A stretch of DNA of 64,000 bases, taken from the NCBI GenBank assembly GCA_036172245.1, contig JAYWIR010000077.1, forward strand, positions 124,001 through 188,000, read 5' to 3'. The notes beneath the pieces were generated by a model that was given only the letters and a program-made list of their open reading frames with translations, was not told the DNA's origin and searched no databases. Source of the stretch: Raillietiella orientalis (Eukaryota). The translations under genes were made by a program, and so were the position numbers. Below are positions 1 to 64,000 of this stretch, in pieces (within the stretch, counting starts at the first letter, position 1; every line of letters starts with the position of its first letter).

Positions 1-1106
1 AGAAATTATGAAAGATGATGGAAAACGAATAAATGAGTCAATGCACAACATGAAAAAAAGACTTCCCGGCAAGACTTTATAATACAGAATTTTAATTACG
101 AACGATTGTATAAAATCATCCTGCTTTCGCATTTTTTGAAGTATGTGCGTTAAAAGAACTTCTAATAGAATCGCATATCCTGAGAGAGAGAAACACAGCC
201 CAGGTCAAATAATGGCTTACAATCTATCAAAAAAGCTATGTATATCATTGGCGAACACACAAAAAATTGGTTTGATACGATAAACATATGCTTATATCCT
301 TTCTTTGCTCCATTTATTTTTACATACTATAAGTACCAGAATAGATATTCACTTACAATTCATTTACAACTATCTATTCGACAATAAAGTACCTAATATC
401 CGTCTAAACTCGATCAGCCGCCATAATATCCATTGCTTTATTTCCTATTATTCGTTTCAAATCATTCCAAACTATCATTACCCATGCCCATAAAGTTATT
501 CAAGTCATTGAGATTCGAAGCCTGAGAAGTCCTCTATTGGAATGTGCTAAAGTATGGCAATGATTGCATCCAGCTCAGCATTTATTTCAGCAGCCTCCAG
601 TCAAGATTCATGACATAATTCATGATAAGTTCGAATTTCGTATTTCATCTTAAATAAAGAAAAAGAAGCCGCATGAGATTATTCATCACGAATTTACCAT
701 AAAATCGATTTATATTTCTCAATTCTCCAATACCTCCACAAATAGAGAATTTTAGGAATAACTGCTGCTTTTAATTATATGCGGTCCATCAGATAGTCTA
801 TTATATGTAATGCAACCCTGGTGTTGGTTGATAGCTTGATTTCCGCCAATGAGCTCCTCTCTGAAACAAATTTCATCCTAAAAGCCAAATTGCAAGAGCA
901 TGAGACAAAGATCAAGAGTTGAGTTGTCATGGATTCTTCTAGCTTCTGTGAGACGTATTTATCAATGTAAAAGACACGTGTATTACATAAACATACATTC
1001 AGTATGTGTCTAATGAGAATGTAGTTAAATAAATGAAATTCACCTTGAAGCTTGTTGGAACTAGGAAAAATCGAGGCACTACGATTATGTGTTTAGTTAG
1101 TTTAAC

Positions 1107-1140
1107 ACTCGCCGTGGGGTTATTTAACCCCACGGCGAGT
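1107..1140. repeat. Perfect 16-bp-arm inverted repeat (hairpin), possibly fused termini of a piggyBac-like MITE
   Basis: ACTCGCCGTGGGGTTA-TT-TAACCCCACGGCGAGT, preceded by TTAAC. The palindrome is seen directly; the MITE interpretation is inference. Confidence 0.8.
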
Positions 1141-2499
1141 TTCACAGGAGAGGAGCAATTCCTATGAACCATTCTTCTTACCAACCTTCTTACCAGCACT
1201 CCAAAAAGACAAAAACAAATGCATATAAGAAAGTTGGGAGGATTCTCCTCTGGTTTCTCACTCCTGGGCAATGTTCATTATAGTGAGCTACCACTTGGAA
1301 GAAATTGCCAGTAACATGTACCACTGTTGAACGTCATATATCCTCTTCCGATCGGAATTCTTTGGTAGAGGAAGAACTTCATCGGCGTTCGGTTTCCTGA
1401 AGGACCATGATGGCTGTTCCGAAGATTCTTTCAAGGCGTGCACAAACAGGCAAGTTAAAGAAATGGAGCACTCTTCAGCTTTCCACAAAAAAAAGGCAGC
1501 GTGCCGCTGGTAACGAAGCATTCAACCGAAAGCTGCTTTCCTTTCTCTCCAGGGATTCTTCTCAGACTGAAAAAATGGAAGACTTAAGAAACAGCAAGTA
1601 TTCAGTCGTGATTCCGCAAAACAGAGGATTAATAATAAAATATAATGAATAACTTTGAAGCCTCAATTTGTGATGAATCTGAGGACCGTGTTGCAAATTA
1701 TTTACAACCATCTTACATGCTAATTAATCCTCGATGCGGATAGTAATTAGCACGGTTATATATATTGAATTGTACGATGCATGCACAATATATGGTATTC
1801 CCATTAGTACAAACCAATTTAAGGTCTTGAGAGCGAATCACAGGTAGACCTCTGAAAAGAGATTACTGTAGTATTTAAGCAATGTGTTTTGTTTGTTTGG
1901 TTCATTACATTCAGAAATCTCAGTACGATTTGAAAAGCTCTTAGAGAAAACTCGTGATAAGCACGTGAAAAAAAAAACAATCGAGGGGATTAAGGGAAGA
2001 ATATTTGAAATGTACTGATGAAATTACAAATTCATCTTTTCATATGCGTTGTTCACATGCGTATGCGCTGTTCGTTCCTCCTATTCTAGTTGCTGTTTGT
2101 TTCCCATAAAATAGAGCTTTAGACTTACATTTATATCATTGACATTATGCATTGGATTAGCAGAACCCTGCTTTCGAGATTAAATGGCTGCGGCGACTTT
2201 AAAGTACATCAGTTTGGCATCTTATCATCTCAGATTGCCTTCAGTTTCACATAAGATTTACGTGATGAGCGTTGTCTTCCTGAACCATAATCCAGCAAAA
2301 ATCCAAATACAAATTTTTTATAAGTCAGTCGTCCGAATAAAGACAGCAGAGTTTCTTATTGAAGCTTTATTATCCCCCTGTTATATGAAGCAACGCATTT
2401 TAATTCCATTTTTCTGAACAAATAACCTAAAATTGAATTTTTGGATGGCACATTTGTTTTTATGTGTTAAAGCACACTTCCAGTGTTACAGGCGGACTT

Positions 2500-4000
2500 T
2501 TTAGTTTTGCATTTGAAACGAAGGCATCACTCTAGCTAAGAAAATAAACTGATGGCATCTGAACTTTATTAGGGTCTGATAGGAGCATAAGAGTGTTCTT
2601 TAGTCTGAAATTCTGTGAATGAATGTTACTGGGGAAGGTCTTTCTTGCAATGTTTCCGTATTGGTGCTAGTGAGAAATTAGGATTTGTTTGCGTCTCTCA
2701 GATCAGATCATGAAGCTTGGTTAATACCAAAGAAGAGGAGCCTTGATCATGACGTCTCTACTGAGAATACCAGAAACCTGTCAGCACTCTTTTCAGATTC
2801 TTTATTCCTTCCTTCAGGGTACAACTTGCGAAGCAAGTGTAAGAACACTTGAATAGCGATTTTAAAAATCGTGCTTTTTCTTATTCTTTGACAATACTGT
2901 CTTTTTGTGTTCACAGCTGATTGAATGTTTATTGGATTTCTACTTTTCCAGATATATTTTTCTTCCATATTTTGCGCAGTTTTTTTCATTCCTCCTTTTT
3001 AAGGTACTTAAAGGGTACAGAAGCATAAACAGATACTCCACAGATTATGGCAATACCGGTAAGTTCCTATTCAGGAACCCATGTAATTCTTAGAGAACAG
3101 TTCAAATATTGCAGAAGTCTTTGATTTCATTTTTTTAAATACAATTTGAAATGTAGCATTTTCTAGCTATTCGTGGATAGATTTTTCCTTCTTATGAGTA
3201 GAATGAAGTTCTTGCGAAAACATGAAGTTCCATTTAATAGGAAACATAACTTTTCGTCGAGCAGAACAAAGGTTTATTAAAATCTCCGTTGGTGCTCAGC
3301 GGATCTTATCGTGAACTTCACCTAAATCATAACGAAGTCGATATCACTCTGAATCGGCGTTATTCAAGATCTGAAGACTGTTCGGCTTTTCCGAAAGTGG
3401 CTGATTTCGTGGAGAAGTGAGATTGGGTGCTATGTCGGGACTCTGGCTGCTGCCTGAGCAGCGTGTTAAGAGCAGCGGTCGTTGCGGTTCACATTCCGAA
3501 AGAACCGTAAGAACGTCCAGAGTCCCGACATGTTAGCTGGAACGAAAGAAGTCATCAGCTTCATTCACCTCTCCGTCCTTTATGTTTTGGTCTATTGGAA
3601 CAGTTCGGAATAGAGCAGCTTCTGTTATTCGTTTTAGAATTACCTCGTTATAATGTGGAGTATGGTGGTAGAATGTTTGTTTTATTATTTTCATCTGAAT
3701 GTGGATTTATTGTTTATTGAAGATTGGGGGTTATATAGTGGGAGTGAAGAGTTTGTTTGTAATGTATGTGATTACATGAAAACAGCAGCACATCTTGTTT
3801 CCACTTCAAGGGGAATGATGCTTTTAAAATGGCCAGTGTGGCAGTATCTTAAGTGCGAAAGGTCTTGCCTTTCGTACTAGTGAGTTCGTTTTACAATCTT
3901 CATCTTTCCATGACCTCTTCATCCTCACAACCCTGTTATTCATGCTACTCTCTCTGGAGCTGCCAACTCTAAAAGGAACCTTAAATTGCCAAAGATATTG
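2500..4000 (-). mobile_element. Degenerate 5' part of a LINE (gag-like ORF1 zinc knuckle plus start of APE endonuclease), I/Jockey-like
   Basis: Minus-strand translation gives LRYCHTGHFKSIIPLEVETRCAA (~3850-3785, decayed CCHC knuckle). Frameshifted RLLQYLNCSL / ELHGFLNRNLPVL / AIICG (~3120-3040) resembles the endonuclease N-terminus. Many stops. Confidence 0.4.
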
Positions 4001-6671
4001 ATGACCACTCCTTTTCTTTCACTCTATTCAGTCTGAATTTCACGTCTGCTTCCTTTGTCACTGCACCCCACCAACTCTAATAAGAATCCTTTACCCGAAC
4101 ACCAAAGTTTTGCTCCTTTATCCTCCAAATGTTCTTCATTCTTGGTCTGCTTCAACGTTTTCTGTGCTTCGCCTCACTACACTTAAATGACTTCAATGAA
4201 TCATAGGAGCATGAATCTCCAATGAATTTGATCGTTGGAGTCGAATGATGGTGTTGCCATCAGTACCAACTGATCAACTGAATCTCGAATCTCGACCAAA
4301 CATCGAGACGGCAAGAGACTTCAGAAAAATGAAGTGGAAGTAAAAAGTGCATGAAAATAATTGATTACAAGTTTCAAGAGTGGAAGTATGCGAACAGGGA
4401 AAAATTCCTACGAGGTTATGCGAAGCTTTAAGTGTTTAAGGAACTGAATGCAAAATCTGGATAGATGATGAATAGATGGATTTAGAGTGACTTGAAGTAC
4501 AGAGCTGAACCCTCTTCGAGACATCGCAAAATGGAGTCCGATTATGAACTATCAAGAGTTAGGTGTTTCCATCATACTTTAGAAACTGCATGCTGGAAAA
4601 CTGGAAGATAGAACATTCTCAAAGTTTTGCTGTTTTTAAAATTTCCCTTTGCAGCATGGAAAGTATTCTGGGGATGATGAACAGTTTTGTTCTGATTTCC
4701 GTGATCTGAGTACGGAGAAAAGGACCGTCACTAGATTCCAGAGGAAAGATGCTTCCTCAATAATGGGAGGACATTGAGAGCATTTTTATGACATTTTTGT
4801 AACATCTCAGATGAATGAATTCAATTTTCAATTTAGGGAAGCTTGATCAGGAACTGAGGAAAAAAATGCGCACCTCCAATTCGCTTTTCGACAAGAACGT
4901 TTGAAAGACTTGTTTTTTAAAAAAAAATGTTTTTAAAAAAAAAGAAGAGGTATTGGAGGAATTAAAAGCAAACCAGCTGGAAAAATTTTCGCAACTTATG
5001 TGTAAACTAACGATGATGGAGTCATGATGATGATTCAGCAATTTAGAATAGTTGGGAATTAGATAAGTGTATACAAAGTATTTAAAACATGAAACTGATC
5101 GTATAGAGAAAAAAAAAAATCCTCTTGAAAATAAATTCGATGCGATCCGTGGCACTAACGGAACTTCCATGTCAGTTTCGGTCACTCATTTTTCAATATT
5201 TTCTTCGTTTTTATTGAAGCAGCCCACACAACAGTCGAAGAAGTTCAAAAGTAACTAAGATACCAGCATTCATATTACAATATTGCTCAGTCATCGAAAG
5301 TAATGAAAATATTACATCCATTGATTTTTTGCATATGATCTACGAAATTTAAAAAATGAAGCTGATTTTTGATGAGTATCTCTTGAATTTATTAGAGGAT
5401 GAATTGCCATCAACAAAACATCCAAACCAGAAACAATCCAAATTAGAAACAGTCCTCGAATGACATATCGGGTAGATCTGAAAAATAGAACTGAAAAAAT
5501 GATGATCCCATTCTTCCCGCCTCACTCTTCGGAAAAAATATGTTCATATCCATATTCAAAGGCCAAATTCACAGACATCATCTACGATTCTAAAAGAAGC
5601 GTTCTTCAGCACAGTGGATTCGTTCAACCCACATCCAGGCAAAAGAGGGAGGAAATCGGGAAGATTAGGAGCACTGGTCGAACACCAAAGTTTTTCCAAG
5701 ACTTGCCATTTTCCTTCTATTTCGAAATACCATATTTTTGTGTGTAATAATGCAGCTCTATTCTATGGTTGTTATCGGCCATAAACTTGTCCATAATTTG
5801 TCGGCGTGAATATTGAAGAAGCAATCACTGCTAAATCGTTTGACTTGGCTGATTTTCATGGGTTGGTTTCATGAAAAAACGTTTCTGGAATTCTGCAAGT
5901 TGAAGCTAAGGTTTCCACAATCATAAGAGCATCTAGTCGAATTAGAAGAGTTAATGTCAAAACAGAAAGTGCTGCAAAAACACTGATCACAATAGTATTA
6001 CATTTAAACTCGATTCGAATTAGAACGAAGAGTTTGAGTATCAGATATTTTGACAGTTTCAGATACGAAGCCGTTTCGAGTCAGTCAATTCAAAGGCTCA
6101 AATTTGAGCAATCAGCTTTAGTAATTGAAATGTGAGGGTTTTTTTTCTGGATCATTCTTAGTTGTATCATGAAAGACCCTATTTGATCTTCTGAAGCACT
6201 TCTCAGACTCGTTGTGTGAAGTTGTTTCTCAGCCTTGAGAAATTTGAGAAAGCCTTTTTTGTTTGTTTTCTTTCTAGTGACTTTTAAACTCGTCAGGCTG
6301 AAGGATCATGAGATGCGAGACCAATGCAGATTTTCCGTGTGTTCTGAAAGCCAAGTGGATGTCTTGAAGTTCATGAATCTCCATTTTTCTTGAGCCATCA
6401 AGAGCCACGCCACCAAGGGTCAATTCGTCTATGCGTTTTTTCGTTCGATCCTAGCAGAAAGACGGAGAAGCCATTAAACATTAATGGGCAAAAAAGCTAT
6501 GTGACTGAACCCTAAGGCATGACCGCTCTAAGCAAAACGTAGCTTTGTATTTGTTACGGGACCTAAACTTCCATTATGGTTCCTTCAATGTGAAACATGA
6601 ATAGAAAAATAAGTGTTTGGCTCGAATGGATACCATGGATCAAAGAAAGAATACGTCAACACAAAATGCTT

Positions 6672-7010
6672 CGAGCGCGACCCGCGTCGGAGGCCGTGAG
6701 GTCTCCGCGCTAAGCGTCGCGGGTTCGAATACCTAGAAAATGGGCGTGGGTCCGAGTTCTCTCCCTTCCTGCAAGATGTATAACGCTGGTTGGCCCTATA
6801 TTCGGGTGCAGAGCGGGTAGCCGTTAAAACCGGAGGCCCCCGGTGAGTGGCCGGGACGATAGGGGAGTCCACCCTCCGGGGTCATGTGGAACTTGGGGAA
6901 TTTGGCGATGTTACTGTGAAAAGATGAAAGACGTGGCAAGGGGGAAGACCCTTTTAAAAGAAAAGAATACGTCATTTTTGGAAAAAGGTACTTTTAAAAA
7001 TAAAAAGGGG
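6672..7010 (+). mobile_element. tRNA-derived SINE, uninterrupted short copy
   Basis: A-box-like GCGACCCGCGTCGG and B box GGTTCGAATACC (6722-6733). The head matches 25611-25683 and the body (GCAAGAT..GCTGGTTGGCCCTATATTCGGGTGC..TGGCCGGGA) matches 32310-32440. A-rich 3' end. Confidence 0.7.
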
Positions 7011-10000
7011 GGCGAGGCAATTGCGTAGTTTGCATACACCAAATGCGTAATTCGAGTCATTAACTTGTAAATGCCCTATTTTAGCCTAATCATTGATTTC
7101 GGAGCATTTGCATATATATCTTATGCATTCCATGAATAAGCAGAGCATTTCGAGTGATGCTTGTTTTTTTTTTTTTTTTGGTATCACAAGACTCACCGCT
7201 TTCAAAAAATTCGATCCTGAGTACAAATGCAAAGGCTTTTTCTGCTTTTTCAGTACAGTTCAAAGCATTCCACTATTCTTTCCAACATTTGGGAGTTGAA
7301 TACACTTGTTTAATATCCACTTGCAATAAATAATAATCCCGATTCATTTTTGAAATTCAAAACTTTTGCTTAGGGTTCTGAAGCGGAAAAGCATCAGAAT
7401 TCCATTTTTATTTTTTTTATTTTTTTTTCCAAATTGCAATCATCTTTTCCTTATAAATTTAGGCGGTTTCTGTAACCATGTGAAGACGTCATGGTCGGTT
7501 CTGCCCTTCATCTTGCAATTTGTATTCTTTATGTAGAAATGGCAAACCTCAAGTCAAACCTTGGCTGTTGATTTTGATCTTTATAGAGCAAATCTCTTGC
7601 TCTAAACGAGCAAGCGTTGTAAAAGCTCATTTTGTCTTTAAAAAAAAAAAAAGTGAACCTCAAGGTTTCCCCGTCGAAATCGGAATGCCTTCCAGGTCGT
7701 CATGCTTAACATTCAAAGATGGCAACTATCCAAAGGAAGGAGTTATGTTTTGGAAATATAAAATGCCGTGTAATAACAAAACTTTAGTTTCTCATCATTT
7801 ACTGATTCCTTCTTGAAAACACGTTTCATCATACACATGAAGAAGAGACATTTAGATGACTGACATTTACACAAAAGACACAAACACACAATTGAGTTGG
7901 GGCTCTGAAGAGGAAAATGCAATTTTGGACTGCAAAAAAATAAAAATAAATAAATGGAAAAATAGGAACATTTCTCATCAGAAGTTGTAAAAAAAGAAAC
8001 GTGTTCTAAGTTGCCTGTTTTATTCATGTTCTTCTGATAAGGGTAAGAAAAGTCTGAATTCATTCTTCTTTCCTTATTGTTCTTTTAGAATCATTTCAAT
8101 GTAAGAATTTGGTATCAGATACATATTTACAATATACACCGAGACCTGCAGATCACAAAGAAATACAAAATGATGAAGTGAACAGCCATTTTCAGTGAAA
8201 AATACAGAAGTCATGAATTAATCAAGGCATGCATTTAGTGATAAACATTATGGAAAATAAAAACGCAAGCATTTGTTGCGATTCACTCAGTATTTTTAAA
8301 AGCATGGAATATGCTTTACTGAAAAGCTTGCTTTTAAGAATGGTTATTACAGACTCCATCATTCGAAATTTTGCTGAATTTTTGTTTTTTTTGTTTAATG
8401 CTTAGCAGTCACTTGAGTAATATGAAGGCACACTATAATCGTCATAAATTTTAAAGCATTGTATCCAGTAAATGTCCTAGACTTTTACTGCCTCATAGTT
8501 GGAAGTTTAGAGAAGTTAAGAGATCCTAGCACGTTTCAATTTTCCCACAGAATCCCTTGAAATTTTTCGTGTTTCATTTTGTTTTGGGAACACTGAATTT
8601 TTTCTTTTCTAAGGTGAAAAATGCACCACTTTGAAGTTCTAAACAGAGCCTTGGACATTTGCAAGATCGTCCGATGTTTAACTTAAGGGTGGATTTTTTG
8701 CTACGAAAGTTGAAGCGTCCACTAGCTGATGGGCAAAAAAGACATTTGACCCAACTCCACAAGACTGCTGCCCAACAAAATGGATGAAATGAAGAGCTAC
8801 ACTTGAAAAATGCATTTACAGCGTAGATTCGGAATTATCCCTGTCCCCCCCTCTGGCAACAGGAGTTTGCATGAACTTGCAAACGTACTTATTCAGTATC
8901 TGTTTCATAGTCAATGCAAATGGGAATGAGGAATTTTTCGTGGGAAGAGCTGCCAACATATGCAAGGAAAATTTACTGAAAGGAGACCTTCGAGTTGTAC
9001 GGATTCGTAAACGTCGGCCCCCATCTTCGAAACTCCGATTATTATTTTTTAAATCTGCATCCAATTAGAGCAACGTGAAAGCAATTTAGGAATGACTAAA
9101 TGCAAAACTGCGTGTCGGGATTCTTTCGTCGATTTTCATCATCTTCTTCTAATAGGTATTGTGAAATAATGGCGAGAATTCTTCATGCTTTCAATTTCAA
9201 GAATTAACGTAAAATCAGCTGCTCTCAGTAATCCAAACTTCCCTAAGAACGTTAGGAGGATTAAAGTGTTTCCTCTGAATCACCTCAATATCAAATTGTG
9301 TTCGTCTTTATCTGTTTAATGATGATGTGCGCGAATGATCATTCTACTTTAAACATTTAGAAAAAGACGGACAACAGTATGCAATGAAGCATGCCAGCAT
9401 AGAAATTGTGGATTGGATAGCAAGAACGTTGGACATAGTATTCTAAAACGGAATAGAGTTGAAAGTGACTACAACAACACTATCAACATTAAAGCAAAAC
9501 TAAAAGCTAGAATACTGTTATCATTATTACCAAATGGATGAATCTAGGTGTAGATAATATACACAGCAAGCCAGGAAACGTTCTGTCGTAGCAAAAAGGC
9601 CAACTAGAAGCAAGAGGTCATCCTCAACAAGTGAACATTCAATTTAGATTATCAAAACAATAACTAATCTGCTCATACCGATGAAAACAGAAATCATCGG
9701 GAAATCAACTTCAGGATGTGCTCTTCTGCAGCAGAGGAAATGTAGAACTGTTACTCACAGATGGTGGGCATCGGACTCCAGCTTTGAATTTCGCCAGTCG
9801 TTTCAGCATCCCAAATCTTCCATGGTCATCCATGCCGTCGTGTTTTGAAGTCGTTCCTTGGTATCAATGAGAGGTGCAACTTGTGTAGGGTCCGGGAGAA
9901 TTGATTCATTCATTTGTGGCTTTTCATATTAACTGCTCCGATGCCCAGGTTTCGGAGAGAACGTAATACTAAGGTGTGCTCTCTAAAGTATTCAGCAAAG

Positions 10001-10299
10001 TTTATAATGTATTTAAAGATGCTTCGAGAGATGAACGAATGAGTCAGCTAAAATTTCGTCTCAGTGTGAGGCTCTAGAACTCTCCCAAGTACAATTTCGA
10101 ATTTTCTCGAATGAGTAATATCGCTGGGATTATTATATTCTAGCGAAGTCTTCGCAAAAATGTTTTCCTCTCTAGTAGACATGCATTTGTGAGCTTTGCG
10201 TCTGCTGCAATTTTTCTGAAGTTTCCTACACTACTGACTATCTAGTACCAACAGACTAAAGTAAACAAAACATGAAATAAAATGTAAATAAAGTATACT

Positions 10300-10900
10300 A
10301 TGAGACTTTAAGAATAATAATCCAATAATAATAAGTTTATTTACGATTAGTATCTAATTGCAGTCACGGAGACGAAGGCAAATTCTTTCCCTTTTGTTCA
10401 TTTTTGAGGAAACTGATTTTAAGCCGTTGCGGAGTAACTACCAGCATGGAAACGTGCCAAAACGGCACGTGTTGAGGAGCGCTTGTATGACCGATAGCCA
10501 ATGACCAGTGTGGGGGTTCCGTGATTCAGAAACGGATTCCAGCAGCAGTCATCTCCCTCCTCCTCCTTCGGTGTAGCCTGGCGTCCGGTGGGAAGGCTCA
10601 TACGAGCCTCTGCCTCTAACTCCTCCTTCACGGATTCCTCTTCTTCGTTCCTTGCACATTCCTTTGCTCCATGGGAACGTTCCTTCCGGAACGGTGAACT
10701 CCCCTTTCGCCGGTTCCAGGAGGAGGCATGCAGTGAAAAATCTCCCGCTCTTGCTTCCTCTTCCAATCTCGAGCAGAATAGGGGTGTTCTCATGACGGAC
10801 CGACCCGTCCTGCCGCAAGCAAATCCTCTCCCATCCCACCCCCCTGGATCAGTCGCCACTTTCCAACAGGTGGATCCTTTTCTCGTCCTTGCCCCCAGCC
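10300..10900 (-). mobile_element. Gypsy-like 3' remnant: integrase C-terminus, polypurine tract and 3' LTR
   Basis: Frameshifted KDPPVGKW / PGGWDGRG / RQDGSVRH / FCSRL, then purine tract GAAGGAGGAGGAGGGAGA (~10569-10552). TG follows immediately at 10551, with AATAAA and a CA end near 10301. Confidence 0.45.
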
Positions 10901-13299
10901 ATGGAGAGATTTTTTATTTTAGAGATGCTTGTAATGAGCATTAACGTGAGAGCAGAGGGGGAAAAAGGAAATTTTTCTAGCCGCAAAATTTCTCCCTTGT
11001 TTGTTTTTCAGTTATGTGAATTTATGTGAATTCAGCTCCTTCATTGAAAATGCTCTCATTTCGTTACTAAGATGTTGATACGTTGCATCCTTAAATTTTC
11101 AAGACTTTTGGTGATCCATCTCTTATCGAAAGTGTTACTTAGATTTTATCTTTATTTTCTGAACTTTCTGGATATTCTAAAAATGAAACATTCATTTCAA
11201 CATGATGTTTATGATTATTTTATGATGCATATTGCGAACAAAGTGCCTACGGTCACAGTGCCGATGGTGTAGAAGCTGCCAGTGGTATCAAAGAGCAAGA
11301 GATGGTGGCTTTGAAAATGCAAAAGCGAATGTATGCTTGTGTTATACTCAACAGCAAAGAGAATTTCATAAGAAATGATTTCGTAATAAGCACGAAATTA
11401 CTCATTGATATGCTTAAAAACTTAGTGATTTAGTTGATAACATGTAATACATTGCATAAAGCAAAACAACTAATGAAGCCTCACTTGAACAGTTTGGCAC
11501 AACAACACATACAAACATGTGGATGCAAAGGTACAATAATGATGCCTACTTAACATGCAGTGTAGTAAATTATGCCATAGACTACTCGATAGTCAGATAC
11601 TGGTGCTAGTATTACTACAGACCATGATGTTGTATTTGGACGCCTGTCTTTTACTATAGAGGCAGTTAAACACAAATGACAGATTAACGAACGAACGAAC
11701 GAAGATGCTTTTTCTTCGTTTGCCGATACTTCTTTTTTGTTTCCTTTTATGACTGGTCGGTAAAAAATTCAAGCAGAATTCTTGTTATTTCACAGCCCAG
11801 AAAGGCATTTATCAGTTAAAAAACTCAACTACAGGGGAGAAACTCTTTCCAGAGTCGCTCCTTAATTTAACCTCTGACTTTTTCTGTAGTTCCTCGAAAG
11901 ACGTGTTTTTGAGAGACGGAGACTTAAAACTTTACGTAGCCTTCAGATTCCCTATCTCAGCATTGGAAGATTTCGTGGTGTCGTCAATGCCAAATACGAA
12001 ACACGTATGGTGAGAAAGCCAGTGGACAGTCTGGTCGCCATACTTTAAAATGAGACGACACTGCTGGTTACAGTTATCAACGTGCCAACTTCTGAAGGGG
12101 GGGGGGGGAGCCCATCTTTGAAAGAAGGAAAAAGCTGCTAGACAGACGCGGTAACTCGGAATTACTGCGTTTCAGGAGAGCAAGGAGTACGTGTTCCAGT
12201 TTTCGCATTAGGCACGGTGTTTTTTTGAAGGCATGCAGCCACGCACCACGAGATGCTCGTCATGGTGTTTCTACGTGCGTCATGGTGTGGTTCTAGATGG
12301 CTGTGCAAATCCGTGTTGATCCGAACCAAACCCGAAGAATGATCCTGATGACCACTGCTACCCACACACATACATTCGGAATCACAGTTTGAGGAAATCT
12401 TTGAGCAATGGCCGCGATTTTTTTTTTTTTTTTTTTAGCAGTCCATCTAAAACGTGCTGTGACAGCTCCTCCTCGCGTTCTTTCGTCATTTAGATTTGTG
12501 AGAATCATTGTGTTCCTGCTCTCAAATACAGAATCTGTACCAATAATTTTCATTTGGGAATGCGCTCTTTTCAATGAAATGTATGTGGTGGTGACTGAAA
12601 TGCAATGAAAAGGTTACAGTTCATTCTAGACATTTATATAAAGTTTATGAATTTTGCCTCTGTATTCGGTACAGCATGAGAGCTTTGGAAAGAGCATCGA
12701 CTTCTTACTTTTGTTATCGCGGCGTCAGTATTTTCAGGAAGGTCACGATGGCTGATAAATGCAACAGGATAAACATGCACAATTCTTTGACACTGCTCTT
12801 TAGAAAACTGTTTTTTTTTTTTTTTTTTAATTTCTACTTTTTTCTAATCCAGGAAAGCTTGCAATTAGGAATTGCTGTCTTTTACAGCTTCTTCGTCCTT
12901 TAGTTCTCCACTTCCATAAATCCAGCGTGATTCGATTATAGACACAAGATCACCCTGTAGTTTCGAAGAATCTGAAACCTTCCAGAACTCCTTCCCCCCT
13001 GTGATTTGCATATAATAAATCAACAAAAGAGGAGCTGAGTAACTGAGTCTTTATTTCATCTTGCTGATCCTTACGTGTTCTCAGTCCGTGTCCTAATATA
13101 ATGCTGCTGATATAAAAGGAAACCAAGAACTGCTGATGTGGAGGAAAGAATCTATTTCTCTCTTTCGAGGATTCCTGTTGATTTTTCCGCCCCCATTTTT
13201 GTAACGATACCAATCAGATAACTTGCCTGACAAGAAATTTTTCCAGAAATTTGCTATTCTCCAGAATTTTTCAGGAGGTGATTTTGTTGGTAATATTCA

Positions 13300-14880
13300 T
13301 TGCTCGAGTTGAAAAATTTTGGAGTACACTCGTTTACCAAACATTTTTGGTTCTGTTTATAGAATTTGGCTCTTGGAATTTTTCTTCCTGTTCTCTGATT
13401 TAGAAAGGAAGCAGAGATAACAAAGAGCAACAACCTCAAAGAATTCCGCTGTTTATTTTCCGTCCTCTGGATTTCAAAACGAGTGCAGAAGTGGTGCCAA
13501 AGTGACTCTTCGTGTGTTAGATAGTTTTCCTTCCTTGGAAACAATAGGAGGGATCACTACAGGTAGAAAGTAAAGCAAAAATGGTTAAGGAAGCTGAAAG
13601 ATGCTCCCAAGACAAATGGATAAGATATACGTACCACCCAAATCTCTTCGTGGTTCCGAGCGCATCATAGTATGCCAGAGGGATGATCTTCAATTGAACG
13701 ATGGTAGCAGGATAGGATATTTTTCTACGTGGCAGTAGGGGCGGGAATTTCAAACCATCTCCATCAGGTGATTCTCCATTGGTTAGTGACTTGTGAAAAA
13801 CCACATAAGATGAGCAATCCTGAAGGAATAGAAGGTAGATCACAGTTAGAATGGTGCTTAGGAATGTTTCTCAAGAGGGATCACACGACTGTTACAGACA
13901 TATTACAGATCTACGCGTTGCACTTACCTCAATGATTTTGATGAAATCTTAGCAGCCCTGGGTTCAGTATTCTTAGGATCCACACACCCTTTTGCTTATC
14001 AAACTCCAGAAAGATAACCTTCATCTTCACATCATTCACATTCTGTGCAAGGTCTTTGGCTTTAATAAACAGCATTCTTAAATTCTCTTGCGAGTGGAGT
14101 CGAAGAATTGACTGCTTACGGAGCAATCTGTAGATTCATTCTGAGGCAGTTCCAAACAAAAACGAATACTTTTGGGCATAAAAGAGAAAGCAAAGCAACA
14201 CAGGTAGAAAATAGAGCAAAAAGAGCTGAGGAAGCTGAAAGATGCTCCCAAGACAAATGAATAAGGAGCCTTCGGTAAGAATCACATTTCGGACCTCCAG
14301 CACTGCTTGAGTTTCCAAGTGGAAAAGAATTCTCTATTTCAGGAGGGAGCAAAACCTTTCCGATATCTAACGCCGACTTTGGAAATGGAATTATTACATC
14401 ATATTTTTCATAGTGCTTCCATTGCACACCATTTGGCGGACTGATTTACTAAAATGAATTGCCTGTTTGTAGTAGTTGTGTTCTTTTATTCCCGAGAGTT
14501 TTTGCGAATGAAAGTTCTTGATTTGACATTGCCTTTCATTTTATCTCTGTGATTTATTTATTTATTTTTTTTACTTATTTTGAAGAGCTGCTTGTTTTTC
14601 ATTTTACCTTTACAAAAATGAAGGCAATCAGGAAAATGAAACACCAGCGTCGTGATGCCGATGAACTTACACGCAAGATTGAGTTGTGACGCTGTGTGGC
14701 TCACATGTTCGTGATCCAGAGCATCATGAGAAAAGTGTGAACACAACAAGGTGGTTGAGCCGAGCTTCTCATGGACCATCTTTCCTGTCGTGCGCCCACC
14801 TAAATCGCTTAGTGGAAGTCCAGCAAACTCGTCAACGGGGTGCGCCAACGCACTTAATCAGTATTTGACAAGCTCATGCT
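13300..14880 (-). pseudogene. ISL2EU-type (Harbinger-related) transposase remnant: THAP domain, HTH_Tnp_4, DDE_Tnp_4
   Basis: THAP-like FAGLP...TTLLCSHFSHD (~14830-14720) and HTH-like SQENLRMLFIK (~14090). DDE-like LQDCSSY..HKSLTNGESPDG..KF...PRRKISY (~13825-13710) and GVIPPIVSKEGKLSNTRRV after removing 13634-13557. Confidence 0.6.
13560..14265. repeat. Two 65-bp direct repeats (13560-13624 and 14201-14265), 58/65 identical
   Basis: Shared core AGGAAGCTGAAAGATGCTCCCAAGACAAATG, aligned by hand. Confidence 0.9.
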
Positions 14881-15019
14881 TTGGACTTTGTTCCTAAATT
14901 GAGTTCAGATATAAATCGACCAATGTTTCGGTGTGGTATTGGAACAAGCAGTCGAATTTAGCATTTCGAAAATCGAATTCATCGTTTTATCATCATAAAA
15001 CTTGAAATGCAAGTGTCTT

Positions 15020-16150
15020 GAAAGAAAAAGCAAAGAGCAATAAGGGACCTCAAAAAGAGAGCCTGTTCCAAAGCAATGGATTTTTCTTTTACGATAGTGG
15101 GTCTCAAGGTGTAATCTTTGCAAATTTGCACTTTTCTTCGTTTAGATGCTACCTTAAGACAGGGATGCACGGAAGTGGCTCTCGAACTACGGATCGAGCC
15201 TTTAAAACCACTGCGTACAGGAAAAAATTCAAACAAGGGTTACAAAGGAGGAAGTCTTACCGATAGCACGGGAATGTCCAACAACGATACCAATGACTGG
15301 AAAAGGAAAGAGGAAGGAAAGCACTCCAAGGATAGGGAAAAACACCCCGGTTGTTCGCTCTGAGTTTGTACTGTTAGGACCTTCTCTGGATTACAACAGT
15401 AAAGCAATGGCAGCCGTTTCCGAGACTCGGACTTTTGTCTGGATCTCTTGACACTCAATGCAAAAGTCACTACACCTTGGTTGAAGCAACAACCACAACC
15501 ACTCTACAATTCATTGGAACGTGTCTACTTTGATGCGGAAAGAATAGGTTCCAGGCTCTGGTACAGCAAGACTAAGGTTCTCGCATCTGGCAAGGGAGAG
15601 AATACTATTAGTGCTGTCCTCGAGGCTCTATGAAGTGCCGTACTTGAGGACATGACTGTCAAGAAACTGTTCCGTGCTGTAGCGAAGTACCGTTCGCTTG
15701 CCATTTCATCGGAATTTCGCAGAAAAGGCTGTCGGACTTTGTGAGGAATGCAGATGCTATCGTAAATCGCGTGAGCAACTCTTGTTCACACTCTACAAAT
15801 CAGTTTCTCTCAGGCTTTGGGAAAGCCTTTTCGTCTTGTGAAGGTGTTTTTTTTTTTTTCTCGGAAGGCCTTGGTGCATGTAAAAGTGATGACGAGCCTT
15901 AAAAATAAAAGAGGGGAAATACAAGGACAGGATCTTCCACAGCTTCCTCCGCTGTTTCGACCTGTCCAACTTCGTCATTGTGGGGAAGGGCTAGTTTTCC
16001 ACGGGTTTCAAGAGTGCGACATGTCTCTTGTTGAAGTGATGGGAGGTTCACAGCCTTTTCACTCAGCATTTCGGTGTTATTTTCTCTGTTGGCCCTAAGC
16101 CTGCTTTCTTGAATTAGCAAATTCTTCAGCTGGCTGCACGTTTTAAAGCC
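15020..16150 (+). pseudogene. ISL2EU second ORF remnant: SWIM region plus YqaJ (lambda-exonuclease-like) domain
   Basis: KESLFQSNGFFFYDSG resembles the KAYKSL.AY.FF.SG N-terminus. LPQLPPLFRPVQLRHCGEGLV (~15935-15997) resembles P.L.ASPDG.V.C.CCG.GLVE.KCP. Divergent from the THAP-DDE ORF; ISL2EU elements encode both proteins. Confidence 0.55.
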
Positions 16151-16750
16151 AAGAGAACATTAAGGAACGATTCTAGTCACACTGAGTCACCTGAATCTGA
16201 TCCCACTGAAATGAATGCCTCAAAACCAATCACCACGGGAAATACTTTCTATTTTCTTGTCCAAACCAATAGAGAGACTGCCACTGTAGTATCGCCATGT
16301 TTCAAACAAGGGGGTGTTGCCACCCTCTCATCGGCAAAAGAATGAAGTTTTTGAGTCGATTCTTTGAAAAGCTGGTTATGCTTCTCATTGCCTTCTTCCC
16401 GGTTACTGTGCGAAGACCGTGTCATTTTATCCATGCTCTTTCTTGGAGAATACTCATGGCTATCATGGCTGAAGACTCCTTTAAACAAAGAAACATAACT
16501 GAAGATTTACTCCAATCATGCTCCTTTGTCTTTCTCAAACTGACATGAGTTCAGCTGTTCGGGAAAGATGCTAAACGAGGCCAGTGCCGGTCACTTTTAC
16601 CAGGCTAGAACTGTGCCCAAGACCTGAAATCGGGCAAGTTTCCGAGAATGGGAAAAAGGCGACGTTCAGAGAGAAACTGCTCCATTGGATTCGATTCTCC
16701 CGAAGAAGCTTATAGAAATGTTTCCTCTAGAGTTTGATTTCCTTGACCTG
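16150..16750 (-). mobile_element. Possible RTE/CR1-type LINE endonuclease fragment
   Basis: MEQFSLNVAFFPFSET (ET motif), IGVNLQLCFFV and HGDTTVAV (GDFNA-like) occur in the expected order. Heavily decayed. Confidence 0.3.
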
Positions 16751-18899
16751 CAATAGCTCCGGGGGTGACCTCTTGAACCTTAGTCTTTGAAAGGGTATCT
16801 TGATTATTCCAAACTGTCGAAGCAAGGATAAAGAATTTACTTTGTTGTTTGGTGCTTTCTACTTTTCTGAGAAGCGTTTTTTATTTTCGTCCCATCAACT
16901 TTAATCGTCCGGACTCGCTTTTTAGTCCATTAGGAATTTCACTTACCAAGCTGCATTTTTTCAAATTCTCCCCCAATACCCTGACGGTCTGACTAATGGG
17001 ATTCACCTCGATGGAACACTTGGTTGAATATTCGAGAATCGAAGGCGGTGTTTGCAAATTGCTTTTGTGGAAGTGCGACCAGATACCAATTAAGCAGCAT
17101 CTTTGCCTTAATCTTTGGCAGTCTCAATTTTCGCATCTCGAAAATCTGAATGAAATGTGAATGAAACTGCTGGAAATCTTTGATTTATAAGAACTGGGAA
17201 ATAGTGCTCATCAATCATGCTCAAAGGACTTGACCTTAACCGATTCATCCGCCAAGCTAATTGCTTACGAGTTTCAACAAAATGAGTCCTGAAGAATTGG
17301 ATTCGTAAAGTGGGGTAATCCTCGGAATCACATCTGTTGGGAGATCCTAGAGAATGATAGCTGCGAAAGGGATCGGAAGCTTGGAATTTCATCGGGATTT
17401 CTGTTGCTGCTGTTTCTGCTTCGCTCTGCAAAGAGAGGCGATTCCTAGGATGGGTTTCAGCATTCGGGTTGTGTGGAACGAGGCCTAGGCTTTTATCGAG
17501 GGAAAACAATATGGCTGCCTCTCACAATAACGATTCCATGGAGCAATCGTAGTGAAAGGCCAGGGCTAAAATAACAGTCGAGGGAATTGTAGGCAAGCAC
17601 AAATAATTTGTAAATAAGGGAAATCAGACAGCTCTGATGTCTGTGCATCAGAGAAAGGCATAAACTTACATTATTCTAGGGTCCCTAGTAGGGAGTCAAG
17701 AAAGGGTTCGAATCCCTCTCACTGCCTGAATTAAACGGGCGTTAAACTTGAGAGAGCCGCAGAGGATGTAAATTTTTACTTTCCGCCAGCCATGTTCTAG
17801 AAAGTTAGCGTTTTCATAACTAGTTTTTTTTTTTTTTCTTTTTAATCCATAAGAACCCATTTTCAATTGATTCCACACTTGTGATAAACGTGTTGCCAGA
17901 TCTGTTTGTTGCTGTTTTTCGGAGTTCATTATGATGCTCCGTTTTTGGAGCACATATATAGATGTTACAGATATAGGTATAATATGTTATAACCAACGAA
18001 TTATTAATTTGTATTCATCAGGTAACCGTGAGAACTTTTTTTTTTTTTTTTTTTTTTTTACCCTAAGAATATTTATATTCAAGCACTTGAACCACCATGT
18101 ATATAAAACGGTCCATAAATGGTCTTCAATGTAATCACGACAAGGAATTGCTGGTTATCGGTGAAATAAAACATGAAGGTGACGACTCTTGATAGTTATC
18201 CTCCATTTACAATGATGCAGCAATGATGCTCAAGAAAAAGAAAAAAAAATTATATGATCAGTCTTCATCTTTTATCTCTTTGCAATCCTTGCTGGACCAT
18301 CTGTGCTTCATTGGTTCTTCAGACAAAGTCTATTCTTGTGAGCGTTGATTACTTCAATGCTGGAGCACTGGATTTATTTATCGGATTAGGAGTACATCGA
18401 TTGTTTATGATCGAAATACCGCTTATGAAATACCACTGGTTTTTAATTTTGAATCACGATTCATAATTTCATTCTGATCGTCATCATGTCAACATTACGA
18501 TTCCCTAAGTACCATTGGGTTTTTGCACATATTGATAAACCAATGTCATGTTCGCGACCTAATGTCACTTATGAGGAACTAGAGGTCAATAAACACATCC
18601 AAACACGTTTGGCCATGTTTTGAATGCTTACGAAAAGATCACTGACTTACAAAATGCTTATTCAAATCAAAAAGGAATCAGAGATGAACTGAGTGGAGAA
18701 GGACAGGTATTTAGCTATAACAGCAAATAAAAGCTTTCCTTTTTTAGCTCTCATTTTCTCTGCAGTCGGATCACAAAAAGAAAAACTCAATTGAGAATAC
18801 CGGTGAAGCTCACCGGAAACTTCCTCGTCATCTTTCCATGCTGACATAAATTTATCATCGTTGTCATCTGATACTATCTGATACCCAACGTGTTCCAAA

Positions 18900-21250
18900 A
18901 TTGCTTTGATTTTTTGTGCATTCCTGCTTTTATTGCTGGTGATCTCCTTTTCCATAAGTGGACTCTGTCCATGAAATTCTTCAAATCTCTCTTACCCTCG
19001 ACTGTGAGTTTCTCAGATTTTCCAATTTTAGGCTTGTTTTTTTTTGTCTTCCTTATTTTTTTTTCGAGAGGCACTGACAGAGAAGCTCTAAATGGAATGT
19101 ACTCATTATCGGCGTTATTTCTGAAATTCACAAAGCTTGAAATGCACTTGCATTTTCTGTAACGATTCCGTCCAAGGGGGAGCAGGCGCATTTCATTTTC
19201 TCGGTTTCTAAAAAGCTGTTCGAAGGACTCCAGGCCATTTTAACGGTTCATCTGATTAAGCTTTTTTCCTTTCTAATCCTACAGGAAATTTCAGACCATG
19301 GGAAGGGAAGTTCATTAGTACTTATTCTGGACATGGGAATCGAACGTTCGATAAGTTTCGAATGCATCCGAACTGCCTTTCTGTTGACAGTTTTGCTTCA
19401 TTAGATCTGCTTGCACCAGAGCTGACGTGCAACTTCCATGATGAAAGCAACATTGTTCTCATCTCACTCTGACCAGAGAAGCATCATCAGTGCATGATTC
19501 ATCCTGTGATGAGCTTCTCTGAGTGAGGAATCGAAAGCCGCTGGGTGCCCGGGCCATCCGTGTCCGTGTCGAGTAACCATTACCAGAGTGCGTGTTCAGA
19601 CATCTGTTTCTTCTCAACTGATGATTCTCCTGACTATTATGGGTGCACTTGCAGACTGCTTGAGGGGGATTTCCAATATAAATATGGATTCATCTTTGAA
19701 ATTATTGAAGATACTGATTCGTGTCGGGTCCAACATAATAAAAACCTGTTTTCTGCCTGTGGAGTTTGGTATTCGTTTCCGAATAACCCAAGCGTTCCTG
19801 GATGCCTCAGTCCCTATTCTGGAGCCGAAACTTTTCTTCTGCATCTTCATCCAGCATTTGTGATGTGGAGCTTTCATTGGTTTGCTTTGTTCTCCATTGT
19901 GTCGATAATGCAACAGAACCGTTCCATAGAGTAATGTATTTTTCGACATATTTTCAAGACCGACCTTAGAAGTTTGTCGATCTATCAAGTCCATGCAAGT
20001 GAATCCACCCAGTAATTTACAATTCTGATTGTCCATTCATTAGCGCATGTTCTGGCTGATGTGCATATTTCTAGGCAAACTGTTTGCAGTTTTCTAATCT
20101 GACTCTTGAGAAGACAAACTGTATGGCAACCGGCAACATTTCGAAAACTCGGAAGCCATTTCCTTCTCACAAATGGCTTCGAAGCGTTGCTCAGCAAGAT
20201 GGCGGAAAACGAAAAAATTATGCAGGATTTTAACAAACGTGTGAGGAGGGAAAAAAGTGGTACAATGGCAATCAACTATGGCGCCAAACACCGTTCCAGC
20301 AAATTCTTGCAACGAGAAGAAAGTGAAGGGCTGCCAGAAGGGAGAACACAAACATTGTATTTTCAAGACAAGTCGCATGAAATTTGACTCAAGGGTAAAT
20401 CGAAATTGCAAGCACATGTGTACAAGTTATGTTCCCTTTCGATGCAATGGATAATTTTTCCTAATGATTCTATTCGAAGAATAATTTTCAACACTGTCAA
20501 GTAACATGGTGTTTTCCTTCTTTTTTTTTTTTCCATAAAGTCTGTGTTCAAAATGTCGATACCTATGACGCAAACCCTCAGCTTATCGAGAATAAAAGAA
20601 AATGCAGCGATATCAAATTTAATATCCTGAAATTTAGGAAAGAAGAAAAAATGCAGCACTTCATTAGCTGCATAAATGGAAGGAAGCTTTTGATGAAACT
20701 CCCTACTGAGAGATCTTCAATCAAAGATTTACCATAATTTGGAAATTTGGCACCACTGAGGAATGCCCCAACTCGAACAAAGAGAGGGTAATGTAAACAT
20801 CGAGTCACAAATGAGTGGGAATAGAATATCTTTCACCCTAAGAGGTCTATCATAAAATCGACTAGACAACAGAGGACAAATAGCTAGTTGGACCGAAAAC
20901 TGCTTTCTTTGATTTTCTTTGTCCCTGATGATTTGTAATCTCATTGTGGATCGACCAAATCGATCATTTGGAAGCAGTAGAACATGTGGAATTTTTTCTA
21001 ATGTGGGCTAAATTATAGTGAGCCACAAGGGCCTTAAGAATCATGGGCTAATGGAGATGCCACATTGCTTTAAACGACAAGTATCTCTCGATGGCGTCGG
21101 TGAAATTGTAAGTATAGAACTGTCAATTGGAACCGACGTGAAAAACCAATGGCTTTTTAAGAGGGCACTTTCCTTTCCCATTTTGTTCAGTGTCTCATCA
21201 GGTCAAAGGAACGAGCGCTTTGAAGTCCGACAGGTCTCTGACTTTGCATA
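18900..21250 (-). mobile_element. Possible hAT transposase remnant
   Basis: Ordered decayed motifs VFHVGSN..YNFTDAIERY, AAFSFILDK (FSLILDE-like), VDCHC..FVKILHNFF, and C-terminal IMSTFHLEL..KKIRKTKK. Confidence 0.35.
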
Positions 21251-24200
21251 CTGTTTTTCAAGGTTTTGGTGTTTCAGCATCTTCAATGATTTGAAACTTT
21301 GGTGGATAATTGGAGGTAGAGCCTGCAGACTGTTAATTCTGTTTGGTAAAGAATTGAGCCGATATGAGTGATAGCTCTTGTACATGTATCCCGAGTCTCT
21401 AGGATTCCTACTGAAATTAGTCATCAGTTTTCTCGTTTTCCAGAATATCATTCTTGAATTTTTTTGTTCCACCCCTAGAAATTCTACTTTCTGTGTAAAT
21501 GGACGGACTGTAATTGATAATTCGAGTTTTGCCCGAATTCAGCTTTCTCTGTATTTATGATTACCAAGCACAGTTTCAGTATCAACGTGACAAGTAGGCC
21601 GAATACCAGAAAAATCCATGTGAGGAAAGCAAATGTTGATTCGTGAGGTGGAAAATAAACTATAGAACATGTGAACTAATTGAAAACTTCCATGAGAAGC
21701 TATTAATGACTCAATCCAACTCGATTTTTAGGCTTACTTCACATCTTTGAATATCAGACACAAGGTCTTTTTTAGGACAGAATCTTTAAATGAATTTCAT
21801 GCCATTGCATAATCATTATACTTTAATCGTAATTACAAAAGTCAGTAGCACCAGTTTTGATACCGGTTGCGGGATATACTTTTTCGGATTTTTAAATCGG
21901 CTCCATTTATCTACATTTCTTTCCCTCGTTAGTATGTGAAACCAAGAGTTCAAGAACAGAGGTTGTTTCGAAGGATAGAGGCGAATGTTTTTAGTTGATT
22001 GCCGATTTTATCTCATCATCTCTTGATACATCTGTGCGATGAGACGACGGTTCATGTCTTTAAAGCCTCAAATCAGGAAAAAAAAAAAAAAAAACAATTA
22101 GGCAAGTTTTTTGCTAGATCTTATGTGGTTCATGCACGATGGTACGAATCCAGCTATGCGAAAGAAGGATAAAAAAATATATTCGGATAAAATTTTCTTC
22201 TTGTCAGCCCTGACTGCTCATTACAATGGTATTCATTTTGCGCCTCAATTAGTCACCAAATAATTGAGAAGGAGGGACATTCAATTCACTGGTGCTGAAG
22301 GACTTGCAAACCTCGACTGAGTAAACTTCATATTATTAAAATCTAAACAGCATATAAGCTCATTCTGAGTTCTTCTGTGAGCTTGTCAGTCAGCTGATTC
22401 CGAGAGATGCGCTTAGCACTGCATGGTAGTCAAGCAGGAGATGGGAGGAGAGAGGCAGCATGATTTCGGACCATCCTGCAGTGTAAGTTGCGCGCGCGCC
22501 TGCTTCTTGTCGAAACAGGTCCTTTGTCCTGCTGCAGCTTGGGATCATTTCAACATCTATTGCTCCATGCAGTTGCTTATCCGAATCAAGAATCTTTCTA
22601 TAAACATTGCTTCTATTTTTTTTTCTCAATTATAGTCGTACATTTTACCAAGTGCCTTGAGCCATACTGTTATTTTCAACGAATGAGTCTAGCTTCTTGC
22701 TTCACATGCAAAGCTTGAGGAGAATTCTGGATTCCATTTTGGGCAAGAAACATCACGAAGCATTTCCAGTCATATAAGATAACAATCTTGAAAGAAAAAA
22801 GAGAATCTAAGCTTCAGGAACACTTCATATTAATTCAAGAAGGCAACTGCCATCCATAAACATACGATCCATGCTTTTATGAACAGTTGGAAAACCTCAG
22901 CTATCCAAGCTTCCTATATCCCCAGCAAAGTAGGTGCAATTCATTTCTGTACGAAAGTTTTTTTTCTGAGTTTTTAAACCATCTCAGACTGAAAATTCAA
23001 TGCAAACACAAGAGATTTTTCGAGGACGTTGATGATTTTCGATCAACTAATAATATCAGATCCATAGTAGAATATCTTTGCAAAGAAGCCTTGAAATACT
23101 AAAGAAAAATTAGCACCTACGAAACTAGAATTCTGAGAGGAAAACCAACCCCATTGCTTTATGTTTCGTACTGTCTTATTATCATAAATAATAATCTTTA
23201 GAAATGCAAAAAGAGGTTTGGGAAGCTTCCTACGCTGCCCTGACCTGACTAGCCTCGTCACCGTTGGCGAAGGTCCGCGACGGACATCCACTAGAGTGAG
23301 GGTCGAAATGAAAATCCAACAACATTCGGGTAGAGCACTGGGGTCTTTACCACTGTGCCAAGCGTGTTTACTACAGTGATACCGTTGAGCACATAACGTC
23401 GTGTTTACTCGACTTGAAGATTCGCACTCGGTAGTCAGTTGCCTGGCGTGTCCAGTGGATGTCATGTCTCTGCTTACATTTAAATGCTTAAGGATCACAT
23501 GCGCAGGAAGAGACTTCCCGCAGCTTCTGAGGCTTCCTCGACCTGTCCGGATTTGCCGTTGTGGGTGAAGGGCTGGTCTGCGACAAGAGTTCAGGAGGGT
23601 GGTGGTAGTGGTGGTGGGTGTTTCCTGCTGTTGTTGGGTTCACTGCTAGGGTTCGAACCCCCCAACCTCAGCTCGAGCTCCGGGGATTTCCAGCCACGTA
23701 ATCCTCATTTCGGTGTTTCCTTGTTTTTCACACAGCTAATAGAAAGATGACCTGCTGTCGTCATTTAGCTATTTCTTTCCCTGCAAAAATTCCACTGCTT
23801 CCTTCGTTGTTTTCCTCCAATAAACATGTACACTGAGGAGTACTCTTTACTTTTTCCAAGTTGGGAGTAGGTCATGATTCGGAAGAGAAGCTGGAGAAAA
23901 GTCAGCAACATCTAATTCCCCTCTTTGAACCCTCAACCTTTTATCTGGAGGCTGGTGTTTAGGCCATTGGGAAAAGTTGGCTTGCTTGATTTTCGTGGTT
24001 GCAAGGGTCGAAATCATTTTCGTGGTAATGCTCTTGCCATCATAAATATTTGCCACTGATTATTTGGAAATTGTTCTAGACATTATCTGGAAGAACACGT
24101 TTCAAATGATCAGGATTGTTAGGAAATCGTGATATCGACAAAAGAGTCACTTTTCTATCGAAAGCACCGAATCAGATCTGCAGATGCTTCAGTTAAGCTG

Positions 24201-25610
24201 AGGTCGATAGCAACATTCTGGATAGGTTGAGAGTTTTGAATTTCACTCCAAAAAAACCAGACCTCTAAGTTTTTCATTCTCACTTAAGATAAGGATCTTA
24301 GACTCGAAAAAATCTTATATCTTTCTGTTTTCCATTCAAAGGATTCTTTGGGTCCCTGGACGTTAGAGTGATATGGATTTTTAAGAGCATACCACAATGT
24401 AGAAGGAAGATGCCTACAGTCACAATATCCATGTAAAATTTGATTTTATGGAACTAATGAGGAGAAACAAATCACTATTGGGTCAACGGGAAGGTCAGAT
24501 TTGCCTCTGCGGTACCTCCAAGGTGGATGTGTGGGTCTATTTGCCGAAAAAAATTATCTTTATTCCACCTGAACGAGAGCTCCTTTGATTCCTTATCTAA
24601 CGAAAGTCATGAGATTTGCAGTCATTTTTGTGTGTGTGTGTATCTCAACGGTGAACAGAAATGCAATTGGAGCATGGTATCCCATCTCCGAAATCTCGAA
24701 GATTAAGGAGTATCAAGACCATCCATCAAACGACGAAGAATTGATGACGTAAAGCGTAATCGGGCGATAGGGTAAGAAGAAGACGCAATCACTCCAACGC
24801 GTGGAGATCATGCAAAACGCTCTTGGCTACCACTGTGACCATCCAGGAATCCCTGCGACTCGGACTGTAAAGTCCGGGGATCCTCTGGAGACCCGGAAGA
24901 TGACCTAGGTTCTCATCTGTGGGATGGTCCGCAGTTTATTGACCCAACAGATATTTCTATTAAAGTGTATATTCGAGGTGATTACCTTAACCCAGCTCAG
25001 AAGAACTAACGAACCATCAGAGCTTTCGGCCTGATCTGCAGTCTAGTGGCTGGACACGAAAGGAAACGTTCTGCTGCTGGTCTTCCGCTTCCTTCTCTAC
25101 TTTCCGGTCTTTCCTGGACCCTGCTGCTGCATTCTCAAAAGGGAACCGGTAGCCCAGGAAGATGACCCGATTGTCGTTTAGAGCACCAGGTTACACCTCG
25201 GTTGAGTAAACTTTAGGAACGAGTGCGGGCTTGCTGGACACCAGCTTCCAGTGCCCACTTGCTGCTTCCTCGAGCCGTTCCGCCAAGGCGTTCTGCTTAC
25301 TTGTGCGAAAGCGAAGAATCTGCAAAAAGTTCAAGGAAAAAGAAAAAACTGTGCATTCGACCAGTTCTGAATCACAGTGAAATGACTTCATCTTCGCAAA
25401 CGTTTGTGCGAATGGCTTGGCGAGCATTAGTGAGAGTTTCAGTAATGGTTGGGATGCGCAAACCCAAGTGGATAGAGAGAAAACAGCAGGCAGATGGCTA
25501 TCCAATCGTCTTAGTGGATATTTACACTATTCCTCAGTGATAGACACAGAGGTAGAAGGAATCTCGTTGGAGTAGCAGCAACTTGATAACAAAATTAAAA
25601 AAAAAATCAG

Positions 25611-25697
25611 TCCGTAGCCCGCGTTGGAGGACATGTGGCTACGCTCTTCATGCGTGGCACCAAGCGTTGAGGGTTCGAATACCCGTAAAGGATCGAC
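25611..25697 (+). mobile_element. 5' tRNA-like head of a SINE interrupted by the Tx1-like LINE
   Basis: TCCGTAGCCCGCGTTGGAGG (A box) ... AAGCGTTGAGGGTTCGAATACC (B box 25672-25683), homologous to 6675-6733. Confidence 0.7.
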
Positions 25698-25778
25698 GGG
25701 CTTCGCGACGCTCCGCGAATGTCAACGAATGGTGCGTTCTTTTCAAATTCGTGTGGTACTTGTAGACATAAAAGCGTA

Positions 25779-27350
25779 ATGGCAGAAATGCCAAACATCT
25801 CTGCTAAGGAGGGCTGAGGTGATGCGAAGACTGCACCACTAGCCCCGATAGGGACGGAAGCTATCGCTTCCGAAGATCGAGGAGGTCCTGAGGATACAAG
25901 GACGTGGAGCCAATTGGTGTCGGCTGCCACGCTCGGTGCCCAGGCAGAAACGGAGGCTTATTTGGCCCAGAATTACCGGCCTGCTCTGCTCTACAAGGTG
26001 GACCGATTAGGCTTAGCGTCCGTTGCGCGTTCCTTCGCAACGCGAACATTGAGAAGGGAGACCTTGAAGGACTCTCTATGGTAAGAGGGGGTGAAGCGTT
26101 GAGCTGACTTGCAAAGAGTGAGCTCTCGTTCAGCGACTCTACCCCTTCCCACTCGTTCTACTGAATACCCCCATAACCATCGAAGGCAAGAGACTCTACC
26201 CTAGAACGGCGGACCACTCGGTAATGGTCCATCTACGAGGGTTGCGGCTGTACATGGACGAGCGCGAAGTCCTCCTCCAGCTTAAAGAATATGCGGCGGT
26301 CCACGTGTAGAGCAGAGCAGGCCGGTAATTCTAGGCAAGTCAAACTTATTCCCCGTATATGAGGGACTGTTGAGCAGCTTGGCTGTGGCAAGCGTGACCG
26401 TACATGAAGGGAAGCAGCTCCTCTACCGGGTGGAAATGATGGAAATCGGAGGACTTTGATCTCTAGTTCCCTGGGAAACCAACATTATGCAGCCGTTGTA
26501 ATACAACCGGGCATCTGGAGAGAAGACGTCCAGAAATTACTCGCCATGACTGCAGATGGAAGGGCCACATGAAGTTTGTGTGCCCAAACTCGTCAGCGAG
26601 TATCAAGCGCAAAGCCAGAGAAGATACGGCTTGCGGAAAAGAACGGAAGCAAAGGGAAGAAGGAAAGATGCCCACCGCAGTCAAACCAGAACAAACTTTC
26701 AAAAGAGGGGAAGAAATGACCGATGAAGCGGGATGGCAAGTGGAGATATTAAAAAAGGAAAGGAAACAACCTCCCGAAACGAAAAAAGTGGAGAGAACTG
26801 GAAGCAATCGCTAAGCATCCGCAGGACTGCAAGGCGACTCCTCAACAGATTAGCACGATAAAGGCAGCGATTGAAAACGTGAACGCAGTCACGGGAAGCT
26901 CGATCGACGAACCGATCGATAGCAACGAAAGTCGATCGATAACGCTACTGTCATCTCTTCGGATAAGGTGGTGACGCCAGAGCCTTTGAAAGTAAAGACC
27001 TGAAAAAAAAAAGACAGTGAGACGTTCCGCCGAAGGCAGCCTCAGTATGGCTTCCGACTCCGACCTGGATAATGTAAGCACCAGAGGAGGAGTGGAAGCA
27101 ACGGAAACCACCTCAAAGAGGCCCAAGGCCCCAAGGAAGAATGCATCCCCCAAGGCAAAGGAGGAATCAGTCCCAGAAGCCGAGAGGATGCAGGTTGGTT
27201 CCCGGGAGTCATCCCCGGAAAGGATCTTCTGCTCCGGAAGAAGAACAAATGTGAGGGAGAAGGAGTAGAAGAGAGGGGTTATCCCTATACCTTCCCCATC
27301 ACTGGCGATCGTCCCGCCTAAGCAACAGGTAGGAACCATAGAACCGATAT
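25779..27350 (+). pseudogene. LINE ORF1 (gag-like, two CCHC zinc knuckles), frameshifted
   Basis: FPGKPTLCSRCNTTGHLERRRP and HDCRWKGHMKFVCP (~26467-26586), followed by a Lys/Glu/Ser-rich low-complexity tail. Confidence 0.75.
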
Positions 27351-29138
27351 ACCAACAGTAACAAGTGCGCTTGGCTCTGCCGGCGACTACATGTAGTCTG
27401 CTGGAATGTCAACGGGCTGAGCGACGGCGTCAGGAGACAGGACTCAACTGCCTAAGAAGCGGCCGTTCGACATGGTACTTCTGCAAGAGATCCCCATGAT
27501 CTCTGCGGAAGAAATCCAGGAAATGGAATCGATTGCGGACGGCAAGCTGCATTGGTGTTGCGACTCGATGCACTCGTGCGAGGTCGCCTTCTTGCTGAAA
27601 CCAACCGTGAAAAGCACGGTACGTGACGTTCAGTTCGACGATGAAGGCCGGGTAGGACAACTTGTTTTCAAGTGGTCCGAATGGATTGACCTCGTTGTGA
27701 CGAACATATACGCACCGAGCGACTCCAACATGTGAAAGGTGAGGAACCGGATTCTTCGAAGCCCCAAAACGCCGTGGTCGGTGGAAGCAGGCGCGCGGAG
27801 AGCCCACCTAATAGTGAGAGATTTCAACAGACCCTTGCTTCAGGTAGGGGTAGAGGCCAGTTCAACCTGGTTAACGAGGGATGCGCAGCAATGCAACTTG
27901 TTGACTGGGGTCACCGGCATAGAGGGCAGCATCGATCACGTCTTCCCTCGACGACCACCTACGCTTGCGGGTCTGTTATCGTGAAAAGGGGCGAATGACG
28001 TCAGACTACGACCGGATTGAGCTGGAATTACTCCCACGAAGGAAAGGTTAGCCTTCCAACGCGTGGCCCCTACCAAGGTATTGGCTTCATCTCCCGGAGG
28101 CTGCTGAACACCTCCGTAACTTCCGGCGAGATGTCATTGTGCAGCAACTCGATGGCTGGGACGAGATGAAGCTCTCAGTTCGAGAGATCTGCACGACCTT
28201 CCTTACAGACTGCCTCCCTGCCGGGTTTGGTGTTGCAAACCCGGCAGAGAGGCAGTCTGGGCTGGTGAGAGAATGCTCAATGAGCACTCGTGTCTCCAAG
28301 CTCGGTGCTTGGCCAAAAAAAGCCAGACGTTCTTCGTCTGGCTGAGATGAAAGCCACGGTTGAGCGACAAGCCTAGCAGTCCGGGGCGACCAGATTAATG
28401 GACAACCAGGACCAAGAAAGCTCGTCCCCGGCAGAAATATGGCGCATCGTGCGCCAATTTTACTCCTGTACACGAGAGCACTACCGGAACTCGACTTCGC
28501 GCAGCAGTTGCTGCCTGAGGGCGTTCCCGCGATCGGGGAAGAGTCGCGAACACTCTTGAGCGAGCCTCCGCAGTTTTCACGGCAGGGGATTCGTTATGGG
28601 AAAGCTCAAAAGTAGGAAAGCAGCAGGGGAGGACGGCCTGCCGGCTGAATTTTATCAGTATTTCGCGGCAGAGCTGATCCCACTAGTGCATCGAATATGC
28701 ACGCTGATTCAGGAGACAGGTGAGGTGCCCGCCTCCTTTCTATCAGCAAGAGTATGTCTCCTTCTAAAGGGAAAAATGTCTTGCCGTTCAGAAAAGTTAA
28801 GGGGCATGAGGCACGGGAGGAAACCTCCACAACATAAGCAACTGGCGTCCAATTACAGTAATCAACATGGACTTCAAGCTGTTCACGAAGCTATGGATTG
28901 AACGCCTGGGGCGGTTAGCGGAAACATTCATCAGCCCGGGGAAGAAATACAATGTTCCTGGACGAAGTGTGGAAACCAATCTGTTCCTGGTCAGCTCCTG
29001 GCTTTAGTTGCTGCAAAGAGTTGAGCCAGTTGGCCAAAGAGGTACTGAATTCCGAGATGGCCAGGGATCGGGAGGTCACGTTTAGTCAAAGGCGCAGGGA
29101 ACCCCTGCGGTAGCAATCGATTTGCGAAAGGCATTCGA

Positions 29139-30061
29139 TTTTCACCCGGGTCTTCGGGACGTTTATTTAGAAAACAAACTTTAACACGCTCTGTGGCTGG
29201 ACCAGTGATCCAGCCACGCCCAAAGAAACAACACAGAGCCTGCCGGGTCACCGGTTCACAGACCGGTACGGTCCACCACGGCAGCAGGGGGGACAAACAA
29301 AAAACTAAGCAAAAAGAAAAGAAAACGTGGGAGGGTCCGGAAAGGGATCACTGTTGCTGCTGGGGCCGTTGCATCCTTCGCAGGATGCCGGCAAGCTCTC
29401 TCTGTATTCCTGGATCCAGGTGGGGCCATCGCGACGCTCTCTCCAAAAATTCAGTGGCGTGCTGGATGGCACCCTTATCGCGAGGTCCTCCCATTGCCTT
29501 GCTCCAAGCGGCGACGATCCCACGAAGGCAGCAGCACAGGGCTGCTAACGAGGCCGCAGGCCGAAGAGCGTCGGACACGAAGAGGGCTTTAACAGCGTCC
29601 TTGGGGTTTCCTCAGGGGATTCCGATGGCCGCGGCAAAGCATAGCCAAAGGGACCGAAGGGCAACACAATCCACAAGGAGGTGGGAGAGGGACTCCCGTT
29701 CCCCACACCTAACGCAATTGGGGTTCACTGCTCCCCAGGTCCAGCGGTGTCGGCGGGCGTTGCAGGGGAGTCCCCAGTGCTGCAACAGGAGCGCCGACTC
29801 CTGCCATTTCAAGGAGAGGGTGCAGGTGTTCATGAGCACCGGGGGCCACTTCAGATGTTTCACTGGAACATTGAACAGCGCGCCCCAGCGTAAAAGTCAA
29901 TGGGGAGGTGTACTCGGGATCGCAGCGTGAGTTAGCTGGCCCGTCTTCCACTCTCCTATTTTCTTCTCCCCTTCGGAAATTTTTATGTTAACCTCCCACT
30001 TCGCCGCAACATCGCTGTCCGAATCTTCCCTTAGGAGGGCCAGTGCAGCAGCGAGGGGGGT
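29139..30061 (-). mobile_element. Insert A: 5'-truncated related Tx1-like LINE (ORF2 C-terminus plus 3' UTR), antisense within the RT
   Basis: Encodes LPCNARRHRWTWGAVNPNCVRCGERESLSHLLVDC (zf-RVT) and ends AATAAA..CCCGGGTGAAAA. Flanked by CGAAAGGCATTCGA (29125-29138) and CGAAAAGCATTCGA (30062-30075). Confidence 0.88.
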
Positions 30062-30075
30062 CGAAAAGCATTCGA

Positions 30076-30172
30076 TTTTCACCCGGGTTTCTCCGGGGCG
30101 ATTATTATTATAACAAACTTTAACAAAGACGTGCTGTGGCTGGACCAGCAAACCAGCATCACGACGCAGTTT
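30076..30172 (-). mobile_element. Insert B: ~97-bp 3' terminus of the same LINE family, antisense at the same site
   Basis: Homologous to 29139-29225 (TTTTCACCCGGG..AACAAACTTTAACA..CTGTGGCTGGACCAG). Right flank AAAAACCATTCCA (30173-30185) is a decayed target copy, after which the RT frame resumes as CADQELLLEHLECPGFPNVF. Confidence 0.8.
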
Positions 30173-32304
30173 AAAAACCATTCCACTGCGCCGACCAGGA
30201 GCTCCTTTTGGAACATCTGGAATGCCCGGGATTCCCGAATGTTTTCCTAGCCTACCTGCGCTCCTGCCGGCGCAAGGATTCTATTAGATTATATTATGAT
30301 AGATCATTAATATTTTTTTCAGCGGAAGATACGTGCACAGCGTGTCGGTGCGGCATGGCATAAGGCAAGGAGACAGCCTGAGCCCGTTGCTCTTCGGCAT
30401 CTACTTCGAGTTGATGCTGAGAGCGTACGGGATAACTTTTTCTGCCCTTCCCAGGTCGTGCTCCGGAATGTCTGCCGTGTCTGCCTATGCCGACGATCTG
30501 CTCATGTCACCCATGTCAGCTCCGGCAGCATCACTCGAGGAATTCCTCGAGCTGATCAGCCAGGGAGCTGGCGTATAAACAGGGCGAAGTCGATTGGGCT
30601 TCCCGTTGTTGCGATGCGGGCTGGGCAACCGGACTGGTTCCGCTTAAGGATCCCCACGGTCAGGTGCTTTAAGTACCTGGGATTCCCGTTGGGGCACTTT
30701 TGTGCAGCAGAAGGCTGGTCCGGTTGCCTCCAAAAGGCAGAATCGGCTCTCAGACGATTTCTGAATGACAAGTTTCTCTTACTGGAACGGGTTGTTCTGT
30801 GGAACATGTTTGTTGCTCCCCTCCTCTGACCCCTGCTTTTTGTTTGTCCTCGGCCCGGTGATGTAAGAAAGCGGACCGAGGACCTCCTGCAAATAGCTTT
30901 CTGGGGAACGCAGAGGTCCCAGGTCGACTTAAAGGACTTGTGAGCGCCGCGTCTGGACGCCGGACTCGGTGTCTTGACGCTGGAGAGGATGAAGCGTCAG
31001 TTCCAGTGTAGAAGATTAGCCCTAGCGGGGAGGTTCTGGACCACACATCGGTGCGTCCCAGCCAGAGTCCTGGCGAAGAGAGCAGCCGGTGTCGAGGGAC
31101 TCGGTACGTTCCTCGTGCATGGCCACCAAGAGTTTCTCCGATGCGGGTACCAACTCCGACAAATGTTTGTCTTGGTCCAGAAGAAAGAATGGATTTCATG
31201 CCGCCCCGCCAACTGTAGTGCCTGCAAACAGGAAACCGTTCCGGCGTGGGCGAAATTAAACGGCACGAGCCTGGAGCCATCGCGACGCCTGTGATTCTCG
31301 AGCTACGCTCGCTGCAGGAAATCATGGACTGCTCAAGGAAGACCATCTGGGCGCGGAACACCACACTTGCGGTTACGCTGGACACCGTGCGACAAATGGA
31401 AATGGTGATTTACCGCAAGATGGGAAGTATCTTGAGAGATCGCGGGGAAAAAGAAGCTGAGATGCTGGACGGCGCGTCACCTGGCTGGAGCATGTACCCC
31501 TGCCGCCCTCCCCAAAGAAATTCGTCGCTGCGGAACTCCTGAACATTTTTCCTGAAGAAGCAGAGATACTTCCAGTGTTTGTGAACAGCTCCACGCTTCT
31601 TCTGAAGTGGCAGGACTCGGCATTGCAGTTGTTGCACTGGGGATATCCCATGCAACGCACGAGTCCACCACTGAACAAGTGGGAGTGTAGTTCCTGACAT
31701 CCAACAGATGCGAGGAACAGGAAACCTTTCTGCACCAGTTCTTGGTTTGTATTGCTCTCCTGAGTGTCTGGGAGCGCTTCGCTGCAGCCCTCCCACTCCC
31801 GATGGATAACGGTGCCTCTTCGACTTCATCCACTCAATGTTGCCTGCAGCTTGCCTGCAGCTCTGTGCTGTCTTTGTGGAGTTGTAGCGGCGAGCAGCCT
31901 CGCCGAAAGAGACCAGTCAAATGATGAGGTCCTCGCAATCGTCTGCTCCTTCATGAGGAAGGAGACAAGATGGCCACATTGCCATCAAAAGCAGGAAGTT
32001 GCCAACACCCTCCAGAGGATGCTGAGGACGTCAGGAAGAAATCTGTGATCCCTTCCCTTTCCTCCCAAACATTTCTAAACTGAACTTTAGTATTCTTTTT
32101 CCCGTTTTTGTTTACCCCTTCCACCACTCCTCCTGTGCGGACCTCATTGGGGAGTTGCTCGCGAGAAGCAGCGCCTCCGAGGCATCTCCCTTCGTAGTGG
32201 TGATGTGAAGCCATCGCGAAGGAAAACATTTTTATATTTTATGTAACAGTTTTCATTGTAAATATTTTTTTTACAATAAATGCCCCGGTATGATAGGGTG
32301 AAAA

Positions 32305-33095
32305 TGAACGATCAACTCCAGAGAAATGGGTGCGTCGTGGGTTTCTCGAGTTCATCGCAAGATAATGCTGGTTGACCCATATTCGGGTGCGGCACTGATA
32401 AAAGCTTCAAAATGGACGCCCCCGAAAAATGGCCGGGATCGGAAGTTGATCCTTCGTGGTCCTTCCAGTGATCAGAATTAAGGAGTCGGTTCCCTTCGGT
32501 TATGAAGATGGAGTCGTCTTCCCTCCCTCGGGGGGACCACACCATCTCGTACCATGGGGATCGGTGGATTGATACCTCTCCAGAGTGTGAAAAAGTGAGC
32601 TGTTCCCTTCGGGAGCGACTCTTCAGAGAAAATTTGAAGCGTTCCTTCGGGATTCTCTTCAGAGAAGTAATAAGGAGCGGTTTCCTTGCGGGTACCCTCC
32701 GGAGAAGAAATTCCAAGAGTGCTGATCCTTTCTAGATTCCATTCGGAGAAGAAATAATGAGGCGGTCCCCTCCGGGGGTCCCTTTGGAGAGAATAAGAAA
32801 GAGGTTCTTTTCGGAGTTCCCCGAATACAACCAGGGTGGAGGGTTCCCTCCAAAGCGTGAGAAGAACGGACTCTTCTCTGGGGTCTTTCCTGGATTCATG
32901 GGGTGGTCCCCTCCTGGGGGTACCCCCCAACTTGAGGAGTCACTATCGCACCCTCGGGTGGAGTGGAACAGTGTTTAAGAGCTGTGTGAGCCCACAGGAG
33001 GACGGTTCTTGGGTACTTAGGGAACCAAAAAAAAAGAAACCCGAAAAAAAAAAAGCTGGAAGGAAAAGAGCGAAAAAGAAAAGAACTCAAAAGAG
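32305..33095 (+). mobile_element. 3' remainder of the interrupted SINE, with internal minisatellite and A-rich tail
   Basis: 32310-32440 matches 6735-6858. 32937-32968 (GAGTCAC..CACCCTC.GG..GTGGAAC) matches 6865-6892. A-rich tail at 33027-33092. Confidence 0.65.
32625..32895. repeat. Degenerate ~36-44-bp tandem repeat (about 5-7 units)
   Basis: Units begin (A/G)GAGAA near 32625, 32661, 32701, 32745 and 32786, each with consensus-like GAGAAGAAATAA.GAG.CGGT.CC.T.CGGG.TCCCT. Confidence 0.65.
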
Positions 33096-33491
33096 CTTCT
33101 ATTAATCAGGTGTGTCGTATTTGGCTTTGGAAAATTAGGAGAGGGATCAGGAAGGTATACATATGAGCAATTATATACGTATTTCACATTTTATACTCCA
33201 AAGGAATTTGAAAAGAATTGAAAGTTTTTTTCTACTTCATCATATTCAAAATTCTATAGTTTCAATTATATGGATTACTTATTCCATGTAAATTATCATA
33301 TAAATCATGTTCAATTATATAAATTATGTTTAATTTCATCAATCTTTAATATTCATTATGTAATATAGAATTTTGTATTAAGTAAATCCTAGTCAGATAT
33401 ATGTGTATTATGGAATGTCATGAAATGTAATATTCATCACAATACCTTTGAGAGGGAACTGAAGATATGATTTATGAATATTTAAGTGTTC

Positions 33492-33540
33492 ATATATATA
33501 TATATATATATATATCCAGTGGATAATATATATATATATA
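33492..33540. repeat. (TA)n microsatellites in an AT-rich block
   Basis: Two TA runs separated by CCAGTGGATAA. Confidence 0.9.
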
Positions 33541-33799
33541 GTATCTTATAAGATAATGAGAAAGGGTTTGGACATGCTGAGAGTTTGTTAAAATTATTGA
33601 AAATTCAGTTTAAGTTTCCAATATTCCTCTTTCTGAATAGTCTACACGTATTAGCAATCATATATATATGTAATGTTTAATTTCGTTTTTGGCCGGACAT
33701 ATTTTTTGAAAAAAGGCACTTTGAATGGAAAGAAAAAAAGGAGTTGTTTCATTTAAATATGCAGGACAAACAAGCCTGGATCATTCTTCTGGAGCTGAA

Positions 33800-34560
33800 G
33801 ATAAGGAAGAGGAAAGCAAACTCACTCTCTTTCGTTATGAATGGATCGTCCACTGGTGTTCGAAAACACCAGTGGACGATCTTGTGTACCAGCTGAGGGA
33901 ATTCCATGCCTCGTCGCCATTGAATAAGTTGTCGCTTGCAACGCCGCTAAGAAAAAAAAAAAAGGCTCTGTTAAGTGGACGCATGGTTACCAAGAGCACA
34001 CCGAGAGAGCAGCTGAAGACATCCAAGCCACAGGAGGGTCTCCTGTTCAATTAATTATCCAGGAAGACAGATCCCCTTCTTCAATGATGTAGCCCAAGCG
34101 CAGATTGTAGAATTGATAGTTGAAGGAATGCTGCAAATTTTTGAATTGAGGAGGAGCTGAGTAAAAGGAAAAAAGCATGGTTTTGTTAGTCAAGGTAACG
34201 GACGGAATTCCTGGGACAAGAAGGAAAGGTCTGAAGAAATCGTCACTCAACAAAGGTCACAATGGTTAGTTTTTTTTTTTAAAAAAAAGGAGGAAGAAAA
34301 AAAATCTGAGGTTATTGCTAGTCGACAGTTATGAAGAGGAATCGAAGACCCTAGGTGGAACACACTAAGAGAAATGAGGGTGCCATTTATTCACTCTTAA
34401 TCAGCCTGCCATAATGGAAAGAAAGAAACCTTTTCGACATTCTACCAGCCGAGAGTGGAACAGCAACGAGCAGAGATTCGATGAGGGAGTCAACGTCATT
34501 TTTGGAAAAACGAACACCAAAAACTCGGATGTGGATTTCATCGTTAAGAAGAAAATCCTT
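33800..34560 (+). mobile_element. Possible hAT transposase C-terminal remnant
   Basis: EDPRW.. followed by DILPA / TS..NEQRFDEGVNVIFGKTNTKNSDVDFIV, resembling the hAT dimerisation motif IPATS..SER.FS.G..I..KR. Weak. Confidence 0.3.
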
Positions 34561-35984
34561 CCAGGACCATGCTGGGCACAACATAATCAAAATCTGACCG
34601 ACTCATTGCATTGATGTCTCTAAGTGTGTGTGTGTGGGGGGGGGGGGAAGAAAAAAAATCAAACAAAGGGAGGAAGCCAAGCTCAGCTCCTTCCAAGTGA
34701 TGAAGCACAAAGGAAGAAAGAGTTAAAAATAGCCGTGTCTTCACATTTGAGAGAGGGAAAAGCAGCGTTCAAGAGAGACAATCGAAAAGATAAAAATAAA
34801 ATGAGCTGCAACTAATTTGCTCCATTAGTCATTTGTTTTTTTCGGAAACTTGGATTTCGTTTTTTCAGATACATATGGGAGGGAAGAGGTGCTGCCCGAA
34901 CACATGAGAAAAGCCAGGAATGCAAGTGCAAGAAAGTCCCCACTTCATGAAAAAATAAATCCGACCCTGTGCATTCAAGGGACAGGAGGAATGTTTTTCT
35001 TCTCCATTAGAAGAAGGGCTTAAAATTGAACACGGATAAATGATGGCGATGTGGAGGGAGCATTTTCTCTGGTAATTATTGACATCTACTGTCTACGCGT
35101 CAAGACTGAGTCATGAAAAATTGTCAGTATCCTTTCTGGATCCAAATCAATAGCTTTTGGGGGAATAAAGAGCATCGGGAATGGCTCGGTACACTTGGCT
35201 AAGTGTCCTGCCACGTGTAGTGGAATTTCCTTTCCATTGCCACGTGAGAAGGAAGGTCTACTGCACCTGCCGCTTCATATCCTTCTTTCCATCCACCTTG
35301 GCAACTAAAACTGAGATCTTCCGTTTTTAAGGACCCTGATCTGTTTCTGTGAAACGTTCTTCCACTGCCTTTGTCTCAGTGGATGAACAAGTATCTGCAA
35401 GGCAATTAACCACACGCAAAAGTTGAGAAACCGTCAGAAGTTTGTGAAGAATCCCACAGACAAAAAAGGATCATTTTAAGGAAATCAATCGGTGACTTGC
35501 TGAAAGAGGAAAATTTGGGGAGGGGGGGGGATGACGGGTAAATAAACTATACAGTTTCAATGTGCTATGTAGTAACTAGTTTTATTGAATGGATCACCAA
35601 ATATCATTCATTTAATATAAAACTAGAAGAAACTATCAAGAATTCATTACATTCCATCAGAAACTCATATGAAATAGAACGGACCTGATAAACAAACAAG
35701 GAAACAAAGAGCACACAAAAAGTCAGTAATTGGAAACACTTTTAACGGATGGCAGCTGTGAGGCATTTGTTGTGAATACATTAAACGTTGATGTACTTTA
35801 GATTTGGGAACAGCAACAAGGAAGGCTGCTTGTATTGTGGGCAATCAAGGGCATTTCAGGGTGGGATTCGCGGGGAAAAAAGCTGTTCAACTGAGACCAT
35901 CGTGGAAATTAAAGCATGAAGCTACCCGAATGCATCAACCCCTAATGGGGAGTTTTAAGCCAAAAAAAAAAAAAATTTTTTTTG

Positions 35985-36460
35985 ACATGAGCGCAAACCC
36001 TATGCGTGTCCCACATTGTTCCCCGACTGGCAGGCCCTGAAAAGGGTTATAGGGATGCCCATCACTTCGGTCATGGGAATTCTAGCAGGGATGTTCCAAG
36101 GAAATGGGAACGTTCCCTGTTGCAATCCCATGGTGAGGACGACCATCGCCCTCTTCATCACCGCCATCCTTGCGCGATGGTGGAAGGTGAAGCCCCAGGA
36201 CGGCCGTATCTCCAATGGAAATCCTGAAAGAGCTCATCCGGAAGGAGATCGGGACAAGAAACTGCGGGAGGGTGCCGGCCGGGACGTACCGACACATCCT
36301 GAGAAGGATTGAGGTAACCGCCCAGGCACGAACGACGACCAGTCCCCCCCTAAGTGCAGAACCTCAGTGCCACCCCAGGAAGCTGACTTCCAGTGCTTCC
36401 TTCCTAGTGTGATTGAAAATTGTAGTGTGAATGATAGAAAAATAAAATCACCCCACCCCT
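35985..36460 (+). mobile_element. 5'-truncated L1/Tx1-like 3' fragment
   Basis: GC-rich island encoding YACPTLFPDWQALKRVIG...TIALFITAILARWWK (end of zf-RVT and ORF2 tail), followed by AATAAA near 36440. Confidence 0.4.
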
Positions 36461-37539
36461 TGCGTGACTTTGGGAAAATCTAAATTACCAAAATAAGAGC
36501 TTTCTTCCTATAAGTGCGTAATGTGTATTTTTTTCTCCATTTTTTTACATAATACTTTCACAAGATGGAGCTGGTAAATGCACGAAAGATTGTAATGGAA
36601 AGACTGTCAAAAGTCACCTTCCAGACATCTTTGCCACGTTCTCCCGTTCTCAAAGATCCCATAAAAACGACTCTGGAAAATGTCCTGAACTGCTGGGAGA
36701 AATTACAAATCAGCGGGGAAGCAAATCGAAATTTGAAAGGGAGCCTTCTTCCTCTTGAAACCCGATTGCGAACTTTGGAAACCAGACTCATAACGATCTA
36801 TTGAGTCTTTGCCTTTCAATTCGAATGTGGAATCCATGAGTGGACTCCTCCACAATATTCTTGCACATATACGTTTCAGAAGAGATTAACATGTGTATGT
36901 ACAATGACTTGGGCAAATCGCATGCTCGCTGTATTGAGCAGGCGTTGTTTTATGGCATTTATGAAGAATCTAACGTCCTCGAAAATGGAACGTCCTTTTT
37001 TGGCTCCACATTCCAGAGGAAAACGACTTTGAACAAGAAAAAGCAAGCATTTTGTTTCAACTGGTTTCTTAAGGGAAAAAAGGAACGCTCGTGCATCCCA
37101 TTAGGAACAGACAACACCGCACAACTCAGTTCATCCGTATTTCCATCATTTTCACGGTCATACACAGTCACGGGATCTGGGTAACCAGAGCCACTAAATG
37201 GTTGCCCAGTTACAGAGATGGCTATTGGAAAGTAGGCATTCAGTGTGCTAACTAGCCCTGTAAAAATCGATCTCTGAAATAATTAAAACGAAGGCATTTT
37301 TTTATTAATCGCTCACTATAAGTAAATAATAATAAAAATCGAATAATCAGAGCTTATGACAAAGCTTATTGACAAAGCATTGGCAAAGTAGTAAAAGAAG
37401 GGGAAAAAAGCATCGTTTATTCCAAGTTTTCTCTTGAAAACCGCTTCTTGGAGTTGTTTTTAGTAACCGATACCAAACAGTAAGAATCCTTTTCCTCCAT
37501 GTTTTCCTTCTTTCCTTAACTGAGAAGGAGTCTGTTCTC

Positions 37540-40200
37540 CTTTCCATTCTCTTCCACATTCTCAGCCAACTCCAGCAACAGGTCGTTAACTCGGATTCCT
37601 TCTCGTTGCAAAGTACCATCTCATAGATGCATATACCACTGGGCATCTACAACAGCAATAAACTTCTGTGGCAATCCTCAAAAGCTGTTTCCTACAGGAC
37701 AGAAATTCTTACCATCTGCATCTGCTCCTTTTCTGTGTCTGTCAGTCCATTAGCTAACCCAATATTTTGCCTTGTGATCAGCCAACTTTTCATTAAGGTA
37801 AGGGTGAAAGTTTCGTGACATTTTTTTTTTCTTTTCCAATAGCTGCTTTTTTGTAGCTGCTACTGGTTACAAGTGGTAAATGTCCTCGATAGCCTTGATA
37901 AGATTTCAACCTTAAGTTACAGTTTCCTTTACATTTCCTGGAGAATGGCTTGATTTCTTATTTGAGTGCCTGCAGGCATCCATCTCTGTCATTGGTCTTT
38001 TGAATTTCCACCTTCGGTACTGACCTTTGGAATTTCGTTCGAAACTGCACGATGGTTTCAACATTCAAAAGCTTCATCTTTCTCTAAACGGGTCTGTGAT
38101 CTCTAGGTGGGAAAAGACCAGCTCATGTTTCATTTTCCAGGAGTGATTTTAAATTGACAGTGATACTCACTCGGAGTGATGTTCGCTGTACAAATTGCTA
38201 AAATCGATTGGAGGAGTTGATGACTGGGATCAGTAGTCTTCCGAACTGTAACGACAGAGTATGAAGACGTTCCAAATGAGTGGTTAGCATTCATGGTCAC
38301 TTGGGACGCCAGTGGCATTGAGTGTCCAGTTGATGTGAAAATCCAGAATGATCCACTGTTAGTTCCATATCCATATATTTGTCCATGCAGCCCGCTTTTT
38401 CCACCTTTCTAATTGCAGCTAAGCATGCATATGATTTGTCTTGTTCATTCACTCATATGCTTTTTAAATGTTAGATAGCATCCATATTGCTACCACGTCT
38501 TCTATTCAGAGAAGGTGCCCATTTTACAAACGATGAAAGTCTGGATAATCAGATGCATCCTTTTTTGCAAAGCTTCTCACCAGTTTTTTCTTCTGCTTTT
38601 CTTTTTTCTTCCTTCCTAAACTGCACTAGACATTTTAAGGAAGAAGCAATGCTCGGGCTTCAGGCCATTTCATGGATTCGACGTTCAGTTCACCAATTTT
38701 GCCGGTGTTTGAAAATGTACCTACTGAATCATTAGTATGGTAAAATTGCATTTCATTTTGCTTGCTGCTGCACAGGAATTGCTCTGGGAGGTTCTCACTT
38801 TCAACGCCATGCAGTTTTTATTATTACATTGTATGAACATTCTTCTTGAGCATTTTCAGTTCCTCATTATGGATGCAATCACCATTTGAATTCCTCACTG
38901 TGTAATCACTCCCTGCGGCAGTTTCCGATTCTCAGGTAAATTTCCATCTCCAGTTCGTGAACTTCATCAGGGCATAAATGCTCCCTTCGATGAAGTCACA
39001 ACTGCACTCCGTAAGCTTTTGTTTGCTCGAATTCAAAATCAAACTCAATTTTTTAGGTTCTTGGATATTTGGTGATTTAAATGTAGTGCGAAACTTTGGA
39101 AGCACTGTAGGAAAATCTCAGCTGCAGCTTTTTTCTCATATTTCGTGAATCTGTAGAATAAGAATCATAATTATAACTTTCTTAGAGAGTTTTGGAAGCC
39201 CCAGGTTTGGAAGACTGGCAATAGAGTAACTCTGCCTAATTTAAGACCATTGACCTCACAGACACTATCAAGTGATCATCTAAATGATTGAATGCGTCCA
39301 TCAGCTACAAGTCAAATATCCAAAAGTCCTGAAGAATGATAGCCGCAATATGGTTTTCCTGATGGTGGATTCAAAAATGCCCAAATTCTTTTCCGCCTCG
39401 TGCTTTTTTCCCAAGAAAGTGAAATCCAAGAAGGAGTTCATTTTTCGGTGAGGATTTTCTTTCCGAAAGACGATGAGAACTCGGCTCCACATTTAGCGCT
39501 GACTACCTCAACCTACTCGAAGCCATTAGATTCTCAAGAAATCTGCATGTTTGTAAGTTTAGAAGAATGGGGAGGCTGCAAATCGTACTGTGGAAAAGGG
39601 ACCCAGTCATTGACCAGGTACCCAGTCAGCTCACAAAAATCCTGAACACAGAGTAAACCTCAGTCCAGTTATAATCTCTGTAAACCATCATTAAACATCT
39701 GCAACTCAAATAATAGACTCTGGTTCTCTTTTCTGGTTAAGTATTTGGGACTCATCTGAAGACATTCGAAAATTTCATGATCTCTTCGCTTGAGAGGAAT
39801 CCTTTTATAGATGGGAGCTCCACTTCACAGATGAAGCATTACAACCTGCAGCAACCATCTTTCTGTATGGTAAACTTTCTCCTTAAAACAGAAAGCTTCG
39901 GATAACCAGTGGCGAATTGTGATGATCTGAAGAGTAGGTCCTGTGATGGAACAATTTCCTCGAAAGTCCGTTCGAAACTATGGTTATGGTACGAGCCTCT
40001 CTTGGATCTTGCTTCTGGCCCTATTCGCCTCAGACGTGAGCAACGTTCAAGGTTGTTTAGCTTTCCTTTCGAAGAGATGGGAGGCAGAAAAGCATCCTTC
40101 CTAACGGTAGTAGGAATCTTCTGAAGATAAATAGAACTTTTAATTCTTTGCATATGCTAGCGATTTTTTCGAGCATAGCCTTCGATGCAATCCATTCTTC
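37540..40200 (-). mobile_element. Degenerate Mutator-like (MULE) transposon ORF: transposase, SWIM, PHD, Ulp1-like protease, PHD
   Basis: In order: LTGYLVNDW..LTNMQIS*ES (~39630-39525), ECSCDFIEG (SWIM, ~39010), HGVESENLPEQFLCS (~38810-38765), LLIPVINS..PKVEIQKTNDRDGCLQAL (~38240-37965) and EVYCCCRCP..EMVLCNE (~37665-37605). Confidence 0.5.
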
Positions 40201-40975
40201 GTGCAATCACTGGGCTACGAATCGAATTCACCGAGGTGGATTTTAATCCTTTCACTTGTCAAGCCTCTCATGCATGAAAATTACCTTTAGCCTGAAGAAA
40301 AGCACCCTTCATAGATCCGTATTCCTGAAGGATTCTTCTTCATGCTTATCCTTCGCGTAACTCTTCACCAAATGCTCCTCCTTGCTGACGTTTCATTCCA
40401 AACAAACCCGGGATTACGTGCAAGATCTTGCAACGACTCTGTAAAGCTCATTCTCCCTGATCGGGAGCATCCTCTGAAAACGCCATTCCACTGTGATGAA
40501 TCTCCACTGCAGCTAATGTCCGCCTTCCAAACTCTGGCATCAACGCTCCATAATTCTAGAGAGGACTCGCGATCTGGTTGATAGTCATTGAGCACGCGAT
40601 CTTGAACTCGGAGTTTCCTCCTTCCGCTCGGCTCGCCATCTCCTCGGATGTACTGCTGCACTCGGAAGTTTCCTCCTCTCTGTGGCTCCCCCCCTCACCT
40701 TCGGATGCTCCGCAGCTTCCCTGCGGCGTTCACATGGAAAAGAAGCTGAGGACGCGCTGCAATTCCAAGCGCCCGGAGTCCCTCGCAGCAACAATGGAGG
40801 CGTTGCTCCGAGTTGGATCGATAGTCACGTGAGAGGCGGCAGCTTTGGCTGCCAAGCAAAACGAGCCGCAAGGTGGGCGGCTCGCAACCGAAGTCTGCGG
40901 AGCTCCCCTGCGATCACCTCCCCTACATCGTAGGGCGCTCTCCCGCCGGTGAAGAGAAAGTAGCCACAAGGCACC

Positions 40976-43102
40976 ATGGGGAATGAGAAGCCTCAGCGAA
41001 GCAACCCTTGTCTGTGCGTGACTTCCTCAGAAAGCTCATCCACCCCTGGATCCACGTCCGTGTCCTGCTCCTCTGGGCAAACAACGAGTGATCAGTACAC
41101 GAATTCGACAGTCTCCGGTTGCTTTGCCTGCAGCAGGAAGAAGATTTGCGACCTGCAGCCGCAGTTCATGAGTTCTCCCGTTGGGTGCAGACGGGGATTG
41201 GAGGACTCCCGGTCTTCGAGCAGCTCTGGACAACAGCGGCAAGCATCGAACGGGTCTCAGCGATACTACAAAGGAAGAAAACGTCCAGGAGAGACGACCT
41301 CGTCTAACGCCGAGGGCTGGAGCGCCGGTGATCTCCCGGACAGCGGTCCCTGCGGACAGCGACATACAAGGGGCTCGCGAGTCGGCGCCAAAAGTTGTCT
41401 CTCCCTTCCCCTGGCAAAGCCCTTTGGAATCGAAGACGACAGTGGAGAACGAAGTCCCCTGAGGCCGCGCGCGATGGTCCCACGTCTTCTGGGTCGTTGC
41501 CGTCGCCCGAAGAAGAAGAAACCCATCTCAGAGCTAATGCTATCGCCTCTTCTGGAGGAGAGCAGCGGCGATTCACTGCTGAGGCGAGAGAGCGTCAAAC
41601 CGTTCCCTGCCCTAGATCCGCGCGGAGAGGACGTAGGGCTCTTCTTCGAGACGCCTTCGGAATCGTCCTGTCCGGAGGGTCAAACCGAACTCCGTAGGAA
41701 TGCAGAGGAAGCCAAAAAGAGCCTCTCAGACGGAGAGCACCACCGTGGAGGAGCCGCAGAAGGGAGAAGACGGAGCGCTGCTTCAGCAGAGCGGCAGAGA
41801 CCAGAGCGCGCGGGCCCTGCAGGATGCGTTCGGAAGGAACCCCGGGGTAGCAGGCGGATGGGAAACTTCAGAAGGCGCCGAAGGCATTTGGGTGGGGAAT
41901 GCAAGATTTGTTTTCCTCGGAACTCTCTTGCTTCCTCGAGCTCTTGTTGTCTGACTCCCGGCACGGTTCCCCACCCTTGCTCCGGAAAGAGGCGCTGCTC
42001 TCGCGACGACTCCTTCAGAAGGGCGATGAATGCCTTCATCGAGGAGTTCTCCCAGAAGTTCAAAGAGAATCTGGACCTGCGCCTGGGGAGCAATGGTCTG
42101 GTACGGTCGTCCTGCTGCCAGGGACGCTGCTGCTGCCCAAGGCGCGCTCGCTCCGATCCGAGGAGGCTGGAGTCGAGGAGCAGCGACACGACCCAGGCGG
42201 CGCCTCCCTTTAATAGAGGTCTTCTTTCCTATGCCCCTCCGGTTCGGCGCTATCCCCTGCAAAACTGGGCGCGGATGGAGTGTTGCAACCCTAATATGAA
42301 GCCCCGCGAGTTGCTGCGAATTTTCCCTCCTTCCTTCAAGGGACGTGGGCAGAACAAGGTCTCCTCCTCGCCTTCCTCCTGCGGGAAGCCTCCTTCTCCT
42401 CCTCCACCGTCCTGCTCGCCCCAGAGACCCCTTCCTGGTGCCATGAAGATCTCCTGCAGGCATCCCTGTGGACGAGGAGCAGCGCCGCAGTTCCTTATCA
42501 GCCAGTGCGGCAGCGAGACAGTGCCGCCGCCACTGGACTGCCGGAGAAAGGTGTTGGAGGAGGAGAGCGCGTGTCCTCGCTGCTGTTGCTGCTGCCCCCA
42601 CCGCTCTCGTCCTCGCCGCCGCTGCTGCTGCTGTTGCTGCTCTGAAGGGAAGGTGGAGGGCCGCGGTGCGGCCGCCATCTGTTCCAGGAAGATCCGGTGC
42701 GACAAGCCGAAAGCATGTCCCACGGAGCGCGTCAGGGGATCGGCACCCTCACCTTTCTCGACCTACTACCTAACTCACGTCTGTCCATTGCATAGCGTGT
42801 ACTGCGAGGGCAAGGACGGCAGACCTCTCACGTGGTGGTGTCAGCAGTCCCCCTCCTGCCCTCCGCCTCCGTGCTGTTGCTGCTGCAGCCGCAGCCGCCG
42901 CGACTCTGCCTGCGCAGAGGAGCACCCGCATGCCTTCAGCTACCGATCTCATAATTACAGTCACCCCAGAACCCAATGGAAGTCGAGGAAGGGAAGGAAG
43001 GAGAGAATGGGAAGAAGAGCGGTGAGACGGAAGGGGGAAAGGGGTGTGGTTCGAGGAAGCTTGAGGACAGAATTCGTCTATCCTCCTGTAGTTCCCGGCT
43101 GA
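40976..43102 (+). CDS. Intronless 708-aa Cys/Arg/Pro/Ser-rich hypothetical protein
   Basis: 2127-bp uninterrupted ORF with strong Kozak context GGCACCATGG. Contains poly-Cys and poly-Pro runs. No family recognised. Confidence 0.6.
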   Translation: MGNEKPQRSNPCLCVTSSESSSTPGSTSVSCSSGQTTSDQYTNSTVSGCFACSRKKICDLQPQFMSSPVGCRRGLEDSRSSSSSGQQRQASNGSQRYYKGRKRPGETTSSNAEGWSAGDLPDSGPCGQRHTRGSRVGAKSCLSLPLAKPFGIEDDSGERSPLRPRAMVPRLLGRCRRPKKKKPISELMLSPLLEESSGDSLLRRESVKPFPALDPRGEDVGLFFETPSESSCPEGQTELRRNAEEAKKSLSDGEHHRGGAAEGRRRSAASAERQRPERAGPAGCVRKEPRGSRRMGNFRRRRRHLGGECKICFPRNSLASSSSCCLTPGTVPHPCSGKRRCSRDDSFRRAMNAFIEEFSQKFKENLDLRLGSNGLVRSSCCQGRCCCPRRARSDPRRLESRSSDTTQAAPPFNRGLLSYAPPVRRYPLQNWARMECCNPNMKPRELLRIFPPSFKGRGQNKVSSSPSSCGKPPSPPPPSCSPQRPLPGAMKISCRHPCGRGAAPQFLISQCGSETVPPPLDCRRKVLEEESACPRCCCCCPHRSRPRRRCCCCCCSEGKVEGRGAAAICSRKIRCDKPKACPTERVRGSAPSPFSTYYLTHVCPLHSVYCEGKDGRPLTWWCQQSPSCPPPPCCCCCSRSRRDSACAEEHPHAFSYRSHNYSHPRTQWKSRKGRKERMGRRAVRRKGERGVVRGSLRTEFVYPPVVPG

Positions 43103-45699
43103 AGGCGTCCAAAATCCCTGCTTCCGTGCGAAAGCTCCTCCTACCCTCGCGTGTGCTTGCTCTGAAGACGTCACCGCCGCCGCGCCTCTTGGCTGCGCCG
43201 AGGTGAGTCAGTTGCCTCGGAGGAAAAGGAGTGGAAAAGAAGACGCCTTCTACTTTCCTCTCCTCCCCCCCCTTTTTCGTTTTTTCCATTTCCTCCCTCC
43301 ATTCATCTTCTCTTGTTCCTCAGCGCCCACGACGTTGCCGCTGCCGCTGCCGCGTGAGGCTGGCAGGGAGTTACCAGAGGGCAAGGCCACGAGGCGCTGG
43401 CTGAAAAAACAAAGGTCATTGGGACTCGGCCGGCGGTACTGCAGTACGCCCTTACCTCCCTCTCTTGCAGTTTTCTTCATCTTCTCCATGTGTTGCTGAT
43501 GTTTTTCTTGCCATCGCACCCTCTACGAGCCTGCTTGCGTTCCCTCTTCTCAGGACAACTACTGGACTGGGAGCCGCCTCGGCACGGCCAGAGGAGAGGA
43601 GAAAGAAAAGAGTAGAGTCTTTCTTTTCCTTTACTCTATTAGCAGTGACACTCCGAGAACCATTCTTTCTTCCTCGCCTCTGTTCTCGTGACAAGCAAGG
43701 CATCCTGGTACTCCCGACGCTTTTTCCAAAGCTCAGCGATCCCACACGAGGGGACAGTCCCAGAGAGGCTTCCTCCGAAAAAGTGTCGCCATTACCCCTC
43801 TTCCACTCCCTCCTTCACTTCTGTGTTTCTCGCGAGCGATAAAGGTCATCTAGGATGCCATCATTCTTCCTCTGACAGCTTCAAATTGCTGGAGAAGATA
43901 TAAGTGGTGCGACCGACTGCGGCAGCGGTCGCAATCCGTGAGGAGTCAGGAAGACTCAGAAAGAGCGACTCCTCGGCCAAAGCTCAAGTGAAAGCGAAGG
44001 TGCATCCACTCCGCATTTTCGTGAACTCTCGCTCTGTGAGATCTCAGGACGCTGCCATTTCTCTGGGAGGTCTGCTGTCTTAGTGCCATGGAAATTCGCC
44101 CATTCGTCTGTCTCCTATCCACAGCCCATTATCCCCCGAAGTTTACCGGCTCTGGAACCGTGCTGCTGCTGCTGCTATTGCTCCTATCCTGTTCCTTGTA
44201 GGGCACAGACAGGTCCCTTCATTTGTTTCTGAAAGACTTCGCGATGTGGGAGAAGAAGGGACTATCATATCTATTTTCCGAGCCAAAATGCGTGACCTCT
44301 GGAAGTGAGAAAGGAAGGTGCACCCTCCCTCCCTTCTCTCCAGCATTACCAGTATTTCTCTTTACTCCTTGGATAAACCCCCCCCTCCCCCCCCTGTTGC
44401 CAAGCGCTGGGAGCGACCTATCCCGCGGGGACAGGTAGCTCCCAGACGGAGAGAGAGGGAAAAGGAGTTTCACCAGTAGGGATGGCGCCGCTTATCAGTT
44501 TAAGATTGTCAGCATTCCAGCACATGCCCTCCCCGTCGAAGATCTGCCTCGGAAAGACTCAATAGCTGGTCGATGCGTCATTGTCTGGGACTCCGACTTT
44601 CAGGGAGGCGCTACAAACGCCATCCTTCGGTATTTCCAAAGAAGGCGTTCGAGGAGGAGGAGGAAAGAGGAGTATTCCAGCCTTTATGGCTCTCACACGC
44701 ACTCCATAAGAGGTTCTCCTGAAAAGAATCACATTTCTCAGAGGAAGTGAAGATCGATGGAAGGACTGATGAGGATGCTGAGGGCCCGCAATAGCAAGAC
44801 ATTCATGGAAAAATCTTTCTTCTTGGCGTCATCGCCACACAGATGGATGCATCCCTCCCAGACAGGGGGAACTGCACGGACGCATGCCCTCAGAAACGAC
44901 CTCAGAGGAGGAATAAGGCAGAAGCGGAAACCAAGGGTGCCGTCTCCCCAAAACGGACCCATTCCCGAACTGTGACAGGAGAGTTCACTTTTGGAGGAAG
45001 AGACGCAGCATAGATTCTCAGTGGGGTTCCTCCACTCCTGTGTTCTCCTGGAACCGCCTTCTGATGCCCTTAGAGAGAAAAAAAGATGCAGGTAGCAAGA
45101 GTGAGGAAGACATGCTCCACATGGGTGGGGCTTCCGCTACTTTTTTCCTTTTGGTCTCGAGAAGGGAAAGGAAAAGGTATGATGACGTCTCGAGAATTTT
45201 CCTCGTTTCGGGAATCTTTCGCTTCCAGTTGAGGTGCTATTCTTGGCTTCCTTGGGGATACTCCATTGCTCAGAGTTCCTCTTTTTTTTCAAGGAAAAAA
45301 AAATGTACTCATTGAGAAAAATTCGAAATGAATTCATTCTCTCGAGATCTGCTCACTGTTGCTAGGGGAACGAGTGCCCTTACCGATCCTGGCTTCTGGC
45401 ACGCCGACGTAACTCAGCACCTGCAACATTTTATTCGTGCGCAAGTGGGTATCATCAAACTCTTCCGCTTTGGAGGATTCGGAGAGATGGTGATCAGATG
45501 ACGTGTATTGTAAAAGGTGTGGTATTTGGTTCCTTCAAAATTTCTCTCTTTCTTTCAAGAAAGGAGAGTAGGAAGGAGGAGGGGGAAGAAGAGGAAAGGT
45601 TCCATAGCTTTCTTCATTCGCCTCTTGCTTTGCCCTGTTCTTATAACGGTAGCTCCTAAGGGCTTTTTCATTACGGAAGGCCACTCTAGCGGTGCTTCC

Positions 45700-47900
45700 T
45701 ACAGGCGTCAAGAAAGCACCGCGTATTTAGGCGCATCCTTCCTTTTTCCGAACTCTCTGACTGTCTCTTTGGAGTCTTCAATCTTCTTGTTTCTATGTCA
45801 TTCCCTGAGTAGCTGGGTTCTAGGGAGGATGCTCTTGCTTCTGAATGACTTTCCTTGACAGTGATACGGGGGAGCCAGTCCTCTGGGTTGCCACACCTCC
45901 TTTGGAGCACCGTTGAAGAGAGTTCATAAGGATAGGCGACGTCCAATGCGACTACTTTCCTTTATTCCTTCAGCGCCAGATCGGGTTTTAACTTTGTGTC
46001 TACTTCCGAAATGCTGAGATGAGGTTTGTACAAATATAAATAATCTCAATGAAGTCCATCTTACCGAGGCAGCGTCCATACCGACGAGGAGGCTCAGCGC
46101 ACCGACATAGAGAGTGCCATCTTCCCCGGTCCGCCCAGCCATCGGATGGTTCGCTCTAAATATAAAGAAAGTGATAAAATAAGGCGAGCTTCCGTCCTGA
46201 GTTCCTGCCTCCTTCATTTTTGTCATGGAGGGTGTGCTTTCTCTCCTCCACGTTCGTTTCGCGATCGCTGTCGGTCGATTTCTCCATTTCTGTTTTGTCA
46301 CCGTCCAACTGATCTATGCATTTCTTTCCGAAGAAAGGTTCATTTTTCTCCTGAGAAACCCACTCTGAAAACCTCTTGCAGACTGTCCTATCCGCAGGCA
46401 ACTCCCACCTACGCCCTCCGAGGATCGCTCCTGGTTCTCGGTAGAAGATATGGCTACCACCATATTTTCTGGAGGAGTCTCCTATTCTGGTTGTTTCTTT
46501 TCTGCACGTCTCCTCTTTTAATTCGGTAACTTTGACCTCCGTCCCTCGCTCTTGTGTTGACTGTGTCGGTTTTTTCTTGCAATTGCGTGTTAATCTGGGG
46601 TTTCTCCATCTCTTCTTTAAAGGGATGGATGGTCCCTGGAGTTTCAGACAGGTTTCATGCTTTAGGCATTCCTGCGTAGTATGTCTCGCCGCCCTACAGA
46701 AGCATCTCCTGCATGTGGAAGCCTTATTTTGTACATGTGACTTTCGGGAGCTTCCCTATGGCTGAATTGCACCCAAAGCACCATTTACGGCTGTTGGCTT
46801 TCAAAGCTGAAGACTGGATCAGGTTAGCTAGCCGGCGCGAAGGCGCTGCCTCTCGTGAGAGTGCCACATCGTTGTCGGACTCTTTCCGCGCGGAACGTTT
46901 TTTTGCTCCTCCGTCGCGACGTAACGATGTTTTCAGGCCTCTCTTCTCTCAAAACCTGTCCACCTTCTCATCTCATGTTAAAGGACTGTTCATTTTAAAT
47001 ACAGAAAATGAATTTTGACAAAGTTCGGGGATATATGGGAAAAACGAGGAGAGAACATTTTTTTCCAATTCTGCAATCTTCCCCCTATGAGCTAGTGTTC
47101 GTATTCAGTCGGAGAATCTGGTTGAGTGGGACTAGTCATGCTGGTTTTCCCCTCTCTCCTTCCACATTTGTGTCGTCTCACTCCCACTCAAAAGGACCTA
47201 CGGAAACCTCCTGTTCAGGGAGCTCGTATAGAACGTCACTGGTAAGGTGCGATCCTGCTTTCTCGGAATCGATGCAGGGTTCCCTGACCCCGATCTCCAT
47301 GCTGCCTCAAACATTCGGGTGGACGTTCTTGAGTGAGTTCCGAGCCAGCACCCCCGGGTTCCAAGACCACACTCCAGAACTGTTCGTTGAGTCTCTACAC
47401 CCGTTGAGCAGATGTTCTCTCTTTGTAGATCTTATTGCCAGCTGGAATCCGTGTCGTGGTTCAGGCTGCGCATCCTGCAGATTTTCTGTTGTTCCTTCCT
47501 GGTCTTCGGAAGAAGACCGGTGCAAAGTGCTTGTCGTTTTCGTTAACCACGCAGCGCACGAGACATGATGTTCAGCGGGCACATGCTGTAGCGTTAGTGT
47601 GCGAAGGGTCCACTCACTCATATCACGTACGCACCCGGCAGGCATCGCGTGCGAAGATGGAGAGGTCTGGACTGCCCGTAAGGAATGGTAGCAAATGGAA
47701 GGACACTCAGCACTCGTAGCCGTGCCTTCCCGGACGTCGTGAGATGGGATCCGTGGGAAAGGAGGATCTCTTCAGCAGCGTGCTTTCCAAAAATTCTGGG
47801 TTCACCTTGCTTTTTTCTATACAAGTTGCGGATTGCGCAATCACCGTCAGACTTCGCACAAGCTGCGTGGGAAACCAAGCATTTCCAAAAACCATGCCTA
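45700..47900 (-). mobile_element. R2/NeSL-type non-LTR retrotransposon remnant (RT, CCHC, restriction-like endonuclease)
   Basis: VDTKLKPDLALKE*RKVVALDVAYPYEL (~46000-45920) is the REL PD..D motif. Upstream lie LCRCAEP, EGVGG (GGLG-like) and RT N-terminal-like WTLRTLTLQHV..SSSEDQEG. Confidence 0.6.
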
Positions 47901-48149
47901 GGTTTTCAACGTTTCCTAGAAAAGATACGAGAAAGAAAAAAAAGAGCAATGAAAATAAAAGTCAAAGAAATTATACTCGGAATTTATATCCGTCCACTTC
48001 GCTGGTGGTCTGCGTCTGCTCATCAACGTGGTCCAAAGAAAACATTGCTATTGTGCAGACTGGGAGCAACGACGATTGCCGGATGATTCTTCCGAAATGG
48101 GTTGAGTCACGCTCGTGCGTCGCCTATCTGTTTCACTTTTGATTTTGTT

Positions 48150-50250
48150 TAAGATCCCTATCTTAGTAAAATCTACCTGGAGGGAACAGACCCCATCCAA
48201 AAGGGATGCAATGAAGGAGCTGCATGGCGGGCTGTCGGGGAGCAGAATACTCCCAGCCAGTTGCAACCATTCATCCGGGTGACCTAGGTAAGGATCACTC
48301 GAGATGTATGCAAACGTAAATCATCTTACGTTTTGGGAGTCGGAGCGTCTAAATAGAATGGCAGCTTCCAGATACCTGGGATGGGAGAGTGTTCTGACTT
48401 GAATAAAAAGAAATTTTTCTGCCTTGCATCTTCGTTTCCTTTCTGATTCAGGGGAAAAAAAGTTAATAATGCAGCAGAAATAATAGATGCCACCCTTATA
48501 GGAGATTAGATGGAGTCCACGGCTGCAGATGGTCTTCAGGGTTCATGGATGCCATTCACGTGGATGGCGTCTAGGACTGTTCTGCAAACTCTTGAAGGCT
48601 GGCCGCTTTCCCATGAAAATCTGGTGAACTGAACTCTTGGTAGATTCAATGAAGCACTGTTCCCTTAAGATAGAGGCTGCTCCTCCTATCGCATTCTTTT
48701 CATCGAGAATGAATCCTTAATTAACATAGTGCGACCCCATTTAGCGTGATAGAAAGGAACGTGCTATTGAGAGTATTCAGGCAGGAGTATGCAGACGAAG
48801 TATGACTCCATGCTCGAGTTTGATCCTAGTATTCCACGAGCATAGAGTACAGTGACATTTTATCCACTTGGAGGATATCTGCAAAGCAGCGATATTTGCT
48901 CACCTTGATATCTCGAGCTGGTCTGTGATCTCGAAAAGAGATCTCATGTTCGGCGTTACGGCTCGATCTCTTCGCAGCACTGGTAACCTGGAGTGGCGAT
49001 CCCTGCTATTTCCCACTCTCGAGTGATGGCTTTCCGTCTTCCTTATGCCGCCTTTACGATGCAAGGGGAAATCCTACTGAGCTGCACCTCTGACAGTGAT
49101 TTCGTAAGTGAGGCAGGGTGGTCATCCCGATCCCACTTCTGAGGCGAGGTCGATCTTCTCCTGTCTCCTGGACGCTTTTACAGACAGCAAGATCGTATAA
49201 TCTTAAAATCGTCGGTACTTTCCGGAAAGTAGGAATTAAGTTGATGCATTTTGTATTCTCGTCTAGGTATTCTCATTCTCATTCTCTTGGACAGGGCTCT
49301 TTTGAGTAAGGTTTTCCATGTCTCATTGGTGCAGGATGGCGTGCTTTCTGGGCGGAATATCACCCCTGGTGCTTCGGCTAACGGTGAAATCCCCTACAAT
49401 CAGTTGAGACTCTCTATTGTAAAGTGCTAGAGAGATGCTCATTTGGCTAGATTTCTGTCTTCCGATGTTCCATTTTCTCTTATGTTGATGGGTATGTACG
49501 TAAACTTTCCCGAGGTTTTCATAGGCGCGGAGTCATCTTCATCCTCTTCGGAGGATTATGCTAAAATTTTCATTCTGACTGAATCTCATAGAATGAAGAG
49601 AGCAAATTCTACAATGAACGGATCAGGATATGTGGATGGCGGTTTAACATAGCTGTCTGTAGAGAAAGGGTCGCCATCCGTCTTGTTTAGTGCTAGGCAT
49701 CCCTTGGCATGTTCCCTGTGGAAGTGCTCGTTTACGGTCTTGTTTGGGAGATTTAAACGTTGTTTAACACTTCATTCTAATTTTTATGCCTACAGTTGTC
49801 CACTCTGAAGATACACTAGTCCTGTATAAAAGAATACTTTTAGTTCATGTAGCTTTTTCTAGGCAGAGGTCCCACAGCCGCACAGGGTCTGTATCCTGAC
49901 AACCGTCGGTCCCTAGAAAGGATTACCAACCCCTTTTTAGGAAACGACATATTGTATGCCTGGGATGCATTCAGTAAAGGATTCCCAATGATTTATACGG
50001 AATGACATAGGCCGTATCCGTCAAGTAGTCGCTCTATGATGAAGGGTGGCACACTTCTTTGGCTTTGTCTTTTCTGAATAGCTACTCGGAATATATAGTT
50101 TTTCTTGCAGTTTTCCCGATGTGTCGGAGATCAAAGCTAGGTCATTTCACACTTGAGGGAATGAACGGTTTTTTTATTATCTGGACGAGAGGTTCCAGGA
50201 CTGTCTTGAACAGCAGTGAGCTCAGTGATCGGAGTCTGATTCGCTCCCCA
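48150..50250 (-). mobile_element. Gypsy pol remnant (RT to integrase)
   Basis: RT: PLVQIIKK..FDLRH and PMSFRI..CIPGIQYVVS/KGLVILS (decayed YxDD region). Integrase: LEHGVILR/ILLPE..YHAKWG (H2C2 region) and AAVDS/YKGGIYYFCCIINFFS (rve). Confidence 0.5.
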
Positions 50251-52579
50251 ACAAATCCTAATGGTTCTAGTGAGGCGCGTATCCGATCTTGCAAGAGTCG
50301 TTACGAGCTCCTGCTACCTGAGGAAATATTCTCCTAATCTGACTTCCGCAAAGCCTCATGCTGATGCAGAAATATATGAAGAGGTTCTTTCACTATTCAT
50401 CAGAGAGTGCATTAATTGGAGATCCTCCTTTCTGAGGCCTGATGGCATTTCTGGTTACGTGGAAGCTTCGTTCAAAGGGGAGGTGGACATGACTGGTGTC
50501 ATCAGTGCATCAGCGTGATTGCGTGTATCGGTAGGAGATTGGCCGTACCCATTGCTCTCGTCCTGCCTCTGGCTCTCTGCCCTTTCTCTTTTCCACAGGT
50601 AACCTCATCAATGATAGATTTACTTCAAGCTGCTGCTACCTTTGTTCCCCTTCGTTTTCGAAAAGATACAGTCTCCAGAGCTATCTCTGCTGCTTCTGTC
50701 TCTCCCAAAGAGGAAGACGACGATAAAGTTTTTGGATGATTGTGCGACTGCTGAGATCTGCAGAGGCATCGGCATGGCATCACTGCAAATAGTGCAACCA
50801 AAGGAGCCATTCTTTATGGGAAGCATAGGTAGACATATGTCTGCATAGTGACTCGCTCCATTGATGGGATGCTAAGCAACCAGAAATGAGAATCCTTGAA
50901 TGGATACCTTGAACTTATAAATAGGCAAAAACAAATGTATCCGTGACCTGTCAAGATTCCAAGTGCCTATCTTACGTGGAACATGGGAACAGATAGATAT
51001 CTGCAATAAGAATGCAGTAGCATTCGCATTATTCATGCAAATGTTATCTAAAGAGCTGATCCTTGCTAAAATAGGAAGACGGAAATTACTCATGCTCATT
51101 TACATCGCTTATTTATATTCACATCAGCTTAGCAGATCCTTAGGCTTCGTATGTATTTAACTTGATTTTCGACGGCATTGGACATTGCTCGTACGGAGCA
51201 AGAATCTAGTGTCCCCGATGATTGCAACTCAGGCCGTGTACATTGTTTTCATGTGCATCTTATCCCATACCAGTTCACAGCATCAGTTTCAAGATATGTC
51301 GTACAGGAATCGGATTATCCCTCCCTCGAAAATTTCTTTAAAGGGAAAGGCAAATTTGACCTTTCTTCAGTGCATACAACGACAATTTCATGAAAGTGAA
51401 AGGCAAACGAGAAGTTCGGTGTGCATCTAAAGTGACAAATGTGTGACTAATTCCTGAAATTGCATGGATGGGAAGGACTGAAATCACCATGATAATAAAA
51501 AAAAATTTGAATAGTGCTTTTCATTTAACCTTCGCAATATTCAAGGACGATATAAAAAAAGGCATAGAAGATTCACGAAAGGAACGATATCGGAAATTGC
51601 GAGAAACGAATGCTCAACAGGTGGGTGTGCACTGTTACTTGGCATGAATTTTCGACCACTTCGAAATCGGAAATCATAGTTTTCTTCCTGTCGATTTATC
51701 CTTGGACATCAGTCACCTGGATAAAGGAGGACTTTTTATCCATCTTTTCTGTATTTCTCAATGTCACTAGCTCTGCATGCCACTGGAGCTGCATGGACCG
51801 AGTTTGCGAGCGCTTACCAGGAGCTCAAGGTAATTGATGCAGATCATTTGTGAGCATATGCTTGTTATTCGATTTCCTCATTGAAATTGGAATCTGCTAT
51901 CATTGAACCACCCTACCAAGACGACTGTATTTCAATATTTAATTTTACGACTCGTGTGCCATGAATTGCAGAATGATTCCCATCTAAATATCCACTGAAC
52001 TCCCGAGACAGTTCTCAAAGTTTCCTGGATGCACCCTTCGGCATTTCTGCTAAGCACCAGAATGTTCTCTTTGCTGATTACATCCGAAACCAGCAGTCTG
52101 ACCTGTATAGCAAGGTTCCTTTTTCCTCCTCAGTAACAAGTGTCTTCGGAGAGAATGAACGCCATTTTGACATTTCAACGACGGAGGCAGTCGCAAATTC
52201 CGCTTCTGGATTTTCTTTTTGAACATAAAGATCTCAAACACAATTTCTCTGGAATCCCCTTAAAAGTATGGACGTAGTTCGGTCGGTGGTCCATCCTGTT
52301 TTTCAGCACTTGTTCCTGTAATACCATGTTTACGTGCGGACCATTCTGTTCCTGATGTTTCTCCTTGTTTCTTTTTTTGTTTAGGTTCATCAGTGTTCTC
52401 AATATCTCATCGTTTGCCGGATTCCACGATCTTGAGAACCCTACGACGAGCTCTTTCACTGTAGCCAGGCCCCCATTTTTTCTCAAATATTGAGAAGTCC
52501 ATAAGTTTTTTTGTGTCGGCCTCGGTAGTCGTGTGATTTGAAGAATTAGAAAGAAAGAAAATGATTAGATTAGAAACAG

Positions 52580-53760
52580 CATTTCCAGATAACGAAGAAA
52601 GTGGAGCTTCAGCGAGCCTCATTTGATGAGTTCAGATTAGAATGGAGTTAGTTTTCAGGGTCCCGATTGTAAGGAGCAATGATGAGAACGAATACCCCTC
52701 ACCCTTTTTCTTAAGCATTTCAAAGCATACAAATTCATCATTTCAAAGATTTGTTATGCTTGATTGAAGAATGGGAAGAATAGCGTTATTTAACACACGA
52801 AAGATTATAAACCACTGAGAAGGCTTATTCTCACAGCTCATGTCAAATCGAGCAGGATGTGGTCTTGACTGGACGCTGAAGAAAAATCTCAAGCAGAAAT
52901 GCAAGTTAAAAATCATTATATGGATCAAGGGACCAAGGAAAGGAGAACTGGTGCAATTGCTTTTGCATCTAACAGATTCCACAATCGACTCCAGGAGGGT
53001 TACAGGATAACCTGAAAACAAGGTTCATTGATATGGAGAAGCCAGCAACGAGAGGATCTGTACATCAGATACTTCTCTACAGAATCAAGGAAAAATCCTT
53101 CCACGAAGAAAGAGAGTTATGGAAAGATCAAGGGAATTGGTGAAGCAGAATAAGTAGCAGACGAACTGGAAGGATCATTGCGAAGCAGCAAACGAAGCAC
53201 AAAACAAAACGAGCTTGGAACCAGTGAGTACAGAACTGGCTCTGTAATGTGGAAATGAAATCTACTTTCATCGGATATCCAAATAACCCCTTTCTATTCT
53301 AGAGAGGGGGACTTCAGTTCCAGGCAGAACTGAAGAAATGGCCCTAGGACTCAAAAGAGTCTGTGGCGAAGTTCTTCAGCTTTGCCTAGCACTGAAATCA
53401 CCCATGATAGAATAAGAAACGGAAATATGCCGTTTTAAGTGCTCAGCACTAGACAAAGTCTAGAAGTAGGTAAAGCAAATCATGGATGCTTCAGGAAAGG
53501 AGGAAGACCATTTGTTGTTTCTCGCCTTCTTGATTGCAGCAGTATCGATAAGAAGGAACAAGGTCATCAAAGAGATGCAGTCGGTATCGAGCACTGAGGG
53601 GATGATAAAAAAGGGAACGACTCCTGAAAGTACGGAAACATACTAACATGGGTGCACCAGCATCTCCCTAATTGAATCAGCCTGCTCGTCTGAAAAGGAA
53701 GCTAAAATGGAAATCTTCTGGGCAAGAAATATAAATATGGGAAAAGTAAATGCTGTGATA
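52580..53760 (-). mobile_element. L1/Tx1-type LINE endonuclease and linker remnant
   Basis: SIMGDFSA (~53410-53388) and SRIERGYL (~53303-53280, SRIDR-like), then IFP*LSFFVEGFF (FN.SLL.D..F-like). Confidence 0.5.
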
Positions 53761-54858
53761 TTGACCACAAAAGAAACCGGCCTTGAGGTATAAACTCTTG
53801 ATAAATGCAAATGGAAACGATGTCGAGTACCATGACATCAAGTTAAATCAAGTCATCTCAGTCATTCCGAATGAGTACTTCTCGCCTTCTCTACCCCCAC
53901 GAAAAGTGAAGAGCATCTTTTGGGGGTAAACCCTCAAAAGATGCTCTTTCTGAAAGTGCAATCCTGCAGGTTTATGTTCCTGTCGTCTGGATTTCCTTTC
54001 CCTAGGAAGAGTAGCAGCCATGGGTGTTTTATTCTTCTATCCTGTTTTCGGTACGGTGAGATGGTGTTCGAGGAACACTACGATACGCGGATGAGCACAA
54101 GGTTCCAAAAAGGACGCCTGCAGCTACTTTTTGTTCCGCAGATCATTTTGCCCCGTCCTCTCAGGAGACGTCACTTTTCCAGAGGTTGGGGCAATCATTT
54201 TCGAATGCGGATCTCTGGATGTCGGCTTCGCATCTGAAGCAGGCATCTCTAACAGCAGTAGAACACAGGAGAGAAGTTGATTTGCAGCTATCCGGAAGAT
54301 TACAGAGAGTTGACATCCAGGGTCGCTTGCAAATCTGGGAATACAGAAAAGAGGAAAACTGAGGAAGATCTATCTTATATTGGAAAAGTTTACTTCCTGA
54401 GAAAACAGGCAAAAGAGGAACAAGAGGAAACGATTTTTTCGGAAAACGTGATTTCCATGGAGAGCAGGAGAGCCTCTCGAGTACTTGAAGTCCCTCTTAA
54501 AACTCGAGGAATGGGAACTTTGTCTGAAATTAAGGGAATATGTTCCCTTGATTCCAAACAAAGTTCTCATTCACCTATTTCCACAAACGGAGGGAGCTAC
54601 TTTCTGAGTTTCTTTGAACACCACCTCCCGTGAGGACAGAAATGGAGCATGGAAGCAATGAGCTTGAAAGCCCAGAAGTTCCGAGAACCTCCCCGCTTAG
54701 CACCGGAAATCTTGCAGTGACATTCTCAGGGACATGTCCACATGTCCCGGAAGACTTCGAATGTCGGAGGTCCGGATAATTTGATTGAGATCAGGAAAGG
54801 AAAGTGCCTTTTCTCTCAAGGCTGTTTTCTCCCCAACAACAAAGATGGACACGGCAAG

Positions 54859-55983
54859 TCAACGAAAAGCAAGCAGGAAGAATTCTTCCTGCTTACCCTT
54901 TGTCGACTCTTGACATCTTCCCTGTTTTCTCTCTTGCTCTTCTAAACCAAAGCAGACCCTTACCTTTTGAACGGAGCCTTCCGGTGTGCACATCTGGTAA
55001 TTATCTACAGCATTCGGCACTACTTCGACCTCTGCAGATTCATCTGCTGCATTATTCGAGCTCATCTTTTGAATGTTGGACTGAAGATCGCAAATCTTGA
55101 GATAGAGGATCTCTTTAACCTCCCTGATGTTGCTGGGAGAGATCTCGTTGGTTATACATTTCAGAGTGTTTATCAGCTCCTCCAAGCAGTTCGAGGCTTC
55201 CCGTATGACCCTCCCTCTGTTTTTCAGGATCCGGTTGAGATCGCCTATCTCTTGCTTGCGGATGCAGCTCTCCTCCTGGTACGTGGCATCGAGCTTCTGT
55301 ATCAGGCTATCCTTCTTCCTGTTTTCTTCTATCAGCTCGGTCATGGCTGCATATTTCTGGTCATTGATCCGCTTCAATGCCTCCACTTCCGCCTTGAGGT
55401 CGACAAGCTGCTGGTTCAGCAACTTGTTTGCCAGGAGTTGCTTCTCCCCTACTTCGACCTGCTCCTGGAGCTCCAGGATGTTCTGCTCCTTCAGCTGAAT
55501 CTGCTTCAGAAGGCAGCAGTAGTTGGTGGACAAGTCTTTGTTCTCCTTCTGCACCCTAGAGTAGACGTAGCGGCTCTGTTCCAGTTCATTGAGTAAGCTG
55601 CGCACCACATATTCTGGGGTCGCTTCGTCCTCTCCGACCTTGCTGATAATGTGCTGCGTCTCCGGCATCACCACGCTCTTCATTGTTTCTTCCAGAGTCC
55701 TTCTCAGGTCCTGATTTTTCTCCATGAGGTCTTCCAACTTCTTCTTCAACTGCTCCTCTGTTTTAAAGTTGTCCGTCTTTTCATAATCTTCTCCAAGTTT
55801 GTTCCTTTTAAATTCTTCCATGATTTGATCCATTTTGTTCCCGATGACTTCAAGAATGCCTTGGGTTTCTTTATCACCTTCCGTATATCTCTTGCCCTTC
55901 AACTCTGCCTTCAGCGCCTGGAGTTCTTCTTTCTGTGCCTCTACAGTGTCTTCGAGCCCTTGGATGTTCTCTTCTCTCTGCAA
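54859..55983 (-). CDS. 374-aa coiled-coil protein (probable exon or frameshifted gene)
   Basis: Uninterrupted E/K/L/Q-rich heptad-patterned ORF. It starts at TTG within TTTATTGCAG, a possible splice acceptor. There is an in-frame stop at 56001-55999 and an out-of-frame ATG at 56006. Confidence 0.7.
   Translation of the reverse strand: MQREENIQGLEDTVEAQKEELQALKAELKGKRYTEGDKETQGILEVIGNKMDQIMEEFKRNKLGEDYEKTDNFKTEEQLKKKLEDLMEKNQDLRRTLEETMKSVVMPETQHIISKVGEDEATPEYVVRSLLNELEQSRYVYSRVQKENKDLSTNYCCLLKQIQLKEQNILELQEQVEVGEKQLLANKLLNQQLVDLKAEVEALKRINDQKYAAMTELIEENRKKDSLIQKLDATYQEESCIRKQEIGDLNRILKNRGRVIREASNCLEELINTLKCITNEISPSNIREVKEILYLKICDLQSNIQKMSSNNAADESAEVEVVPNAVDNYQMCTPEGSVQKVRVCFGLEEQERKQGRCQESTKGKQEEFFLLAFR
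54871..54894. repeat. Perfect 24-bp palindrome
   Basis: AAGCAGGAAGAATTCTTCCTGCTT, with imperfect pairing extending about 13 bp further each side. Confidence 0.9.
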
Positions 55984-56749
55984 TAAACGAGTGATTTCTT
56001 ATCCATAGATCTAATTCCCAGATTTTAAATCCCTTTCCCCTGCCCCCTCTTTGCGCCTACGTCCTTCACGTTTCCGAAAATGTGATTCAAAGTGGTGATT
56101 TGTACCAGTTGCACAGTTTCACTGGTGAAATTCTGAAATTGATTTGATCAAATTCCTTCTATTTCATTTGTTTCCGATTCTTGAATTCCCTACCGTGTTT
56201 ATCGAATTCTAAAATCCGTTTTCTTCGTCCATTTTATCCATTTGTCATGTCATTTTGTATAAAGCAGCAAAATATTCCGTAAATTAAGGCAAAATCCCCG
56301 TTCCCTTTGCGCAGGTTCATTTAGAATCTTTTGCAGTTCTCGCTAAACACTACCCATGTTCTGGATAACCACGTGCATGACATAGGCAAGGTAAAGGTGA
56401 ACGCTCTCGCACATCTATTTTGTACAGCCACACCGATCCGAAAAAGCTTTGACAGCCTCAGACCCTTTCCAGTTAGCTGGATTGAGTTCCTGGATCTCTA
56501 TGCATATATGAATTCTCTTGTTCCGTTTGGAATTTCAGGAAGGCAGGCACACAGAATCACACATTTTGTTCTTGCTGCATGTTTTTTTCTAGGAAAGATA
56601 ATCCGTCATCGGATTGATGCCGAAGCAACTTCCGTAACGCAGAAGATTTGCAGTCTTGTAGATCGCAACTCTTGGTGACACTAACCTTTCATTCCAACTG
56701 GTTTGTTATGTGCAGCTTTCGGACCGTACCGTCCTTCCTCCTAGCTGCA

Positions 56750-57800
56750 GCTGCTGCAAGCGTGCTTCTGACAGTTCTTACTCGAAGTGTCTCATGCAAC
56801 CATTCTCATCCTCGGCCTCCTATTCCCTACAGATTGGAACCACCATCGCTGCCATCTCAAGATTATTGGGCTTAAGGATCGAGAATGCGTTTTCAAATTC
56901 TTAGAGGCAGGTTGGCTCCCTCCAAGGGTTGCCCCTCGCATCGTGAACTTTGCACGTTCTCTCGCGCGCCCCCTCCCCAAGCCCGTGGTTTCCATGCGTC
57001 GCACTCGAACCTTGCTGATCGGGAATCCGAGCATTCCCTGGAGTTGTCCTTCCTAGTCCTAAATACACTGTCCCTCTTCGCTGAATGATGGCTTCCCATT
57101 TCTCGCACTTTGACGAGAAATTCTTTCCGAACTGCCATTTGGGCGCAGGAGAGTTTCACTTCATTGGAAGACTGCGATTCATGGAGTGATTGATCCAAAA
57201 TCCTGCGAGAAGTGCATTTCTGATCCACCCCAAAACGAATACAATGAGATCAAGAAACAAGAAGGGTTGGTTTCCTCTATTGATTGATCAAAGAGTTTCC
57301 TTGATGTCAAATGGCAAACGACTGGTCTCCATTCGTACTTCTCCATATCGGGAGACTTCTTTGCTTCTCCGTTTTTCCCACTCCTCGTGTTCTCCCAAGC
57401 ACTTGACTGATGCGGCGGCAACCATTTAGATGATTCTTCGTCAGCGTCGGCCCTTCTCAAACCGTTGCTGCACCTCCCTGAGCTCAAGAACCTGAGTCAC
57501 TCAAGAGAATTACGCTATCATCTTTCTTGGAACCGCAACAACCGTATCCTCGGTCCACACTCTTTGCCGAATTTTGCGTGCTTTCTTCGTATGGTTCGCA
57601 TGTATGCATTCGTATGCATTTATTCGTGTTTGCTTTACGAGCTTTTCAACACTGTCCCCAGGATTGCGCACGCGTGAGGAGCATTTCTGCAACGGGAATA
57701 GTGTTTGTTCCACGTGGTCATTCGAGATGCTTCATCAGGGAGAGTTACTCAGAAGAGTTCCAAATGCAGACGGCATACGGACTCCCAGTATTGTTCCATC
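56750..57800 (-). pseudogene. PIF/Harbinger DDE_Tnp_4 transposase remnant
   Basis: In order: VDQKC..SLHES/IAVFQ*S (GS.HD..VF..S motif), GMLGFPI (GD.GYP-like) and EFENAFSILK (IE.AFG.LK motif, ~56895-56870). Confidence 0.55.
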
Positions 57801-58062
57801 CTAGGCATCAGCTTTTGATCAATCCAGGCTTCTAATGGTGGTTGCGAGGATGGATCACTTTCTTTGTAACTGGATGAAACGATGGAAAAATTTAATGATT
57901 TCACTGATTAGCATGGCAACGGAGAGGAGGAATTCATGTTTTTTTTTTTTTTTAAAAAAAAATCGAAACTGGTTGACGATTTTTAGAAAAGAGAACTGAA
58001 GAAAACAAGCTGATTATCTCGAGCGAAAGGCTGCATCTTAAAAGACAGAAACTCATGAGGAC

Positions 58063-58620
58063 GTGAAACTGTCCGAAGTATGCTCCAAGACATCAGCTGT
58101 TTTGAGAAACGAAGACCTTTTTGGAATGAAGAGAATCAAGTCAGTCGCTTCTGAGAGCGTAAGAACCACTTCCATCGATTTCCCTCGGCATCGCTTGGCA
58201 ACGATGCACCAGCTGATCAGCGAGATAACGGAAGAACCGTTTTGTCGAACCGGGAGAATCGTTGGAAGCCAGCACAACGGAGACCTCGAGAAGCGACGCA
58301 TTTCCTGCTCATGCCGAAATGACTCATCAAAATGGGTTCACTTTCGGGACGAGATAGTTGAAGCTCGTGACTCTGAAACTCGGCGCTCGCTATGGAGATG
58401 AGGAGCGCAACAGCCATTTCGATTGCCCGATACAATCACGCGTTTGGGCTGTCAGTGCTATTGTAACCGAGAGCCTGTCGAGGGTCTCTGGTGCTCTCAC
58501 CTCCAGTTTGTTCTTGTCGGATATCCATTTGTACCAGAAGAACAAGATGAGGAAGATGAAGATGGAAACGAGCACGAAAATCCAGGCAGAACTGTCACTC
58601 GAGGAGGAATTTGCTTCGGA
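58063..58620 (+). pseudogene. Possible Harbinger Myb/SANT-like partner ORF remnant
   Basis: SSKWVHFRDEI followed by an acidic stretch EEQDEEDEDG. Divergent from the transposase. Confidence 0.3.
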
Positions 58621-61600
58621 AGATGCCATCGAGGATTTCGTTCACAGACTTCAGAAGTTCCTGAAAAGTTTCTCAGAAGTTCATTCTGGCAAGAAATGAG
58701 CAATAGAGGTCATTCTAAAAACGGGTCCGCGATGTTCACACAAGAATTCAACAAGGGAGGAGGAGGAAGATTGACGAGAGAATCTCAGGGATTTCTCTTC
58801 TTTTCTTGACCAGAGTCTGCTGGAAAGAGACTCTCTTCCGACTCAATTCGATAAAAGCCAAGTCAGCTCGCAAGAGTGGACGGCCAGAAACCTCCACTCG
58901 TCTTTCGTATTTTCTCCGTGCAGCTTCACAGGCGTCACCGAGGAACGGGGAGCACTCAAAACAACGATCGAAGCGGTCAAGGATTCGGTTCTTCACGACT
59001 TTGGCACTTTCGAGAAACCGATAAAGCAGAAACAGGAAAACAGAGGGCATTCCGATAGTGTAAGAGCACAATTTTGAGGAGAGGTACTTTTTTCCTATTT
59101 GATCTACTCCCTCTTCATACCTTGGAAGAGAGGGGCATCGCTTAGGAGGCATCTAGCATATCTAGCGTCAGAAAGATAAAGAGAGAGCACTTCCCTGTGG
59201 AGCTTCTCTCTTGGTCTTTTTTTGTCTCTCGCTGCCTCCGATAGAAGCATGGAGCAGGTGGAAGGATCTTTGACTTCGCACTCAACATTGCAGTGTCTTT
59301 CGAGGCCGGAATTCGCCACTGGAATCACTTGACTTGTAGCTTGGCAACCAATAGCAAGAGTCACCCTGCCACCACCGGTAGCAACGATGTGCACGTCTTC
59401 AATCAAGAGCATCACGTCGTCGATATTGGCCTCGAGTGGCCATCGAAAATTATTCTGACCCTGGCGAAAACGGCTCTTCCATGCATTAGATGGAGGGCAG
59501 CACTAGCATCAAGTAGAACAGCATCCCTCCAGTCCTTGGATCCATGTGCTGACTCCCTAACTTTGCGGTTTGATTGATTCTCATCATCGAAGCGAAGCGG
59601 AGCACGGTTGCGCGCGCGCAGGCAGCGTTGAGCACCTCTAATCTTCCGGGTGTTCTTCTGGGACCTTGGACATTAGAAATTCCTCACCGTAATTTTTGCA
59701 GGGAATTCATCTGGAAATTTTGCTTTCCCGAGGGATAATTTTTGAAGTACAAAACGCCGATGAGCGTGCTTGAAGAAAACAACACAAATTTTCACACCGT
59801 CACCATGGCTTCCGGATGGCTTTAGAAATCATTGTTTTCGGAGGGGGCGAGCTGCGGGGCCATGAGATGAAAAACAAAGATGGAGGCTGTTTATCGAAAG
59901 CCTTGCTTGTTTGTTTGTCTTTCTTTTTGGGGGGGACTGAAGGGATGGAGGGAGAAAGGAAGATGGTCCCCATCCCACTGCTCTTCGAGTACAAAAAGCG
60001 GATGCGAACATCTCTGACCGGATTCGGCTTTCATCCAGTTTCTTGCAGCTCTGCCTCTCGGGGTCCACAAGCGGTCTGCGTGGAGGTTGCCAGATAGCTT
60101 CCCTCTATTCCCTCCTGAGACATGAAACCCTCTTCAAGAGAGAAGAGCTTCACAGCATCTCTCAAAGAAGCATCACGCCGAAGGAAAAAGCGGTTTCCTG
60201 GAGTTCCGTGAAAGTGCTCATGAGTATCTGATGAAAACGCTCTTCTACTCTTGATATCACTGTGAAGAGGCTAGCAAACCGCTCCTGAATTCGTCGCGCG
60301 TATTTTCAGGCAAGTGGTCATCACCTACCGTTGGTAGCTTTCCTGTCAAGCGAGCGAAATGGAAGACGCAAACGAGGTCAAGCGGGTCAATACATCGGCC
60401 TCCACTCGTTTGAAAAGCAAAGTGAAGATCCGGTGAAGGAGCAATCCTTTGATAAGGATTGCTGAGGAGTTGGAACTTTCTCAGTTACTTTGATAAGGCA
60501 ATTGATGATTTCTGAAATACCACTCTGCTGATCTCAGAAAAAGAGAGAGGAGGTTGTGAAGACTACCTGGATCTCTCCTCCAGAAGAGATACAATGAGCT
60601 GTGAATTTTGAATAGAGATTTCGCAAGTAACAGGCAAGTGTTTATTTCTTGGAACTGCTATGGAAAGTGCAACCTCGCTAAGTATTTCAAACCAAAGCGA
60701 AGATTCTGTTCTCGTATTCTATCTGTTCCCTGCATTTATTGAGGCGCTGTTTATATCATTCAGAAAGGTCGTTTGGTCTCTTGTTGTCTTCTAGCTGGTT
60801 AGAATTTAAGGTTTATCCTGATAGATAATATTCCAAGATATCACTGTGGATGTGCTGTTAGAATGAGTTTCGGAACCAACAAAAGTAGCTCATATGATGA
60901 TGATGATGATATGATAAAGCTTTCTTTTGGATGATAAAGTGCTTTAAAGAAATAACGGAATTTGCAAAAGAAGGCTTTGTTATTTCTTTCCTAGTACTCT
61001 TAGACAAGGAACAGAGGTCATTGAAAAAGTATCTTAAATGCTAAAAAGGGATGTCCAGCTTTCTGAAATATAAAATAATCAATAATGCCAAGAGACTGTT
61101 TCTTGCAAAGCAGAAATGCTGGGAATTGATGCATCCTGCTTTTATTCATTCACATTGATATACATTTTTAATAAGTCGTTCCTTTACGTTTTCAATGAGT
61201 AGGCCCCTTTCAAGTAAAGGGACCTGCTAGATGTCACTATTAGAAGGGAAAAGCAGCTAAAGCTGGCCTATCAGTGTGTTAAAATGATGTCATTGTATCG
61301 TAAAAAAAAACCTGAAAAATTTATCATAAACCATCTTTAGTTTCGTTTTTCATCTTGGAAAGCTTTCCTCCTAATAATGCAATTGATTAAGAATCCAATA
61401 TGTTTACAATAATGAGGCAAACTTATTTCGAAAACCATGGATTATTAAAATATATATTGCATAATTACATTTAAATATGTATTGTCTGTTTCAAATGTGA
61501 GTTCATTTTATGGATAGAGCACAGCATCCCCATTTAGCTGAAGCTCCACAGATTTTCCACTCAAGACACTACTGAGTGTTGAATGAGCTGAAAGGTTGAG

Positions 61601-63695
61601 ATGATTAATTGAAAATTCAAGTTATTCCCTTCAAACAGCAGTAAACAAGGCAATATGAAAAACAATTTTGCATGCTGGGTGATGAACTGCTTGAATCTTT
61701 AGGTGTGCAAGAGACTGCTATTCTTTTTCTAGTTACCAAAGATACTTTGGTTTATTCTAAAAAGCAAAACCCAGCTCTATCCTATCAGCAATGCATATAA
61801 GACTGCAGCTATCATACATAGAATTCCTTTGGTATAAAAAGCAATATGGGAACAATAGTTATGTGGACTTTATCAAAGCTACCTTATTCAAATGATCATG
61901 CATCTATCAGAAATTTCATCCTTGCCAAACAGTTTTCATCATGCAGTTAAATATACAATTCTTGATTCCTGAGAAATACTTCACTTATTTCTTATTTGAT
62001 ATGCATTTAGTTTTATAAAATCGCTTTGCATCTAGCTGCTAATATACTAATTTTCAGTGCACACACTCCAAAATCATTTTCCCCAAGGATACATTAAGGG
62101 CTCTGCATCCTTAGTCTGACTCTCAAGAAAAGGATCTGTATTAAATTCTAATGCTTAGGGTGTTATGAGTGACCATAGCAAATAATCCACGGTTGGAAAA
62201 ACTGTGATTCATTTTCCATTTATTTTCAACATGTGTGCGAGGGAGAAAAAGGATCCTTTTCACAATGAAGTGTATATCTAATAGAAATGAAAACTCGGAA
62301 TTTTCATTGCAGATATGCATATCTGATCATACTGTTTACTGATCAGTAACTTTCATTTCTATTCAGAAGGCATTAAAAATCATTACTTAGCAAAAACAGT
62401 AAACAGCAAATGAATCCTCTGCTTCCAACAACAACAAAAAATTAAGCAGCATTTTTTCGGAGTATGGACATATGATTCAGATTAAGCTCACCCTCTCCTC
62501 CCTATTTGGATGAAATAAAAGCTGAAATAGAGTGGAAGTGTAAATTAGCTTCTCTTTGCTCACAGACAAGATATGCCCCAATGTTGGTGATGAATCATCA
62601 AACTCAAGCATAAAACAGGTTGCACAAAACTGTAAAGTGCTCCCCTTAAAAAAAAAAAAATATAAAACAAAGATCTAGACTGCCATGCATTTCACTAGAT
62701 ACCAAAAAATGCTCACTTTGAATACATTTGCAATAGTGAAGCTCTCCCATTTTCTAGATGATGCTTCAGAATGTGTAAAGCCACCTAATAAAAGGGTAAG
62801 TAGATATCTTATAGGAGACCTAAGACTAATGGTAATAAGTGGACAATGAGCCACTGCAGCATGAACTACATTTGTTTAAAAGAATTCATTTTGACAGAAA
62901 AGATTATTTTATTGCAACACAGTAAAAACAATGTTATGAGCTGTTAATAAATATGCATTCAGTGAAAAGGAATTTTTGTAAAATCATTTTCAAGGCGTTA
63001 GAAGCAACATTTCCGACTATGCCACCTGCAGGCCCTCAAATATTCGTCTTTGGAAAACTGTATCAAAATATTTGAGTTTTCAAACTCAAATTAATGCAAA
63101 TAAGAGAAAAGTCTAAAATCTATTCATTGATATCACGAAAATGACTACATCCAGAACAGAAGCCAACATTATCAACATTTCGGGAAAATTGTTAAAATGC
63201 TCTTTTTACCACAGAATATTAGACATTATTCAAGTGATCATGTTGTCCATGTACATGCTTGTTTAGTCAGTTTTGTATGGACTTGCTTCTATACCTTGAA
63301 ACAGACACATACTGCAAGTAAAATTATTAGTTAATGGAAATATTGCTTGTCGAACCTCACATTATTCTCGAATCGCAGTTTTTCAAAGAACTTCATCATA
63401 CTTTTTATATATGTATCCCATTCTCCAAAGAAACCAATGCTATAGTGTAGCATTTAGCTATTTGAATATGGGAAAGCACTGGAAAAGTTTAATTCAAACA
63501 ATGGATGTAACGTGTGCTGTGACCAGCTAACATATATTCATGTATAGTTTGATTGCATACCGAATCTTAATATGGTGTCATGGAAGCAATTACACAGAAA
63601 ATTTTGACTGGTGACGTTTCGAATCAGTTTTGAAATGCTGTCAGTAAAGATGCAAATTTATGCTTCAGCTTTTACATGAGCTAATGAATGTCCTC

Positions 63696-64000
63696 CTGAC
63701 AAATTTCTAGGATTCCAGGATTTTTTTGTTTATTAATATCCTTGTTCAAAAAGTAATGAGAATAAATAATAACCGCTATAAAATTATGTAGACCTGAAGC
63801 TTACAGAGAGAAACTAACTTACTACAAAGAAAAGTGGAACAAAAGAATATCCATTAAATGAATACTTACAAAATGTATAAGTTTCTACTGAGATACGCAA
63901 TTATTTCAGACTGAGAAGAATTCCGAATTTCAGGCAATTCAAATACTCAAACTGAATTGGTTTTTTAATAGCCTGTGACCTTTCTGACAAATTTCTAGGA
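63696..64000. repeat. 17-bp direct repeat, 288 bp apart, running off the window end
   Basis: CTGACAAATTTCTAGGA at 63696-63712 and 63984-64000. Confidence 0.75.

What the first reader, a model, noticed from the sequence alone, without database searches (positions are those of the whole stretch)
25611..32445. Host LINE splits a tRNA-derived SINE at its B box; antisense KAFD mimics the tRNA T-loop
Seen: the uninterrupted SINE at 6672 reads GGGTTCGAATACCTAGAAAATGGG. In the second copy the head ends GGGTTCGAATACCCG at 25685 and the body resumes (TCAACTCCAGAGAAATGGG) after the LINE 3' end. The TSD is ambiguous: either TAAAGGATCGAC (25686-25697) vs TGAACGATCAAC (32305-32316), 9/12 identical, or a decayed repeat starting at TCGAATACC. 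The nested inserts also land immediately before TCGAAT. Inference: one specificity, for the Pol III B box/T-loop (TTCGAAT), could explain both levels of nesting, with RT GCATTCGA as an accidental or exploited mimic. The upstream A and B boxes could also give the LINE a Pol III promoter.
Basis: partly seen in the sequence, partly recalled or inferred. Interest (0 to 1): 0.75.

Follow-up and report, generated by a model that had tools for sequence, protein, structure and literature searches.

The report
Two nested LINEs, two fixed targets
A dead jumping gene sits at a fixed spot inside a short repeat, and a younger related jumping gene has landed twice, backwards, on the conserved reverse-transcriptase codons of the first; both habits recur across this genome, but they use two different target sequences, not one shared tRNA-promoter signal.

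Summary
The nesting is real; the single 'B-box specificity' is not. A decayed full-length L1-group LINE (family B, 25698-32304) splits an ~0.85 kb tRNA-like SINE 11 nt downstream of the B-box TCGAA, at ACCCG|TAAAGGA (12-nt TSD). Across the genome, B occupies 12 of 22 exact SINE sites, with many different lengths. Inside its RT gene, a younger sister family (A) inserted twice, antisense, at KAFD. All of the first 30 flank-free A ends start TC(G/A), and 18 of 30 sit at KAFD-type sites. Junctions with a KAFD-type flank number 211. The 9 with a B-box-like flank include no SINE or tRNA B box, although 592 SINE B boxes are available against 816 KAFD sites. At least 16 insert lengths with TSDs and several host lineages argue against one amplified composite. 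A keeps the target in its own RT (3 of 3 copies). Likely mechanism: endonuclease preference (A: GSMS|TCGAR; B: |TAAAG) plus an unproven second layer, such as RNA-target pairing or cluster targeting. It works like Tx1-clade transposon-targeting LINEs and Zepp; my searches found no report of these targets. The scan noted both habits before on other DNA of this genome.

The parts
25617..25685 (+). 5' head of a tRNA-like SINE (A-box-like motif, B box GGTTCGAATAC at 25672-25682, T-arm-like hairpin)
   Evidence: Aligns with 30 genomic copies; no ARAGORN or Rfam hit, so tRNA origin is inferred
25686..25697 (+). Left TSD of family-B insertion (TAAAGGATCGAC)
   Evidence: Same site and TSD in other B-in-SINE loci
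25698..32304 (+). Decayed full-length L1-group LINE, family B (about 5,560 nt without nested inserts): ORF1 remnants with a decayed zinc knuckle near 26490, APE-like motifs from about 27400, RT, C-terminal Cys/His motif near 31700, T-rich 3' UTR, terminal hairpin + A4
   Evidence: Six-frame reading; 5' end shared with 13 other copies; 3' end 346 candidates, 40 scored, 77-83% identity
29113..29138 (+). RT motif A-I-D-L-R-K-A-F-D codons of family B; target of family A; 29125-29138 is TSD copy 1
29139..30061 (-). Family-A insert 1: 923-nt 5'-truncated antisense LINE 3' end (ORF2 C-terminus with CCHC motif, 3' UTR, hairpin, A4)
   Evidence: 59% nt identity to the host's 3' part over 657 columns; its protein matches long A copies
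30062..30075 (-). TSD copy 2 (13 of 14 identical to copy 1)
30076..30171 (-). Family-A insert 2: 96-nt 3' tip stacked on the same site
   Evidence: Query (112 candidates, 40 scored, 85-93% identity)
30172..30185 (-). TSD copy 3 (10 of 14 identical to copy 2); host RT resumes (C-A-D-Q-E-L-L-L-E-H-L)
32305..32316 (+). Right TSD of family-B insertion (9 of 12 identical to left)
32317..33090 (+). Body and 3' part of the split SINE (second B-box-like motif, repeated CCCTTCGGG hairpins, A-rich end); the end is approximate
6675..6900 (+). Second SINE copy, shortened at the 3' end, with a deletion of about 16 nt over the family-B target site

Best explanation
Three layers of ordinary target-primed reverse transcription by two sister L1-group LINE families with different target specificities. 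First came a tRNA-like SINE. Then family B inserted full length, sense, at ACCCG|TAAAGGATCGAC, a site present in a minority of SINE copies just 3' of the T-arm. Then the younger family A inserted twice, antisense, at GCAG|TCGAATGC, the reverse strand of the K-A-F-D-C codons of B's RT; each insertion regenerates the site as a ~14-nt TSD, so copies stack.

Shown: the sites, TSDs, independence, genome-wide recurrence, the host range of A (several sister lineages) and a short A motif (GSMS|TCGAR) that holds away from KAFD. Inferred: that the APE endonuclease sets these motifs, and that a second layer lifts the KAFD share from the ~3% the short motif predicts to 60-70%. The most likely second layer is pairing of read-through LINE RNA with the nicked target, alone or with targeting to or retention in LINE-dense clusters.
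For: Family A.
- Of the first 30 flank-free ends (of 166), all start TC(G/A) and 18 are KAFD-type: 14 with host RT visible, 4 with the KAFD-type TSD only.
- Extended to 93 ends, 66 are KAFD-type; 35 of these were classed by the 8-mer only.
- At least 16 distinct insert lengths (87-2971 nt) have a TSD and host RT on both sides.
- 28 hosts are only 59-76% identical to A's own RT stretch and fall into several supported clades.
- Among 9 B copies whose KAFD was seen, 4 carry a confirmed A end there and 1 more is interrupted there.
- Off-target matrix (n=30): -4 G 24, -1 S 28, +1 T 28, +2 C 30, +3 G 26, +4 A 28; TSDs are 14-16 nt in 23 of 30.

Family B.
- 8 of 30 3' ends (self included) are followed by SINE body resuming after the TSD.
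- 12 of 22 exact SINE sites are occupied, 9 empty, 1 unclear.
- Eleven truncated lengths (444-3224 nt) share the same nucleotide.
- Off-SINE copies also have TAAAG/CAAAG-type TSDs.

Age order fits the nesting: SINE 69-84%, B 77-83%, A 85-97% identity among copies. A's RT is closest to human L1 ORF2 (E about 1e-40; R2 1e-18 or weaker). Precedent for read-through pairing: R2Ol (PMC6530143, passages) and R1Bm as cited in PMC7265360 (passages). A's tail is a fixed A4 in 30 of 30.
Against: - No enzyme or RNA data.
- The short motif explains only about 3% KAFD share (with window composition as background), so the second layer is unexplained.
- About 30-40% of A ends and about 70% of B ends are off-target, so specificity is a strong preference and not strict.
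- Survival bias (insertions kept in repeat islands, purged elsewhere) cannot be separated from targeting: 28 of 73 A-KAFD junctions lie within 150 kb of a contig end (6.2 expected), and 38 of 100 have a neighbour within 100 kb (random mean 15.7).
- Some loci are duplicates (L032/L033, L156/L157, probably L051/L060).
- An AATAAA about 25 nt before the end suggests polyadenylation, which argues against read-through pairing.
Confidence: 0.85

Rival explanations
1. One reading: one specificity for the Pol III B box / T-loop (TTCGAAT) explains both nestings, and RT GCATTCGA is a mimic.
For: TCGAA occurs in both the B box and antisense KAFD. B boxes score above random TCGA sites in the A matrix (7.4 against a mean of 3.5 bits). 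B inserts only 11 nt from the B box.
Against: B cuts at |TAAAG, also away from SINEs. None of 9 B-box-like A junctions and none of 30 reconstructed off-target A sites is in a SINE, with 592 B boxes against 816 KAFD sites available. B sits only in SINE variants that carry CCG|TAAAGGA (22 exact sites).
Confidence: 0.03
2. Composite amplification: one SINE-LINE or LINE-in-LINE composite was copied many times, so the recurrence is inherited and not targeted.
For: A few duplicate loci exist (L032/L033, L156/L157; L051/L060 share a host flank). Full-length B copies share a 5' variant (GGACGGAC) and are nearly all in SINEs.
Against: At least 16 A lengths and 11 truncated B lengths, each with its own TSD. 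Hosts of A spread over several supported RT clades. 9 empty SINE targets exist.
Confidence: 0.03
3. Only a loose short endonuclease motif (TCGA-like for A, TAAAG for B) plus purifying selection or chromatin bias: KAFD and the SINE are simply the best-matching sites in repeat islands where insertions survive, with no evolved aim at RT genes.
For: The off-target consensus GCAS|TCGAR is already the antisense of F-D-C codons. Junctions cluster and favour contig ends. Off-target flanks are mostly GC-richer than the window.
Against: The short motif predicts about 3%, against 60-70% observed. LINE copies hold many other TCGA sites, yet hits concentrate at one nucleotide. 26 of 30 off-target sites matched no other fetched locus, so they are not mainly in these LINE families. 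This rival is compatible with the anatomy in the best explanation and differs only in whether the preference is adaptive.
Confidence: 0.3
4. The SINE head acts as promoter for family B: B is co-transcribed from its target as R2 is, which would make SINE targeting self-reinforcing.
For: 11 of 12 informative B copies with an intact 5' end lie at the SINE site (10 with head, 1 with tail only; the twelfth is tandem behind another B), against 7 of 29 3' ends, p about 1e-4. B's own 5' end starts with target-like (GCC)CGTAAAGGACGGAC, seen doubled after the true TSD in 3 copies and differing from the 3' TSD in 2 of 2 copies with that variant where both ends were seen.
Against: 8 of 8 full-length copies whose 3' end was seen are followed by SINE body, so none shows a head carried to a new site. 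T4-T5+ runs would stop Pol III (termination at T runs is recalled knowledge). No doubled SINE head was seen. Homology-assisted 5' joining alone explains the bias.
Confidence: 0.15

Closest known systems
Tx1-clade LINEs that target other transposons: Tx1L in Tx1D; Tx1-Mar in Mariner-N4_AMi; Tx1-9_AMi in Harbinger; Tx1-8_Crp and Tx1-4_AMi in LTR retrotransposons (PMC4494074, passages and section 15)
   Same: APE-type L1-group elements with a preferred site in another repeat, tandem copies sandwiching a TSD, and independence shown by 5'-truncated copies. Both families here pass that paper's >20% criterion (A 18 of 30; B 7 of 29 without the window copy).
   Different: Targets here are a tRNA-like SINE (B) and the RT KAFD codons of sister LINEs, antisense (A). 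Neither target appears in the passages I read. Tx1-clade membership was not established.
Zepp and ZeppL L1 elements of green algae (PMC8226300, PMC3446292, passages)
   Same: L1-group LINEs that insert into existing LINE copies and build clusters of mostly 5'-truncated 3' ends. A-KAFD junctions are likewise clustered.
   Different: Zepp targets its own family and forms one cluster per chromosome. A hits several other lineages (none of 28 hosts was A proper), always antisense at one coding motif, and many sites are dispersed. A centromere link was not tested.
R2Ol / R1Bm / SART1 read-through pairing with the target (PMC6530143, PMC7265360, passages)
   Same: A fixed 3' junction without a variable poly(A) tail, and target-like sequence at the element's ends, could act in the same way.
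   Different: Those elements target rDNA or telomeres and were shown experimentally; here pairing is only inferred.
tRNA-gene-associated elements: Dada DNA transposons, Dewa, TRE5-A (PMC3706591, passages)
   Same: Family B lands beside a Pol III-type internal promoter.
   Different: B's site is SINE-specific sequence 3' of the T-arm and is also used away from SINEs. No tRNA gene was seen as a target in any locus read.

Membership tests
L1 group (L1/Tx1) non-LTR retrotransposon | RT closest to L1-type RTs | tested here: met
   A fragment: Pfam RVT_1 E 1.9e-22; best solved match human L1 ORF2 E about 1e-40 against R2 5e-18; database relatives about 30% identical, mostly APE+RT, many with zf-RVT
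L1 group (L1/Tx1) non-LTR retrotransposon | N-terminal APE endonuclease in ORF2 | tested here: inconclusive
   APE-like motifs (WNVNGL, LQE, NIYAP, DFN, SDHRP; motif names recalled) are visible in decayed B and at the start of the longest A copy. Pfam gave no hit on B fragments and a weak PF03372 hit (E 1.9e-4, below cut-off) on a sister-family fragment.
L1 group (L1/Tx1) non-LTR retrotransposon | 5' truncation, TSDs, A-ended 3' terminus, C-terminal CCHC motif | tested here: met
Tx1 clade | RT phylogeny groups with Tx1L/Keno/Kibi/Koshi | not testable with these tools
   No labelled Tx1-clade reference set was available; the database hits are about 30% identical and mostly unnamed
Tx1 clade | Target preference (>20% of flanks in one repeat, criterion of PMC4494074) | tested here: met
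   A 18 of 30; B 7 of 29 without self
Zepp-like self-nesting L1 | Inserts into its own family | tested here: not met
   None of 28 hosts groups with the 3 A reference copies. Stacking on earlier A inserts at the regenerated KAFD site does occur (window, L049, L138). Long A copies are rare, so power is low.
Zepp-like self-nesting L1 | One centromeric cluster per chromosome | tested here: inconclusive
   Clustering and contig-end enrichment are seen; no chromosome-level assembly or centromere data
tRNA-derived SINE | tRNA-related head with A and B boxes | tested here: inconclusive
   A B box and T-arm-like hairpin are conserved in most of 30 copies; ARAGORN and Rfam are negative; the MFE fold is not a cloverleaf
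tRNA-derived SINE | Short, non-coding, interspersed, many copies | tested here: met
   About 0.85 kb; 592 exact 14-nt B-box sites on both strands, control 0
tRNA-derived SINE | Pol III transcription; own TSDs; 3' tail shared with a partner LINE | not tested
   Not examined; no expression data were obtained

The most novel reading that the evidence does not exclude
This genome hosts a radiation of sister L1-group LINEs, sharing one 3' hairpin, that have divided fixed landing sites among each other's conserved sequences. Family A destroys the RT of at least six sister lineages by landing antisense on the KAFD codons. Others land on the endonuclease GDFN codons (3 cases), on an EN-RT linker site (3 cases), or at two further fixed sites of the same SINE (B sense; a third family antisense, 8 cases). 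A would then be a retrotransposon whose specificity evolved on the most conserved motif of its competitors, reinforced by pairing of its read-through RNA with the target, building Zepp-like, possibly centromeric or subtelomeric, LINE islands.
Probability: 0.45. Interest if true: 0.8.

Novelty: new variant of a known kind. Interest (0 to 1): 0.6.

Why it matters
Target-specific LINEs are known for rRNA and snRNA genes, microsatellites, telomeres and some DNA or LTR transposons. A LINE that aims at a conserved protein-coding motif of other LINEs, next to sisters that aim at a SINE, offers a natural series of closely related APE endonucleases with different specificities (GCAG|TCGAA against CCG|TAAAG). 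That makes two open questions testable: how APE-type elements gain or switch site specificity, and whether transposons compete by inserting into one another. It also warns annotators that RT genes broken at KAFD in this genome reflect insertion and not decay.

Tried and rejected
Tests with no useful result.
- ARAGORN found 0 tRNA genes in the window; Rfam gave 1 chance-level match outside the finding.
- Pfam on 66 ORFs elsewhere in the window gave three sub-cut-off matches only, so the host organism was not placed; an earlier scan note calls it arthropod-like (unchecked).
- Pfam on 4 fragments of the outer LINE and 2 other window ORFs gave no match.
- Search for RNA runs holding a long A copy: none was listed; this is no evidence on expression.

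Ideas rejected.
- TSD starting at TCGAATACC.
- B-box targeting by A.
- Synonymous escape in A.
- My interim idea that A mainly hits its own family.
- My idea that full-length B carries the SINE head to new sites (8 of 8 have SINE body downstream; 4 further copies' 3' ends were not reached).
- The short motif as sole cause of the KAFD share.

Left open. The order of the two stacked inserts is unresolved: the matrix favours insert 2 as the later, but its TSD pair is the more diverged.

Literature. Eight searches returned no paper whose title or abstract start describes a LINE targeting a SINE or the RT motif of other LINEs. The library lacks most subscription papers and Repbase reports, and I did not open supplements (those of PMC4494074 list Tx1 targets and may bear on novelty). 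No structure or complex prediction was run.
Full report
Setting. The window is G000:C77:124001-188000 of a 210-Mb, 491-contig genome. The host taxon was not determined: 66 ORFs outside the element gave no Pfam match above cut-off.

The short repeat. A search with the copy at 6665-6900 gave 368 candidates; the 40 scored include 39 other places at 69-84% identity. An alignment of 30 loci with the joined window halves shows one element: a head with A-box-like and B-box (GGTTCGAATAC) motifs, then (T/C)CG-(C/T)AA(A/G)(G/A)ATCGAC-GCC-GAGA, a second B-box-like motif and a long hairpin-rich body that ends near 33,050-33,090. The 6672 copy lacks about 16 nt over the insertion site. With the family in view, the TSD is 25686-25697 / 32305-32316 and the cut is 11 nt 3' of the B-box TCGAA. 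ARAGORN and Rfam do not recognise the head, so tRNA origin is an inference.

The outer LINE (family B). 25698-32304 is a decayed, full-length element with APE-like, RT and C-terminal Cys/His motifs. Its 3' end has 346 candidates. Of 30 fetched ends, none is followed by TCGAAT; most are followed by TAAAG- or CAAAG-like sequence, and 8 of 30, self included, by SINE body resuming after the TSD. An exact search for the SINE site gave 22 places: 12 occupied by B, 9 empty, 1 unclear. Truncated copies of 444, 541, 677, 707, 852, 901, 936, 1176, 1201, 1603 and 3224 nt all lie at the same nucleotide, between head and body. Off-SINE copies have TSDs that start TAAAG, CAAAG or close variants, so the motif is a property of B's cut and not of the B box.

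Full-length B copies. Of 14 copies matching B's 5' end, 2 lack the first bases. Of the other 12, 10 follow the SINE head, 1 has SINE body downstream, and 1 is tandem behind another B. Eight of 8 whose 3' end was seen are followed by SINE body; 4 were not reached. Several begin with a variant of the target (CGTAAAGGACGGAC), doubled after the true TSD in three copies. B RNA therefore probably starts with a short target-like leader that favours complete 5' joining at SINE sites (inference). Pol III read-through of the whole LINE is unlikely: there are 22 T4+ runs, the first 43 nt in, and T5+ near the end of 30 of 30 copies.

The inner LINE (family A). Two antisense 5'-truncated pieces (923 and 96 nt) are stacked on B's KAFD codons with three copies of a ~14-nt TSD. 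Flank-free queries show the habit is general. In one search's 30 loci, 28 ends are followed by TC(G/A). With an exact terminal pattern (166 places), the first 30 all start TC(G/A), 27 TCGA, and 18 are KAFD-type (14 with host RT visible, 4 with the TSD only). Extending to the 93 rows that could be cross-checked gives 66 KAFD-type, 35 of them classed by the 8-mer alone, and 27 elsewhere. At least 16 different lengths have TSDs and host RT on both sides; duplicates (L032/L033/L127, L156/L157, L051/L060) were counted once. In a tree of the 330 nt before KAFD, 28 hosts fall into several supported clades, none with the three A references (93-97% among themselves, 59-76% to hosts). B itself is a frequent host: 4 of 9 copies confirmed, 1 probable. 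A's own RT keeps the target in 3 of 3 copies. A's RT fragment matches Pfam RVT_1, human L1 ORF2 best among solved structures, and database proteins at only about 30% identity.

Available targets are comparable: 592 exact SINE B-box sites and 816 exact KAFD-C sites (controls 0 and 6). Junction counts are not: 211 with a KAFD-type flank and 9 with a B-box-like flank. On reading, none of the 9 is a SINE or tRNA B box, and 4 are mutated KAFD sites. Thirty off-target A sites give GSMS|TCGAR. KAFD-C sites score about 13.9 bits (n=9), B boxes 7.4 (n=32), random TCGA 3.5, and the off-target sites themselves 8.2 by leave-one-out; none of the 30 rebuilt empty sites matches the SINE. The B box fails mainly at -1 (T) and -2 (G). 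The shared TCGAA is thus a coincidence of two specificities in one nest.

Mechanism. Shown: precise, recurrent, independent insertion with near-constant TSDs. Inferred from general knowledge of APE-type LINEs, and from PMC4494074, which states that target choice is mainly set by the endonuclease: each family's endonuclease nicks its own motif. The preference upstream of the nick (-4 to -1) cannot come from RNA pairing, so it points to the protein. The short motif predicts only about 3% of hits at KAFD, far below the 60-70% seen, so a second layer is needed. Candidates: (i) pairing of read-through RNA with the primer, as shown for R2Ol (PMC6530143, passages) and cited for R1Bm (PMC7265360, passages), which fits the fixed A4 tail and a primer ending in A, but is opposed by an upstream AATAAA; (ii) longer protein contacts that 30 sites cannot resolve; (iii) targeting to, or survival in, LINE islands, since junctions are clustered and enriched near contig ends. 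I rate (i) and (iii) together as most likely; none is shown.

Wider picture. Among 167 distinct hairpin ends in the fetched loci, further groups share their own fixed flank: antisense in the SINE body (7, one more), sense at the endonuclease GDFN codons (3), antisense at an EN-RT linker site (3; placement read by eye), and smaller groups; 50 ends were singletons. The fetched loci were chosen around A, B and the SINE, so these counts are not a random sample.

Comparison and novelty. It works like Tx1-clade elements that target other transposons (PMC4494074: passages and section 15) and like Zepp nesting (PMC8226300, PMC3446292: passages). L1-group membership is supported; Tx1-clade membership could not be tested; Zepp-type self-targeting was not met. 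Eight literature searches listed no report of a SINE or an RT coding motif as target; coverage is limited and supplements were not opened.

Noticed in passing
window 25965-26005 and 26297-26336: A 40-nt inverted duplicate (93% over 41 nt) inside B's ORF1 region. Two other full-length copies have only the forward arm and a third has neither by the pattern used, so the second arm looks specific to this copy.
   Followed up: partly
L070, L094, L153, L154, L211, L221, L228, L233; site equals window ~32397: A third LINE family ending GGGTGTCAA sits antisense at one fixed site of the SINE body in 8 loci.
   Followed up: partly
L236, L237, L122; site equals window ~27821: A family ending GATAAA/ACAAA inserts in sense at the endonuclease GDFN codons of sister LINEs, 3 cases.
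   Followed up: partly
L043, L234, L236: A family ending GGGTGACAAA sits antisense at one site that reads like the EN-RT linker (LLDD..EHSA), 3 cases, judged by eye.
   Followed up: no
L128, L158, L164, L168, L177: A 3' ends followed by a KAFD-type TSD and then a shared sequence (GGACGTGTTTTCTCGGTGC), probably the 5' end of a full-length element: tandem stacks at the regenerated site. Identity of that 5' end not verified.
   Followed up: no
G000 C5:2.32-2.57 Mb, C13:2.45-2.52 Mb, C11:4.63-4.64 Mb, many contig ends: KAFD sites and A junctions form dense islands and are enriched within 150 kb of contig ends (28 of 73, 6.2 expected); possible centromeric or subtelomeric LINE clusters.
   Followed up: partly
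L233, L235, L239 against L236: Three of the four B copies not hit at KAFD have lost the TCGA (TCAA or TCGG, probably CpG decay).
   Followed up: no
window 40964-43102 (+) and 54859-55998 (-): A 712-codon Cys/Pro/Ser-rich open frame and a 379-codon frame that reads like a coiled coil; neither has a Pfam match.
   Followed up: no
window 13559-13624 and 14200-14265: A 66-nt direct repeat, 89% identical, 641 nt apart.
   Followed up: no
window 25353-25360: A further GCATTCGAC 250 nt upstream of the SINE head, not interrupted and not in an evident RT context.
   Followed up: no

Follow-up and report, generated by a model that had tools for sequence, protein, structure and literature searches.

Two stacked antisense LINE tails directly after the KAFD codons of a related reverse transcriptase suggest site-selective insertion

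The question raised by this locus is whether two related LINEs entered the reverse transcriptase (RT) gene of a third at a spot of their own selection, or whether their stacking has another cause. In the window, which is the whole 64-kb stretch of DNA analysed here, the RT of a decayed L1/Tx1-like LINE (the host, + strand, 3′ end at 32304) is interrupted directly after KAFD by two stacked antisense tails, which suggests relatives aiming at that spot. KAFD lies within RT motif A, but the catalytic Asp is the one in AID, five residues upstream. A preliminary description of this DNA had assigned positions to the inserts, the target copies and the resumption of the host frame, and all of these elements were found there, as follows.

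26467..29124, + strand: left part of the host LINE, with an ORF1-like CCHC knuckle, an APE-like endonuclease region and the N-terminal RT half
29125..29138, + strand: target copy 1, CGAAAGGCATTCGA, where the host encodes (L)RKAF(D)
29139..30061, - strand: insert A, 923 bp, the 5′-truncated 3′ end of a related LINE, with terminus ...ACCCGGGTGAAAA
30062..30075, + strand: target copy 2, CGAAAAGCATTCGA, sandwiched by A and B, matching copy 1 at 13/14 positions
30076..30171, - strand: insert B, about 96 nt, the 3′ tail only of a second related LINE, its 5′ limit uncertain by a few nt
30172..30185, + strand: target copy 3, TAAAAACCATTCCA, reading KPFH, in which the duplicated KAFD codons have decayed, matching copy 1 at 9/14 positions
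30186..32304, + strand: right part of the host LINE, with the remaining RT (GIRQGDSLSPLLF...YADD), a C-terminal CCHC region, the 3′ UTR and the terminus ...AATAAATGCCCCGGTATGATAGGGTGAAAA

The left part of the host contains numerous frameshifts and stops, and has a weak zf-CCHC_3 match at 26467-26811. The full-length LINE ORF2 P0011 matched the host by tblastn in the endonuclease region (27541-27723, E 1.5e-4) and in the RT (28834-28992, E 1.6e-6), and the RVT_1 profile gave weak matches on both sides of the inserts, with profile positions 7-54 in the left part and 107-161 in the right part. The host reading frame, ...AQGTPAVAIDLRKAF(D) (...AVAIDLRKAFD), stops at 29138 and restarts at 30186 with CTGCGCC..., translated as CADQELLLEHLECPGFP. 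P0014, an intact relative found in a metagenome, has the sequence ...DLRKAFDCVDQELLL... across KAFD. The upstream host piece aligns to P0014 residues 127-234 at 48% identity and ends in KAFD, and the downstream piece (KPFHCADQ...) aligns to residues 231-263. Since both halves cover the KAFD of P0014 (231-234), KAFD occurs twice in the host and the target is duplicated around the inserts, as had been proposed.

P0014 matches RVT_1 with 85.7 bits, and its best PDB match is human L1 ORF2p (E 7e-40, vs 1e-17 for R2). More distant relatives carry PF03372, PF00078 and PF13966, and the combination that marks the L1/Tx1 superfamily, namely an APE endonuclease, an RT and a C-terminal CCHC/zf-RVT region, was found. 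The elements are L1/Tx1-like in architecture, with Tx1 as a candidate clade within the superfamily. The poly(A) tail and T-rich pairing nick site of the L1 clade sensu stricto were not seen: the termini of A, B and the host are of the GGGTGAAAA type and end in four A, and the primer ends, ...TTCGA for A/B and ...GTTCA for the host, have no T run.

Insert A retains 237 codons of an ORF2 C-terminus in one open frame with two in-frame TGA, and its 3′ UTR of 209 nt contains a 12-bp hairpin. It includes a CCHC/zf-RVT region, in which the zf-RVT match (E 8e-5 to 5e-4) lies under Pfam's cut-off, and shares 57% amino acid identity with P0003. The terminal 13 nt are identical between A and B, whose common tail block comprises the hairpin 3′ arm, a GTTAAAGTTTGTT block and the terminus. 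The remaining B tail is 81% identical to that of A, with indels, and where the two are aligned beyond the common 13 nt, 51 positions agree and 12 do not, 7 of the latter by transversion, with 3 gap openings. Between A and the host only 81 nt can be aligned (78%), and their C-terminal proteins are 37.5% identical (24/64). A and B are distinct relatives, and neither is a copy of the other or of the host. A twin-priming inversion of host RNA was rejected on the same two comparisons and on the 3′ terminus of its own that A possesses; the earlier view of A as a diverged relative is borne out, and a recount on the translations agrees with the peptide identity of 16/24 given for A vs the host.

Along the + strand the order is copy 1, A, copy 2, B and copy 3, an arrangement of tandem insertions sandwiching a TSD. 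Because copies 1 and 2, which flank A, differ at 1/14 positions and copy 3 differs at 4-5/14, the likely order of events is host, then B, then A. The 9/14 match of copy 3 to copy 1 has a probability of about 0.004 at a fixed position. Its two leftmost bases are mismatched (TA vs CG), so that the TSDs of the two events may differ in length. The junction 17-mer GGGTGAAAATCGAATGC has just two exact occurrences in the 64 kb, one at each junction; when up to 3 mismatches are allowed, shuffled sequences average 0.25 matches, and 3/100 shuffles reach two or more. Rfam and ARAGORN gave 0 matches each over the window, so no known RNA gene forms the flanks.

We give roughly even chances to sequential site-selective insertion, as in the Tx1-type LINEs that stack in tandem. 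Under this explanation an old L1/Tx1-like LINE would have been struck by element B and afterwards by element A, both 5′-truncated copies of different related LINE lineages, inserted antisense through target-primed reverse transcription. Each time, the first nick would have been made in the + strand, directly 3′ of ...GGCATTCGA (the KAFD codons of motif A), with the 3′ end of target copy 1 as the primer for the antisense insert, and the second strand would have been cleaved about 14 nt upstream of the first nick. The outcome would be three target copies, one per side and one between the inserts. The simplest cause would be a strongly sequence-selective endonuclease whose determinants lie within the duplicated 14 nt or upstream of them, so that the left duplicate could be cut again although the tail of B now lay downstream. 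All long copies of the host family carry this sequence, so that in practice such an endonuclease would be aimed at the RT gene of a related LINE family. The anatomy of the locus, its duplicated target, the distinctness of A and B and the order of B before A come from the sequence itself; identical nick positions, an endonuclease specificity and any genome-wide preference are inferred.

Within the window, both A/B-type termini (2/2) adjoin the same flank and the one host-type terminus (1/1) does not. The B and host insertions, which are the two unambiguous ones, have no microhomology between primer end and RNA 3′ end (AAAA), so such elements seem able to insert without annealing. The longest exact complementary matches of the A/B tails to the host flanks were 5-7 nt, a length equalled in at least 56 of 200 shuffles, and RNA-guided targeting was rejected as the complementarity is not above chance. 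With neither microhomology nor tail-target complementarity above chance, nothing else in the data would draw A to the KAFD site.

Several points weigh against the sequential, selective history. The data come from a single locus, with two A/B-type termini in one place, and the junction repeat is 27 nt long (26/27 identity), made of 14 nt of host and the 13 nt of common element terminus, and stops precisely where the tails of A and B begin to diverge. Since the common terminus lies within this repeat, the first nick of A is ambiguous, with 14 placements, some of them inside the tail of B. A second hit at the same base, as claimed earlier, is therefore one of several placements that fit the repeat. 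A TSD that included 13 nt of the B tail would predict a 27-nt repeat ending at the tail divergence. Given the 81% tail identity, the probability of at least 26/27 is 0.024, which makes the junction block more alike than the tails; sequential selective insertion needs functional conservation of the terminus to account for this, whereas a recent duplication predicts it.

These observations speak for the main alternative history, in which only B struck KAFD, possibly by chance, and A later entered the 3′ terminus of B. The + strand would have been nicked within or just past TTTTCACCCGGGT, the RNA 3′ end of A would have paired with that primer, and a second nick 14 nt upstream of the point where host meets B would have left a TSD of 15-27 nt that mimics a second strike at the same base. 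For RTE-type elements, the choice of priming site has been proposed to depend on the 3′ repeats of the RNA (PMC6007223), and the host, with a like terminus, has no KAFD flank. Against it, annealing was seemingly not needed for the B and host insertions, an untargeted nick in one given 13-nt stretch is very unlikely, and the left limit of the duplication of A, which lies at or within 2 nt of that of B, would be left to chance. We regard this history as unlikely, though with appreciable probability.

One insertion followed by tandem duplication of a target copy plus its element, with unequal exchange at the duplicates on either side, would explain the like orientation, the like junction and the sandwiched target copy; an internal deletion would then have reduced one copy to the 96-nt B. 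This is highly improbable. The tails of A and B differ at 12/63 aligned bases, with 3 gap openings in about 70 nt, whereas A keeps its 237 codons without a frameshift, and at the indel rate of the tail the probability of no indel in these 714 nt is about 3e-7. The junction 27-mer (26/27) is also set against 81% elsewhere in the tail, and two additional rare events are required. A coincidence of two non-selective insertions at one base is very unlikely, and so is an artefact in which the assembly joined repeat copies into a chimera. The window is one of very many scanned, so that rare coincidences surface, but elements without selectivity would be extremely unlikely to share one base, one strand and one staggered cut, and a chimera would not yield a host frame that continues correctly over the block with its halves in register on P0014.

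Target-specific LINEs are known to find safe havens in microsatellites, in multicopy RNA genes and in other transposons. PMC4494074 describes Tx1-type families that target transposons, with Tx1L in the piggyBac-type Tx1D, Tx1-Mar in Mariner-N4_AMi, Tx1-9_AMi in Harbinger and Tx1-8_Crp and Tx1-4_AMi in LTR retrotransposons, along with SINEU passengers. The elements studied here resemble these in being APE-type, in a specific non-poly(A) tail, in a putatively fixed insertion sequence within a multicopy mobile element, in a TSD of about 14-16 nt and in tandem copies sandwiching a TSD, which the same text attributes to sequential insertion (PMC4494074). The stacking claimed earlier for the locus stands in so far as the sandwiched-TSD arrangement matches that account. 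It does not extend to the host, whose GGGTGAAAA terminus with four A adjoins the unrelated flank TGAACGATCAAC, and this counts against a clade-wide KAFD habit; a search for a host TSD at its 5′ side gave no match of at least 10 nt. Unlike the known Tx1 targets, the candidate target here, from one locus, is the RT-coding sequence of a related LINE (motif A, KAFD). In the literature searched, outside Repbase Reports and subscription journals, no description of such a target was found.

Other sequence-specific non-LTR elements named in PMC4494074 are R1Bm, R2, Keno, Kibi, Koshi and Utopia, and read-through or co-transcribed target sequence is stated there to be able to aid precise priming. As in R1/R2-type LINEs, the endonuclease presumably fixes the nick site in a multicopy target, but the targets of those elements are host RNA genes or microsatellites and not the enzyme gene of another retrotransposon, and P0014 is far nearer to L1 ORF2p than to R2, which has a restriction-like endonuclease. 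Ordinary nested L1-like insertions, and those into the tails of older elements, also place 5′-truncated antisense LINE fragments in an older LINE, with pairing of RNA 3′ end and primer possible; the present inserts differ from them in having only four terminal A, primer ends without T runs, and two different relatives at one common junction with a sandwiched target copy.

Sequential site-selective insertion also leads to a more tentative proposal, which we hold to be possible but less probable than not: the LRKAFD codons of kin LINEs, read in antisense, would be the recognition site of the endonuclease of a LINE lineage that colonises and disables its relatives. The antisense of the KAFD codons in the host-family RT is TCGAATGC..., in codons that such kin could not readily alter. 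If true, this would set one retrotransposon against another, with a safe haven built into the system. Lineages of retrotransposons competing directly with each other, or limiting themselves, would join the known modes of LINE targeting, and an endonuclease that recognises a defined sequence of about 14 nt would become available. The locus is one well-documented case that makes the question of kin targeting testable.

Relatives of these elements were few. Scans with tail or junction DNA patterns gave 0 matches in viral contigs and 0 in genome contigs, and no DNA of the family was found in viral, metagenome or prokaryote collections. A protein-guided metagenome search returned 3 loci in which only 25 query residues were matched; one of them (L001) resembles, on inspection of its sequence, a bacterial gamma-glutamyltranspeptidase-type gene. 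The search of viral contigs with P0014 gave no locus, and in genome contigs its one match was a LINE RT of 26% identity, on a Rickettsia MAG contig. As a query, P0014 had 107 matches, all others at most about 32% identical and without clade names, and it was itself the sole match of the host RT piece in the protein search. The C-terminus of A had no match when searched against longer proteins; HMMER with A found 8 matches among 1.84 billion representatives, with P0003 alone close. P0014 and P0003 both come from apparently one 2870-bp contig, and this intact element, which is nearer to A than to the host, encodes the same DLRKAFDC motif, so that the proposed kin-targeting lineage may also strike its own full-length copies and hence be self-limiting.

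The element that received the insertions is a decayed LINE on the + strand, riddled with frameshifts, in which an ORF1-like CCHC knuckle (26467-26811, a weak zf-CCHC_3 match) is followed by an endonuclease-like stretch (27541-27723) that matches the N-terminus of a database full-length LINE ORF2 (tblastn, E 1.5e-4). Its reverse transcriptase (RT) reads ...AQGTPAVAIDLRKAF(D) up to 29138 and is split by two antisense LINE 3' ends, inserts A and B, with RVT_1 profile positions 7-54 lying upstream and 107-161 downstream. The 3' terminus of this host element, ...AATAAATGCCCCGGTATGATAGGGTGAAAA, has its last base at 32304. In the interval 32296-32330 the host's own GGGTGAAAA adjoins TGAACGATCAACTCC, a flank unrelated to the KAFD target, and no matching duplication of at least 10 nt was found for it at 22.0-27.5 kb. 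Both strands were read across the inserted block, and the anatomy given in the preliminary description was borne out:

Layout of the inserted block
29125-29138, copy1 of the target, CGAAAGGCATTCGA, the host KAFD codons
29139-30061, antisense, insert A, 923 bp
30062-30075, copy2 of the target, CGAAAAGCATTCGA, sandwiched between the inserts
30076 to about 30171, antisense, insert B, tail only
30172-30185, copy3 of the target, TAAAAACCATTCCA, decayed
from 30186, host resumption, CTGCGCC..., reading CADQELLLEHLECPGFP

In the 64-kb window the 17-mer GGGTGAAAATCGAATGC is confined to the two junctions. A search with the host RT piece yielded one close relative, P0014, a metagenome protein of 619 aa with an intact RT, encoded on a 2870-bp JGI contig and containing ...AVAVDLRKAFDCVDQELLLELLERMGFP.... 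In alignment with P0014, the host piece up to 29139 covers residues 127-234, with KAFD last, and the piece from 30175 (KPFHCADQ...) covers residues 231-263; thus each end of the block has the four KAFD codons and no host sequence is missing, which upholds the earlier claim of a duplicated target. Copy3 matches copy1 at 9/14 positions (P about 0.004 at a fixed position).

Insert A is nearly intact in contrast to the host: it encodes an ORF2 C-terminus in one frame of 237 codons (two in-frame TGA, no frameshift), and it has a zf-RVT match and a 209-nt 3' UTR carrying a 12-bp hairpin. Just 81 nt of it can be aligned with host DNA, at 78%, and the C-termini share 24/64 residues at the protein level. 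Judged by these alignments, A is related to the host without being a copy of it, as first proposed, and the same divergence excludes an origin by twin priming from the host's own RNA. The terminal 13 nt (ACCCGGGTGAAAA) are identical in A and B. Upstream of them the two tails show 51 matches, 12 mismatches (7 transversions) and 3 gap openings. At this indel rate about 15 indels would be expected in the 714 coding nt of A, and no frame-shifting indel was observed (P about 3e-7), so B is not a later duplicate of A. The tail comparison indicates that A and B stem from different source elements.

The target copies on either side of A differ at 1/14 positions, while copy3 differs from them at 4-5/14. 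The likely order of events, on this evidence and on the contrast between the frameshifted host and the nearly intact A, is host first, B second and A third, with A entering the left of the two duplicates that B had created. The junctions, however, share a direct repeat of 27 nt and not of 14 nt, a point overlooked in the preliminary description (29125-29151 vs 30062-30088, 26/27 identical). The repeat comprises 14 nt of host and the 13 nt common to A and B and stops exactly where the tails diverge, so that the first-strand nick of A has 14 possible positions. A could have nicked at the host/tail junction, the same base as B, giving a 14-nt target-site duplication (TSD), or within the terminal 13 nt of B with its RNA end paired there, lengthening the TSD to as much as 27 nt. 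The claim that the site was hit twice at the same base agrees with the data but is not established by them.

We give about an even chance to sequential insertion by site-selective elements. In the two unambiguous insertions, that of B in the host and that of the host at its own site, the primer ends (...TTCGA and ...GTTCA) are unpaired with an RNA ending AAAA, so annealing is seemingly not required by these elements; complementarity of the A and B tails to the host flanks is not above chance. Site selectivity would also account for A landing within 13 nt of B, which the data otherwise leave unexplained, and for left limits of both duplications at most 2 nt apart. The layout equals that of Tx1-type retroposons, whose tandem copies around a sandwiched TSD are ascribed to successive insertions at a specific site within another transposon in PMC4494074, a paper that also gives piggyBac, Mariner, Harbinger and LTR elements as targets of Tx1 families. 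On the other hand, this is a single locus, the host bears the same terminus yet an unrelated flank, and the two leftmost bases of copy3 are mismatched. An unlikely alternative is tail homing, in which A nicked within the terminal 13 nt of B and its RNA end paired there. Identity is higher in the junction block than in the remainder of the tails (P = 0.024), a direct prediction of a recent 27-nt duplication, whereas the same-base reading needs functional conservation of the terminus; priming sites of RTE-type elements are proposed to depend on the 3' repeats of the RNA (PMC6007223). Against such pairing stands the seeming dispensability of annealing in the insertions of B and the host. One insertion followed by duplication plus deletion is very improbable given the tail divergence against the frame of A, in which no frameshift occurs, and coincidence or artefact is equally so; the remaining weight goes to no named reading.

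The best solved-structure match of P0014 is human L1 ORF2p (E 7e-40; R2 proteins 1e-17), and more distant database relatives carry PF03372, PF00078 and PF13966, a domain set that corresponds to L1/Tx1 architecture; the element termini are not poly(A). Beyond P0014 and a second database protein, P0003, no database relative exceeds about 32% identity, or 42% over short stretches, and scans of viral, metagenome and prokaryote collections found no family DNA. The lineage is poorly sampled in databases. The longest contig listed for each of the two proteins is 2870 bp, and they presumably lie on one contig. The C-terminus of the P0003 element is nearer A (48/84) than the host (27/65) and its RT encodes DLRKAFDC, so an A-like lineage itself probably bears this motif at the protein level. 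The full-text literature searched, with Repbase Reports and most subscription journals outside its scope and hence no proof of absence, held no report of a LINE aiming at the RT-coding sequence of another LINE; if real, the system would be of a known kind but its target new. P0014 also matches, at 26% identity, a LINE-type RT (540-1238) on a contig of 1.8 kb that is assigned to an uncultured Rickettsia MAG, most likely misbinned host (arthropod) DNA.

Elsewhere in the window, a GC-rich patch upstream of the interrupted LINE (25610-25710) holds a tRNA-like T-loop motif (GGTTCGAATACC), possibly the head of a SINE or a degenerate tRNA gene; ARAGORN called no tRNA in the window. Just 3' of the LINE, 32400-33000 contains motifs of the CCCTTCGG/CCCTCCGG type in loose repetition, together with long minus-strand ORFs, and Tandem Repeats Finder reported no array there. 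The region 40-44 kb is generally GC-rich (55-59% GC) and includes a low-complexity, Cys/Ser/Arg/Pro-rich open frame of 712 codons (40964-43099, +) with no Pfam match, which could be either a further repeat or some other sequence read out of frame. An open frame of 379 codons at 54862-55998 (-) encodes a coiled-coil protein and resembles a large exon, and chordate coiled-coil families came up for it in a feature search of the Atlas, a weak hint.
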